NCBI GenBank assembly: GCA_964405805.1 | Contig: CAYOPE010000005.1 | Coordinates: forward strand, 1-38,183 | DNA from: an uncultured Candidatus Saccharibacteria bacterium | Lineage (GTDB): Bacteria; Patescibacteriota; Doudnabacteria; UBA920; O2-02-FULL-48-8 | Direction of reading: 5' to 3' | Length of the DNA stretch: 38,183 nucleotides | Part shown: piece by piece, positions 1 through 38,183 of the stretch | Layout: each line of letters begins with the position of its first letter | How positions within the stretch are numbered: the first letter of the stretch is position 1 | Notes under the pieces: generated by a model | Databases searched by the model: none | What the model was told of the DNA's origin: nothing | The model's input: only the letters and a program-made list of their open reading frames with translations | Position numbers and translations under genes: made by a program

Positions 1-15
1 CTCAGAATGACATAC

Positions 16-44
16 TTGATCCGGGATCCAGTTTCTGCTATCAT
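16..44 (+). promoter_or_regulatory. sigma70-type promoter for rpsT
   Basis: TTGATC (16-21), 17 nt spacer, TG-extended TATCAT (39-44). Confidence 0.6.
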
Positions 45-72
45 TCCCAAGCTAATCAGTGTCGCTGATTCG

Positions 73-107
73 CACTATCACCTATAACCTATCAACTATT
101 ACCTACT
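73..107 (+). repeat. five degenerate heptamers directly before the rpsT start codon
   Basis: CACTATC ACCTATA ACCTATC AACTATT ACCTACT, then ATG at 108. Confidence 0.6.
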
Positions 108-368
108 ATGCCCAATACTAAATCAGCCATGAAAGCCATGCGGCAGTCTATCCGCAGACGAGCTGTGAACCTCAAGGCTCTCGATGCTATCCGAAAAACC
201 AGCAAGCAGTTTAAAAAGCTAGCTACAGCAAAGTCTTCAGATGCCCAGAAAGCTCTCTCAGCAGCCTTCGCAGCACTCGATAAAGCAGCGAAAAAGCACA
301 TCATCCATAAAAACACTGCTAACCGTAAGAAGTCCCGTTTAGCAGCAATGCTGGCAAAAAACAAGTAG
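108..368 (+). CDS. rpsT: 30S ribosomal protein S20
   Basis: MPNTKSAMKAMRQS...LDKAAKKHIIHKNTANRKKSRL is the S20 signature; 86 aa. Confidence 0.98.
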   Translation: MPNTKSAMKAMRQSIRRRAVNLKALDAIRKTSKQFKKLATAKSSDAQKALSAAFAALDKAAKKHIIHKNTANRKKSRLAAMLAKNK

Positions 369-372
369 GAAA

Positions 373-428
373 GCAATCCTGACGAAAGTCAGGATCTTTT
401 TTAGACCCTGAAACAAGTTCAGGGTTGC
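373..428. repeat. REP/MITE-like double-hairpin element, copy 1 (intergenic)
   Basis: GCAATCCTGACGAAAGTCAGGATC-T-rich spacer-GACCCTGAAACAAGTTCAGGGTTGC; near-identical inverted copy at 20491-20548. Confidence 0.9.
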
Positions 429-440
429 ATGCTTCCGCTT

Positions 441-557
441 TTACAAAATTTCTTTTATCTCTGAAAGGTTTCGGACCACTTTCCGAGCCAAGTTCTCCAG
501 CTCTTTGTCTTCGAATTCAGTGTTAATGGCTATGCCATTTTTCGTCAGCGCATTCAT
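441..557 (-). CDS. possible small ORF (38 aa, MNALTKNGIAINTEFEDKELENLARKVVRNLSEIKEIL)
   Basis: ATG lies 1 nt after the EamA stop; ORF fills the gap before the repeat; no homology recognised. Confidence 0.35.
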   Translation of the reverse strand: MNALTKNGIAINTEFEDKELENLARKVVRNLSEIKEIL

Positions 558-558
558 C

Positions 559-1002
559 TCATACTCTTTGGAAAAAATAAATCACAAAAACTCCGGAGAC
601 GATGAGTGCTCCTCCGAGTAATACCGACCAACTCAGATGGGAAGTCCTGAAGAATATCCAAGAAAACAAAATTACAAAAAGTGGATATGAAATTTCGACC
701 AGGCTACCAAGAGTAGCATCTTGGTGCTGAATCACGAGACAAATCAGAACATTGCCAATCACGAAAGCGGAAATTCCAATTAAAAACCAGACCATCAGAC
801 TCTTATGAGCAAGAATTGTCACATAATCCCGATATACTCTACCAGACCAAAGAGCATAAAGGCCCACGGCCACAAAGCCGAACAGCAGATGCGTGCCGAT
901 AAAAGTAGGTACTGACATTTTCTGTAAAACTTTTTCAGCGATGGCATAATCAATCCCCCACAAAACAGCACCCGCTAATGCCACTATTACCCAGGTATTC
1001 AT
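559..1002 (-). CDS. EamA/DMT-family transporter (single EamA domain)
   Basis: about 5 hydrophobic segments; AVLWG..Y..AEK and ISYPLFVILFSWIFF..LS....LGGALIVSGV motifs. Confidence 0.85.
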   Translation of the reverse strand: MNTWVIVALAGAVLWGIDYAIAEKVLQKMSVPTFIGTHLLFGFVAVGLYALWSGRVYRDYVTILAHKSLMVWFLIGISAFVIGNVLICLVIQHQDATLGSLVEISYPLFVILFSWIFFRTSHLSWSVLLGGALIVSGVFVIYFFQRV

Positions 1003-1013
1003 AAATTTATAAA

Positions 1014-1649
1014 CTAATCATAAAGATGCTTGACAGCTGCTCTAGCTGCCTGAATTTTTTTGCTACTAGCACCGGGACCGGATATTGCTTTTAGTAAATT
1101 ATAAAATTTCTTATCATGGGATTTGAAAAATTCAAACGCGTGTAACGGATCTTGCGACCATCTGCCTTTTAATTCAAACCAGTGCGTGCTTATTTCCTGA
1201 AAAAGCAAGCCGAGATGGTGGAAAAAGAGCATCGGGTCTAATTGGTATCTAATTACTTTAGCTAATTTTCTCTTATCCCATCTTTCGCGAGCTTGATATT
1301 CAGACGGAGAAAGTTTTTTAGGACCACGAGCGTAAACTTTGGCCGTCGTATCTAATATCTTCCGAGCTTTACCATGCGAGTGATCATAAGTAAGCCTGAC
1401 TTTTTCATAAGGATTCCAGTGGTTCCTCAAAACATCATTTTTTATATCCGATATTTTCTTCAAGTGGATATCTAGTTCTTGCTCCATAAACAACTCCCCT
1501 AAGTATTCATTTCTATTTTTCGTCAGAATAATGATATCCCAGTCACTATCTCCTCGTGCGTAATCTCTAGCACGAGATCCAATAAGAAAAATAGCCAATG
1601 GCTTGTATTTTTTGACTAAATGTTTAACAATTTGTGCTTCCAAATTCAT
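1014..1649 (-). CDS. nucleotidyltransferase-domain protein (MNT/KNTase-like N-terminus plus helical C-terminus)
   Basis: IFLIGSRARD...DSDWDII is the GS...DxD Pol-beta-type NTase motif; start overlaps the polA stop (ATGA). Confidence 0.8.
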   Translation of the reverse strand: MNLEAQIVKHLVKKYKPLAIFLIGSRARDYARGDSDWDIIILTKNRNEYLGELFMEQELDIHLKKISDIKNDVLRNHWNPYEKVRLTYDHSHGKARKILDTTAKVYARGPKKLSPSEYQARERWDKRKLAKVIRYQLDPMLFFHHLGLLFQEISTHWFELKGRWSQDPLHAFEFFKSHDKKFYNLLKAISGPGASSKKIQAARAAVKHLYD

Positions 1650-3943
1650 ACTTTCACTTTCTCCATCTCTGACCAGTTGTCGCCGACTTTGGCGTCCACG
1701 AGAAGCGGAACATTTAATTTGTAAGATGACTCCATGATAGGTTTAATTTTGCCAGCCCACTCTTCGGCTTTATCAGTTTCAACTTCAAACACTAATTCAT
1801 CATGCACGGATAGCAGCATGCTCAATTTCGGAAATTGGCGATCAATCTCGATCATGGCCATCTTGATAATGTCTGCAGCTAGTGACTGAATCGGCATATT
1901 TACAGCTTGCCGCTCAGCGCCAGACCTGATGGCAAAGTTGGAAGCATGAATATCTGGGAAATAGCGGATGCGGCCCAGAGGATTGGTCATAAATCCATCT
2001 TGATGAGCGAGTTGGATCAGGCCATTGATGTAAGCGCGCAGCTGCGGGAAAGCTTCGTAATATTTTTTGATGTACTCCGCAGCTTCAGCGCGCTGCATAT
2101 CAGATCGTTCTGATAATCCAAACGCAGACACGCCATACAGAATGCTGAAGTTAATGGTTTTCGCGTCACGGCGCTGACTCGGTGTCACTTCTGACTCCTT
2201 CACGCCGAAGATTCTGGCTGCTGTGGCGGTGTGAAAATCAATTCCTTTCGAAAAAATCTTAATCATCTCTTCATCGCCAGAGAGTGAGGCGGCAATCCGC
2301 AACTCGATCTGAGAATAATCAAGCGACAATAAAACTTTTCCTTTTTCTCCGACAAAAGCTTTGCGGACTTCATTGCCCAGTTCAGTCTTGATCGGAATAT
2401 TTTGCAAATTCGGATTCAATGAGGACAGTCTTCCATGCGCTGAAATGGTTTGATTATAAGTAGTATGGATTCTACCGTCTTTGGCCACCAGTTCTGGCAA
2501 GGAATCAATATAAGTGGACTTAAGTTTCGTGATTTCGCGGTACTCAAAAATCAAATCAATGATCGGGTGCAGGTCACGAAGCTTCTCGAGCTGCTCAGCA
2601 CCAGTGGACAAAGCCTTGGTCTTGCCAGTTTTTCTAATATTTTCAGTGGGGATTTTCAGTTTTTCAAACAAAACTTCTCGAAGCTGGATGGGGGAGGCAA
2701 TATTAAACTCCATTTTCGCTTCTTTGTAAATTTGCTTGGTCAGTTTCTCGACTCTCGCCTGCAATTTTTTACTTAAACTAGAAAGCCAGGCAGTATCAAG
2801 CTTAATCCCGCGCTCCTGCATGCGTGCCAGGACACCCATAAGAGGAATTTCGATCTCTTGGTAAATCTTTAACAACTTTTTTGACTTAGTCAACTTGTCC
2901 GCTAAACCTTTCCAATCAGAAGTTTCATAGCTTCTGCGACCAGGATCCAAAAGATATGCCGCAATCAGAGCCTGAGCTTCATTTTTTATTAATTCATTGG
3001 GCTTACTGGGTTTCTTCGGAGCCTCGATTACTTCTTCTTCAATCTTGGCTTCAAATTTTTTCGAAACTTTGGGCAATCTCGCATCTAAAGCCTTGATTCC
3101 GATCGCATGCAGCAACTTCATAACCATTGCCTGATCATAATCGCCAAGCTTAGTAGCCTCAAAGTCGAAATCGAGACTATTTTTCTGGTCAATATGCGCC
3201 AGCTTCTGGGATAGATATGCTTTGTCTTTACCCTCAATGAGTTTTTTCAGAGTTCCAGCTTTAATCTTGTCTGATTTGCGAGCCACAGCTTCGTACACTC
3301 CATCAAGAGAACCAAAAGTCTTGATCAATTCCGCAGCGCCCTTCTCGCCAATCCCTGGCACGCCCGGAATATTATCTGAAGTGTCGCCTTTAATAGCTTT
3401 GTAATCCACCCACTGACTCGGATGCAGGCCATAAATCTCGACCATCTTCTCCGGGTCGAAAATCTGAATGTCAGAAAACCCAACTTTAAATCTGTAAACT
3501 TGCGTATGATTATCAATCAGCTGCAGCAAATCCAAATCCCCAGTGACGATGATGTTGAGAACATCTTTCGCAGTCTTGTGTGAAATAATACCAAGCAAAT
3601 CATCAGCTTCGAAGCCGACTTTTTCGTAAATAGGGATATCCAGAGCGGTCAGAATTTCTTTCAGCTTTGGCAGCTGCATGGTCAGCTCGTCAGGAGTGGC
3701 TTTTCTGGTCGCTTTGTAATCAGCGGACAATGTATCACGGAAAGTTTTCCCTGGCACATCAAAGGTTACGAGCGCATGAGTCGGCTTAATATCAACTAGC
3801 GCTTTAAAAAACATGGACAAAAATCCGAAAATCGCACCTGTCGGAAACCCGCCAGGCCCAGTCATATTTGGCAGCGCATGAAAAGCTCTGTGAAACAGCG
3901 CATGCCCATCGATTAGTAAAAGTTTCTGCTTGAAATTTGTCAT
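1646..3943 (-). CDS. polA: DNA polymerase I (5'-3' exonuclease plus polymerase; 3'-5' domain largely missing)
   Basis: LLLIDGHALFHRAFHA, EADD, GDTSDNIPGVPGIGEK, DYSQIELR, AKTINF..LYG, VHDEL; start placed at MTNFKQ (3943). Confidence 0.97.
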   Translation of the reverse strand: MTNFKQKLLLIDGHALFHRAFHALPNMTGPGGFPTGAIFGFLSMFFKALVDIKPTHALVTFDVPGKTFRDTLSADYKATRKATPDELTMQLPKLKEILTALDIPIYEKVGFEADDLLGIISHKTAKDVLNIIVTGDLDLLQLIDNHTQVYRFKVGFSDIQIFDPEKMVEIYGLHPSQWVDYKAIKGDTSDNIPGVPGIGEKGAAELIKTFGSLDGVYEAVARKSDKIKAGTLKKLIEGKDKAYLSQKLAHIDQKNSLDFDFEATKLGDYDQAMVMKLLHAIGIKALDARLPKVSKKFEAKIEEEVIEAPKKPSKPNELIKNEAQALIAAYLLDPGRRSYETSDWKGLADKLTKSKKLLKIYQEIEIPLMGVLARMQERGIKLDTAWLSSLSKKLQARVEKLTKQIYKEAKMEFNIASPIQLREVLFEKLKIPTENIRKTGKTKALSTGAEQLEKLRDLHPIIDLIFEYREITKLKSTYIDSLPELVAKDGRIHTTYNQTISAHGRLSSLNPNLQNIPIKTELGNEVRKAFVGEKGKVLLSLDYSQIELRIAASLSGDEEMIKIFSKGIDFHTATAARIFGVKESEVTPSQRRDAKTINFSILYGVSAFGLSERSDMQRAEAAEYIKKYYEAFPQLRAYINGLIQLAHQDGFMTNPLGRIRYFPDIHASNFAIRSGAERQAVNMPIQSLAADIIKMAMIEIDRQFPKLSMLLSVHDELVFEVETDKAEEWAGKIKPIMESSYKLNVPLLVDAKVGDNWSEMEKVKV

Positions 3944-3948
3944 TAAAT

Positions 3949-4704
3949 TTATAAGCTTAGTTCTTGTTTCTTCGCAGCATGCCAATCGCTTTCATAAAAA
4001 TTTTGAAGAATACTCCCGGCTTTTTCTTTGTATGCAATTATTCCTGGGTCATTCGCATGTTCTGGATAGTAATCAAAGTTAGGTTCAGCCTCCTCATATA
4101 TGCCAGTGCCTGAAATTTGTGAATCCTCTAATTGCTTGACCTGGCCTGTTTTGATCCAGTCCGCAAAATCTAGTATTGCTGTATCTGGATAGCCTCGGAC
4201 AATGCCTGCGAGAACATCATAACCTTTGGGTGAACTCCCAACTTCCTCAGCGGCTTCAATTCCTTGAATTAACTTTTGCCTCCACTTTACCAGTCCTTCC
4301 CAACCTTCTTCTCTGGCAAATGGTGTCACCCCGGGGAGTTTGCTAATTTTACTTATTCTTTCGATCCCTGGCAAACTATCGAGTGACACCATTTGAGTAT
4401 TTTGCTCAGTAGCAGGTGCGCGGAATGGTTTGCCTGCAAGTCTAAAATGGATCTGTTCGTCGATCTGGTTTAAAATTTCTAAATCCCGAGTTAGTTGCTG
4501 CAATGTTCCTTCGTCTTTTATATGAATAAAAAATTCTGTCATCCCTTTCATACCAGCTAAAGTCAGCACAACGTTTGACTCCACGAGGGCGTGGCGTAAA
4601 TTTGGAGAAACTTGCTCAAATTTTGCTTTTATTAAGTCAACAACTTGGGCAGCAGTTCTTGGTTCAGGTACTAAATTTTGTTCGACCTCTCTTGATTCCA
4701 CCAT
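3949..4704 (-). CDS. hypothetical protein
   Basis: long open frame; start placed at MVESREV (4704), 6 nt after a TG-TATGAT box; contains a G..RGYP motif. Confidence 0.75.
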   Translation of the reverse strand: MVESREVEQNLVPEPRTAAQVVDLIKAKFEQVSPNLRHALVESNVVLTLAGMKGMTEFFIHIKDEGTLQQLTRDLEILNQIDEQIHFRLAGKPFRAPATEQNTQMVSLDSLPGIERISKISKLPGVTPFAREEGWEGLVKWRQKLIQGIEAAEEVGSSPKGYDVLAGIVRGYPDTAILDFADWIKTGQVKQLEDSQISGTGIYEEAEPNFDYYPEHANDPGIIAYKEKAGSILQNFYESDWHAAKKQELSL

Positions 4705-4710
4705 ACCCCA

Positions 4711-4746
4711 ATCATACCAAAAAACCCCGCCGGTTGGCGAGGGTTT
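4711..4746 (-). terminator. intrinsic terminator fused to an extended -10 promoter
   Basis: minus strand reads AAACCCTCGCC-AACC-GGCGGGGTTTTTT-GG-TATGAT-6 nt-ATG. Confidence 0.75.
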
Positions 4747-5113
4747 ATCTTCCAAAATCATCTTGATAGCGCACGATGTCATTCTCATCAAAGTCGCCGA
4801 AACTAATCTCAATAAAAACTAAAGGTTTCTCAGCATGGGTATTTGCTATTCGATGCTTTGTCCCGATTGGAACCTCAATTTTACTTTCTGGTTGAACTAA
4901 AATCTCTTCATCGTCTAATGCTACGGTTCCTTCTCCTGCAATAACCAACCAGTGTTCTTTACGCTTCGTGTGAGACTGAAGAGACAATCGTTTTTTTGGG
5001 TGAACTGTAATTTTTTTGATTACAACATCTTTGCCACCATTTTGGCTAAACTCATGTATAACCTCAAAGCTACCCCAAGGCCGCTCTTCGTATTGTTTTG
5101 CATTCTTCGCCAT
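4745..5113 (-). CDS. mannose-6-phosphate isomerase type II C-terminal cupin protein
   Basis: ERPWGSF...RLSLQSH..RKEHW...HRIAN...IEIS.G.FDENDIVRYQDDFGR. Confidence 0.92.
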   Translation of the reverse strand: MAKNAKQYEERPWGSFEVIHEFSQNGGKDVVIKKITVHPKKRLSLQSHTKRKEHWLVIAGEGTVALDDEEILVQPESKIEVPIGTKHRIANTHAEKPLVFIEISFGDFDENDIVRYQDDFGR

Positions 5114-5115
5114 AA

Positions 5116-6072
5116 TTAGTCAAAATACGGGATCTTCCACCATTCGTAGGGATCAACCACTCGCATCTTCTTATCTAGTTTGTTCAGGGTATCCATCTCT
5201 TCTGTAGATAGTTCAAAGTCGTAAATATCGATATTTTGCTTGAGGTTGTCAGGGCTTAAACTTTTCGGGATGACAATAGTATTTCTCTGGATAGCCCATC
5301 GCAAAACTATTTGAGCAGGAGATTTAGAATGATTTTTTCCAATCGCAACTACTTGTGGCTCTTCCAGGAGAATTGTTTGATTGTGTTCTTTGGCCCGCGT
5401 AGGATTCGCAAGCGGTGAATAACCAGTAACAGCAATATTATGGAAGCGACAAAACTCGATCATTCTTGTCTGAGCATTGTAAGGATGTACTTCAATCTGA
5501 TTAACAGCCGGGATAACTTTCGCATAGCTTAACAAATCGATGAGCATAGGCGCTGTAAAATTTGAAACCCCGATTGCCTTCACCGATCCTGCTTTGTAAA
5601 GTTCTTCCAGCGCTTCCCAAGTTTCGCGAATAGAAACTTTTTCAGTGATTAACATGCCATCGGGACCTACTTGTTCCGAGTAGCGTCCAAACTGATTAGC
5701 GACATTACTATCATTTGGCGGAATCGCAATCCCCCAATGCACCAAATACAAATCTAAGTAATCTACTTGCAGATCTTCTAAACTTTTCTCATAGGCTGGC
5801 CTGACTCTATCTTTCGGATGCTCCGAATTCCAGAGCTTGCTGGTGATAAAAACTTCTTCTCGTTTAAGCTTACCGGTCGAAAAAACAGTCTTAAAAACTT
5901 CTCCGATCTCTTTTTCGTTTTTATATATCGCAGCACAGTCAATGTGTCGATAACCTGCTACTTCTAGCGCATTCTTCACAGCAGCCCCCACCTCATTGGC
6001 CTGAGACTTCCAAGTACCCAACCCTACGTTTGGCATCTGAGCACCGGTATTTAAAGTAATATACTTTTCCAT
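5116..6072 (-). CDS. aldo/keto reductase
   Basis: GLGTW, GYRHIDCAAIY, FITSKLWN, DYLDLYLVHW, IGVSNF, NQIEVHPY, VIPKS. Confidence 0.96.
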   Translation of the reverse strand: MEKYITLNTGAQMPNVGLGTWKSQANEVGAAVKNALEVAGYRHIDCAAIYKNEKEIGEVFKTVFSTGKLKREEVFITSKLWNSEHPKDRVRPAYEKSLEDLQVDYLDLYLVHWGIAIPPNDSNVANQFGRYSEQVGPDGMLITEKVSIRETWEALEELYKAGSVKAIGVSNFTAPMLIDLLSYAKVIPAVNQIEVHPYNAQTRMIEFCRFHNIAVTGYSPLANPTRAKEHNQTILLEEPQVVAIGKNHSKSPAQIVLRWAIQRNTIVIPKSLSPDNLKQNIDIYDFELSTEEMDTLNKLDKKMRVVDPYEWWKIPYFD

Positions 6073-6078
6073 GCCTTC

Positions 6079-6116
6079 ATCATATCAAAAAACCGCCTCT
6101 TTATCGAGGCGGTTTT
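6079..6116 (-). terminator. intrinsic terminator fused to an extended -10 promoter
   Basis: minus strand reads AAAACCGCCTC-GATAAA-GAGGCGGTTTTTT-GA-TATGAT-6 nt-ATG. Confidence 0.8.
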
Positions 6117-6118
6117 CT

Positions 6119-6532
6119 TTAGGCTGCTTCTTCTTTTTTATCAGGACCGAATCTCTCTCTTATATCTCTTTTAGATTTCTCAACTTTTTCCAATTCTTCG
6201 GCAATATCCGCAGCTTCAGATGGTCCACTATTTGCATTAATCAAATCTTCCACCGTAACTTTCTTCTGTAATTCTCCCCCATCAGGAGTGGGCTTAGTCA
6301 TGAGCAGTTTACCATCAGGTAATTTTTTTCTGCCTTGCCAGCCCGCATCTAGAGGTCGAAATGAATTACCAGGTTCTGGACTTCGAAAAATATTCCAAGT
6401 TGTGCCTGGAGCTAAAAACCGATCCTCGGGAGTAATTTTTTCAGTTCGATCGGCTTCATTATTTTCTGGAGCTTTCCAGTTCGCCCAATTAGCTCCTGTG
6501 CGTGGGTCATGCTCTTGTTCTGATGTTTGCAT
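6119..6532 (-). CDS. hypothetical protein
   Basis: about 137 aa open frame from MQTSEQ, between a consensus promoter and a terminator. Confidence 0.7.
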   Translation of the reverse strand: MQTSEQEHDPRTGANWANWKAPENNEADRTEKITPEDRFLAPGTTWNIFRSPEPGNSFRPLDAGWQGRKKLPDGKLLMTKPTPDGGELQKKVTVEDLINANSGPSEAADIAEELEKVEKSKRDIRERFGPDKKEEAA

Positions 6533-6561
6533 ATTTATCAATCTAGTTAATTAAACAATAT

Positions 6562-6590
6562 ATTATATACCTTTTTGACGGTTTTGTCAA
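6562..6590 (-). promoter_or_regulatory. perfect consensus sigma70 promoter
   Basis: TTGACA (6590-6585), 17 nt spacer, TATAAT (6567-6562). Confidence 0.85.
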
Positions 6591-6591
6591 G

Positions 6592-6611
6592 CCTGCCTGC
6601 CGGCAGGCAGG
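6592..6611. repeat. perfect 20-bp GC-rich palindrome
   Basis: CCTGCCTGCCGGCAGGCAGG, between the PilB-like stop and the -35 box. Confidence 0.85.
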
Positions 6612-6612
6612 G

Positions 6613-8247
6613 CTACTCCTCAGTGACTCGAAAGACTTCTTCGATGTCTGTAATGCCAGCTAAGGCTTTCAGAACACCGTCCTGGGCCATAGTGATCATA
6701 CCTTCGGCGATGGCTTGGTTTTTTATCTCTGTAGTAGTCGCACCTTTCGTGATCATTTTCTCAATTTCGTCAGAAATAGTAAAGACTTCATGCACGCCGA
6801 TGCGTCCTTTGTAGCCCAAGCCGTTACATTTTTCGCAGCCCGGACTATGATAGAAAACCAGGCGCTTGGGTACTTCGGCTTGCGAAGCTTTCGGAATACT
6901 TTTCAGAATTAGTTCTACTCGAGCCAGTAAATTTTCTGGTAAACTGTATTCTTGTTTACAGGCCGTACAGATTTTTCTCACCAATCTCTGACCAATGATC
7001 GCATTAATCGAAGGAGCCAGCACAAATGGCTTGACCCCTAAGTCTAAGAGTCTGGGGATGGCAGAGGGCGCGTCGTTGGTATGCAGAGTCGAAAGTACGA
7101 TGTGCCCAGTCAACGCTGCTTGGCAGGCAATTTCTGCGGTTTCCAGATCGCGCATTTCACCGACCATGATGATGTCAGGGTCTTGTCGCAAAATTGCTCT
7201 TAATCCATCGGCAAAAGTCATGCCCGCGCGCGCATCGATCGGAGTCTGGGTAATCCCTGCAATTTTATATTCCACAGGATCTTCCAAGGTGATAATTTTC
7301 ACACCTGGCTCATTGAGTTTATTTAAAATGGCATAGAGGGTCGTAGTTTTTCCACTACCTGTAGGTCCTGTCGTCAGAATCATACCATTTGGCTTTTCCA
7401 TTTCTGCGAGAATTCTTTTTTCCGCAAGCCCGACAATGCCCAATTCTTGAAACTTCAAATTGCTTTTGTCCTGTCGCAGCAGTCGCATGACCACTGACTC
7501 ACCATAAGCTGAAGGAATCACTGAGACACGGATGTCTACAGGCTGGCCGTCAAAGGTCAGACTGAAACTGCCATCCTGAGGAACAGCTGTAACGTTTAGC
7601 TTGAGCCTGGACAAAATTTTAATTCTCGAGATTATCTGATGATGCAAATCTAAACTGATGGCTGCTGTATCCTGAAGTACCCCGTCAATACGAAATCGGA
7701 CTTTCAAACTTTGTGATTCGGGTTCTAGATGAATGTCTGAGGCATCGAGATTCAGTGCAGCGCCGACTATCTGATCGATCATCTCTGTGGCTGGGACGTT
7801 TTCAAACTTTTTGGCGATCTCTGATAGAGCACCAACCTTGACATCCTTACTCAAAATTTTCGTTTCTTCTGAACGCTTGCGCGCGACAATTATTTTGTCG
7901 TATTCCAAAAACACATGGTTGAAACTACTTTGAGAAACCAGAAAGACATCGACACTATAGCCAGCCTCTTTGAGTTTACTGATGACGCTTTTCTGTGAAT
8001 CTAAGACCTTGGTCACTCCCAGTTTGACAGTGCGACCTTCTTTATAAAAAACTAGTATATTGAATGCTTCTGCATCATGCTTGGGAATCAAATTCAAAGC
8101 CTGCGTATCAATCGGGAATCCGTAAAGATTCATGTACGCAATTTTTTGCTTGAGAGCTGATTTTTTGGTTTCTTCTTCTTCGAATTTACGATCAAGCTCG
8201 GAGTAGACTTGCTTGACGCGTAAAGCCTTATCCTGCTGACTTAGCAT
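6613..8247 (-). CDS. type IV pilus / type II secretion assembly ATPase (PilB/GspE family)
   Basis: [20 protein letters not shown], Walker [42 protein letters not shown], CxxC zinc pairs. Confidence 0.95.
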
Positions 8248-8249
8248 GT

Positions 8250-9383
8250 CTAGATTATAACATGCGGTTTGAGTAGTTCCAAAAGCTGTTTTTCGGCATC
8301 TATACCGGTCTTAGCAATCACAAACTTTATGGTTTGAGGTGCGATATTTTCTGGATTAAAACTCGTAAAGATACTAGACAGATTGAGCGGCATGGTGGTA
8401 GCGACAAATACTTCGGTATTCTGTCCATCTTCCTCTTCTTTCAGAAAACCGAAAATTTTCGCAAAGCCAAGCTGGCCAACCATTTCTTTGATAATCATAT
8501 CAGCGTCTGTATCAGAAGCTCCAGCCTTGATCAAATCGGTATTAGTAATCACAGAATAAACCAGAAGATTATTAAAGTCCTGCTTCAGTCGCGCCAGTAC
8601 TCGACCCCAAAGCTTCAGAAGTCCCAAACTTTTACTCTTATATAAGTAGCTGATAATTTCCTGTTGCTTGGCTCCTAGTGAGACTAGCTGAGAAGCTTTC
8701 AGGAAAATCTGCGGGCTAGTGCGGACATGCTGGAAGCTATTGGTCTCAGTGATGATGCCAGTCAAAAGTTGGGTGGCGATCGTCTCGTCCAAAAGCGAAC
8801 TTTCAAATTTGTTAATCAGATCCAAAACAATTTCCGAACAAGAAGTAGCAGTCAGATCCACCAGATTCATCTGCCCGTAATTTTCATTGCTTGGTCTAAA
8901 ATCAATGTTTAGGACTGGGACCTGGAAAAAAAGCTCTGTGTTTTTATTATAAAATTCACCTAACTGCTCAAGGCTTGGGATTCCGACTAGAATCACTAGA
9001 TCATACTGGAAATTGGACGAACCAAAAGTGACATCAGCTGGACCAAACTCACCAGTAGTCGGCTTAAGCAAAATCGATAGCTGTTCCGGCTCCTTTTTGT
9101 AACTTAACTCTGAAAGCTGAGTCTTTTTAGTTGAGAGGCTGATCACAAAAGTCTTGGTCAAATCAATACTTTTCACCAATTGGTTTGATTCTGGCAAGAA
9201 CTGCAAACGGCTAGGCGGGTCTTCATGCACTAGTACAATAGCGTCTTTTTCTAGTTTCTTTAAAAATGAACGTAAAGCCAAGGACGCAGCCAAAGAATCG
9301 CCATTGTTACTCTGGGTCAAAATGAGAATATTGGAAGCTGTCGACAGCTTATTGATAATTGGCTGTAATTCCATACAAATCAT
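8250..9383 (-). CDS. DHH/NrnA-family phosphoesterase-like protein with degenerate active site
   Basis: ILILTQSNNGDSLAAS, NIDFRPSNENYG, ATSCSEI, LLTGIITETNSF follow the DHH motif order, but DHH is replaced by DFR; start may be 9374. Confidence 0.8.
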   Translation of the reverse strand: MICMELQPIINKLSTASNILILTQSNNGDSLAASLALRSFLKKLEKDAIVLVHEDPPSRLQFLPESNQLVKSIDLTKTFVISLSTKKTQLSELSYKKEPEQLSILLKPTTGEFGPADVTFGSSNFQYDLVILVGIPSLEQLGEFYNKNTELFFQVPVLNIDFRPSNENYGQMNLVDLTATSCSEIVLDLINKFESSLLDETIATQLLTGIITETNSFQHVRTSPQIFLKASQLVSLGAKQQEIISYLYKSKSLGLLKLWGRVLARLKQDFNNLLVYSVITNTDLIKAGASDTDADMIIKEMVGQLGFAKIFGFLKEEEDGQNTEVFVATTMPLNLSSIFTSFNPENIAPQTIKFVIAKTGIDAEKQLLELLKPHVII

Positions 9384-9432
9384 AGTACTATAATAGGTTT
9401 ACCAAGAATAGTCAAACTGTTAAAATAACCCC

Positions 9433-9855
9433 ATGATTAAGTACCAAAATGTAGATTTGAAAGGGCTTCAGAAGTTAGCGGCAGAATTAGCCAGCAGCCT
9501 GCGCGGTCGAAAAGCGATAATCGGACTGATCGGGCCGCTGGGCGGCGGCAAAACTACTTTTATCAAAGCCTTTGCTAAAAATTTCGGAATCAGAGAAGCT
9601 CATAGCCCGACTTTTGTCATCAGCCATGAGCATCGAATTCCTCAAGGACTCCTCTATCATGTTGACTTTTATCGACTTGAAAAAAAATCACAGCTTATTC
9701 CCCTGGGCCTCTCAGACATGACGCGAGGCAAAAATATTTTATTGATCGAATGGGTGGATCGCTTCCCTGAAATCAAAAATCTTTGCGACATATTAATCAC
9801 CTTCAAAGTCAAAAAAGGAAATTTACGAGATGTTTCGATTACCACTAATCATTAA
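9433..9855 (+). CDS. tsaE: tRNA threonylcarbamoyladenosine biosynthesis ATPase TsaE
   Basis: GPLGGGKTTF, SPTF, YHVDFYRL, IEW. Confidence 0.95.
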   Translation: MIKYQNVDLKGLQKLAAELASSLRGRKAIIGLIGPLGGGKTTFIKAFAKNFGIREAHSPTFVISHEHRIPQGLLYHVDFYRLEKKSQLIPLGLSDMTRGKNILLIEWVDRFPEIKNLCDILITFKVKKGNLRDVSITTNH

Positions 9856-10960
9856 AATTGCCTTGACGCTTCTGCTTCTCGCTATGGTTTTGGTATCCAA
9901 GCCAGCATATGCGAAAACGGTGTCCTTCGAAGACCAGCGGTTCGAGGTTGCCGCGCAACTCGAAGGTCAAGCTGATCTTGTGGCCACGAGAAACGCTTCT
10001 GATCTTTTTGACCTAATCAAACATTCTCTACTCGGCCAGAATTCCGACCAGACTACGCAACTCTTAGATCAAGACAGTCTTAGTATGATAGATCTCATCC
10101 TGGAAAAAGTTAATCAAGAACCTAAAGATGCTCATCTGGTGATTGAAAATAATCAAGCCACTGACTTTGACCCAGGACAGAATGGTCAATCTGTAGATTT
10201 GTTTCAACTTCGACAACTCCTTATCTCAGATCTGCCTTACATCGATCTTCCTGTAGTCACGGCCACTCCAAAAATAACCCTGGCTAGCACCAATAGCTTA
10301 GGCATAAATGAGCTGGTCGCCACTGGAGTTTCTAATTTCTCAGGTTCGCCCAAAAATCGGATCCATAATCTGACAGTCGGCGCTGCCAAATTCAATGGAG
10401 TCATCATTAAGCCTGGTGAAGAATTTTCCTTTAACAAATATTTAGGCGAAGTTGACGATGTCCATGGTTTCCTCCCAGAACTAGTCATCAAACCTGAGGG
10501 CGTGACTCCAGAATTCGGCGGTGGCCTCTGCCAAGTTTCATCTACCGCCTTCCGAGCAGCCATGAATGCCGGGCTTCCCATCACAGCTAGACGCAATCAT
10601 TCGTTTGCAGTCCAGTACTATGCACCACAGGGCACTGATGCTACTATTTACCCAGGTTCAGCTGATCTCAAATTCATAAACGACTTACCAAGCTCGATTC
10701 TCATCCGCACTCGAATCGAAGGCCACCTGCTCTACTTTGACTATTTCGGGACTAAGGACAGCAGGACGATTAGTTTCGAAGGACCAAATCAGTATGACCG
10801 TAAGCCTGATGGATCCATGAAAGCCATATGGATCCGGCATGTGACCGAAAATGGTGAGGTCAAAACGCAAACATTCAAAAGTACTTATCTCCCTCCTGCT
10901 CTCTTCCACCACGATACTGTGGAATCTACTCCTACTCAACCAACATTAACCCAACAATAA
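9830..10960 (+). CDS. VanW-family exported protein
   Basis: signal peptide; NRIHN, PGEEFSFN, GGGLCQVSST, RRNHS, GTDAT, DLKFIN. Confidence 0.92.
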   Translation: MFRLPLIIKIALTLLLLAMVLVSKPAYAKTVSFEDQRFEVAAQLEGQADLVATRNASDLFDLIKHSLLGQNSDQTTQLLDQDSLSMIDLILEKVNQEPKDAHLVIENNQATDFDPGQNGQSVDLFQLRQLLISDLPYIDLPVVTATPKITLASTNSLGINELVATGVSNFSGSPKNRIHNLTVGAAKFNGVIIKPGEEFSFNKYLGEVDDVHGFLPELVIKPEGVTPEFGGGLCQVSSTAFRAAMNAGLPITARRNHSFAVQYYAPQGTDATIYPGSADLKFINDLPSSILIRTRIEGHLLYFDYFGTKDSRTISFEGPNQYDRKPDGSMKAIWIRHVTENGEVKTQTFKSTYLPPALFHHDTVESTPTQPTLTQQ

Positions 10961-12213
10961 TGCCAAAAAAAGAAAAAATATTTGAACCAAGTCCTCTGAT
11001 CCTTCAGCGCTACGCTAAAGTCCTGATTAATTTTGCTCTCAATAGTGGGGCGGGAATTAAAAAAGGTGACGTGGTCCGGGTCAGTGGCAATGAATCTGGT
11101 AAAAAACTTTTCCTGGCTGTATGCAACGCTGTCATCGATGCTGGCGGTCATGTCCTAAGCCATTATGCCCCGGATGATGAACAAGGGGACAAGCGCCGCA
11201 ATGAAAGTTTCACCAGATATTTCTACGAGCATGCTCAAGATCACCAGATGGATCATTTTCCGCACAAATACCTGAAAGGTGTGATTGAACAAATCGATCA
11301 CTCAGTCTTTATCATTGCTGATGCTGATATGAATGCACTGAAAGGAATTGATCCAAAAAAAATCATGCGCCGCGGTGTAGCGCTGAAACCATTCATGGAC
11401 TGGCGGCATGAAAAAGAGTGGCAAGGAAACTTCACCTGGACCATCGCGCTTTCAGCCACCCCTGCCATGGCGCGTGAAGCCGGATTATCGTTGAAAGAAT
11501 ATTGGAATCAAATTATCAAAGCCTGCTTCTTGGATTTTCCAGACCCAATCAAAAAATGGAAGCAAGTTTTTCATGATTTGGAGCACTATCGAGCAAAACT
11601 AAATAAGCTTGCCCCTGTCACCGATCGCTATCATGTCATTGGCCCGGATGCAAACCTCTGGATCAAGCTAGGCGAAAAAAGAAAATGGTTTGGGGGAAGT
11701 GGCAGAAACATTCCAAGCTTTGAACTATTTACTTCTCCTGACTGGCGTGGGACAGAAGGCTGGATTCGCTTTAACCAGCCACTCTACAGATATGGCAACA
11801 AGGTTACTGGCATCCAGCTCTGGTTTGAAAATGGCAAGGTTGTCAAAAGTACTGCTAAGACCAACCAAAAACTTTTACGCGAAATGATTGCCACACCTGG
11901 TGCTGACAAGGTCGGTGAATTTTCCCTGACTGATCATCGGTACTCTCGTATCACCAAGTTTATGGCAGAAACCCTGTTTGATGAAAACATTGGTGGCCCC
12001 AATGGCAATACTCACATCGCTGTAGGCATGTCATACCGCGATACTTACGCAGGTGATGTGAAAAAACTTACTCACAAACAAGCAGCCAACTTAGGATTTA
12101 ACGATTCTTCGGTGCATACGGATATGGTCTCAACCACTCCTCGAACCGTGATCGCACATCTGAAAAACGGCAAAGAAAAAGTCATTTACCAGCATGGTCA
12201 ATTTGTGCTCTAA
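10960..12213 (+). CDS. aminopeptidase, M29 (AmpS/PepS) family
   Basis: NIPSFELFTSP, GEFSL, TLFDENIGG, HIAVG, NDSSVHTDMV. Confidence 0.93.
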   Translation: MPKKEKIFEPSPLILQRYAKVLINFALNSGAGIKKGDVVRVSGNESGKKLFLAVCNAVIDAGGHVLSHYAPDDEQGDKRRNESFTRYFYEHAQDHQMDHFPHKYLKGVIEQIDHSVFIIADADMNALKGIDPKKIMRRGVALKPFMDWRHEKEWQGNFTWTIALSATPAMAREAGLSLKEYWNQIIKACFLDFPDPIKKWKQVFHDLEHYRAKLNKLAPVTDRYHVIGPDANLWIKLGEKRKWFGGSGRNIPSFELFTSPDWRGTEGWIRFNQPLYRYGNKVTGIQLWFENGKVVKSTAKTNQKLLREMIATPGADKVGEFSLTDHRYSRITKFMAETLFDENIGGPNGNTHIAVGMSYRDTYAGDVKKLTHKQAANLGFNDSSVHTDMVSTTPRTVIAHLKNGKEKVIYQHGQFVL

Positions 12214-12232
12214 TAAGTGCTATACTTAGAAT

Positions 12233-13270
12233 ATGATCAATCAGGATTTCATAGAAACAGAAATAATCAAACCCACAACGAGTAGTGAAGAAACGCTGTT
12301 TGAAGCCACTCTCAGGCCGCAGAAGCTTGCCGAATACGTGGGGCAGGAAAAAATCAAAGAAAATTTGAAGATTTTGGTGGATGCAGCGCAAGCGCGCAAA
12401 GAAACTCTAGAACACATCCTACTCTATGGCCCGCCTGGACTTGGCAAAACAACACTTGCTCATATCATTGCTCGTGAAATGGGCTCAAATATCAAAATCA
12501 CCTCAGGACCAGCAATTGAAAAAGCCGGAGACCTGGCTTCGCTGCTGACTAACATGACTGAGGGCGATGTTTTGTTTATTGATGAAATTCATAGGCTCAA
12601 TAAAACCGTAGAAGAAATTCTTTACCCTGCTATGGAAGATTATTGTCTCGATATTGTGCTTGGCAAGGGTGCTGGGGCGAAAGCCTTGCGCTTGGATCTG
12701 CCGAAATTTACTTTGATTGGAGCTACCACCAGAATCGGACTGCTCACAGGTCCTCTGCGTGATCGATTCGGTATGACTTATCGACTTGACTACTATGAAG
12801 AGCCCGAGATAGAACAGATTCTAGAGCGCGCTGCGAAAATCTTGAACGTAAAAGTAGATGGCGAAGGCAAAGTAGAAATTGCCAAGCGCTCACGCCGCAC
12901 GCCAAGAATTGCCAATCGCCTGCTTAAACGCGTGCGCGACTTTGCCCAAGTCAAGGCCTCAGGAAAAATTAATGAAAAAGTGGCTAAGGAAGCTTTGGCT
13001 CAGCTCGATGTCGATGATTTGGGTCTTGACGGCAATGATCGCCGAATTCTCGAAGCCTTGATCGACAAATTTGCAGGTGGCCCTGTAGGAATTTCTTCTA
13101 TTGCTGCGGCAACCTCTGAAGACCCTGGGACCATCGAAGATATTTATGAGCCGTACTTGCTCAGGCTTGGTTTGATTGCTCGCACGCCCAAAGGTCGAGT
13201 CGCGACCCCAGCTGCTTACGATCATTTGAAAAAGGCGGTAAAAAAACAAACCGCCCAAACATTACTATGA
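12233..13270 (+). CDS. ruvB: Holliday junction branch migration helicase RuvB
   Basis: [51 protein letters not shown]. Confidence 0.98.
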
Positions 13271-13494
13271 TCCCAACTGCTTATCATCCTGCTGGTTTTG
13301 GTACTTCAATTTTAGCCCTAGTCTTCTATTTGCTCATGGCTGGGTTTGTGCTTTACAGCATGATTGCGCTATATGCCCTAATGCGTTTCGGCCGCTCAAA
13401 AATTTTAGCCATAATTATTTCCATTCTTTACCTCATCATTTCAGCCGGCCTCTATGCCGCAGCTGTCGGTAATCTGAACAACATTAAATTTTAA
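13267..13494 (+). CDS. small membrane protein (2 TM)
   Basis: two hydrophobic helices; ATGA overlap with ruvB. Confidence 0.75.
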
Positions 13495-13496
13495 AT

Positions 13497-14057
13497 ATGC
13501 AATGGCTTGAACCAACTAGTTTTCCCGGTCAGCAACCAGATGAACATATTTTGCTAGAAACCAGACAGCACTGGATGGTATTTCTCATGAAATTTATCGT
13601 CTGGCTTCTGTTTGCCGGAATTTTAATTTTTATAGACTGGGCCATAGGCCGATTTGCTCCCATACTGCGCACCAATCCCTATGTTGACTATGTTAATTTG
13701 TTTAAAAGCGTCTACCTTATGTTTCTCATCTTAGGGCTTCTGATCATGTGGGTCATGTATTATCTAAATGTCCAGATCATCACCAATCAACGCATCGTGG
13801 ATATCACTCAAACTTCTCTTATCCATCACACGGTCTCTGAACTTCATCTCAGCCGCATCGAGGATGTCACAGCTGATGTGAAGGGTTTGTTTGGCACGCT
13901 CCTCGACTACGGCAATGTCTATATCCAGACTGCTGGCGAAACTGAGCGGTTTGAATTTGATCGCGTACCAAATCCGGCATCAATCGAAAAAATGATCCTG
14001 GACCTCTACGAAGCCTTGCCAGACAATCAAAAAGAACACCCGCTAGATAAAAAATAA
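13497..14057 (+). CDS. membrane protein with bacterial PH (bPH_2-like) domain
   Basis: 2 TM segments, then IITNQRIVDI..Q..L...LSRIEDVT...G....LLDYGNVYIQTAG. Confidence 0.85.
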   Translation: MQWLEPTSFPGQQPDEHILLETRQHWMVFLMKFIVWLLFAGILIFIDWAIGRFAPILRTNPYVDYVNLFKSVYLMFLILGLLIMWVMYYLNVQIITNQRIVDITQTSLIHHTVSELHLSRIEDVTADVKGLFGTLLDYGNVYIQTAGETERFEFDRVPNPASIEKMILDLYEALPDNQKEHPLDKK

Positions 14058-14068
14058 GCAAAACGACG

Positions 14069-14114
14069 AAGCCGTGGACTCGCTGAATGTATCAGCAAAG
14101 TCCACGGCTTTTTT
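14069..14114 (+). terminator. intrinsic terminator / long hairpin between convergent genes
   Basis: AAGCCGTGGACT...AGTCCACGGCTT followed by a T run. Confidence 0.75.
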
Positions 14115-14120
14115 GATGGC

Positions 14121-14672
14121 TCACTCCTTGGCCTTCTCACGGACCCACTTCAGCCAGCAGCGCTCAGCCAGGATGCCCTTGAGCAGAAGCTGACCCAAGG
14201 AATGCCAATGGCCACCATCCAGCCAAATCTTTTGGGTCAGTTTGAGCAGATCGATGAGAGCAGCACTTTCCTCGATACGAAGCCCGTGAGATGACCTCTC
14301 GTCCCAGATCGGAAAGTCTACCCTATAGGTCTCAGTTCCGTGTTCCTTGCAGTGTTTTTCCTCTTCGTCCGCGCCCTCCGAAAAGTAGTGCAAGGTGAAA
14401 CTAGGCCGGAACTCTGTCAGGTCCTTGAGAAGCCTCGGCCGCCCCCAGAACACGAAGTGAAGCCCTGTGGGTTTTCGGTTTTCGTCCACATAACGAACGT
14501 CGTCGACATCAAATGTTTGCTGAACACCGTTATCGATGACGATGACCCAAGTTCCAGGCCTCGGCACACTTTCGAACACGCTGTGGAGCGCCGCTTCGAG
14601 CCGGACCCCGCCCCGAAACTCGAGAAAAACCCGCTTGCCTTCCAGTTTCTTCAGCTGCTCAAGAATCGTCAT
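14121..14672 (-). CDS. hypothetical protein (N-terminus possibly Sm/LSm-like)
   Basis: ATGA overlap with the upstream ORF; LKKLEGKRVFLEFRGG.RLEA.L resembles an Sm-fold start (weak). Confidence 0.65.
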   Translation of the reverse strand: MTILEQLKKLEGKRVFLEFRGGVRLEAALHSVFESVPRPGTWVIVIDNGVQQTFDVDDVRYVDENRKPTGLHFVFWGRPRLLKDLTEFRPSFTLHYFSEGADEEEKHCKEHGTETYRVDFPIWDERSSHGLRIEESAALIDLLKLTQKIWLDGGHWHSLGQLLLKGILAERCWLKWVREKAKE

Positions 14673-15262
14673 CTGGTCTCTCCTGTGTTTTCTAAGGTTG
14701 CGAGAACTTCCTCTGAAGCTTGAATAAGCTCCCTACAAAGCGCCCTGAGCTCGACTTCTGTTTTCAAAAGCTCCTGCTCGACTTGCTTTCGTTTAGCGTC
14801 CCATTCTGCTTGGCGCCTGGCCAATTCTGCTTTTTTCTGCTGGACTTCTGCACGCCAAAGACGGATTAGCTGCGGAAGTGTACTGATGGCTTTCACAATG
14901 CCTGGAAGGTTTTCCGCTTTAAGGTTAAACTCCCAGACTTTGCCTTGGTACGCCAAGACAATTTTGTTCGTCTCAGAACGAGCTCCCCATAGCTTGTCCT
15001 GATATCTAACGGTATGAACTCCGTCGTATCCGTCGTTCTCAGACGGGCAATCCAAAGTCCAGCCATCCCAGGCTTGCGCTTCATCCGCAAAAGAACGAAG
15101 TCTCCCATACTGAATTATCACATTCAGGATGGAGACGACAGCATCTTTTAACGGAGTCGAGATTACGGGTTCGTCAGTCTTGTCGATTTTCTCTTCTTCT
15201 TTCTGTAAAAGAGCTAACGCTAAGGCCAACTCGTCGCTCGCCTTACGGCTTTTAGCAGCCAT
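14669..15262 (-). CDS. hypothetical protein with C-terminal coiled coil
   Basis: AAGGAGG SD before ATG; own promoter upstream. Confidence 0.75.
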   Translation of the reverse strand: MAAKSRKASDELALALALLQKEEEKIDKTDEPVISTPLKDAVVSILNVIIQYGRLRSFADEAQAWDGWTLDCPSENDGYDGVHTVRYQDKLWGARSETNKIVLAYQGKVWEFNLKAENLPGIVKAISTLPQLIRLWRAEVQQKKAELARRQAEWDAKRKQVEQELLKTEVELRALCRELIQASEEVLATLENTGETR

Positions 15263-15270
15263 ATTCCTCC

Positions 15271-15331
15271 TTCAAGTCCGCCCTTGACGAGCGTGACTTG
15301 AAAGTCTATACTTTAGGCTGTGAGTGGTCAA
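15271..15331 (-). promoter_or_regulatory. promoter and 5' leader hairpin of the orphan gene pair
   Basis: TTGACC-17 nt-TAGACT, then hairpin TTCAAGTC..CGCTC/GGGCG..GACTTGAA abutting GGAGG. Confidence 0.65.
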
Positions 15332-15351
15332 CAGCACCCATTGGTGCTGTT
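15330..15351. promoter_or_regulatory. inverted repeat, candidate operator
   Basis: AACAGCACC-CATT-GGTGCTGTT, between the orphan pair and the TrmB-family gene. Confidence 0.5.
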
Positions 15352-15366
15352 AGACACCCAGAATAC

Positions 15367-16119
15367 ATGTATACAGAAATATTCGAAGACATCGGCCTCT
15401 CACCCAGTGAGGCCAAGATATACGAAATCCTACTTTCTTCTGGCGAGATCGGCGCCTCTGAGATATCGCTGAAAGCCCGAGTCCATCGAAGAAATGTTTA
15501 TGATGCGCTCAATAGGCTTGTAGATAAAGGTCTGGTCTTTCGAATTTTTCAGAAAGGCGAGCACGAGTTCCGAGCTGTGACTCCAGATAAGCTTTCTGAG
15601 ATGATTCGAGAGAAGGATCAAAAATTATCCAAAATTTTACCCCACTTGCGCAGTGTTTATCACAAAGAGCCTCTCAAAGAAGCAGCTTATATCTACAAAG
15701 GGGTCGAAGGCTACAAAAATTATTTACAAGATCTCGCGCGTGTAGCAGAAGATACTTATTTTTTAGGGGCCAAGGGACTATGGTTTACGCCCGGAATTGA
15801 TAAACAATACCTAGAGACTTATCAAGACGCTATGAAACGAAAAAAGAAACATTATTTCACTCTTTATGATCCTAGAGTGAAAGAAAAACTACCACAGGCT
15901 CTGAAAGATGTCGGCGGTGAGTATAAACTTTTGCCAAAAAAATACAGCACTCCAGGAGTGACTGATATTTTCGGCGACTATGTCGTGACTTTCACAAGCT
16001 TAGATATTGGCAACTTCGGCGATGATGGCACTATCTTTGTCATGATCAACAAAGAACTGGCCGAAACATACCGAACTTGGTTTAAGCTTATCTGGGATCT
16101 CAGTCCGAATACTAAGTAG
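15367..16119 (+). CDS. TrmB-family transcriptional regulator
   Basis: IGLSPSEAKIYEILL..G...ASEIS....VHRRNVYDALNRLVDKGLV winged HTH; YKGVEG linker; start placed at MYTEIF. Confidence 0.9.
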   Translation: MYTEIFEDIGLSPSEAKIYEILLSSGEIGASEISLKARVHRRNVYDALNRLVDKGLVFRIFQKGEHEFRAVTPDKLSEMIREKDQKLSKILPHLRSVYHKEPLKEAAYIYKGVEGYKNYLQDLARVAEDTYFLGAKGLWFTPGIDKQYLETYQDAMKRKKKHYFTLYDPRVKEKLPQALKDVGGEYKLLPKKYSTPGVTDIFGDYVVTFTSLDIGNFGDDGTIFVMINKELAETYRTWFKLIWDLSPNTK

Positions 16120-17155
16120 CTTTTATTTCATTATTCTCAACCTTCAAAATCAAAACTTCTTTGGCAATCTTGGGCAGATGGTGCTCTTCAGTAGATGTGA
16201 TAAAGATTTGGTGACCGGAAAGATTTTCAATCAATTTACTTCTGCGCTGCTCATCGAGCTCAGAGAAGACATCATCAAGTAAAATTACAGGCTTGATTTT
16301 TGTTTGCCCTAAGTTTTCAGCTTGTAAAAGCTTGAGAGCTAAAATTTGTGTACGAAGTTCGCCGCGAGATGAGTTAAACAGATTCAACTGACTATCTTTT
16401 TCAATTGTAAAGTCGTCACGGTGCGGGCCAACCAAATTTTTGCCTGATCGGATTTCTCTTTCTTGATATTCGTTAAAATCACCCTCGGATTTTTTGTACT
16501 GTAGAACAAACTGATTATTGAAACCCGTCAGCTGATTGACTTTTTCTGTCAGTCTTTGGTTAATAAAATCTACAAATTTCTGTCGTTCTGATTGAATCCG
16601 CTCTGCAACAGGAGCAAGTTGCTCATTCCAAAAATTAAGCTCTATTGCGGACATTTGGCCTTTATAAATCTGCTCAAGCAACGCGGCTTTCTGCTTTAAA
16701 ATATGGTCCAATGAAGTTAGATCCACGCTGTAAACAAGGCTAATCTGACTGAGAGTCTCGTCTAGAAATTTTCGGCGCAACACTGGTCCCAGCTGAAACA
16801 AATTGAGGTCATTGGGTACAAACAAGACAACCGGAAAGGCTTGCCAGAGAGATCTTTTGGTTTTCAGTTCATTGATTTTAAACTGGCGGCGGAGGCTAGG
16901 ACTATTTTGGACAATCGTTTCCAGCTTATGATCACCAAACTGTCCCTCTATTTTGAAATGACTTTCTAGATTTTTCACCAGCAGCTGGTCAGGGGCGCGG
17001 AAAGACTTGAGTCGAGACAAAAAATACAGGCTTTCCAGAAAATTTGTCTTTCCAGCAGCATTGTCGCCCAAAATTAAGACGAGGTCGGAATTGATTCCCG
17101 CCTCGGCTTGCTTGTAGTTACGAAAATTAGTTAATCTGATTTGGTTGAGTCGCAT
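16112..17155 (-). CDS. recF: DNA replication/repair protein RecF
   Basis: NFRNY, GDNAAGKTNFLES, GPHRDD, SRGE, LLDDVFSELD; follows dnaN. Confidence 0.96.
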   Translation of the reverse strand: MRLNQIRLTNFRNYKQAEAGINSDLVLILGDNAAGKTNFLESLYFLSRLKSFRAPDQLLVKNLESHFKIEGQFGDHKLETIVQNSPSLRRQFKINELKTKRSLWQAFPVVLFVPNDLNLFQLGPVLRRKFLDETLSQISLVYSVDLTSLDHILKQKAALLEQIYKGQMSAIELNFWNEQLAPVAERIQSERQKFVDFINQRLTEKVNQLTGFNNQFVLQYKKSEGDFNEYQEREIRSGKNLVGPHRDDFTIEKDSQLNLFNSSRGELRTQILALKLLQAENLGQTKIKPVILLDDVFSELDEQRRSKLIENLSGHQIFITSTEEHHLPKIAKEVLILKVENNEIKAT

Positions 17156-18282
17156 TATAACTTGATTGGCATGACGATGTAGGTATAATTTTCCCGCCCC
17201 ACAGGCATGATTGCTGATGGAGACGAATCATTTATCATCTTAAAGCTGATCGTGGCCTCAGTGAGGTTATTTAGACAATCTAGAAGATAACGATAATTAA
17301 ATACGGCAGCATTGTCATCGCCTGAAACCTTGGCTGAAACTTTAGTAGTATTCTCACCAGCTGCCATGGAAGCGGCGGCGACTGTTAAGCCGTCTTTTTT
17401 TACTTCAATGTTGACATTGTTCGAGTCAGGGACGAAAAGTGCTGCAGCCTTGAGCGCATGAATAAAATCGTTTCTTGAAACTTGCGCTTCTGTCCTAAAA
17501 CTTTTCGGAATAATTTGTCGATAGTCTGGATACTGGCCATCAATCAAGCGAGAAATCAGCTCGGTTTCATCAAATTTGAACAAAACCTGGGACTCGGAGA
17601 AATAAATCTCAACTTCGCCCTTGCCTATAGTTAGGATTTTATAAAGCTCAACCACGGTTCTGGCAGGAACAATAACCTCTTTAATGCCCCTGGCAGGCTC
17701 TAGAAGAGTGGCAGTTCTTTCTGCCAATCGATATCTGTCTGTAGCAGCTATTCTGAGAGTGGTAGCTTCTCCGCCAGAGGCGGATCCGCCTTCGGCGGAG
17801 AAAGCCATAAAAATTCCAGAGATTTCAGGTTGGGTTTCATTGGCAGCAGAAGCCCAGATAGTCTCAGAGAGAGCGTTGCGCAGTTCGTTGCCATCAATTT
17901 TGGCAAACGGCTCTTCTGTGACTTGAGGGATCAGCGGAAAATCTTCATGAGAAAGGCCTTTTATGTTTGTGTGGTAATTTTCTGATTCCAAACTTAGGGT
18001 TGAGTTTTCTTTGCTTTCAAGGGTGACCTTTTCAGTCGGAAGGTTGTTGACGTATTCATTAATAAGTTTTGCAGGAACTGTTAGAGCTCCTTCTTCCTCA
18101 ATCTTTCCGCCAACCCAAGTATTAACTCCGATTTCTAAGTTGGTTGAAGAAAGCTTGATTCGTCCCTGGTCAGTTTTTAATAAAATATTATTTAAAACCT
18201 GCAAAGGATTTCCTGAGCCCACTACTCGACTGACTACGAACAGTCCCTTCTTCAAATTTTCTTTGGTGCATACTAGTTTCAT
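17155..18282 (-). CDS. dnaN: DNA polymerase III beta clamp
   Basis: STNLEI, DFP, AATDRYRL, SRLIDGQYPDY, C-terminal YIVMPIKL; follows dnaA. Confidence 0.98.
   Translation of the reverse strand: MKLVCTKENLKKGLFVVSRVVGSGNPLQVLNNILLKTDQGRIKLSSTNLEIGVNTWVGGKIEEEGALTVPAKLINEYVNNLPTEKVTLESKENSTLSLESENYHTNIKGLSHEDFPLIPQVTEEPFAKIDGNELRNALSETIWASAANETQPEISGIFMAFSAEGGSASGGEATTLRIAATDRYRLAERTATLLEPARGIKEVIVPARTVVELYKILTIGKGEVEIYFSESQVLFKFDETELISRLIDGQYPDYRQIIPKSFRTEAQVSRNDFIHALKAAALFVPDSNNVNIEVKKDGLTVAAASMAAGENTTKVSAKVSGDDNAAVFNYRYLLDCLNNLTEATISFKMINDSSPSAIMPVGRENYTYIVMPIKL
17771..17800 (-). repeat. in-frame tandem palindromic insertion in dnaN (2 x TCCGCC-NNN-GGCGGA)
   Basis: minus strand TCCGCCGAAGGCGGA TCCGCCTCTGGCGGA encodes SAEGGSASGG; the second unit is identical to 21513-21527 in jag. 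Confidence 0.85.
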
Positions 18283-18487
18283 AAGTTTAGAAAAATAATA
18301 ATGATAATAGATACTGTGGGTTTGTGTGTAAGTTATTAAACTTTAATTTATTTGAATAAAATAATTTTTCTCTACGGAAGAATTGTAAGTAAGTTGTGGG
18401 CAAGAGCGGGACAAATTTTCAATTTTCAATTTTCAATTTTCAAAACCCACAACTAGCCAACATGTCATACATCAAAACCCACAACTA
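18283..18487 (-). other. oriC, dnaA-dnaN intergenic part with basal unwinding system
   Basis: minus strand TTACACACA AACCCACAG (18331-18314) followed by TAT TAT CAT TAT TAT trios (18309-18295); AT-rich tract; further CCCACA boxes. Confidence 0.85.
18414..18441 (+). repeat. (AATTTTC)x4 heptamer array
   Basis: four exact tandem copies. Confidence 0.9.
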
Positions 18488-19825
18488 ATTCAGATACAAT
18501 CTGTCTCGAATCAGGTCAATCTCTTGCTTTAGGGTAGCCTTTTCTTTCATGACGCGCTCAATCTTGTCGATGGCATGAATCACAGTGGTATGATCGCGGC
18601 CGCCAAAAAACTCGCCAATGGAAGGCAGTGAAGTCTCGAGCTCTTTTCGGATGATATACATGGCTATCTGGCGGGGATTAACGTATTCTTTTTTTCGCGA
18701 TTGCTTTAGCAGATCTTCAGTCGTAACATTATAAAAATCAGACACAACTTCTATGACTTTTTTCGCTGAAACACCGCGTTTTTTCGGAGGTGTAATGACA
18801 TTAACCAGAACGCTTTTGACTTGTTCAATCGTGGGCCTGGTGTTGTTTAATTGGCAGTAAACCATGAGCCGATTCAGCGCTCCTTCCAGCTCTCGGATGT
18901 TGCTTTGGATGGTTTGAGCAATGTAGTTTAGGATCTCCGGTTCGACGTTATAGTTTTTCTCTTTGACTTTGGTTTTGAGAATCGCGATTCTGGTCTCCAG
19001 ATCCGGAGCCTGGATATCAGCAATCATCCCCCATTCGAAGCGTGAGACCAGGCGCTCTTCGATAGCTGGGATTTCTTTAGGCAAGCGGTCTGAGGTCATG
19101 ACGACTTGTTTGTTGTTTTGGTGCAGGGCGTTGAAAGTATGAAAAAATTCTTCTTGAGTGCCTTCGCGGCCAGCTAAAAATTGGATATCATCGACCAAAA
19201 GCACGTCGACATTACGATAAAGGGATTTGAAATGCTCGGTTTTGCCTTGCTGGACTGCAGAAACGAATTCGTTGGTAAATCTTTCACTTGTGACGTATAA
19301 AATTTTGGCATTTGGGTCTTTTTTCAGAACATCGGCCCCCACAGCCTGCATCAAATGGGTTTTACCAAGACCGACTCCACCGTAGATAAACAAAGGATTG
19401 TAAACACTTCCAGGTTTTTTACTGACTGCGAGGCTTGCAGCATGAGCCAATTGATTGTTTGAGCCCACGATAAAAGTACTAAAGGTGTATTTAGGATTTA
19501 AAGTTTGATTTTCAACTTTTTTTATAGGAGCTGCTGCGACTCGGGCTGTTTCTTTGGTTGTTTGGGGAGTGGCGTAGATCGGACTGATGATTTGATACTT
19601 CACTTCTTTGATTTCAGGGGCAATGGCTTTCAAGGCTTTGATGATATCTTGATGATATTTGTTCTGAAGCCACTCTTTAGTAAAGGCGTTTGGGACCCCG
19701 ACCACTATTCCATAATCACTTTTTTCAATAATTGAAGTATTTTTGAACCAGGTAGTGAAATTTGCCTTGCTTAGAGTCAGTTCCAGATTTCCCAGTATTG
19801 CTTGCCAGAGTTGTTGGTTAGTCAT
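18485..19825 (-). CDS. dnaA: chromosomal replication initiator DnaA
   Basis: LNPKYTF, YNPLFIYGGVGLGKTHL, DDIQF, QEEFFHTFN, SRFEWG, RELEGAL, GGRDHTTV. Confidence 0.99.
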   Translation of the reverse strand: MTNQQLWQAILGNLELTLSKANFTTWFKNTSIIEKSDYGIVVGVPNAFTKEWLQNKYHQDIIKALKAIAPEIKEVKYQIISPIYATPQTTKETARVAAAPIKKVENQTLNPKYTFSTFIVGSNNQLAHAASLAVSKKPGSVYNPLFIYGGVGLGKTHLMQAVGADVLKKDPNAKILYVTSERFTNEFVSAVQQGKTEHFKSLYRNVDVLLVDDIQFLAGREGTQEEFFHTFNALHQNNKQVVMTSDRLPKEIPAIEERLVSRFEWGMIADIQAPDLETRIAILKTKVKEKNYNVEPEILNYIAQTIQSNIRELEGALNRLMVYCQLNNTRPTIEQVKSVLVNVITPPKKRGVSAKKVIEVVSDFYNVTTEDLLKQSRKKEYVNPRQIAMYIIRKELETSLPSIGEFFGGRDHTTVIHAIDKIERVMKEKATLKQEIDLIRDRLYLN

Positions 19826-19834
19826 ATAAATAGT

Positions 19835-19864
19835 ATTTTAACAGATCAGTTATCAACATGTAAA
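19835..19864 (-). promoter_or_regulatory. dnaA promoter with a DnaA-box-like site in its spacer
   Basis: TTTACA-18 nt-TG-extended TAAAAT; TTATCAACA (19850-19858, one mismatch from TTATCCACA) lies in the spacer. Confidence 0.6.
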
Positions 19865-19946
19865 TATGAAAATAATGGCTAACTTTAGCCACTTTTTAGT
19901 TATCATGTTAATATACTGTGGATTGCTCGTGTATTACCTAGATGAG

Positions 19947-19975
19947 ATGACAAAATTCCTTTTGTATAGTATAAT
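19947..19975 (+). promoter_or_regulatory. promoter of the rpmH operon
   Basis: ATGACA-17 nt-TATAAT. Confidence 0.7.
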
Positions 19976-20003
19976 CATGAAGCTAATTTAAAGAATTAAA
20001 GAT

Positions 20004-20138
20004 ATGCAACCAACCTATAATCCGAAGAAATTACGAAGAAAAAGGGTGCACGGCTTCAGGCAAAGAATGCGAACTCGTAATGGTCGCACTGTGCTTTCTA
20101 GGCGCAGAGCCAAAGGAAGAACAAAATTGACTGTCTAG
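20004..20138 (+). CDS. rpmH: 50S ribosomal protein L34 (absent from the ORF track)
   Basis: [44 protein letters not shown], 44 aa, divergent from dnaA. Confidence 0.98.
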
Positions 20139-20139
20139 C

Positions 20140-20475
20140 ATGGCTAAACTTGTTTTGATAAAAACCCAGGCAGATTTTGAAGCCTTCAGACAAAGTAAAT
20201 CGTTCCAAACTTCCTTACTTCGAATGAGAGTCAGAACTTCAGTAAGCCAAAACACTCCCCGTTTTGGTTTTATTGTTCCGAAAAAAGTTTTGGCCAGAGC
20301 CGTGGACCGTAATTTGATGAAGCGACGAGTGAAAAATGTTTTACTCAAGTCAGTTTCTAGATTAAAGCCAGTTGACGTCCTGTTTTTTCCTAGCAAACAG
20401 CTGCTTCAGAGAAAATTCTCAGAGCTAGAAGCAGAATTGGAATCTTTATTTACTAAAGCAAATCTATGGAGATAA
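20140..20475 (+). CDS. rnpA: ribonuclease P protein component
   Basis: PRFGFIVPKKVLARAVDRNLMKRR (RNR-like motif); follows rpmH. Confidence 0.95.
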   Translation: MAKLVLIKTQADFEAFRQSKSFQTSLLRMRVRTSVSQNTPRFGFIVPKKVLARAVDRNLMKRRVKNVLLKSVSRLKPVDVLFFPSKQLLQRKFSELEAELESLFTKANLWR

Positions 20476-20756
20476 GCCAATACACTATCCGCAACCCTGA
20501 ACTTGATTCAGGGTCAAAAGAAAAGATCCTGACTTTCGTCAGGATTGCATCACGTATTTTAGCCATACCATTGTTAGTCTTAATCTGGATTTACCAACAT
20601 ACCTTATCTCCTGATCATGGGCCGTTCCGTTACATGTTTCCTTATGGCTACTGCCAATTTCATCCATCCTGCTCCCAGTACGCCAAGATTACTTTACAAG
20701 AGGATGGGATCATAGGTTTGCCCAAAGTTATTTGGCGATTAATTCAATGCCGATGA
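20466..20756 (+). CDS. yidD: membrane protein insertion efficiency factor YidD (N-terminal repeat insertion, short C-terminus)
   Basis: IYQHTLSPDHG, CQFHPSCSQYA, RLIQC; lies between rnpA and yidC. Confidence 0.88.
   Translation: MEISQYTIRNPELDSGSKEKILTFVRIASRILAIPLLVLIWIYQHTLSPDHGPFRYMFPYGYCQFHPSCSQYAKITLQEDGIIGLPKVIWRLIQCR
20491..20548. repeat. REP/MITE-like double-hairpin element, copy 2 (inside yidD)
   Basis: reverse complement of 373-428 with 1 substitution in the arms and a 2-nt longer spacer. Confidence 0.9.
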
Positions 20757-21466
20757 TTGCCCACTATTTTAATTTAATTTTATCTTATCCCCTTTTGAAT
20801 TTGTTGGTCTTCACGTACCACTACATTCCAGACATTGGAATCGTCATCATTGTTTTGACCATATTGATCCGACTGATTTTGTTCCCTTCATTTCATAAGC
20901 AGCTGAAGAGTCAGAAAGCCATGGCAGTACTGCAGCCAAAGATGAATGACATTAAAGAAAAGTATAAGGATGATCAACAGGCTCAAGCTAAGGCCTTAAT
21001 GGAGCTTTATAAAGAACACAATGTCAACCCTTTAAGTTCCTGCTTACCGCTTTTGATTCAGTTGCCGATTCTGATTGCTCTTTATCGGGTATTCATTCAA
21101 AGCCTAAATGGCAAGGCTTTGGTTGGCCTGTATCATTTTATCAGAGCCCCAAAGAATATTAGTCCCATGTTTCTGCACTGGATCAATCTTTCCCACCAAA
21201 ATATATACATGGCAGTAATTGCCGGAGTTTTACAGTATTTTCAGAGTCGGATGATTATGCCGAAACCGGCGAATGAAGATGCTACTACTAAAATGATGAG
21301 ATTTCAGACTTTATATTTTCTACCAGTGATTACTATATTTTTTGGACTGAGATTCCCTGCTGGCCTGACGCTTTACTGGATCACGACTATATTGTTTGCG
21401 ATTGGCCAGCAGTATTATATTTTATGGCAGGAGAAACAAGAGGTAAAACATGTCATCGAGCAATGA
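20753..21466 (+). CDS. yidC: YidC/Oxa1 membrane protein insertase (short form)
   Basis: GIVIIVLTILIRL, LQPKMNDIKEKY, LYKEHNVNP, CLPLLIQLPI, PAGLTLYW; start MIAH overlaps the yidD stop. Confidence 0.95.
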   Translation: MIAHYFNLILSYPLLNLLVFTYHYIPDIGIVIIVLTILIRLILFPSFHKQLKSQKAMAVLQPKMNDIKEKYKDDQQAQAKALMELYKEHNVNPLSSCLPLLIQLPILIALYRVFIQSLNGKALVGLYHFIRAPKNISPMFLHWINLSHQNIYMAVIAGVLQYFQSRMIMPKPANEDATTKMMRFQTLYFLPVITIFFGLRFPAGLTLYWITTILFAIGQQYYILWQEKQEVKHVIEQ

Positions 21467-21962
21467 GATCGTAAAAAATATTATCATCGAAACACTTAGG
21501 CACATGGGATTTTCCGCCTCTGGCGGAGATGCCGAAGTTTATGAGCGGCAAGAAGAGGGCCGCACGGTTTTTAATATTAAAACTCGCGATGCCCAGCTTT
21601 TGATCGGTAAGCTGGGCGCAAACCTAGAAGCTTTGCAGTATATTGTGCGGATTCTATTTCGAAAGCAGACCCAGGATGATAGGTTTCCTTATGCTTTAGA
21701 TGTTGATGATTACAAAGATCAGCGCGTGATTTATCTGAAAGAATTAGCTCGGAAAGCCGCTCATCATGTCCGCGAAACCAAGAAGCCCGTACAGCTCGAA
21801 GCTATGCCTGCGCATGAACGCCGCGTCATTCACAGTTATTTGTCACTTTACAGCGATCTATCGTCTGAAAGTATTGGAGTTGAGCCTGGTCGCAGACTAG
21901 TCATCAAACCCAAAGTCCGGGCTAAAGACCCAGATGGGTTTGATTTTATAGAAAATAGTTGA
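21450..21962 (+). CDS. jag: Jag/EloR RNA-binding protein (KH + R3H, no Jag_N)
   Basis: LLIGKLGANLEALQY, LDVDDY, LEAMPAHERRVIH, SESIG.EP.R. Confidence 0.92.
   Translation: MSSSNEIVKNIIIETLRHMGFSASGGDAEVYERQEEGRTVFNIKTRDAQLLIGKLGANLEALQYIVRILFRKQTQDDRFPYALDVDDYKDQRVIYLKELARKAAHHVRETKKPVQLEAMPAHERRVIHSYLSLYSDLSSESIGVEPGRRLVIKPKVRAKDPDGFDFIENS
21513..21527 (+). repeat. in-frame palindromic insertion in jag
   Basis: TCCGCCTCTGGCGGA encodes SASGG; identical to one dnaN unit. Confidence 0.8.
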
Positions 21963-21987
21963 CAAAATTAAAACTTGGGTTTAGTCT
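21959..21987 (+). promoter_or_regulatory. promoter for the ORF6N gene
   Basis: TTGACA-17 nt-TAGTCT, overlapping the jag stop. Confidence 0.6.
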
Positions 21988-22023
21988 TAAATTAAGACCG
22001 GCTCTAAGGGCCGTTTTATTTTT

Positions 22024-22545
22024 ATGAAACAAAATATTATTGAACTTCCAAGAGAAAGAATAGAAAGTAAAATTTATTTCATTCGAGGCAAAAAAATCAT
22101 GTTTGATCGCGATTTGGCAGAACTTTACGGAGTTGAAACGAAAGCGCTCAATCGAGCAGTGAGAAGAAACAAGCGACGCTTCCCTGCTGATTTTATGTTC
22201 CAACTTGATCAAAAAGAGCTTGAAATTTGGAAGTACCAATTTGGCACTTCCAATCGGGAGAAAATGGGTTTAAGAAAAAGGCCGCTTGTTTTCACTGAAC
22301 AAGGCGTGGCTATGCTTTCAAGTGTTTTGCATAGTGAACCAGCGGTTCAAGTTAACATTCAAATTATGCGCACGTTTACTAAATTGCGTGAAATGCTAGC
22401 GACCAATAAAGAATTGCGAGAGAAAGTTGAGAAACTTGAGAGCAAATACGATCAAAGATTCCGTGTAGTATTTAATGCTATTAGAAATCTACTTCCAACA
22501 GACGAAAAACCCAAGAAAGAATTTGGGTTTAGAGATAAGTCATAG
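22024..22545 (+). CDS. ORF6N-domain DNA-binding protein
   Basis: IRGKKIMFDRDLAELYGVETKALNRAVRRN..RFP.DFMFQL...FTEQGVAMLSSVL.S. Confidence 0.93.
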   Translation: MKQNIIELPRERIESKIYFIRGKKIMFDRDLAELYGVETKALNRAVRRNKRRFPADFMFQLDQKELEIWKYQFGTSNREKMGLRKRPLVFTEQGVAMLSSVLHSEPAVQVNIQIMRTFTKLREMLATNKELREKVEKLESKYDQRFRVVFNAIRNLLPTDEKPKKEFGFRDKS

Positions 22546-23620
22546 CTATAATAAACCAAAACAAAACAGAGAGATCGTTTTTAAAGTAAGGTACATCGAC
22601 TAAGCCGTGCAGTATCAGAATCGTGAGGAATACTGTGACGGCTAATTTTTTTTGTCGAAAAGTTAGCAGTAATATAGCACAAAAACTTACAAGTCCCAGC
22701 AGCCCCATCTCAAGCCAAAAGTTTAAGAAAATATTGTGAGGATATGAGACATTAAGAGCGCTAAATCCGTGCAAGCCATTACCAAAAACAGGATGACTCC
22801 AAATTTGATGGATGCCAATCGTCCAAAGCTGGCTATGAACCAAACTCGATGAGTCAGAAAGACCCAGTAGTAGCCTTTCTCGTACAGGGGCAAAACCCAA
22901 CAAAATCAATATAATTCCAAGCATTGGCCAAACAGTTTTTTTTGCCCCAAAATGTCGAATCAAGACTAGCCCTAAGACAATGACCAAGGCTAACCAAGCG
23001 CCTCGAGAAAAGGTCAGAAGTAGTGCTATGGTCATAAGCGCTATTCCTATCCAAAACAGCCATTGTTTTTTGATAATTTCTGTGCCGTAAACTTTTAATG
23101 TCAAAAATAAGCCAAGCAGCGGAGCCAGATATAATGCTAGAGCATTGGGATAATCAAAGAATGATGTGATGCGCTCGACTTCACTGCCTGTGCCCCAGAA
23201 TCGCAAAGGCAGATGAATGTAAGTAAAATATTGAATGATACCAAACAAACTAATCAGAGATGCCGAGCTGAAAAGAAATTTTAGCGGGGTGGTTAAATCT
23301 TTGGGTTTAAATAAACTGATGACAGCATAAAAAAATAAAACTGGTTCTATGATAAACGCTTTCAGTTCGCCCAAAGCCTTTATTTGCTCTGGCGAAACCA
23401 TGGTCGAAATAATCCCAGCAAGGACAAATCCTCCGACAGCGACATTGAGCCATTTTAGTGATCTAATTTTTCGAAAACCTTCATGGTCAAGTTTGAATAG
23501 AGCCAAAAGTAAAAACAGCAATAGAATAATTTCTAAAGCTGTAGTGGGGATTCCTAAAATACTAAACCGGATTTGGTAAGCTGGGAGTAATGCCAGTAAA
23601 ATTCCTAAAAAATATGTCAT
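22529..23620 (-). CDS. O-antigen ligase / Wzy_C-family membrane protein
   Basis: multi-TM; RITSFFDYPNALA, TFSRGAW, HPVFGNG, YPHNIFL...EMGLLG. Confidence 0.9.
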   Translation of the reverse strand: MTYFLGILLALLPAYQIRFSILGIPTTALEIILLLFLLLALFKLDHEGFRKIRSLKWLNVAVGGFVLAGIISTMVSPEQIKALGELKAFIIEPVLFFYAVISLFKPKDLTTPLKFLFSSASLISLFGIIQYFTYIHLPLRFWGTGSEVERITSFFDYPNALALYLAPLLGLFLTLKVYGTEIIKKQWLFWIGIALMTIALLLTFSRGAWLALVIVLGLVLIRHFGAKKTVWPMLGIILILLGFAPVRERLLLGLSDSSSLVHSQLWTIGIHQIWSHPVFGNGLHGFSALNVSYPHNIFLNFWLEMGLLGLVSFCAILLLTFRQKKLAVTVFLTILILHGLVDVPYFKNDLSVLFWFIIAMTYL

Positions 23621-26178
23621 GGGCCAGTTTGAATGTTGACGAAGATGCTGTTTTGGACCGAGCCGCCATTCGTAAGATGCGCAGTGGCGGTCAGGACCGA
23701 AACTCCATTATTGAGCTGGTTAACAGTGAATCCATAAGGTGCGGAATTTCTAGTGCCCACGAAGTTGCCGTTTACAGTCAGGTCAATGCTGGTCGGAGCT
23801 ATACCATTCGGGCTAACTTGTACAAAGAACGGGAGGTTTTTTATGACTTGATTGTTAGCTGGAGTGATGAAATTCAGGCTGCTAAAGCCAAAGTTGCCAC
23901 TAGGGGTGGTGGATCCATCATCTTCCTCAGTTGGCGGATAATTATAGCCATTGAGAGCAGCCCAAGCTTGTACTGCTCCTTCCCAATTTGGATTATCGGG
24001 CATTTCTGAATGAATGACTGTGTAAACTCGAGTTTCGACCGCATCAGGAGAAGTGAGGTTATTGGCTTTTTTCCCGTTGTATTTATTAACTTTCACTGCC
24101 ACGTGGACATTATCAAAATCTTTTGGTAACGCAAAACTGGCAAAGACTTCTGTCTTGGTCGAAGGAGTGTATTCAGTTGGCAGTTTTCCTGAAATTGCAT
24201 CCACAACCAGGTGTTGAATGCCGGATGGTTCTAAAAATTGCTCTGGGGTAGTATTTTTTAGTGCTTCGCGCATGAACTGATTCCAGATTGGTGCGGCGAC
24301 TACCACACCATCAGCACCCTGGCGCATAGGTGTGTAGTCATTATTACCAGCCCAGACTCCTGCTACTAAAGAAGGAGTAAAGCCAAGGGTCCAGCCATCG
24401 CGCCAGGCCTGAGTGGTTCCAGTTTTTGCAGCCACTACGCGGTCCGGTAGAATCAATGGTGAATTGGGGCCAAAAATGAAAGAGCGAGCGTCATTGTCAG
24501 TCATAATGCTGACGAGTTCGTAAGCAATTTGCGGATCCAGGACTTGATCTCCTAGTTTGTCTTGATATTCATCTAAAGTTTTCCCACCGCTATCTTCAAC
24601 TTTAAGAATCGGTGTTTGATCTTGCCGTACTCCACCATTGGCCAATACTCCAAATGCTGAGACATGATCAAGTAACTTTACTTCACAGCCTCCCAAAACC
24701 AAAGATAATCCGCAGCGATCAGTGTTGATATCAGAAGTAATACCCATATCTTTGGCTGTATCAATGGCGTTTTGGACACCTACTAGAGCTAGGGTTTTTA
24801 CAGCTGGAATGTTGAGAGAGCCAGCAAGCGCTTTTCTGATATTTACGATGCCATGGTTTTGGCCATCATAGTTGTCTGGCGCGTAGTCTTTGCCAGCATA
24901 AGTTCCGAAATCAGTTTTAACGTCCACAAGCATAGTCGCTGGACTCATGCCTTGTTTGAAAGCTGTGGCATAGACGTAAGGCTTAAACGAAGAGCCAGGC
25001 TGGCGCTCAGCCAAAGTGACATTGACCTGGCCATCGTGCGCGTCGTCAAAATAGTCTCTAGAACCGACCATGGCCAGGATTTGTCCGGTCTTTGGGTCAA
25101 TTGCTACGAGACCAGCGTTTGAAGCGTGATTATATTTTTCATTTTTCGCGACTCCATCAGTCACAGCTTTTTCTGCAGCTTGCTGCATGTTCCAGTCAAG
25201 CGTGGTCGTGACTTTGAGCCCCCCTTCTTCTAAAGTTTTTTCACCGTACTTTTGAGCTAAGAGATTTTCGACGTACAAGACAAAGTGAGGAGCGAGGATA
25301 GCATCTTTAATTTTGCTGAAACTAACTTTCTCAGCTTTGGCCTGATCATGTCTTTCCTGACTGATGTATCCCTGGTCAAACATTTGATCCAAGACCAGAT
25401 TTTTTCGAGCTTCGAGTTTTTCAGGATTGGTATTGTAGTAAGTTGGTGCTTGGGGCAGAGCTGCCAGATACGCTGACTCAGCCAGTGTTAGGTCTTTAGC
25501 GTGTTTGCCAAAGTAAGTCTGTGAAGCGGCTTCAATGCCATAGGCGTTGCGGCCATACGGAATTTCATTTAAGTAAAGTTTCAAAATGTCATTTTTGGAA
25601 AATTTTTGTCCGATTTCGATGGCCAAAACAATTTCTTTAATTTTTCTGGTAAAAGTTTTTTCACGAGTCAGAATCGCATTGCGGACGAATTGTTGGGTAA
25701 TGGTCGAGCCACCTTGGGAAGCACTTACATGAGTTATATCGACAAAAATAGAGCGTAAAATTCCCTTCCAATCCACTCCCGGGTTTTTATAAAAGTTTTT
25801 GTCTTCAATAGCAATCGAGGCCTGCTTGGCATAGTCTGGAATGTCTGAAAGATTTACTAAGGTACGCTTGGCCTCGCCATGAACTTCGTAGAGAAGAGTG
25901 TTTCCATCTCTGGCATAAATTTTCGTTGACTGAGCCACGGTCCGATCATTAAGTTTGTTTGGGTCAGGCAAACTTAGAGATACAACTGCAAAAGTCAGGC
26001 TGCCGACGAGGAGGAAAATTGCTCCCAAGTAAAGGATGACGCGAAGAATTTTTCTGCGTAAAGTTTTTTCAGTCTTTAGTTTCTGCCAAAAATAAGCAGG
26101 GACTCCGGCTAGACTTTTTAGGACTTTTCGAAGGCCAGGCTTATGATTTCGATTCCAACTAGAATAATATTGCGCCAT
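23617..26178 (-). CDS. class A penicillin-binding protein (PBP1A family) with C-terminal Ig-like domain
   Basis: EDKNFY, GGSTITQQ, RKIKE, YLNEI; transpeptidase motifs SSFK, SLN, KTG. Confidence 0.96.
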   Translation of the reverse strand: MAQYYSSWNRNHKPGLRKVLKSLAGVPAYFWQKLKTEKTLRRKILRVILYLGAIFLLVGSLTFAVVSLSLPDPNKLNDRTVAQSTKIYARDGNTLLYEVHGEAKRTLVNLSDIPDYAKQASIAIEDKNFYKNPGVDWKGILRSIFVDITHVSASQGGSTITQQFVRNAILTREKTFTRKIKEIVLAIEIGQKFSKNDILKLYLNEIPYGRNAYGIEAASQTYFGKHAKDLTLAESAYLAALPQAPTYYNTNPEKLEARKNLVLDQMFDQGYISQERHDQAKAEKVSFSKIKDAILAPHFVLYVENLLAQKYGEKTLEEGGLKVTTTLDWNMQQAAEKAVTDGVAKNEKYNHASNAGLVAIDPKTGQILAMVGSRDYFDDAHDGQVNVTLAERQPGSSFKPYVYATAFKQGMSPATMLVDVKTDFGTYAGKDYAPDNYDGQNHGIVNIRKALAGSLNIPAVKTLALVGVQNAIDTAKDMGITSDINTDRCGLSLVLGGCEVKLLDHVSAFGVLANGGVRQDQTPILKVEDSGGKTLDEYQDKLGDQVLDPQIAYELVSIMTDNDARSFIFGPNSPLILPDRVVAAKTGTTQAWRDGWTLGFTPSLVAGVWAGNNDYTPMRQGADGVVVAAPIWNQFMREALKNTTPEQFLEPSGIQHLVVDAISGKLPTEYTPSTKTEVFASFALPKDFDNVHVAVKVNKYNGKKANNLTSPDAVETRVYTVIHSEMPDNPNWEGAVQAWAALNGYNYPPTEEDDGSTTPSGNFGFSSLNFITPANNQVIKNLPFFVQVSPNGIAPTSIDLTVNGNFVGTRNSAPYGFTVNQLNNGVSVLTATAHLTNGGSVQNSIFVNIQTGP

Positions 26179-26225
26179 ATAATGCCTACTAATGATACCA
26201 AAAAACTGGTATAATTAGAATACCT

Positions 26226-27416
26226 ATGAATAAAAACGACGCAATTGATGAATTGTTAACACGTCGGATTGGACTAACTGACGGTAGAAGAGACGTCCAG
26301 CCTTCCCTAGACGAAATCAAGAAAAGATTGTCGGCTGGAAAAAATCTAAGAGTATACTTGGGAATAGATCCTACAGGTCCTGATTTACATTTGGGGCACA
26401 CTATCCCCTTACTTTTTTTGAAGCAACTGCTAGATCTAGGTCATCAGCCAGTTTTGCTCATTGGGGATTTTACAGCAACGATCGGTGATCCAACTGGCAA
26501 GGAAGTGACAAGAGAGCCGTTGTCTAAAGAGCAAGTAGCTCACAATATGAAAAAATACCTTGACCAGGTGTACAAAATTTTACCCAAAGGATCATTTGAA
26601 GTGGTATACAATAGTTCTTGGTTATCAAAATTTTCTATTGATAAATTTTTTCAATTACTGAGTAATGTAACCGTGCAGCAATTGATAGCTCGTTCTATGT
26701 TTCGGGAGAGAATGGATAAAAAAAGTCCTTTGGCAGTCCATGAGTTTTTATATCCTGTTATGGTCGGTTATGATTCGGTAGCTTTGGAAATAGATGGAGA
26801 GGTTGGTGGTATAGATCAATGGTTTAATATGGGTATCGGAAGAGATTTAGAGAAGAAGTTGTTGAATAAAGATAAGATGGTTTTTGCGACCAGATTACTG
26901 GTCGATGCTGAATCAGGGAAAAAGATGAGTAAAACTGAAGGCGGTTTGATATCATTATCTGATTCGCCAAATGATATGTTTAGGAAAGTTATGGAATCAA
27001 TTCCTGACGAAATGATTGTTACAGTATTTGAACTTTGCACAGAAAAAGACACGAAGTGGATAAAAGATAATTTATCTAGAACCAAAAAAGATCCTTTAGC
27101 ATTTAAAAAAGATCTAGCAAACGAACTAGTAACTATGTACCACTTTCAAAGTGCGGCCAAAGAGGCTCGAGCAGAATGGGAGCGAGTAGTTAGCAAAAAA
27201 GAAAAGCCATCCCAGATCGAAGAAATGAAAGTGAAAGCTAGAAATATTGTCGATGTTCTTGTCGAAACCAAACTTGCAGCAAGTAAGAGCGAAGCGAAAA
27301 GATTGATTGAACAGAAAGGCGTGAAAGTGGATGACCAGGTAGCATCTGAAGAAACTCAAGCAGGTTCAGGCTCTCTCATCCAAGTTGGAAAACGAAAGTT
27401 TATAAAAATTAAATAG
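26226..27416 (+). CDS. tyrS: tyrosine--tRNA ligase
   Basis: GIDPTGPDLHLGH, GDPTGK, EFLYP, GG.DQWFN, KMSKT, C-terminal S4 domain. Confidence 0.97.
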   Translation: MNKNDAIDELLTRRIGLTDGRRDVQPSLDEIKKRLSAGKNLRVYLGIDPTGPDLHLGHTIPLLFLKQLLDLGHQPVLLIGDFTATIGDPTGKEVTREPLSKEQVAHNMKKYLDQVYKILPKGSFEVVYNSSWLSKFSIDKFFQLLSNVTVQQLIARSMFRERMDKKSPLAVHEFLYPVMVGYDSVALEIDGEVGGIDQWFNMGIGRDLEKKLLNKDKMVFATRLLVDAESGKKMSKTEGGLISLSDSPNDMFRKVMESIPDEMIVTVFELCTEKDTKWIKDNLSRTKKDPLAFKKDLANELVTMYHFQSAAKEARAEWERVVSKKEKPSQIEEMKVKARNIVDVLVETKLAASKSEAKRLIEQKGVKVDDQVASEETQAGSGSLIQVGKRKFIKIK

Positions 27417-27540
27417 ATCGCCACGCGACTGCCAAAATTAGTTCTTAAAGATAAAGCAGTCGCTCGCGATGGTCAGTAACCATTGCGAGGAGGCCGAGAG
27501 TTCAAGCTTTGATTTAGCTTGGCGGCCGACGAAGCAATCT
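27415..27540. repeat. composite palindromic element after tyrS
   Basis: two inverted arms, AGATCGCCAC..CTCGCGATGG and CCATTGCGAG..CGAAGCAATCT, each with an internal hairpin. Confidence 0.7.
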
Positions 27541-27551
27541 AAATCCAGGCC

Positions 27552-27580
27552 TTGCTCCTGGGCCTGTTTTTTAGTATACT
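27552..27580 (+). promoter_or_regulatory. promoter of the first GC-rich orphan ORF
   Basis: TTGCTC-17 nt-TATACT. Confidence 0.6.
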
Positions 27581-27635
27581 TGAATGCTTGCTTACCCGGA
27601 CGTTAACCGGGCGCATAGCGTGTAGGAGGAATGCC

Positions 27636-27935
27636 ATGAGAGTTCGAAACAAGCCGAGCGCTACGGTGTATCGTGAAGAACTTCGTCAGGCCGGCCTGAG
27701 CGACGAGAAGGTCAACCTGGTCATGAAGGCGTCGCGCGGCCAGTCCGGCAGTCTGTCGATCGTGAAGATGGCCGACGCGCTGGCCCGTCACAAGGTGGCG
27801 AACGCCGAAGCGATCATCGCCCGCACCCGTGGCCTCAGCACGGAGCAGCCCGCGGCGCCTGTCGTCGAGGCTCCGGCGTCCGGTCAGGGCGTGGGCTCGG
27901 GCGAGCCGGTCACGGAGGGAGTCGCCCAGGGGTAG
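27636..27935 (+). CDS. GC-rich orphan protein (99 aa)
   Basis: AGGAGG SD 6-7 nt before ATG; GC-rich third positions; downstream terminator. Confidence 0.75.
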   Translation: MRVRNKPSATVYREELRQAGLSDEKVNLVMKASRGQSGSLSIVKMADALARHKVANAEAIIARTRGLSTEQPAAPVVEAPASGQGVGSGEPVTEGVAQG

Positions 27936-27966
27936 GCGATCGTCGTCGTGAGTGGGGACACACAAG

Positions 27967-28005
27967 GGGTCAGCGGCCGCAAAGCTGCTGACCCTGTTTT
28001 ATTTT
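27967..28005 (+). terminator. intrinsic terminator
   Basis: GGGTCAGCGGC-CGCAAA-GCTGCTGACCC followed by a T-rich tail. Confidence 0.75.
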
Positions 28006-28022
28006 CCTGATTGTACATCTTT

Positions 28023-28098
28023 TTGCTCCCCCGTGCATTTTTATGTACAATCGTTTTTTAACAGGAGCCTTGCTCCGGGGTCTGTTTTTTGTTATGCT
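28023..28098 (+). promoter_or_regulatory. two tandem promoters with TTGCTC -35 boxes
   Basis: TTGCTC-17 nt-TACAAT (28023-28051) and TTGCTC-17 nt-TATGCT (28070-28098). Confidence 0.55.
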
Positions 28099-28140
28099 GG
28101 GTTACTTGCTACTGGGACAAAACTGGAATGAGGAGGACCC

Positions 28141-28365
28141 ATGCCAATTGAGTTGGATCTGGTGGGTGAGGCGATCGCGAAAGTTCCGAGGGTGGGCAGG
28201 AAGGGAGCGGCGAACATCGTTCGCAAGATCAAAGAAATCGCTGGCGAAAAGACCTACGCCAACTTTCTGCGACAAGCAGAAGAAGCTGGTAGATTTCGTC
28301 GACTCAGCGAGGCGAACCCGCCGCATCCCGGAATGAACGACGGCCATCCCACACCCGAGCGGTAG
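28141..28365 (+). CDS. small orphan protein with helix-hairpin-helix-like motif (74 aa)
   Basis: GAGGAGG SD; IAKVPRVGRKGAANI resembles an HhH motif. Confidence 0.65.
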   Translation: MPIELDLVGEAIAKVPRVGRKGAANIVRKIKEIAGEKTYANFLRQAEEAGRFRRLSEANPPHPGMNDGHPTPER

Positions 28366-28373
28366 CCCCGGCC

Positions 28374-28835
28374 TCAGCGCCCGATTCCCGCCCAAGCTAT
28401 GGCTGCAGCGTCTGCTGCGTCATCTGGCTTGGGCACTTTTTTTAATTTCAGTAAAGTCTGGACCATGCGCTGAACCTGTTTTTTGTCCGCTTTGCCATAG
28501 CCAGTGGCAGCGATTTTGACTTGTAGCGGCGTCACTTCTACGATCTTCAAGCTGTGCTCAGCCGCAGTAAGCAGTACCACTCCCCTGGCTTGGGCTACAC
28601 TCATCACGGTCTTCGCGTTCGAAAAGAAAAACAGGGACTCGACACAGATAGCATCAGGTTTCCATTTTTTTATAAGGCCAACCAGGTCTTTTTTTATTTC
28701 CAGAAGCCGTACAGGATCCGGATTTTTATCCGTAGTAATACAGCCGCACTCTTTGAGTGTGATACTGTTGCCAGTTTGTTCGAGGATTGCATAGCCTGTG
28801 CGGCCGAGGCCAGGGTCGATTCCAAGTATTCTCAT
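28374..28835 (-). CDS. ruvC: crossover junction endodeoxyribonuclease RuvC
   Basis: MRILGIDPGL..TGYA, VESLFF, QARGV, TPLQVK, GYGKADK.QV, DDAADA. Confidence 0.97.
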   Translation of the reverse strand: MRILGIDPGLGRTGYAILEQTGNSITLKECGCITTDKNPDPVRLLEIKKDLVGLIKKWKPDAICVESLFFFSNAKTVMSVAQARGVVLLTAAEHSLKIVEVTPLQVKIAATGYGKADKKQVQRMVQTLLKLKKVPKPDDAADAAAIAWAGIGR

Positions 28836-28836
28836 A

Positions 28837-29299
28837 AGTATCGATGCGAATATACTAATTTACTAATGATACTAATAATAAGCTAGAAAAATCTCTTTCT
28901 AGCATCTGTTTCAATTCTAACAATTCTGACCGGTTTTAGATAACGATTCTGAAAATTAACCAGAAGCGCTAAATCTTTTTTTGTGGATTGCAAATAGCGC
29001 TGACTTTGATAAAAATCCTGCTTTAAGATTAGGCGTTTTGATTTGATTTCCAAGATAATCTTGTCGTCAACTAGAAAATCGAGGACGTTTCCTGTGTCTA
29101 CGACCCGGTGTTCTCGCTTGTACGGGATTTTGGCTTCTTTCAGCAAGTCTTCTATTGCGTCTGCGTATTGCTTTTCACGAGCAAACCTCCCTAGGTTGTT
29201 ATGCACACTGAAACAAATGCCTGTGAGTGTATATGATAACTGCGGGTGTATTAATTTATTTGTATAATTAGTATTCATTTGTATATTAGTATCGATACT
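28837..29299. mobile_element. candidate GxxExxY cassette bounded by inverted repeats
   Basis: 23-bp imperfect IRs (20/23 match) at 28837-28859 and 29277-29299, extended by TACWAAT arrays; fills the yebC-ruvC junction. Confidence 0.6.
28883..29278 (-). CDS. GxxExxY protein (PD-(D/E)XK nuclease-like)
   Basis: LSY.LTG.CF.VHN.LGRFAREKQY, DFLVDDKIILEIK, Q..RYL, LLVNF; start placed at MNTNY. Confidence 0.9.
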   Translation of the reverse strand: MNTNYTNKLIHPQLSYTLTGICFSVHNNLGRFAREKQYADAIEDLLKEAKIPYKREHRVVDTGNVLDFLVDDKIILEIKSKRLILKQDFYQSQRYLQSTKKDLALLVNFQNRYLKPVRIVRIETDARKRFF

Positions 29300-30011
29300 A
29301 CACAGTGTTTGCGTGTACATTAACTACATCCTCATCATTCTCTAGCGATTCAATCAAACTTTCAACTTTCAATCTATCCGACTCATCCAAGCTAATTGAT
29401 TGCTGTGGGCGCATGATGGATTCAGAAGACAGGACTTTGATCTCTTTACTCTCGATAAATTTTTTAATTTTTTCTAGGTCCAATGTCAAAGTATAAATTT
29501 CTAAGCCTTCTTCGGTTTCTTTTACATCCTCCACTCCTTGATCGATCAGTTCTAAAGAAAGATTCTCGGTTCCTGGCTGCTTTTCGACCAAGATTTGGCC
29601 TTTGGACTCAAACATCCATGTCACTGATCCTTGCTCGCCCATGCGGCCATTGTGTTTGTTGAAAATATTGCGGATATTCTGAGTCGTGCGGTTTTTATTA
29701 TCAGTGATAGCCTCGACTATGAAAGCCGATCCTGCCGGCCCATAGCCTTCACAGATGACTTGTTCGATAGCTTCTTTGCCTTCGCCTGATCCTTTTTTGA
29801 TGGCGCGATCAATATTATCTGCAGGCATGGCTGACTCGCGTGCTTTATCCAAAGCCTGTCGCAGTTTGAAATTGAAACTAGGATCAGCTCCACCCCCAGC
29901 TTTTACAGCTACAGAAATATTTTTGGCTAATTTCGTAAACAGCTGACCACGCTTGGCATCAGCTGCGCCTTTGGCCCTTTTGATTGTCGCCCATTTACTG
30001 TGGCCGGACAT
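29298..30011 (-). CDS. yebC: YebC/PmpR-family regulator
   Basis: MSGHSKWATIKRAKG, EGYGPAG, TDNKNRT, LENDEDVVNV. Confidence 0.96.
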   Translation of the reverse strand: MSGHSKWATIKRAKGAADAKRGQLFTKLAKNISVAVKAGGGADPSFNFKLRQALDKARESAMPADNIDRAIKKGSGEGKEAIEQVICEGYGPAGSAFIVEAITDNKNRTTQNIRNIFNKHNGRMGEQGSVTWMFESKGQILVEKQPGTENLSLELIDQGVEDVKETEEGLEIYTLTLDLEKIKKFIESKEIKVLSSESIMRPQQSISLDESDRLKVESLIESLENDEDVVNVHANTV

Positions 30012-30017
30012 AAAAGC

Positions 30018-30049
30018 ATTATATCAAAAAACCGCCGAAGGGCGGTTTT
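30018..30049 (-). terminator. intrinsic terminator fused to an extended -10 promoter
   Basis: minus strand reads AAAACCGCCC-TTC-GGCGGTTTTTT-GA-TATAAT-6 nt-ATG. Confidence 0.8.
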
Positions 30050-30638
30050 AGAAACCACTGGCTCTGGGTAATACTTCGTCTTCGTATAATGCTAGAAGCT
30101 GATCTACTGTTCTTTCTTCTTCAACCCATTTGCCATCTTTATCGGTTTTAGAGTCATTGACATTACACATAATGCTGTCACCTCGGAGAATCCCTTTATC
30201 AAGGAGTGCTCTTAACATGGCTCGGCAGTCGGCGCAGGGATGCAGCGCATCGTGCTCGTGAGCGTCACCTGTAGAACTTTCTTTAGACACAGTGACCATG
30301 GCCACAATTAGCTCCGCATCATTATCTATGGCTTTTCCTACAGCAGCTCGCTCGCCACACTTTTTTTGAGAACCCTTAAAAGAAGGTTTCTCTTTATCTT
30401 TAAAATTGTGTCCTGTAAAAATACTATAGTCTCGTTTGCCATCGCCAGGCATAGTCATGACCGATGCCCCGACATGAAAGCCTCGATATGAGAAGGCCCA
30501 GTCTCTTTCTTGAGCTGCCGCTGTGATGAGATCTTGCTTGAAAAATTCACGGTAATTTCGAACATGCTCAGTCATATCCACTGGTTCGTCTTCGCGATCT
30601 CTATTCCATTCTGAAAAATTATGAACTTCAGCTTGCAT
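30048..30638 (-). CDS. divergent cytidine-deaminase-like protein
   Basis: SYRGFHVGAS, FTGHN, CGERAA (C-x-E), PCADCR (PCxxC); start MQAEV lies 1 nt after the gyrA stop. Confidence 0.8.
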   Translation of the reverse strand: MQAEVHNFSEWNRDREDEPVDMTEHVRNYREFFKQDLITAAAQERDWAFSYRGFHVGASVMTMPGDGKRDYSIFTGHNFKDKEKPSFKGSQKKCGERAAVGKAIDNDAELIVAMVTVSKESSTGDAHEHDALHPCADCRAMLRALLDKGILRGDSIMCNVNDSKTDKDGKWVEEERTVDQLLALYEDEVLPRASGF

Positions 30639-30639
30639 A

Positions 30640-33078
30640 TTAGATGATGGTCGTCGTTGCGACTTTGTCGCCGGCATCCAGTGTCATGACTCGGACGCCT
30701 TGAGTTGCTCGACCGAGAGTAGAAATTTTGCCAACTGGCGTGCGGAGAGTTTGTCCAGCCTTGGTAATCACCACCAAGTCATGTTCTTCAGATTTGTCCA
30801 CGACATGAAGCGAGACAATTTTTCCAGTTTTCGGAGAAATTTTCAGAGTCTTGATGCCACTGCCACCTCGATGCTGTTTTTTGTAGAATTTCAGATCAGT
30901 CTTTTTGCCAAGTCCGTTTTCAGTGACAATCAGAAGTTGCAGATTATCCAGTTTGTCTTTGTGAGAGACCAAATCCATACTCATGATGTGGTCATCTTTC
31001 TTCAGTCTCATGCCACGCACACCTGCTGCGGTCCTGCCCATGCTTCTGACATCTTTTTCGTCAAAGCGGATGGCCTGGCCGTTAGAAGTCGAGACAATCA
31101 CATCGTCAGCTCCAGTTGAGTATTTGACCCAGCGCAGTTCATCGCCGCCTTTGATCTTGATGGCAATCAAACCAGAACGACGGACCTTAGCAAATTCTTC
31201 GATCGGAGTTTTCTTGATCACGCCTTTTTTCGTCAGCATGATTAAGAATTTGACCGCGGTTTTCTTAGAAATAGTCTGGATGGCTTGAACTGTCTCATCA
31301 TTGGGCAATTCCAGGAAGTTGACCAAAGCCTGGCCTCTGGCAGTACGGGATCCTTCTGGGAGCTCATAAACTTTGGTTTGGAACACGCGACCCTTGTTCG
31401 TGAAAAACAAAATGTCATCATGAGTATTGGTGGTGCTTAGCCATTCCACCACATCTTCTTCTTTGGTCGTCATGCCGATGACACCTTTGCCACCGCGGCC
31501 TTGGGTTTTGTAAGTATCAGGAGGTAGGCGTTTGACGTATCCGGATTTGGTGATGATGACCATGGCTTGCTGTTCAGGGATCAGATCTTCAACTTTAAAT
31601 TCTCCGATTGGCTGTTTGACTAGAGTAGTTTTGCGCTCGTTGCCATACTTGTTCTTGAGTTCAGTGAGTTCGTCTTTGATGACGTTGCGGATTTTCTTTT
31701 CTGATTTGAGCAGAGCTTCCAGTTCTTCGATAAGTTTGCGTTTTTCTTTGAGTTCGTCATCGATTTTTTTGCGCTCAAGTCCAGCCAAAGCCCGTAGTTG
31801 CATCTGCAGTATTGCCGTTGCTTGTTTATCAGATAATTTAAACTTACTCATCAATGCGGCATGAGCTTCTTCAGTAGTATCAGATTTGCGAATAGTTTGT
31901 ATTACGGCGTCAATGTGATCAAGGGCTTTTTTTAAGCCTTCCAATATGTGAGCGCGCTCTTTGGCTTTGTTTAGATCGAAAGCCGTGCGTCTAGTGATGA
32001 TTTGTTGGCGGTGCTTGATGTAGTATTCTAGAATATTTTTTAAATTCAGCACCTGCGGTTCAATGCCATCCACGAGTGCCAGCATGTTAACATGAAATGT
32101 CTCTTGCAAACTGGAATATTTAAATAGCTGATTTAAAATTTTGTTCGGCAAGCCTTCTTTTTTCAGTTCAATGACAATTCGTACGCCATCTTTATCTGAT
32201 TCGTCGCGCAGATCGCGAATGCCTTCAACTTTTTTGTCTTTAACGAGCTCGGCAAACTGTTCAAGCAAAGACGCTTTGTTTACTTGGTATGGAATTTCAT
32301 TGATGATGATTTTGTGTTGCCCTTTTTCTTCGATAATTTCTGTTTTGGCCCGCATAACTACCGGTCCTTTGCCTGTGGCATAGACTTGTTTGATCGTGTT
32401 CCAATCATAGATATAGCCGCCTGTCGGAAAATCCGGTCCTTTCACAAATTCCAAAAGGTCTTCTGTGGTCGCAGATGGCTCATCGATAAGTTTGATGGTG
32501 GCATCCACGACTTCGCCGAGGTTGTGCGGAGGAATGTTCGTTGCCATACCCACGGCAATGCCGAGTGTTCCATTGAGTAGTAGCTGGGGGGCTTTGGCAG
32601 GAAGCACTTTTGGCTCTTGTCTCGTGGTATCGTAGTTATCCATCCAGTCCACAGTTTCTTTTTCCAGATCCGTAAGCATTTCTTCAGCCAGTGCCATCAT
32701 CCTAGCTTCTGTATAACGCATGGCAGCTGGGGCATCGCCATCCATAGAACCGAAGTTTCCCTGGCCATTGATGAGCGGATAGCGCATGGCAAATTCCTGA
32801 GCCATGCGAACCATAGAATCATACACAGCCACATCACCGTGCGGGTGGTATTTGGCCAAAACTTCTCCGACTACAGCAGCTGATTTTCTAAATTTGGCAT
32901 TACTGCGCAGTCCTAGTTCTGACATAGCATAGAGTATGCGTCTGTGTACTGGTTTGAGTCCGTCACGGACATCAGGCAGCGCGCGCGAAACTATGACACT
33001 CATGGCATAGTCGAGATATGACTCTTCCATTTCTTTTTCTATGGGCCGCGGATTGATTTGTCCAATTTTATTATCCAT
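30640..33078 (-). CDS. gyrA: DNA gyrase subunit A
   Basis: [37 protein letters not shown], GyrA box QGRGGKG. Confidence 0.98.
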
Positions 33079-33080
33079 AG

Positions 33081-33641
33081 TTAGTCTCGAAGATTGTCTT
33101 TATTGTTTAAAGCTTTCAAATCAAGGTTAATTTTTTGGCTTAAGGCCTGATCTGATTTTTGGTCAAATGTCATTTGGCTAAATTCGAGTACAGCAGTATT
33201 GTCTTTAACCGCAGGGAAAACTAAAATTCCAAATTGCTGGGTATGTGAGAGAATCTTTTGCACAAAAGGCTGTCCTTGTCGATTTAAAATCTTGCTTGGG
33301 TGTAATTGATTACCATTGAGAGTTAAGGTGATTTCAGAGGGTTTAGAAAAATTTAAAATATCACTGGTTGAGTTATTGAAGTTAAAATAAATCTTCAAAT
33401 TATTCGCAGTTGATTCAACCCATTCGACTTCCCCTAGGGAAATCTCATTAGCTACTTTCAGGTCCTGACTGGTTGATTCGTTGGTCCCTCCGATACTTCC
33501 ATTAATCGTGGACTTCAGACTCATAACCCAGATGATGAACAGTAGAATTCCAATTGCGACAACCGTGCTCCATAAAATCTTAACGCGACTTTCGTAGGGT
33601 TTGTTTTGTAAATTAGCAATGAACTTTTGCCAAGCCATCAT
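33081..33641 (-). CDS. membrane-anchored hypothetical protein
   Basis: one N-terminal TM helix followed by a beta-rich soluble domain; in line with gyrA. Confidence 0.75.
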
Positions 33642-34267
33642 CTTTGAGGGGTTAAGACTATTAGCGAGGTTTGTTCGCCAGCCAGGTCTTTTTTCTTTAA
33701 AGACAACTTTTCTTCTTCAGTGTGCTTGCCCCCCATTTCTTGTAAAAACTTATCGAGCTTGTCAAGATTTAGTTCGAGTCCAGGAATTTTATAGCTGTGC
33801 GGAATAATTATATATGGTTCGAGTTGATTACCAATTTTTGCCCCAGCCTCAAAATCTAAAATTTGCTTACCTCCAACTGGCACTAAAGCGATGTCAGATC
33901 CTTCAAATGCCTCTTTTTGTTCGTCGGTTAACGCTCCTTGTTTGATGGGGCCCAAAAAAGCAATCCTAATTCCTTCCACCTCGATACTGTAAATCGTCGC
34001 AGGGCCGAGTTCTTTGTTTTCGGCTGGGGTACCGATTATAAAAGCTTCCTTGATGTCATACTCTCCCGGACCATCAATGATAAAAGGATTTCCGGAAATC
34101 GAGCTAAAATTGTTGCACCAGTTAAGCTTAGGATTTGAGCAAATCACAACATCAGCGGCTCCGCGTACTGCTGTTAAGCCGCTTTCTTTCCCAAATGGGT
34201 CAGTGATAATTGTGATGTCTTTTCCTACGATTTTAAAGCTTCCGAGGCCAAACCAAGAGATAGTCAT
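33638..34267 (-). CDS. MBL-fold metallo-hydrolase-like protein with degenerate metal site
   Basis: ISWFG..SFKI, IITDPF, IDGPGEYDI, DIALVPVGG, IIIPHSY; HxHxDH motif absent. Confidence 0.85.
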   Translation of the reverse strand: MTISWFGLGSFKIVGKDITIITDPFGKESGLTAVRGAADVVICSNPKLNWCNNFSSISGNPFIIDGPGEYDIKEAFIIGTPAENKELGPATIYSIEVEGIRIAFLGPIKQGALTDEQKEAFEGSDIALVPVGGKQILDFEAGAKIGNQLEPYIIIPHSYKIPGLELNLDKLDKFLQEMGGKHTEEEKLSLKKKDLAGEQTSLIVLTPQR

Positions 34268-34295
34268 AGCCTGTTTATTTTAGCAAATTTTGCTC

Positions 34296-34375
34296 TTGAT
34301 TTCAATGCCGATTTAGAGTATAATCCTAAAGCTTAGAAGGGTTTTAGCAAGTCGCAGAGTCGAACGAGCTAAAAC
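34296..34375 (+). promoter_or_regulatory. rpsA promoter and structured leader
   Basis: TTGATT-17 nt-TATAAT (34296-34324); leader stem GTTTTAGC...GCTAAAAC. Confidence 0.6.
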
Positions 34376-34384
34376 GCAAGGATT

Positions 34385-35494
34385 ATGGCAAATCAAACAA
34401 CTCTCAAAGAGCCAAAGACCATGCAAGAGCTTTTGGCTTCAGAGGGAGTAGATATTAAAGTTCCTAAGGCCGGAGACGTGCTGGAGGGAACTGTTTTGTC
34501 TGTGAGTAAAAACGAAGTCTTTGTCGATATCGAGGGTGTGGGTTTGGGCGTAGTTCGTGGTCGCGAACTTTATGATGAATCAGTCAGAGTTTCTTCTCTT
34601 AAGATTGGTGATAAAGTTTTAGCACAAGTTATTGATCCTGAGAATAAAGAAGGCAACATCGAGCTGTCTTTCCGAGCAGCTGGACAAGAGCGAGTTTGGC
34701 AGACTTTATCCGACCGGATGAAATCCCGAGAAATAATCAAGACCAAGATTTTGGAAGCAAACAAAGGTGGTCTTATGGTCGAGGTCAATGGTGTTATAGG
34801 ATTTTTGCCTGTATCGCAACTGTCCTCAGAGCATTACCCGCGCGTCGAAGAAGGAGACAAAAATAAAATTCTGGAAATCCTAAAAAGCTATGTAGGAAAA
34901 ATTTTCGATGTTCAAATTATCACGGCTGATGCGCAAGATGAAAAGTTGATTGTGTCTGAGAAGGCTGTGGGCGAAGAAGAGTTGCGCAGTAAGATCGGCA
35001 AGCTTGCTTTAGGGCAGGTAGTTGAAGGTGAAGTCTCAGGAATTGTTGACTTTGGTATCTTTATCAAATTTGATCCAGGCTTGGAAGGATTGGTTCATAT
35101 CTCAGAACTTGCTTGGAGTCGTATCGAGCATCCAAAAGATTTGTACAAGGTTGGTCAGAAAGTCAAAGCACAGGTCATTTCTATTGATCGTGACCGCATT
35201 TCCCTTTCGATCAAGAGGTTGCAACCAGATCCTTGGGCTGAAACAATCAAAAACTACGCAGTCGGACAAATGGTAAAAGGAAAAGTGACCAAGGTCACCT
35301 CGTATGGCGCCTTTGTCGAACTGGAACCGGAAATTTCAGGACTGGTTCACTCTGTAGAATTGTCGAATGAAGAAGTCAAAGATCCATCTGAGATTGTCAA
35401 AGTCGGCGACGAGAAAGAATTCCGAATAATCTCGATTGAACCACAAGAGCATCGCTTAGGTCTATCACTTCGATCAGTTGAAAAAACCTCCTAA
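34385..35494 (+). CDS. rpsA: 30S ribosomal protein S1 (four S1 domains)
   Basis: repeated S1 motifs: NKGGL, GFLPVSQ, DFGIF, EGLVHISELAW, YGAFVEL. Confidence 0.93.
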   Translation: MANQTTLKEPKTMQELLASEGVDIKVPKAGDVLEGTVLSVSKNEVFVDIEGVGLGVVRGRELYDESVRVSSLKIGDKVLAQVIDPENKEGNIELSFRAAGQERVWQTLSDRMKSREIIKTKILEANKGGLMVEVNGVIGFLPVSQLSSEHYPRVEEGDKNKILEILKSYVGKIFDVQIITADAQDEKLIVSEKAVGEEELRSKIGKLALGQVVEGEVSGIVDFGIFIKFDPGLEGLVHISELAWSRIEHPKDLYKVGQKVKAQVISIDRDRISLSIKRLQPDPWAETIKNYAVGQMVKGKVTKVTSYGAFVELEPEISGLVHSVELSNEEVKDPSEIVKVGDEKEFRIISIEPQEHRLGLSLRSVEKTS

Positions 35495-35510
35495 TCTTAG
35501 GAGGTTTTTT
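35481..35510. terminator. bidirectional terminator
   Basis: AAAAAACCTCCTAA-TC-TTAGGAGGTTTTTT between convergent genes. Confidence 0.9.
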
Positions 35511-36177
35511 ATTGAATACTTTTTTCTATTGCTAATAGTTTGTCATATACGACCTGGTTGTTATAAACCCAGTGGTCAGCTGGCGGTTGTTTGTAAAGTC
35601 CGTTCATTTTTTCAAAGCTCATACTGGAATATTTTACAGCCGAGTGTTTGGGAAATTTATTCAGAAAATGATTCATGGCAATCACTCCATCCCCTAAATT
35701 CGTACCCAGATCCCATAGGCTCGCTCCCCCTACTCCCCAGCAGTTGGCTTTAGCTTCCGGATAATGCTCGCACATCGAGCTTTCTGCATTTGATAGAGCG
35801 ACGATCTTCTTCCAATTCCGAAGAGAAACTAAGGTCGAAGCAAAGCTGGCCAGAGGAGACCCTTCTGATCGAAGATAGTTCTGAACCTTTTCAGTTAATT
35901 TTTGTTGACGAATCGCCTGCTTTAAAGCTTGTTCTTGGTAGTACTTATCAGTCAGATCTTGCGATAGTTGATCTAGATAATCTTGATAATCAGTACTGCT
36001 CATATCAAAAATCAAAACAGGACCTAGGTCAGCCGGTGTTTGAGCAAAGGTTTCATGAGGTAAAAGGATTGTAGTGAAACTTAGCAAAAAGACTATGAGG
36101 AAGAATTTGTGTTTCAGAGTAAGAGTTGCAAAGTTTGCTTTTAAATGGGGAATTTTTAGAACTTTGACAATGTCCAT
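35509..36177 (-). CDS. exported lysozyme/glucosaminidase-like protein (paralog 1)
   Basis: signal/TM segment; YLRSEGSPLA, NWKKIVALSNAESSMC, NCWGVGG shared with 36491-37045; TTGACC-17 nt-TAAGGT promoter at 36215-36187. Confidence 0.7.
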   Translation of the reverse strand: MDIVKVLKIPHLKANFATLTLKHKFFLIVFLLSFTTILLPHETFAQTPADLGPVLIFDMSSTDYQDYLDQLSQDLTDKYYQEQALKQAIRQQKLTEKVQNYLRSEGSPLASFASTLVSLRNWKKIVALSNAESSMCEHYPEAKANCWGVGGASLWDLGTNLGDGVIAMNHFLNKFPKHSAVKYSSMSFEKMNGLYKQPPADHWVYNNQVVYDKLLAIEKSIQ

Positions 36178-36264
36178 ACAAAAGCTACCTTAACAGATTA
36201 AAATACATGGGTCAACCATAATATGTGGATTGTTTGTGAAATATAATTTATAATATGCAAACAA

Positions 36265-36338
36265 GGCGTCATGGCCGAGCGGTTAGGCAGAGGTCTGCAA
36301 AACCTTTTACACCGGTTCAACTCCGGTTGACGCCTCCA
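36265..36338 (+). tRNA. tRNA-Cys(GCA)
   Basis: GGCGTCA/TGACGCC acceptor stem, CTGCAAA anticodon loop, GGTTCAA T-arm, encoded CCA. Confidence 0.97.
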
Positions 36339-36342
36339 GAAA

Positions 36343-36429
36343 GCCCGAGTGCTGGAACTGGGATACAGGATCGACTTAAAATCGATTGCCCTTACGGGAT
36401 TGAGGGTTCGACTCCCTCCTCGGGCACCA
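36343..36429 (+). tRNA. tRNA-Leu(TAA)
   Basis: GCCCGAG/CTCGGGC acceptor stem, ATCGA-CTTAAAA-TCGAT, long variable arm, encoded CCA. Confidence 0.97.
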
Positions 36430-36440
36430 AATAATAATTT

Positions 36441-36466
36441 AAAAGCCCCTCTTGCGAGGGGCTTTC
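36441..36466. terminator. terminator hairpin after the tRNA pair, probably bidirectional
   Basis: AAAGCCCCTC-TTGC-GAGGGGCTTT. Confidence 0.8.
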
Positions 36467-36490
36467 GTCAGACTGTTTTATTTATTGTGC

Positions 36491-37045
36491 TCAGTTGGCT
36501 AGAGGTAGCTGATCCAGTTCGTTTAGAGTTTTGCTGACTGCTAAAACCCAAGTTGGGCTATAAGAGCCTACATACCTACGAACGATTTCTTTTGGAGTAT
36601 CTTTACCATCTGGTAAATATTTTCTGGTTAACAAATCGTCAACATCAGAAAATCCTTCAGCAAAAGATTTATATCGTTTCAAGTTCCAGGCGCCACCGAC
36701 TCCCCAACAGTTGTTGTACATCTGCCGCTTACACATCGTAGATTCACCATTGGAAATAGCTAATACTAGTTTCCAATTGTCATTCTCTAAGATCTGCTCA
36801 GCGTAAGGGGCGAGCGGAGAACCTTTCTTTTGTAAGTAATCTTGTAAGATTGCGATATTCGGATCTACTTGTGGAGTCTTGACTGTATCAGCTGAATTGT
36901 CGGGATTTGTTTTGCTATTGATGTAATCGTTAACAGTGTTTATTTCAAGGACGAGAGAGTTTTGAGTTTGGGCAGATGCTAGGGAGGGAAACATTGCTGT
37001 AACCGCAACCACTAAAAGCATCACCAAGACAAAACGACTTGTCAT
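36491..37045 (-). CDS. secreted lysozyme/glucosaminidase-like protein (paralog 2)
   Basis: signal peptide ending ASA; YLQKKGSPLA, NWKLVLAISNGESTMC, NNCWGVGG. Confidence 0.75.
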   Translation of the reverse strand: MTSRFVLVMLLVVAVTAMFPSLASAQTQNSLVLEINTVNDYINSKTNPDNSADTVKTPQVDPNIAILQDYLQKKGSPLAPYAEQILENDNWKLVLAISNGESTMCKRQMYNNCWGVGGAWNLKRYKSFAEGFSDVDDLLTRKYLPDGKDTPKEIVRRYVGSYSPTWVLAVSKTLNELDQLPLAN

Positions 37046-37114
37046 TGAATATACTTTCCACGCTAGTTTAATCGCTCTCCTGTCGAGAGACTAAAAAAGC
37101 TTGGTTAGACCTTT

Positions 37115-37143
37115 ACCCGCTCACCAAAAATTGGTGAGTGGGT
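37115..37143. repeat. palindromic hairpin
   Basis: ACCCGCTCACCA-AAAAT-TGGTGAGTGGGT, further enclosed by AAGCTT...AAGCTT. Confidence 0.65.
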
Positions 37144-37163
37144 TTATAAGCTTAAAAAGAACC

Positions 37164-37240
37164 ATTGCGCGGCTCATTAAGCAGAAAAGCTTAATGTTGC
37201 CTGCCCCCGCCTGGCACGAGGCCAGGACGGGGTACGCAAC
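37164..37240 (-). ncRNA. candidate structured 5' leader RNA (three-way junction), family unassigned
   Basis: starts about 5 nt after the -10 box; P1 TTGCG/CGCAA, P2 CCCCG-CCTGGC/GCCAGG-CGGGG, P3 GGC..CATTAAGC/GCTTAATG..GCC. Confidence 0.55.
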
Positions 37241-37245
37241 TATCA

Positions 37246-37274
37246 ATATTAGCACAAAATCGAGGTTTTGTCAA
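37246..37274 (-). promoter_or_regulatory. sigma70 promoter for the leader and paralog 2
   Basis: TTGACA-17 nt-TG-extended TAATAT. Confidence 0.75.
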
Positions 37275-37340
37275 GAGCTAAGGATGGGTAGTGTGGCTAA
37301 TAATTTGGCATACGCTAAATGCTTGAGGTATAATATAATC

Positions 37341-38003
37341 ATGAAACCCCTGAGTCGCATTCAGTTTGAACCATGGTCTGCTAATCTCGCTTATGCCGTG
37401 GGTCTTTTAACTACTGACGGTAATCTTTCTAAAGATGGTCGCCATTTAGATTTAACATCAAAGGACCTTGATCAATTAGAAAATTTTATGAAATGTATAG
37501 GGATTAGAGTTAAGATTGGTTACAAATCGTCTGGCTATACAGGTAAGAAGACAACGCATATTCAGTTTGGAGATGTAATGTTTTATAGATTTCTCTTAAG
37601 CATCGGTCTTCACCCAAATAAGACCAAGACTTTATCGAAGTTGAAAATACCAGATAAATATTTCTTTGATTTTTTACGAGGTCATTTTGACGGAGATGGC
37701 TGCTCCTATTCTTACTGGGATCCTCGCTGGCGTTCGAGCTTTATGCTTTATATGACTTTTGTCGGCGCAAGCATAAAACATATTGATTGGATTCAAAAAA
37801 CAATCTATAAACTCTTGAAAATTAAAGGACGGATGAGTAAAAATAAAAATATCCACCAATTGAGATATGCAAAAGGCGAGTCTTTAATTTTAATTAAGAG
37901 AATGTATTATAGTGAAGATACGGTTTGCTTGAAGAGGAAGCTCTTGAAAATTCAGGCAGCTTTAAGTATAATCAATCAGCATAATCCTGCGCGGGTGGTG
38001 TAA
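37341..38003 (+). CDS. free-standing LAGLIDADG homing endonuclease-like protein (two motifs, 220 aa)
   Basis: LAYAVGLLTTDG and FLRGHFDGDG; start MKPLS lies 6 nt after TATAAT; stop falls inside tRNA-Leu. Confidence 0.9.
   Translation: MKPLSRIQFEPWSANLAYAVGLLTTDGNLSKDGRHLDLTSKDLDQLENFMKCIGIRVKIGYKSSGYTGKKTTHIQFGDVMFYRFLLSIGLHPNKTKTLSKLKIPDKYFFDFLRGHFDGDGCSYSYWDPRWRSSFMLYMTFVGASIKHIDWIQKTIYKLLKIKGRMSKNKNIHQLRYAKGESLILIKRMYYSEDTVCLKRKLLKIQAALSIINQHNPARVV
37944..37972 (+). promoter_or_regulatory. tRNA-Leu(GAG) promoter embedded in the LAGLIDADG CDS
   Basis: TTGAAA-17 nt-TATAAT, ending 16 nt before the tRNA. Confidence 0.7.
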
Positions 38004-38075
38004 CTGGCAGCCACGCAGCCTTGAGGTGGCTGTGCCCGAAAGGGCGTGGAGGTTCGAGTCCTCTCCCGCGCACCA
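37989..38075 (+). tRNA. tRNA-Leu(GAG)
   Basis: GCGCGGG/CCCGCGC acceptor stem, CAGCC-TTGAGGT-GGCTG, long variable arm, GGTTCGA, encoded CCA. Confidence 0.97.
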
Positions 38076-38183
38076 AAATTAGGGTTTTAATAGAGTCCCA
38101 GAAAAAATTAGGTGCGCAGGACGAAGTCCGAGCACATATTTTTTCTGAAAGGAGCAGCAGCTAGACCATAGCACTTTTACGTA

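Follow-up and report, generated by a model that had tools for sequence, protein, structure and literature searches.

The 463 nt lying at the junction of yebC and ruvC in the window (the whole 38,183-nt stretch of DNA analyzed, part of a genome referred to here as G000) probably represent a small, selfish and mobile cassette in autonomous form, the nuclease of which would recognize its own arms and drive gene-less miniatures. A transposase-free mobile cassette had been suggested in the preliminary description of this DNA. That suggestion is supported by copies with the same arms at other sites, by miniatures, and by empty sites in relatives; mobility is thus read from comparison.

A GxxExxY nuclease gene within an inverted-repeat-bounded cassette, placed exactly at the yebC–ruvC junction, was confirmed, as Pfam and NCBIfam assignments and the repeat alignment agreed (Table 1). 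The identity of 20/23 described between the ends was reproduced (28837–28859 versus 29277–29299); the gap between the left end and the ATG of ruvC, described as 2 nt, is one base. The arrays had been counted as three units on the left and four on the right: the right arm does contain four TAC(T/A)AAT units and the left one three TACTAAT, but the left arm has an additional TGCGAAT, and under a looser definition (degenerate T-R-C-N-A-A-T) there are four units per arm. The right tip, AGTATCGATACT, is a perfect palindrome of 12 nt overlapping the yebC stop, as had been noticed; this stop, TAG (29298–29300), consists of the preceding T and the first two bases of the cassette, the AG being supplied by the 5' arm. 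The same arm holds the ATG of the nuclease, and the start of the coding sequence (MNTNYTN) sits within its units.

Table 1. Features of the cassette and of its two host genes (positions in the window).
Feature	Position	Strand	Description
Whole cassette, 463 nt	28837..29299	-	5' arm, nuclease gene, short linker, 3' arm
5' arm (upstream in gene sense)	29250..29299	-	Tip AGTATCGAT, then four TAC(T/A)AAT units
GxxExxY / PDDEXK_3 nuclease gene, 131 aa	28883..29278	-	Start MNTNYTNK; stop TAG 28883-28885
3' arm, non-coding	28837..28876	-	ATTAGTA-type units; terminal tip ATCGATACT, 1 nt before ruvC ATG
yebC (TACO1/YebC family), upstream host gene	29298..30011	-	PF01709 + PF20772
ruvC, downstream host gene	28374..28835	-	PF02075 E 5e-48; ATG 28833-28835

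Flank-to-flank alignment of the window locus (L060) gave a score of 46 against 17.4 ± 3.0 for shuffled sequences, none of 200 shuffles scoring as high. The tip pattern was found at just the two cassette ends in the 830-kb genome, and the reversed pattern had no matches. We failed to find a sigma-70-like site on the gene strand of the arms by a promoter scan; with no promoter of its own visible, the cassette would therefore be read through from yebC. One weak terminator-like hairpin was found over the stop codon of the nuclease and was not conserved in other copies. No Rfam match was obtained at E ≤ 1 for positions 27300–30200. Among sequencing runs, none of RNA was listed with this stretch. 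The one DNA run with it, which is probably its source and is kept as contigs, contained it as a single piece with no joints and was uninformative on excision and expression; two further runs of the same study had no match to this DNA.

The cassette protein matched PF13366 (E 6e-18, 65.8 bits at a cut-off of 22) and no other Pfam family, and it scored 64 bits with TIGR04256 (cut-off of 35), which places it in the GxxExxY family, although the family motif here is G-x4-E-x2-Y, one residue longer. E35, D67, and K79 were invariant in the 22 aligned relatives, and position 77, the acidic residue of (D/E)xK, was E or D in the same alignment as read by eye. The predicted structure (pLDDT 89) was a minimal restriction-endonuclease-like domain. 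The best structural chains were the BpuSI nuclease domain (Z 8.1, rmsd 2.7, 94 aligned), followed by SSO0001 (Cas4-like, Z 7.5), 3ijm (Z 7.3), and Hjc (Z 6.4), none of which stands out; a search of PDB by sequence returned nothing below E 0.2, and Foldseek gave no match at E ≤ 0.001. The PD-(D/E)XK-like nature ascribed to this protein from the start is therefore borne out by the catalytic set and the predicted fold: as judged from sequence and model, it is a PD-(D/E)XK nuclease with its predicted catalytic residues retained. A 2012 survey covering the PD-(D/E)XK superfamily gives the function of the GxxExxY family as 'Unknown' (PMC3424549), and a later preprint (bioRxiv 2021.01.26.428298) mentions it as a domain label.

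RuvC was searched in 40 relatives and found in 37, and 29 loci were fetched; the junction was readable with both genes present in 27 of them, L013 and L028 being left out. In the relatives fetched, yebC adjoins ruvC, and none of the 27 junctions carried a GxxExxY gene between the two genes. A check for empty sites had been proposed earlier, and its outcome is clear: the junction lacks the gene in all 27 relatives instead of being stably occupied across the lineage. The TGA of yebC overlaps the ATG of ruvC (...AAC-YT-ATGA) in 13/27 junctions, YebC of these relatives ending in ...N-L-stop; the spacer is about 10–20 nt in 6/27 and 60–135 nt in 8/27. Most of the eight long spacers are palindromic or made of short repeated units, with DNA-fold z of −2.2 to −6.8 for six of them (rows L026, L032, and L033 were left out of this calculation).

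Deletion of 28837–29299 joins ...GTGT to TATGAGA and, by reading, yields a TTATGA overlap as in the relatives: the element is preceded by a T and followed by TATGAGA, so exact removal restores the overlap. The cassette-free yebC would end in ...N-T-V-L-stop, and the present yebC is short of the last codon only. Judged by these comparisons, the 463 nt are an insertion with boundaries exact to the base. Inspection by eye revealed no target-site duplication at the window copy, at other full copies, or at miniatures, and no target motif; where the flanking bases were similar, they were inverted rather than direct.

Proteins 85% and 78% identical to that of the window are encoded in two further genomes of the taxonomic family, the first of these proteins being the nearest found, so that the window copy has no close relative. 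Near-identical arms enclose both genes, but neither is at a yebC–ruvC junction: one precedes a polA-like gene, and the other lies between a terminator and trmD. A protein scan of 185,579 species genomes supplied further copies, bringing the set to 7 copies in 7 genomes at 5 different gene junctions. The similarity between copies is bounded exactly by AGTATCGAT... and ...ATCGATAC(T), first in three and then in all 7 copies; upstream of the tip, the copies have unrelated DNA, and the ATG of the nuclease is kept in 7/7. Mean pairwise identity among the 7 copies was 93% for the 5' arm from tip to ATG (90% through the first 12 codons), 95% for the last 39 nt of the 3' arm, 70, 84, and 44% for codon positions 1, 2, and 3, respectively, and 23% for the 6-nt linker. 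For the outermost unit, 7/7 copies have CTAAT in the 5' arm, and 6/7 have CGAAT in the 3' arm; the arms also differ in register, and this asymmetry is conserved among the copies. Silent sites were saturated while the non-coding 3' arm had barely changed, a pattern indicative of selection acting on arm sequence rather than of recent transfer. Comparison of the copies shows that cassette and arms relocate together and that arms and protein are both under purifying selection.

The 3' arm pattern (at most 3 mismatches) gave 15 matches in 7/146 genomes of the order and none for the reversed control. Among these matches were 4 full cassettes, along with 10 gene-less elements, each about 100 nt long and consisting of a 5' arm, a linker of about 15 nt retaining the old stop-codon region, and a 3' arm. 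Upstream of trmD, G013 has a full cassette, G023 and G008 have window-type miniatures, and several genomes have palindromes of other kinds; the site was empty in most others, including G000 and G024, the latter belonging to the same genus as G013. Window-type miniatures were also present in G006 and, as mentioned, in G023, and no cognate gene was found in either genome. A 19-nt arm word scanned against metagenomes returned 82 matches in 80 loci, which were left out of the counts. Just 17 of them carried ATCGATAC as their tip (14 miniatures, 1 full cassette, and 2 of unclear layout, some being duplicated), about 15 more were miniatures with other tips, and the remainder look like chance AT-rich matches.

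Miniatures of a second type, TACGAA, were counted by a tip-to-tip pattern, with 0–1 matches for the reversed control. G000 had 9 of them and G008 had 21; a TACGAA-armed gene is present in each of these two genomes, and G008 includes a pair of identical 63-mers at different loci. Of five other genomes with the gene or a truncated copy, G024, G013, and G012 had one or two each, and G006 and G018 had none; G007, G021, and G009 had 1–2 without the gene, and the other 15 genomes had none. The genomes compared in this way are related and are hence not independent samples. By analogy, these copy numbers resemble those of REPINs. The distance from the tip to the next ATG was 0–5 nt for window-type elements and 9–30 nt for TACGAA miniatures; with spacers so short, this closeness cannot separate target choice from selection.

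G000 has two more GxxExxY genes, both of which lie between inverted arrays with the units ATGCGAA and TACGAAA. In the taxonomic family, the gene was found in 13/25 genomes with 29 matches, and significant inverted flanks were detected for 26/29. The other three are in-frame inserts in lepA, common to three genera, with decayed 3' arrays. Some copies, such as these, are clearly immobile fossils as far as the decay of their arms tells. Overall, 62 of 78 distinct loci from several phyla had inverted arms at z of at least about 4, and the survey of GxxExxY loci proposed in the preliminary description thus returned flanking arrays for both paralogues of G000 and for most other members. The 78 loci are those of the family plus 54 from the protein scan, each counted once after removal of five duplicates (four identical to family loci and one to another scan locus); by record title, the scan loci belong to many CPR groups, Bacteroidota, Gammaproteobacteria, and Spirochaetota, with one archaeal label.

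The units share a frame of two variable bases followed by C-N-(A/G)-A, with 3–4 units per arm, and their spacing peaks at 8 nt (77 cases), followed by 9 (45) and 10 (41). Unit type clusters on the protein tree, requiring 11 changes where shuffles averaged 17.3 and none of 200 was as low; the tree comprised 44 rows after exclusion of 18 loci that had too few units, contained stop codons, or gave short matches, and such clustering is equally expected from simple linkage. The cassettes are about 440–500 nt in length and nearly always co-oriented with their neighbors: the only neighbor was divergent in 3/62 loci and convergent in 3/62. By crude ORF calling, an upstream stop lies within 15 nt in 40/62 loci and a downstream start within 15 nt in 39/62. 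GxxExxY is the sole cargo between such arms in the 62 loci, which were collected with a GxxExxY query. In three genera, the loci L039, L041, and L049 keep a stable gene order and are preceded by a conserved promoter-like sequence.

Regarding other transposases, no match to rve (PF00665), DDE_Tnp_1 (PF01609), DDE_3 (PF13358), Transposase_mut (PF00872), IS110, or OrfB_IS605 (PF01385) was found in G000, which is 98.7% complete. This genome encodes one RAYT-like Y1_Tnp protein (PF01797, 41.9 bits), located outside the cassette and flanked by GC-rich hairpins of its own, unlike the TRCNAAT arrays. Y1_Tnp genes were present in 9/24 relatives of the taxonomic family, G008 and G024 among them; own palindromes flank three of four RAYT-like genes of relatives (G008, G012, and G005), and G024 shows none. 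Y1 also occurs in both genomes rich in TACGAA miniatures, and its presence or absence therefore cannot separate it from GxxExxY as the responsible enzyme.

The role of the arms had been left between nuclease-binding arrays and pairing in the mRNA, and the former is favored by the absence of a wobble bias, the conserved asymmetry, and the preservation of sequence. The mRNA alternative holds that the arms act mainly as a stem in the yebC–GxxExxY–ruvC transcript, which either would be cut, perhaps by RNase III as happens with rRNA intervening sequences, or would bring stop and start together and so keep translation coupled; the conservation of the arms would then stem from this RNA structure. The arms do close the stem in the fold of a 485-nt RNA (−109.6 kcal/mol, z −3.45, 0/100 shuffles as good), and the co-orientation of the cassettes and their wedging between stop and start fit such a role; any inverted repeat, however, folds so automatically, and Rfam returned no family for it. 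Mismatches between arms, which fall on the degenerate position of the unit and within spacers, comprised 58 wobble-compatible transitions, 56 incompatible transitions, and 270 transversions (384 in total over loci with z ≥ 4, four duplicate loci being counted twice), so that no G.U bias is seen; the inter-arm mismatches are themselves conserved, and it is the sequence of each arm, with its spacers, that is kept rather than complementarity. We regard an RNA function as unlikely, and the lack of G.U bias together with the conserved register asymmetry leads us to read the arms as what look like arrays of protein sites on duplex DNA, with differentiated left and right ends; a side effect of the modeled stem on yebC–ruvC coupling may exist. 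An explanation of comparable rank, slightly less improbable, takes the arms for MITE-like ends moved in trans by another enzyme, a RAYT-like Y1 protein or a host factor, with GxxExxY as a passenger such as a defense or addiction gene. The distribution of Y1 in G000 and in the nine relatives, including G008 and G024 with their TACGAA miniatures, would agree with it, as would the window-type miniatures of G006 and G023 in genomes without a cognate nuclease. Against this, the Y1 genes of G000, G008, G012, and G005 have GC-rich palindromes of their own (none is evident in G024), array elements occur in G006, G013, G007, G021, and G009 with no Y1 match, the six other transposase families were not found in G000, and no cargo other than GxxExxY was seen in the 62 loci, all of them gathered through that gene.

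A further explanation is a free-standing homing endonuclease, which would cut cassette-free junctions and be copied in by homologous repair from a carrier, the arms being accessory. The location between highly conserved genes, the variable presence among close relatives, the occupation of the trmD-upstream junction in three genera, and the existence of PD-(D/E)XK homing endonucleases (I-Bth0305I is in the fold list, a weak indication) are what homing would give, yet occupation of 5 unrelated junctions is beyond one target specificity, gene-less miniatures multiply at many non-homologous sites, two in G008 being identical, and a stronger constraint on the arms than on the protein is not predicted; we hold homing to be quite improbable. 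That the gene is a fixed, non-mobile host gene whose repeated units are operator sites for its own regulation is very improbable indeed. The stable synteny of L039, L041, and L049 with their conserved promoter-like sequence and the sharing of the lepA inserts by three genera speak for it, and they are outweighed by the empty sites, the joint relocation of cassette and arms, and the miniatures with identical copies among them.

For the mobile cassette, which remains our preferred reading, the following course may be proposed. The cassette would have inserted where the stop of yebC and the start of ruvC overlapped ancestrally (TTATGA), without duplicating the target; yebC would have gained a new stop from its first bases, and its last base would have come to lie 1 nt from the ATG of ruvC. 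Its arms, each with 3–4 units (T-R-C-N-A-A-T here) spaced 8–10 nt apart and a sharp tip, would be bound on duplex DNA by several nuclease molecules; binding would mark the two differentiated ends, and the nuclease would cut at or near the tips AGTATCGAT and ATCGATACT. The cassette, or a two-arm miniature, could then be moved or copied with host repair or replication functions. Binding, cleavage, and joining are all steps that we infer. We know of no lone PD-(D/E)XK nuclease that catalyzes strand transfer or transposes DNA, and the joining step therefore has no candidate enzyme.

Among known systems, the REP/REPIN–RAYT pairs are alike in that a single small enzyme gene lies between inverted cognate repeats, a likeness of design and not of sequence; gene-less palindromic doublets are likewise dispersed intergenically, in many copies where the gene is present and with no target duplication. 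The enzyme of the cassette, however, is PD-(D/E)XK (PF13366) and not Y1 HUH (PF01797), its arm is made of 3–4 degenerate 7–8-nt units instead of one GC-rich hairpin, and GxxExxY cassettes also occur in frame inside lepA. The REP hairpin carries a GTAG or CGTC tag (PMC3733652). A RAYT–REP pair proper is present in G000 alongside the GxxExxY cassettes. MITEs and TIR transposons (DDE, e.g., IS630/Tc1) share terminal inverted repeats, autonomous copies accompanied by short two-end ones, and intergenic insertion, but neither the cassette nor the genome has DDE transposase matches, no target-site duplication is seen, and the ends are arrays of short units. IS200/IS605 elements rely on TnpA and/or TnpB and have subterminal hairpins; the cassette encodes neither protein, and the genome gave no match to PF01385.

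Free-standing homing genes of the phage seg/mob type resemble the cassette as small nuclease genes wedged between conserved genes with variable presence, and differ from it in having no inverted arms or miniatures, whereas the cassette occupies unrelated sites (five junctions for 7 copies); I-Ssp6803I is an example of a PD-(D/E)XK homing endonuclease. Rickettsia palindromic elements are palindromic insertions tolerated in frame in essential genes, comparable with the lepA copies of the relatives, and carry neither a gene nor unit arrays. TnsA of Tn7 is a restriction-enzyme-like nuclease cutting transposon ends, as proposed for the cassette; TnsA works only with the DDE protein TnsB, and no TnsB-like partner is present for the cassette. 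The 23S rRNA intervening sequences with an ORF (Leptospira/Coxiella) combine a small ORF with inverted repeats able to form a long stem in the transcript, but the host of the cassette is an mRNA junction, and no compensatory or wobble pattern was found in its arms; the ORF of the classical intervening sequences belongs to another family, PF05635.

More broadly, GxxExxY cassettes may constitute a new superfamily of prokaryotic transposable elements, a proposal that we consider evenly balanced. Its sole protein would be a PD-(D/E)XK nuclease of about 130 residues recognizing, at each end, a short degenerate unit (core C-N-R-A) repeated in an array, mobilizing itself and REPIN-like miniatures, spreading across phyla, and able to settle at stop/start junctions as well as in frame inside essential genes. 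A description of such a cassette class was not found in the literature covered, which did not extend to subscription journals. The copy in the window lends itself to testing: its boundaries are base-exact, its ancestral empty site is known from 13 relatives, and its arms are short enough to be synthesized. If the proposal is true, the uncharacterized GxxExxY family gains a testable role, and a type of mobile DNA using no known transposase chemistry would be added to those of prokaryotes. For annotation, such elements add tails or inserts to essential genes (lepA, yebC) and fill spacers in very small genomes, and, among uncultured bacteria, may indicate where genes have been rearranged or transferred.

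Nine gene-less palindromic miniatures of the TACGAA type, 65–80 nt long and with the tips CTACGAA and TTCGTAG, were found in intergenic spacers of G000, the window's own genome; they matched the arms of the GxxExxY gene located on contig C6 of the same genome. In the genome of a relative, G008, a pair of identical miniatures of this type was accompanied by a third one (C6:38760), differing from the pair by 2 nt; the near-identity of these elements suggests recent copying.

The lepA genes of three relatives (L036, L037, and L038 from genomes G011, G007, and G008, respectively) contained a GxxExxY domain and a 5′ array read through in frame, with open frames of 700–750 aa. The insertion point was in the G domain, with the RGITIK motif on one side and DTPGH on the other, and the 3′ array was largely decayed in two of these three inserts. 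In one GxxExxY subfamily (loci L053, L054, L048, L059, and L064 of relatives), having TCCGAAT units and the tips AGCGATCC and GGATCGC, the ORF extended through the 3′ array, whose translation forms a C-terminal tail with many S-D-H and S-D-N.

Palindromic or short-unit inserts of several unrelated types occupied the yebC–ruvC junction in 8 of 27 relatives, and the ATATCTAAT-type element of genome G017 was present at two sites, this junction and before trmD. The yebC–ruvC junction appears to be a place where such elements land repeatedly. In the window, the terminator-like hairpin at the end of the nuclease gene was not conserved in the six other copies of the cassette. Directly downstream of ruvC, positions 27450–28370 had a G+C content of about 60% versus 45% for the genome; this stretch contained two small ORFs without Pfam matches, a terminator-like hairpin near 27965–28000, and a promoter-like TTGTAC...TACAAT. 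GC-rich segments were frequent in G000 (94 with at least 58% GC in 300-nt windows).

Coordinates of the miniatures, genes, inserts, and hairpin
Feature	Location	Strand	Details
TACGAA-type miniatures, G000	C1:20214, C1:55053, C2:41107, C2:53220, C3:27123, C4:41954, C7:9382, C13:17747, C35:2528		
Identical TACGAA-type miniatures, G008	C6:103294-103356, C6:301459-301521		63 nt, separate loci
RAYT-like Y1 transposase gene, G000	C1:24766-25398		outside window; PF01797, 41.9 bits
Small ORF in GC-rich stretch	window 27552-27935	plus	
Small ORF in GC-rich stretch	window 28141-28365	plus	
Terminator-like hairpin	window 28882-28903	minus	9 pairs, over nuclease stop codon
yebC–ruvC spacers with inserts	L009, L012, L014, L018, L021, L024, L026, L032		inserts of 60-135 nt

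The palindrome GTGGAGGGCGCCCCTCCAC was present on each side of the RAYT-like Y1 gene of G000. Among the relatives, RAYT-like genes of G008 and G012 had their own palindromes on both flanks and that of G005 on the upstream side, while no flanking palindrome was seen for the gene of G024. The Y1 gene of G000 with its flanking palindromes is a classical REP-RAYT arrangement, coexisting with GxxExxY cassettes.

Follow-up and report, generated by a model that had tools for sequence, protein, structure and literature searches.

How does a gene for a LAGLIDADG endonuclease come to lie flush against a tRNA gene, with no intron around it, and is it a mobile element, a servant of the host or the remainder of an intron? 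By the common view, a homing endonuclease can invade an essential RNA gene only if a self-splicing intron shields it, and the bacteria that carry the family described here are not known to splice tRNAs. The locus that raises the question lies close to the end of a contig (C5) of 38,183 nt, the whole of which is called the window below; the contig belongs to an 830-kb genome of Patescibacteria type, assembled in 40 contigs.

The original prediction, made from the letters of the sequence, had described a 220-aa ORF with two LAGLIDADG motifs, and the reading frame, the N-termini of homologs and the two motifs themselves bear this out. The start at ATG 37341 agrees with the N-terminus of close homologs (MKP...). 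A longer ORF of 300 aa, with a TTG start in the frame that is open from 37101 on the plus strand, was rejected, since homologs begin at ATG 37341. The gene is present in a single copy within its genome and encodes 220 aa followed by a stop codon at 38001–38003. Its last five codons, GCG CGG GTG GTG TAA (A-R-V-V-stop), are at the same time positions 1–15 of a tRNA-Leu(GAG), an overlap that had also been predicted and that both the sequence and the tRNA calls of ARAGORN and Rfam (44.2 bits) confirm. The tRNA gene is intact and is the sole tRNA-Leu(GAG) copy among the 46 tRNA genes of the genome. In a public sequencing run, possibly of the source sample, one contig spans 36440–38072 with 0 differences and no alternative joint; no RNA run is listed as containing the stretch. 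The contig ends 108 nt past the tRNA; the intervening region (38076–38183) has a folding energy of -27.3 kcal/mol (z -2.96), and the terminator-like hairpin found in it by folding received no call from a consensus scan. The features of the locus are collected in Table 1.

Table 1. Annotated features around the tRNA-Leu(GAG) gene of the window
Feature	Position	Strand	Basis
Possible decayed stub of tRNA-Leu positions 1–13 (GGATGGGTAGTGT)	37282..37294	+	Weak; 9/13 match
Relic of tRNA-Leu(GAG) from D-loop through anticodon loop, conserved (TTGGCATACGCTAAATGCTTGAGG)	37305..37328	+	Motif match
-10-like hexamer TATAAT	37329..37334	+	6 nt 5' of ATG; leaderless-type spacing
Predicted free-standing two-motif LAGLIDADG homing endonuclease gene	37341..38003	+	Motifs, homologs, fold
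Promoter-like TTGAAA-17-TATAAT in last codons (L-K-I ... I-I-N)	37944..37972	+	Consensus scan
Intact, apparently mosaic tRNA-Leu(GAG)	37989..38075	+	ARAGORN, Rfam, segment comparison
Terminator-like hairpin with A-run and U-run, 3' of tRNA	38096..38147	+	RNA folding

The predicted endonuclease and its docking on tRNA genes

The protein contains the two LAGLIDADG motifs LAYAVGLLTTDG and FLRGHFDGDG, with the cores LLTTDG (D26) and FDGDG (D119). In an alignment of 18 homologs, the acidic residues D26 and D119 are invariant and the mean column identity is 72%. The AlphaFold model (pLDDT 78.6) displays the succession H-E-E-H-E-E-H twice, and the two alpha-beta-beta-alpha-beta-beta-alpha domains expected of the LAGLIDADG superfamily are thus present in the predicted structure. 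The best fold match is I-Tsp061I (2dch; Foldseek E 6.9e-10, TM 0.64/0.68, ~16% identity), followed by an intein endonuclease domain, WhiA (3hyi, E 2.9e-8), I-AniI and I-SceI. There are 141 fold matches in the PDB at E<=0.001, and the top-ranked of those listed are LAGLIDADG enzymes and engineered variants. I-Tsp061I is also the best solved relative by sequence (phmmer E 0.001, profile E 5.5e-5). Together with I-DmoI and other single-chain two-motif enzymes, it shares with the window protein the fold, the size and the two acidic-ended LAGLIDADG helices, and by descent the predicted enzyme belongs, as judged from sequence and model, with the single-chain LAGLIDADG enzymes of archaeal introns. 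However, members of the I-Tsp061I/I-DmoI group are encoded inside archaeal rRNA introns, whereas the window gene is free-standing, bacterial and located beside a tRNA gene.

The match of the protein to the Pfam family LAGLIDADG_3 (PF14528) was sub-threshold (16.1 bits versus a gathering cut-off of 22.5), and a PF14528 match is precomputed for many close homologs; the missed cut-off is treated here as a limit of sensitivity and not as exclusion from the LAGLIDADG superfamily. An NCBIfam search of the protein gave no match. A Pfam search of the 220-aa protein revealed no intein/Hint domain, in agreement with the original prediction, which had noted the absence of such motifs. The locus also lacks the marks of intron- or intein-encoded enzymes, since no intron RNA family was found by Rfam at E<=5, no intein domain is present and the protein has only 220 aa. 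Furthermore, no HTH domain of the WhiA-type C-terminal kind was found either by Pfam or in the AlphaFold model. Given the motifs, the fold and the lack of intein, HTH domain and intron, the gene encodes a single-chain LAGLIDADG enzyme, intact and free-standing, and probably an active one.

A protein search returned 4205 relatives from many groups of Patescibacteria, many of which are 209–249 aa in length and 59–74% identical to the window protein. In the genome set, 33 true loci were identified including the window, and counts on other genomes are based on the remaining 32. One further candidate, L005, came from a genome scan with the single protein (2 loci); it proved to be a spurious 15-residue match and was dropped from all counts. 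A same-strand tRNA gene lies directly 3' of the endonuclease gene in 30 of the 32 loci of other genomes, the two loci without an adjoining tRNA being L024 and L029. In these genome loci, the first base of the docked tRNA is located at most 44 nt upstream or 35 nt downstream of the end of the ORF. The association is also found in metagenomes, where the best 80 of 462 relatives were examined: 75 of the 80 could be assessed for a downstream tRNA, the contigs of the other five ending less than 90 nt past the match, and all 75 have a tRNA-Leu immediately downstream, with the anticodon GAG in 74 cases and AAG in one. A survey of homologs for tRNA association and isoacceptor, which the original prediction had proposed as a check, speaks for the tRNA anchoring put forward there, and on these counts the tRNA adjacency of the family lies far beyond chance.

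The docked tRNA is not the same throughout the family. The clade of the window is found at Leu(GAG), CAG or TAG, a clade of ~42% identity at Phe(GAA) and clades of ~30% identity at Asp(GTC) and Cys(GCA). When the tRNA labels are placed on the endonuclease tree, in which the support is 97/97 for the Phe clade and 100/100 for the Cys clade, 8 changes are needed where the minimum is 7; with shuffled labels the mean is 18.2 changes, and a value that low was reached by 0 of 200 shuffles. Judged from this tree, the tRNA species tracks the endonuclease clade. In the Phe clade, the gene is found inside an array of the form Leu-Val-gene-Phe-Gly and displays no promoter-like site in its last codons, which suggests that it may be transcribed together with the tRNAs. 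Some genomes harbour several paralogs, located at different tRNAs. Among viral contigs, 13 distant relatives (26–39% identity) were detected, none of them followed by a same-strand tRNA, and no phage vector was found.

Within the phylum, the gene is patchily distributed. Among species representatives, and with this genome counted, it occurs in 3 of the 25 genomes of the family and in 34 of the 401 genomes of the phylum, and three copies in the phylum sample contain internal stops. Empty sites, which had been named as a thing to look for in related genomes, are common: 24 of the 27 other tRNA-Leu(GAG) loci at the level of the order have no endonuclease gene. Several gene-less relatives share with the window the order tRNA-Cys, tRNA-Leu(TAA), a minus-strand gene of ~200 aa and the array Leu(GAG)-Val-Phe-Gly. 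Their spacer 5' of Leu(GAG) measures 276–312 nt and contains a native promoter-like site that ends ~13–17 nt 5' of the tRNA, and in the window a spacer of 295 nt is followed by the endonuclease gene and then by the tRNA. At this one fixed position, related genomes either carry the gene or lack it, as expected of a homing gene. The docking, the patchiness, the empty sites and the broken copies all fit the tRNA-anchored selfish element that had originally been put forward, and the opposite outcome considered there, namely, vertical conservation in the manner of WhiA with no empty alleles, is not what the 401 genomes display.

The comparison with WhiA deserves attention in its own right. A WhiA-like protein would be expected to have lost the catalytic residues, to carry a C-terminal HTH domain and to be inherited vertically and almost universally. 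One might suppose that the window protein, too, is a domesticated LAGLIDADG protein that is no longer mobile and serves the host at tRNA loci, for example, as a DNA-binding regulator of tRNA transcription. Its strong conservation (72% mean column identity over the 18 homologs, in a family of 4205 relatives), the presence of WhiA (3hyi) among the top fold matches and the conserved tRNA relic described below, which could be a candidate binding site, would be in line with such a role. Yet both catalytic aspartates are kept, and invariantly so, the WhiA-type HTH domain is absent and paralogs sit at different tRNAs in some genomes; moreover, a gene found in only 34 of 401 genomes of the phylum and 3 of 25 of the family, with some copies broken and sites left empty in relatives, does not have the distribution of a WhiA-like protein. 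We therefore regard domestication as very unlikely.

The tRNA relic, the last-codon promoter and the mosaic tRNA

The original prediction stated that the endonuclease gene has its own promoter and that no host gene is interrupted. A promoter-like TTGGCA-18-TATAAT is indeed present at 37305–37334, matching 11 of 12 consensus positions and followed, after 6 nt, by the ATG; the region as a whole contains 7 promoter-like sites as compared with 2.6 +/- 1.8 in shuffles. However, the -35-like TTGGCA consists of the first six bases of the relic, and the bases 37306–37327 correspond to tRNA-Leu(GAG) from the D-loop to the anticodon loop. The promoter-like site is thus there, but as part of a conserved piece of tRNA, and the claim that no host gene is interrupted needs some correction: a promoter within a conserved tRNA relic implies that a tRNA gene was once interrupted.

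The relic can be followed through the family with the motif TGG[CT]A[TG]ACGC-N5-8-TTGAG, which was written from these family loci and searched with up to 2 substitutions. It is found no more than 200 nt upstream of the gene in 69 of the 93 loci with enough upstream sequence. The gene-less loci yielded 29 motif matches, of which 27 are inside tRNA-Leu genes and 0 directly upstream of tRNA-Leu(GAG). Over the whole genome of the window, 23 matches were obtained in 1.66 Mb, among them 37306–37327 and the real tRNA. The relic extends from tRNA position ~14, in all loci, to position 37/38; it begins with a -35-like TTGG[CT]A and is usually followed by a TATAAT-like hexamer. Relic sequences are closer to each other between loci than to the tRNA next to them, from which it follows that the relic was inherited with the cassette and not remade at each insertion; the same sequences suggest that it is under some constraint. 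The bases to the left of 37305 align with the native sequence of relatives. An upstream promoter that is nothing more than the native promoter of the tRNA was also considered and rejected as a full account, since the relic motif moves with the gene across families.

The distance between relic and gene is variable. A leaderless spacing like that of the window, with the relic ending 11–14 nt before the start, recurs in 14 of 69 relatives, and in the other relic-bearing loci the start either follows a leader of 17–120 nt, in some cases with Shine-Dalgarno-like runs, or is located within the relic or immediately behind it. Upstream of the relic, a decayed stub of tRNA positions 1–13 is weakly suggested: the match in the window (9/13) has a shuffle p of 0.075, 10 of 68 loci reach a match of at least 9/13, and the best match averages 6.29 versus 5.64 in shuffled sequences. 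Local alignment of the upstream region with the tRNA of the same locus gave a modest signal (z 2.5, p 0.023 in the window); a z of at least 3.0 was reached in 4 loci, in one of which a real neighbouring tRNA was aligned, and no signal was obtained by this alignment in the Phe, Asp and Cys clades. The motif count is the stronger of the two tests for a relic.

The relic ends at position 37/38, which we take to be the classic site of tRNA introns, and the closest solved relative of the enzyme comes from an archaeal rRNA intron. Both points could be understood if the gene were the ORF of a present-day tRNA intron, either group I or of the archaeal bulge-helix-bulge type, that is spliced from a split tRNA-Leu. 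The tRNA downstream of the gene is complete, though, and the relic, which is without positions 1–13, provides no 5' exon; nor was any intron family found at E<=5. A present-day intron is thus extremely unlikely, and an intron state may describe the ancestor of the locus instead.

A second promoter-like site is located in the last codons of the gene, where a near-consensus promoter for the tRNA had been predicted. The TTGAAA-17-TATAAT found there matches 11 of 12 consensus positions, in accord with that prediction, and its -10 element ends 16 nt 5' of the tRNA. To be counted in the family, a site had to pass the scan criteria and to have its -10 element end 4–25 nt before the tRNA. Such sites are found in 39 of 96 tRNA-Leu loci, as compared with 22 of 686 control windows taken from the interior of these genes, almost always as TTGAAA-17-TATAAT over the conserved L-K-I and I-I-N codons, and by the same scan criteria they are absent from 57 of the 96 loci. 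The view that the element supplies the promoter of its tRNA thus holds for the window and for ~40% of the family but does not extend to the remaining loci.

The tRNA-Leu(GAG) of the window was compared with those of relatives segment by segment. At positions 8–44 it is identical in 35 of 37 bases to the tRNA of a gene-bearing genome from another family (G244), whereas 11 of 12 gene-less genomes of its own family agree in only 25–27 of 37; the exception is G023, with 32 of 37. At positions 1–7 and 45–84, by contrast, it shares 36–44 of 47 bases with the gene-less genomes of its own family and 36 of 47 with G244. Of the gene-bearing genomes of the order, 0 of 4 have the native D-stem type GCG, whereas 19 of 24 have it among those that lack the gene, a contrast among kin that are not independent, though three families are spanned. 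By this comparison, the window tRNA is a mosaic, its centre like that of another family and its ends like those of its own, and such a mosaic fits a conversion tract that may have been brought in with the gene. A simple tract does not explain positions 1–7, however: these bases, the 5' strand of the acceptor, separate the gene from the foreign-looking centre and are nevertheless of the host type. Convergence is also possible for the centre, because a gene-less genome (G390) has a similar one (33/37) and the tRNA segments are short. The endonucleases of the window and of G244 are only 51% identical, which also speaks against such a tract, and the tree gives the window enzyme no firm position.

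Proposed life cycle and known systems

The predicted intact enzyme, its docking on tRNA, its presence or absence at a fixed site and the conserved relic, as established above from sequences and a structural model, are the ground for a reading that we consider probable: the locus would be a mobile, free-standing LAGLIDADG homing-endonuclease cassette resident at a tRNA-Leu(GAG) gene. According to the mechanism that we propose, the targets of the enzyme would be tRNA-Leu(GAG) alleles that lack the gene; these would be cut within the anticodon arm or close to it, at the point that corresponds to the end of the relic, and the break would be repaired from a cassette-bearing copy. Along with the relic and its promoter, the repair would copy in the nuclease gene, the last-codon promoter and a stretch of the donor tRNA that comprises its 5' part and its centre, such that an intact tRNA would be rebuilt downstream without any intron. 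Copying of the donor tRNA part would account for both the end of the relic at position 37/38 and the mosaic tRNA. In the resident cassette, transcription of the nuclease gene would start from the relic promoter, and in the window the mRNA would probably be leaderless; the tRNA would come from the internal promoter, from read-through or from both and then be freed by RNase P. Several observations stand against this model. Any target in the anticodon arm would also be present in the intact tRNA beside the gene, and a clear difference from the native type of the locality is confined to some of the cassette tRNAs; the model does not account for the escape of the cassette's own genome from cutting, nor for the beginning of the relic near position 14. 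The host-type positions 1–7, the similar centre of gene-less G390, the inheritance of the relic with the cassette and the lack of an internal promoter in 57 of 96 loci also count against it.

A more specific version of this life cycle is offered tentatively, as one that we think may well turn out to be wrong. Here, the cassette would enter an essential tRNA gene at position 37/38, intron-free and with a replacement 5' and central segment; the stem changes would be compensatory and the relic would have a triple role. The compensatory stem changes could give immunity to the cassette's own nuclease. The 25-nt relic, for its part, would be a promoter and a left homology arm for naive tRNA-Leu genes of unrelated genomes and possibly also an operator; I-TevI, which represses its own synthesis, offers an analogy for an operator bound by the nuclease. 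If such an intron-free invasion at 37/38 is true, tRNA segments would move horizontally across Patescibacteria, and the family would represent a bacterial, splicing-free descendant of the archaeal intron endonucleases.

Two known systems resemble the proposed cassette. Phage T4 SegB is a free-standing homing endonuclease that is encoded in a tRNA gene cluster; a conserved tRNA motif forms part of its recognition site, and by 'intronless homing' it is propagated along with the tRNA sequence next to it (PMC2330249). The likeness consists in a free-standing nuclease gene among tRNA genes; SegB, however, is encoded by a phage, belongs to the GIY-YIG enzymes and recognises a T-loop motif, whereas the window cassette encodes a LAGLIDADG protein, resides in a cellular chromosome, lies flush on one tRNA species and possesses a relic and a tRNA promoter. 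The second system is that of the fungal mitochondrial mORFs, which carry a foreign 3' end of atp6, atp9, cox2 or nad3; they are described as intron-free LAGLIDADG insertions that bring a replacement part and leave the native part unexpressed, with a hybrid gene as the result (PMC3630166). The hosts of mORFs are protein-coding genes with a replaced 3' end, whereas in the window the host is a tRNA gene, the 5' and central part appears to be replaced and the leftover is now a conserved promoter-like element. The relic and the mosaic tRNA are what an mORF-type insertion would lead one to expect, but the relic has been passed on as part of the cassette, the bases at positions 1–7 are of the host type and the segments are short. 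By analogy, then, the function of the cassette may be likened to those of SegB and the mORFs.

[quoted passage not shown] These insertions concern the same phylum and the same enzyme superfamily and likewise target conserved RNA genes; in the main text of that paper, the word 'tRNA' has 0 occurrences. Endonuclease genes in rRNA spacers are mentioned in another paper (PMC8172020), and the LAGLIDADG work found on these bacteria, with PMC7143001 and PMC10714607 among it, concerns rRNA insertions. A search of the literature at the level of main texts yielded no account of LAGLIDADG genes that are docked on tRNAs in this group of bacteria, and the tRNA-docked cassette family is apparently undescribed in print.

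The family suggests another bacterial route into RNA genes, namely, to dock on a tRNA gene, rebuild the tRNA and supply a promoter. With its 4205 relatives, the family is very large and could explain mosaic tRNA genes and some of the contig breaks in Patescibacteria. It also offers a source of natural nucleases whose predicted targets in tRNA genes are long and conserved. The window alone is of modest value, being one more well-preserved member; it is useful because the gene order kept within the family makes the empty sites clean and the mosaic of the tRNA clear.

An ORF that ends within tRNA sequence

The stop codon of the endonuclease gene occupies tRNA positions 13–15, and the original prediction took this for a control device. 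An RNase P cut at 37989 would strip the stop from the mRNA, the non-stop mRNA would be handed to tmRNA and a toxic enzyme would be kept scarce. The components for such an evolved brake exist in this genome, in which RNase P RNA is encoded at C6:31829–32135 (121.5 bits) and tmRNA on C7, and the stop lies inside the tRNA at other loci too, 18 of 30 from other genomes and 25 of 75 from metagenomes. The trait is not conserved, however, for the ORF stops before the tRNA in 50 of the 75 metagenome relatives, by 0–18 nt in 49 of them and by 51 nt in one. ORFs that normally end ahead of the tRNA were among the outcomes that the original prediction had named as speaking against it. An overlap of the same kind, moreover, is found with an unrelated function: the RNase HII gene of this genome (Pfam E 1.4e-33) ends 15 nt inside tRNA-Ser(CGA). 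Although the components present make an RNase P/non-stop brake possible, it is poorly supported, and we consider it unlikely.

The D-loop variant T13, which supplies the TAA, was considered separately. It is found in 17 loci whose ORFs stop earlier versus 15 loci that use the TAA, and selection of T13 as the ORF stop codon was rejected because the variant is about equally common beside earlier-stopping ORFs; the same count speaks against the brake. We take the position of the stop within the tRNA to be a consequence of how closely genes are packed in this compact genome, where an overlap of 15 nt is in itself nothing unusual. Besides RNase HII, another ORF of this genome overlaps tRNA-Val by 1 nt, and at 13 of the 46 tRNAs an ORF of at least 100 aa ends within -40 to +50 nt, with 3 of these 13 stopping inside the tRNA.

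Overlaps of coding sequences with tRNA genes

The overlap between the endonuclease gene and tRNA-Leu(GAG) has a control in the same genome (G000), namely the RNase HII gene and tRNA-Ser(CGA), where the 3' end of the former enters the tRNA by 15 nt, with the same geometry as that of the endonuclease/tRNA-Leu(GAG) overlap. Two relatives, G023 and G425, have another kind of ORF, the HTH/YWAEG[DY] ORF (222 or 236 aa), which extends 10-21 nt into tRNA-Gly(GCC) and occupies the usual place of tRNA-Phe in the tRNA array. No relationship of this ORF to the window's enzyme was detectable (hhalign probability 0.7%).

Features of the overlapping genes and of the region upstream of the endonuclease
Feature	Location	Strand	Remark
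RNase HII gene	G000 contig C2:3860-4510 (= locus L159 261-911)		
ORF with N-terminal HTH and LAGLIDADG-like YWAEG[DY] motif	locus L036 2052-2720 (G023)		
ORF with N-terminal HTH and LAGLIDADG-like YWAEG[DY] motif	locus L057 2007-2717 (G425)		
184-aa secreted-looking gene	window 36491-37045	minus	
Promoter-like TTGACA-17-TAATAT of 184-aa gene	window 37274-37246	minus	
Region with promoter-like site and leader of 184-aa gene	window 37046-37274	minus	leader length ~195 nt

Promoters in relatives without the endonuclease gene

The native promoter regions directly 5' of tRNA-Leu(GAG) in two gene-less loci, L042 (G019) and L036 (G023), resemble the internal promoter in the last codons of the window's endonuclease gene, and the likeness extends past the hexamers (e.g. 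TATAATCAA.CAG). Gene-less G023 also carries the T13-type tRNA-Leu(GAG), the D-loop variant that supplies the TAA stop. Either the endonuclease gene may have been lost from G019 and G023 or the cassette may have derived its internal promoter from a native tRNA promoter.

Leader of the upstream gene

The leader of the 184-aa gene contains a conserved core, AGUUGCGUACCC-hairpin-GGG.AGGCAAC, the distal stem of which displays covariation (7 relatives). No matching family was found in Rfam, and the leader could be an undescribed cis-regulatory RNA.

Assembly of the tRNA array

The array usual in relatives, Leu(GAG)-Val-Phe-Gly, is split apart in the G000 assembly: contig C5 ends 108 nt past tRNA-Leu(GAG) (window 38076-38183), and C37 ends 2 nt short of tRNA-Phe. 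Val(TAC) was called only once, at C20:1611-1691, for an unusual tRNA of 81 nt that lies in a G+C-rich stretch. Contigs from the sequencing run have their break point in the T-arm of tRNA-Leu(GAG), which is common to many organisms in the sequenced sample.
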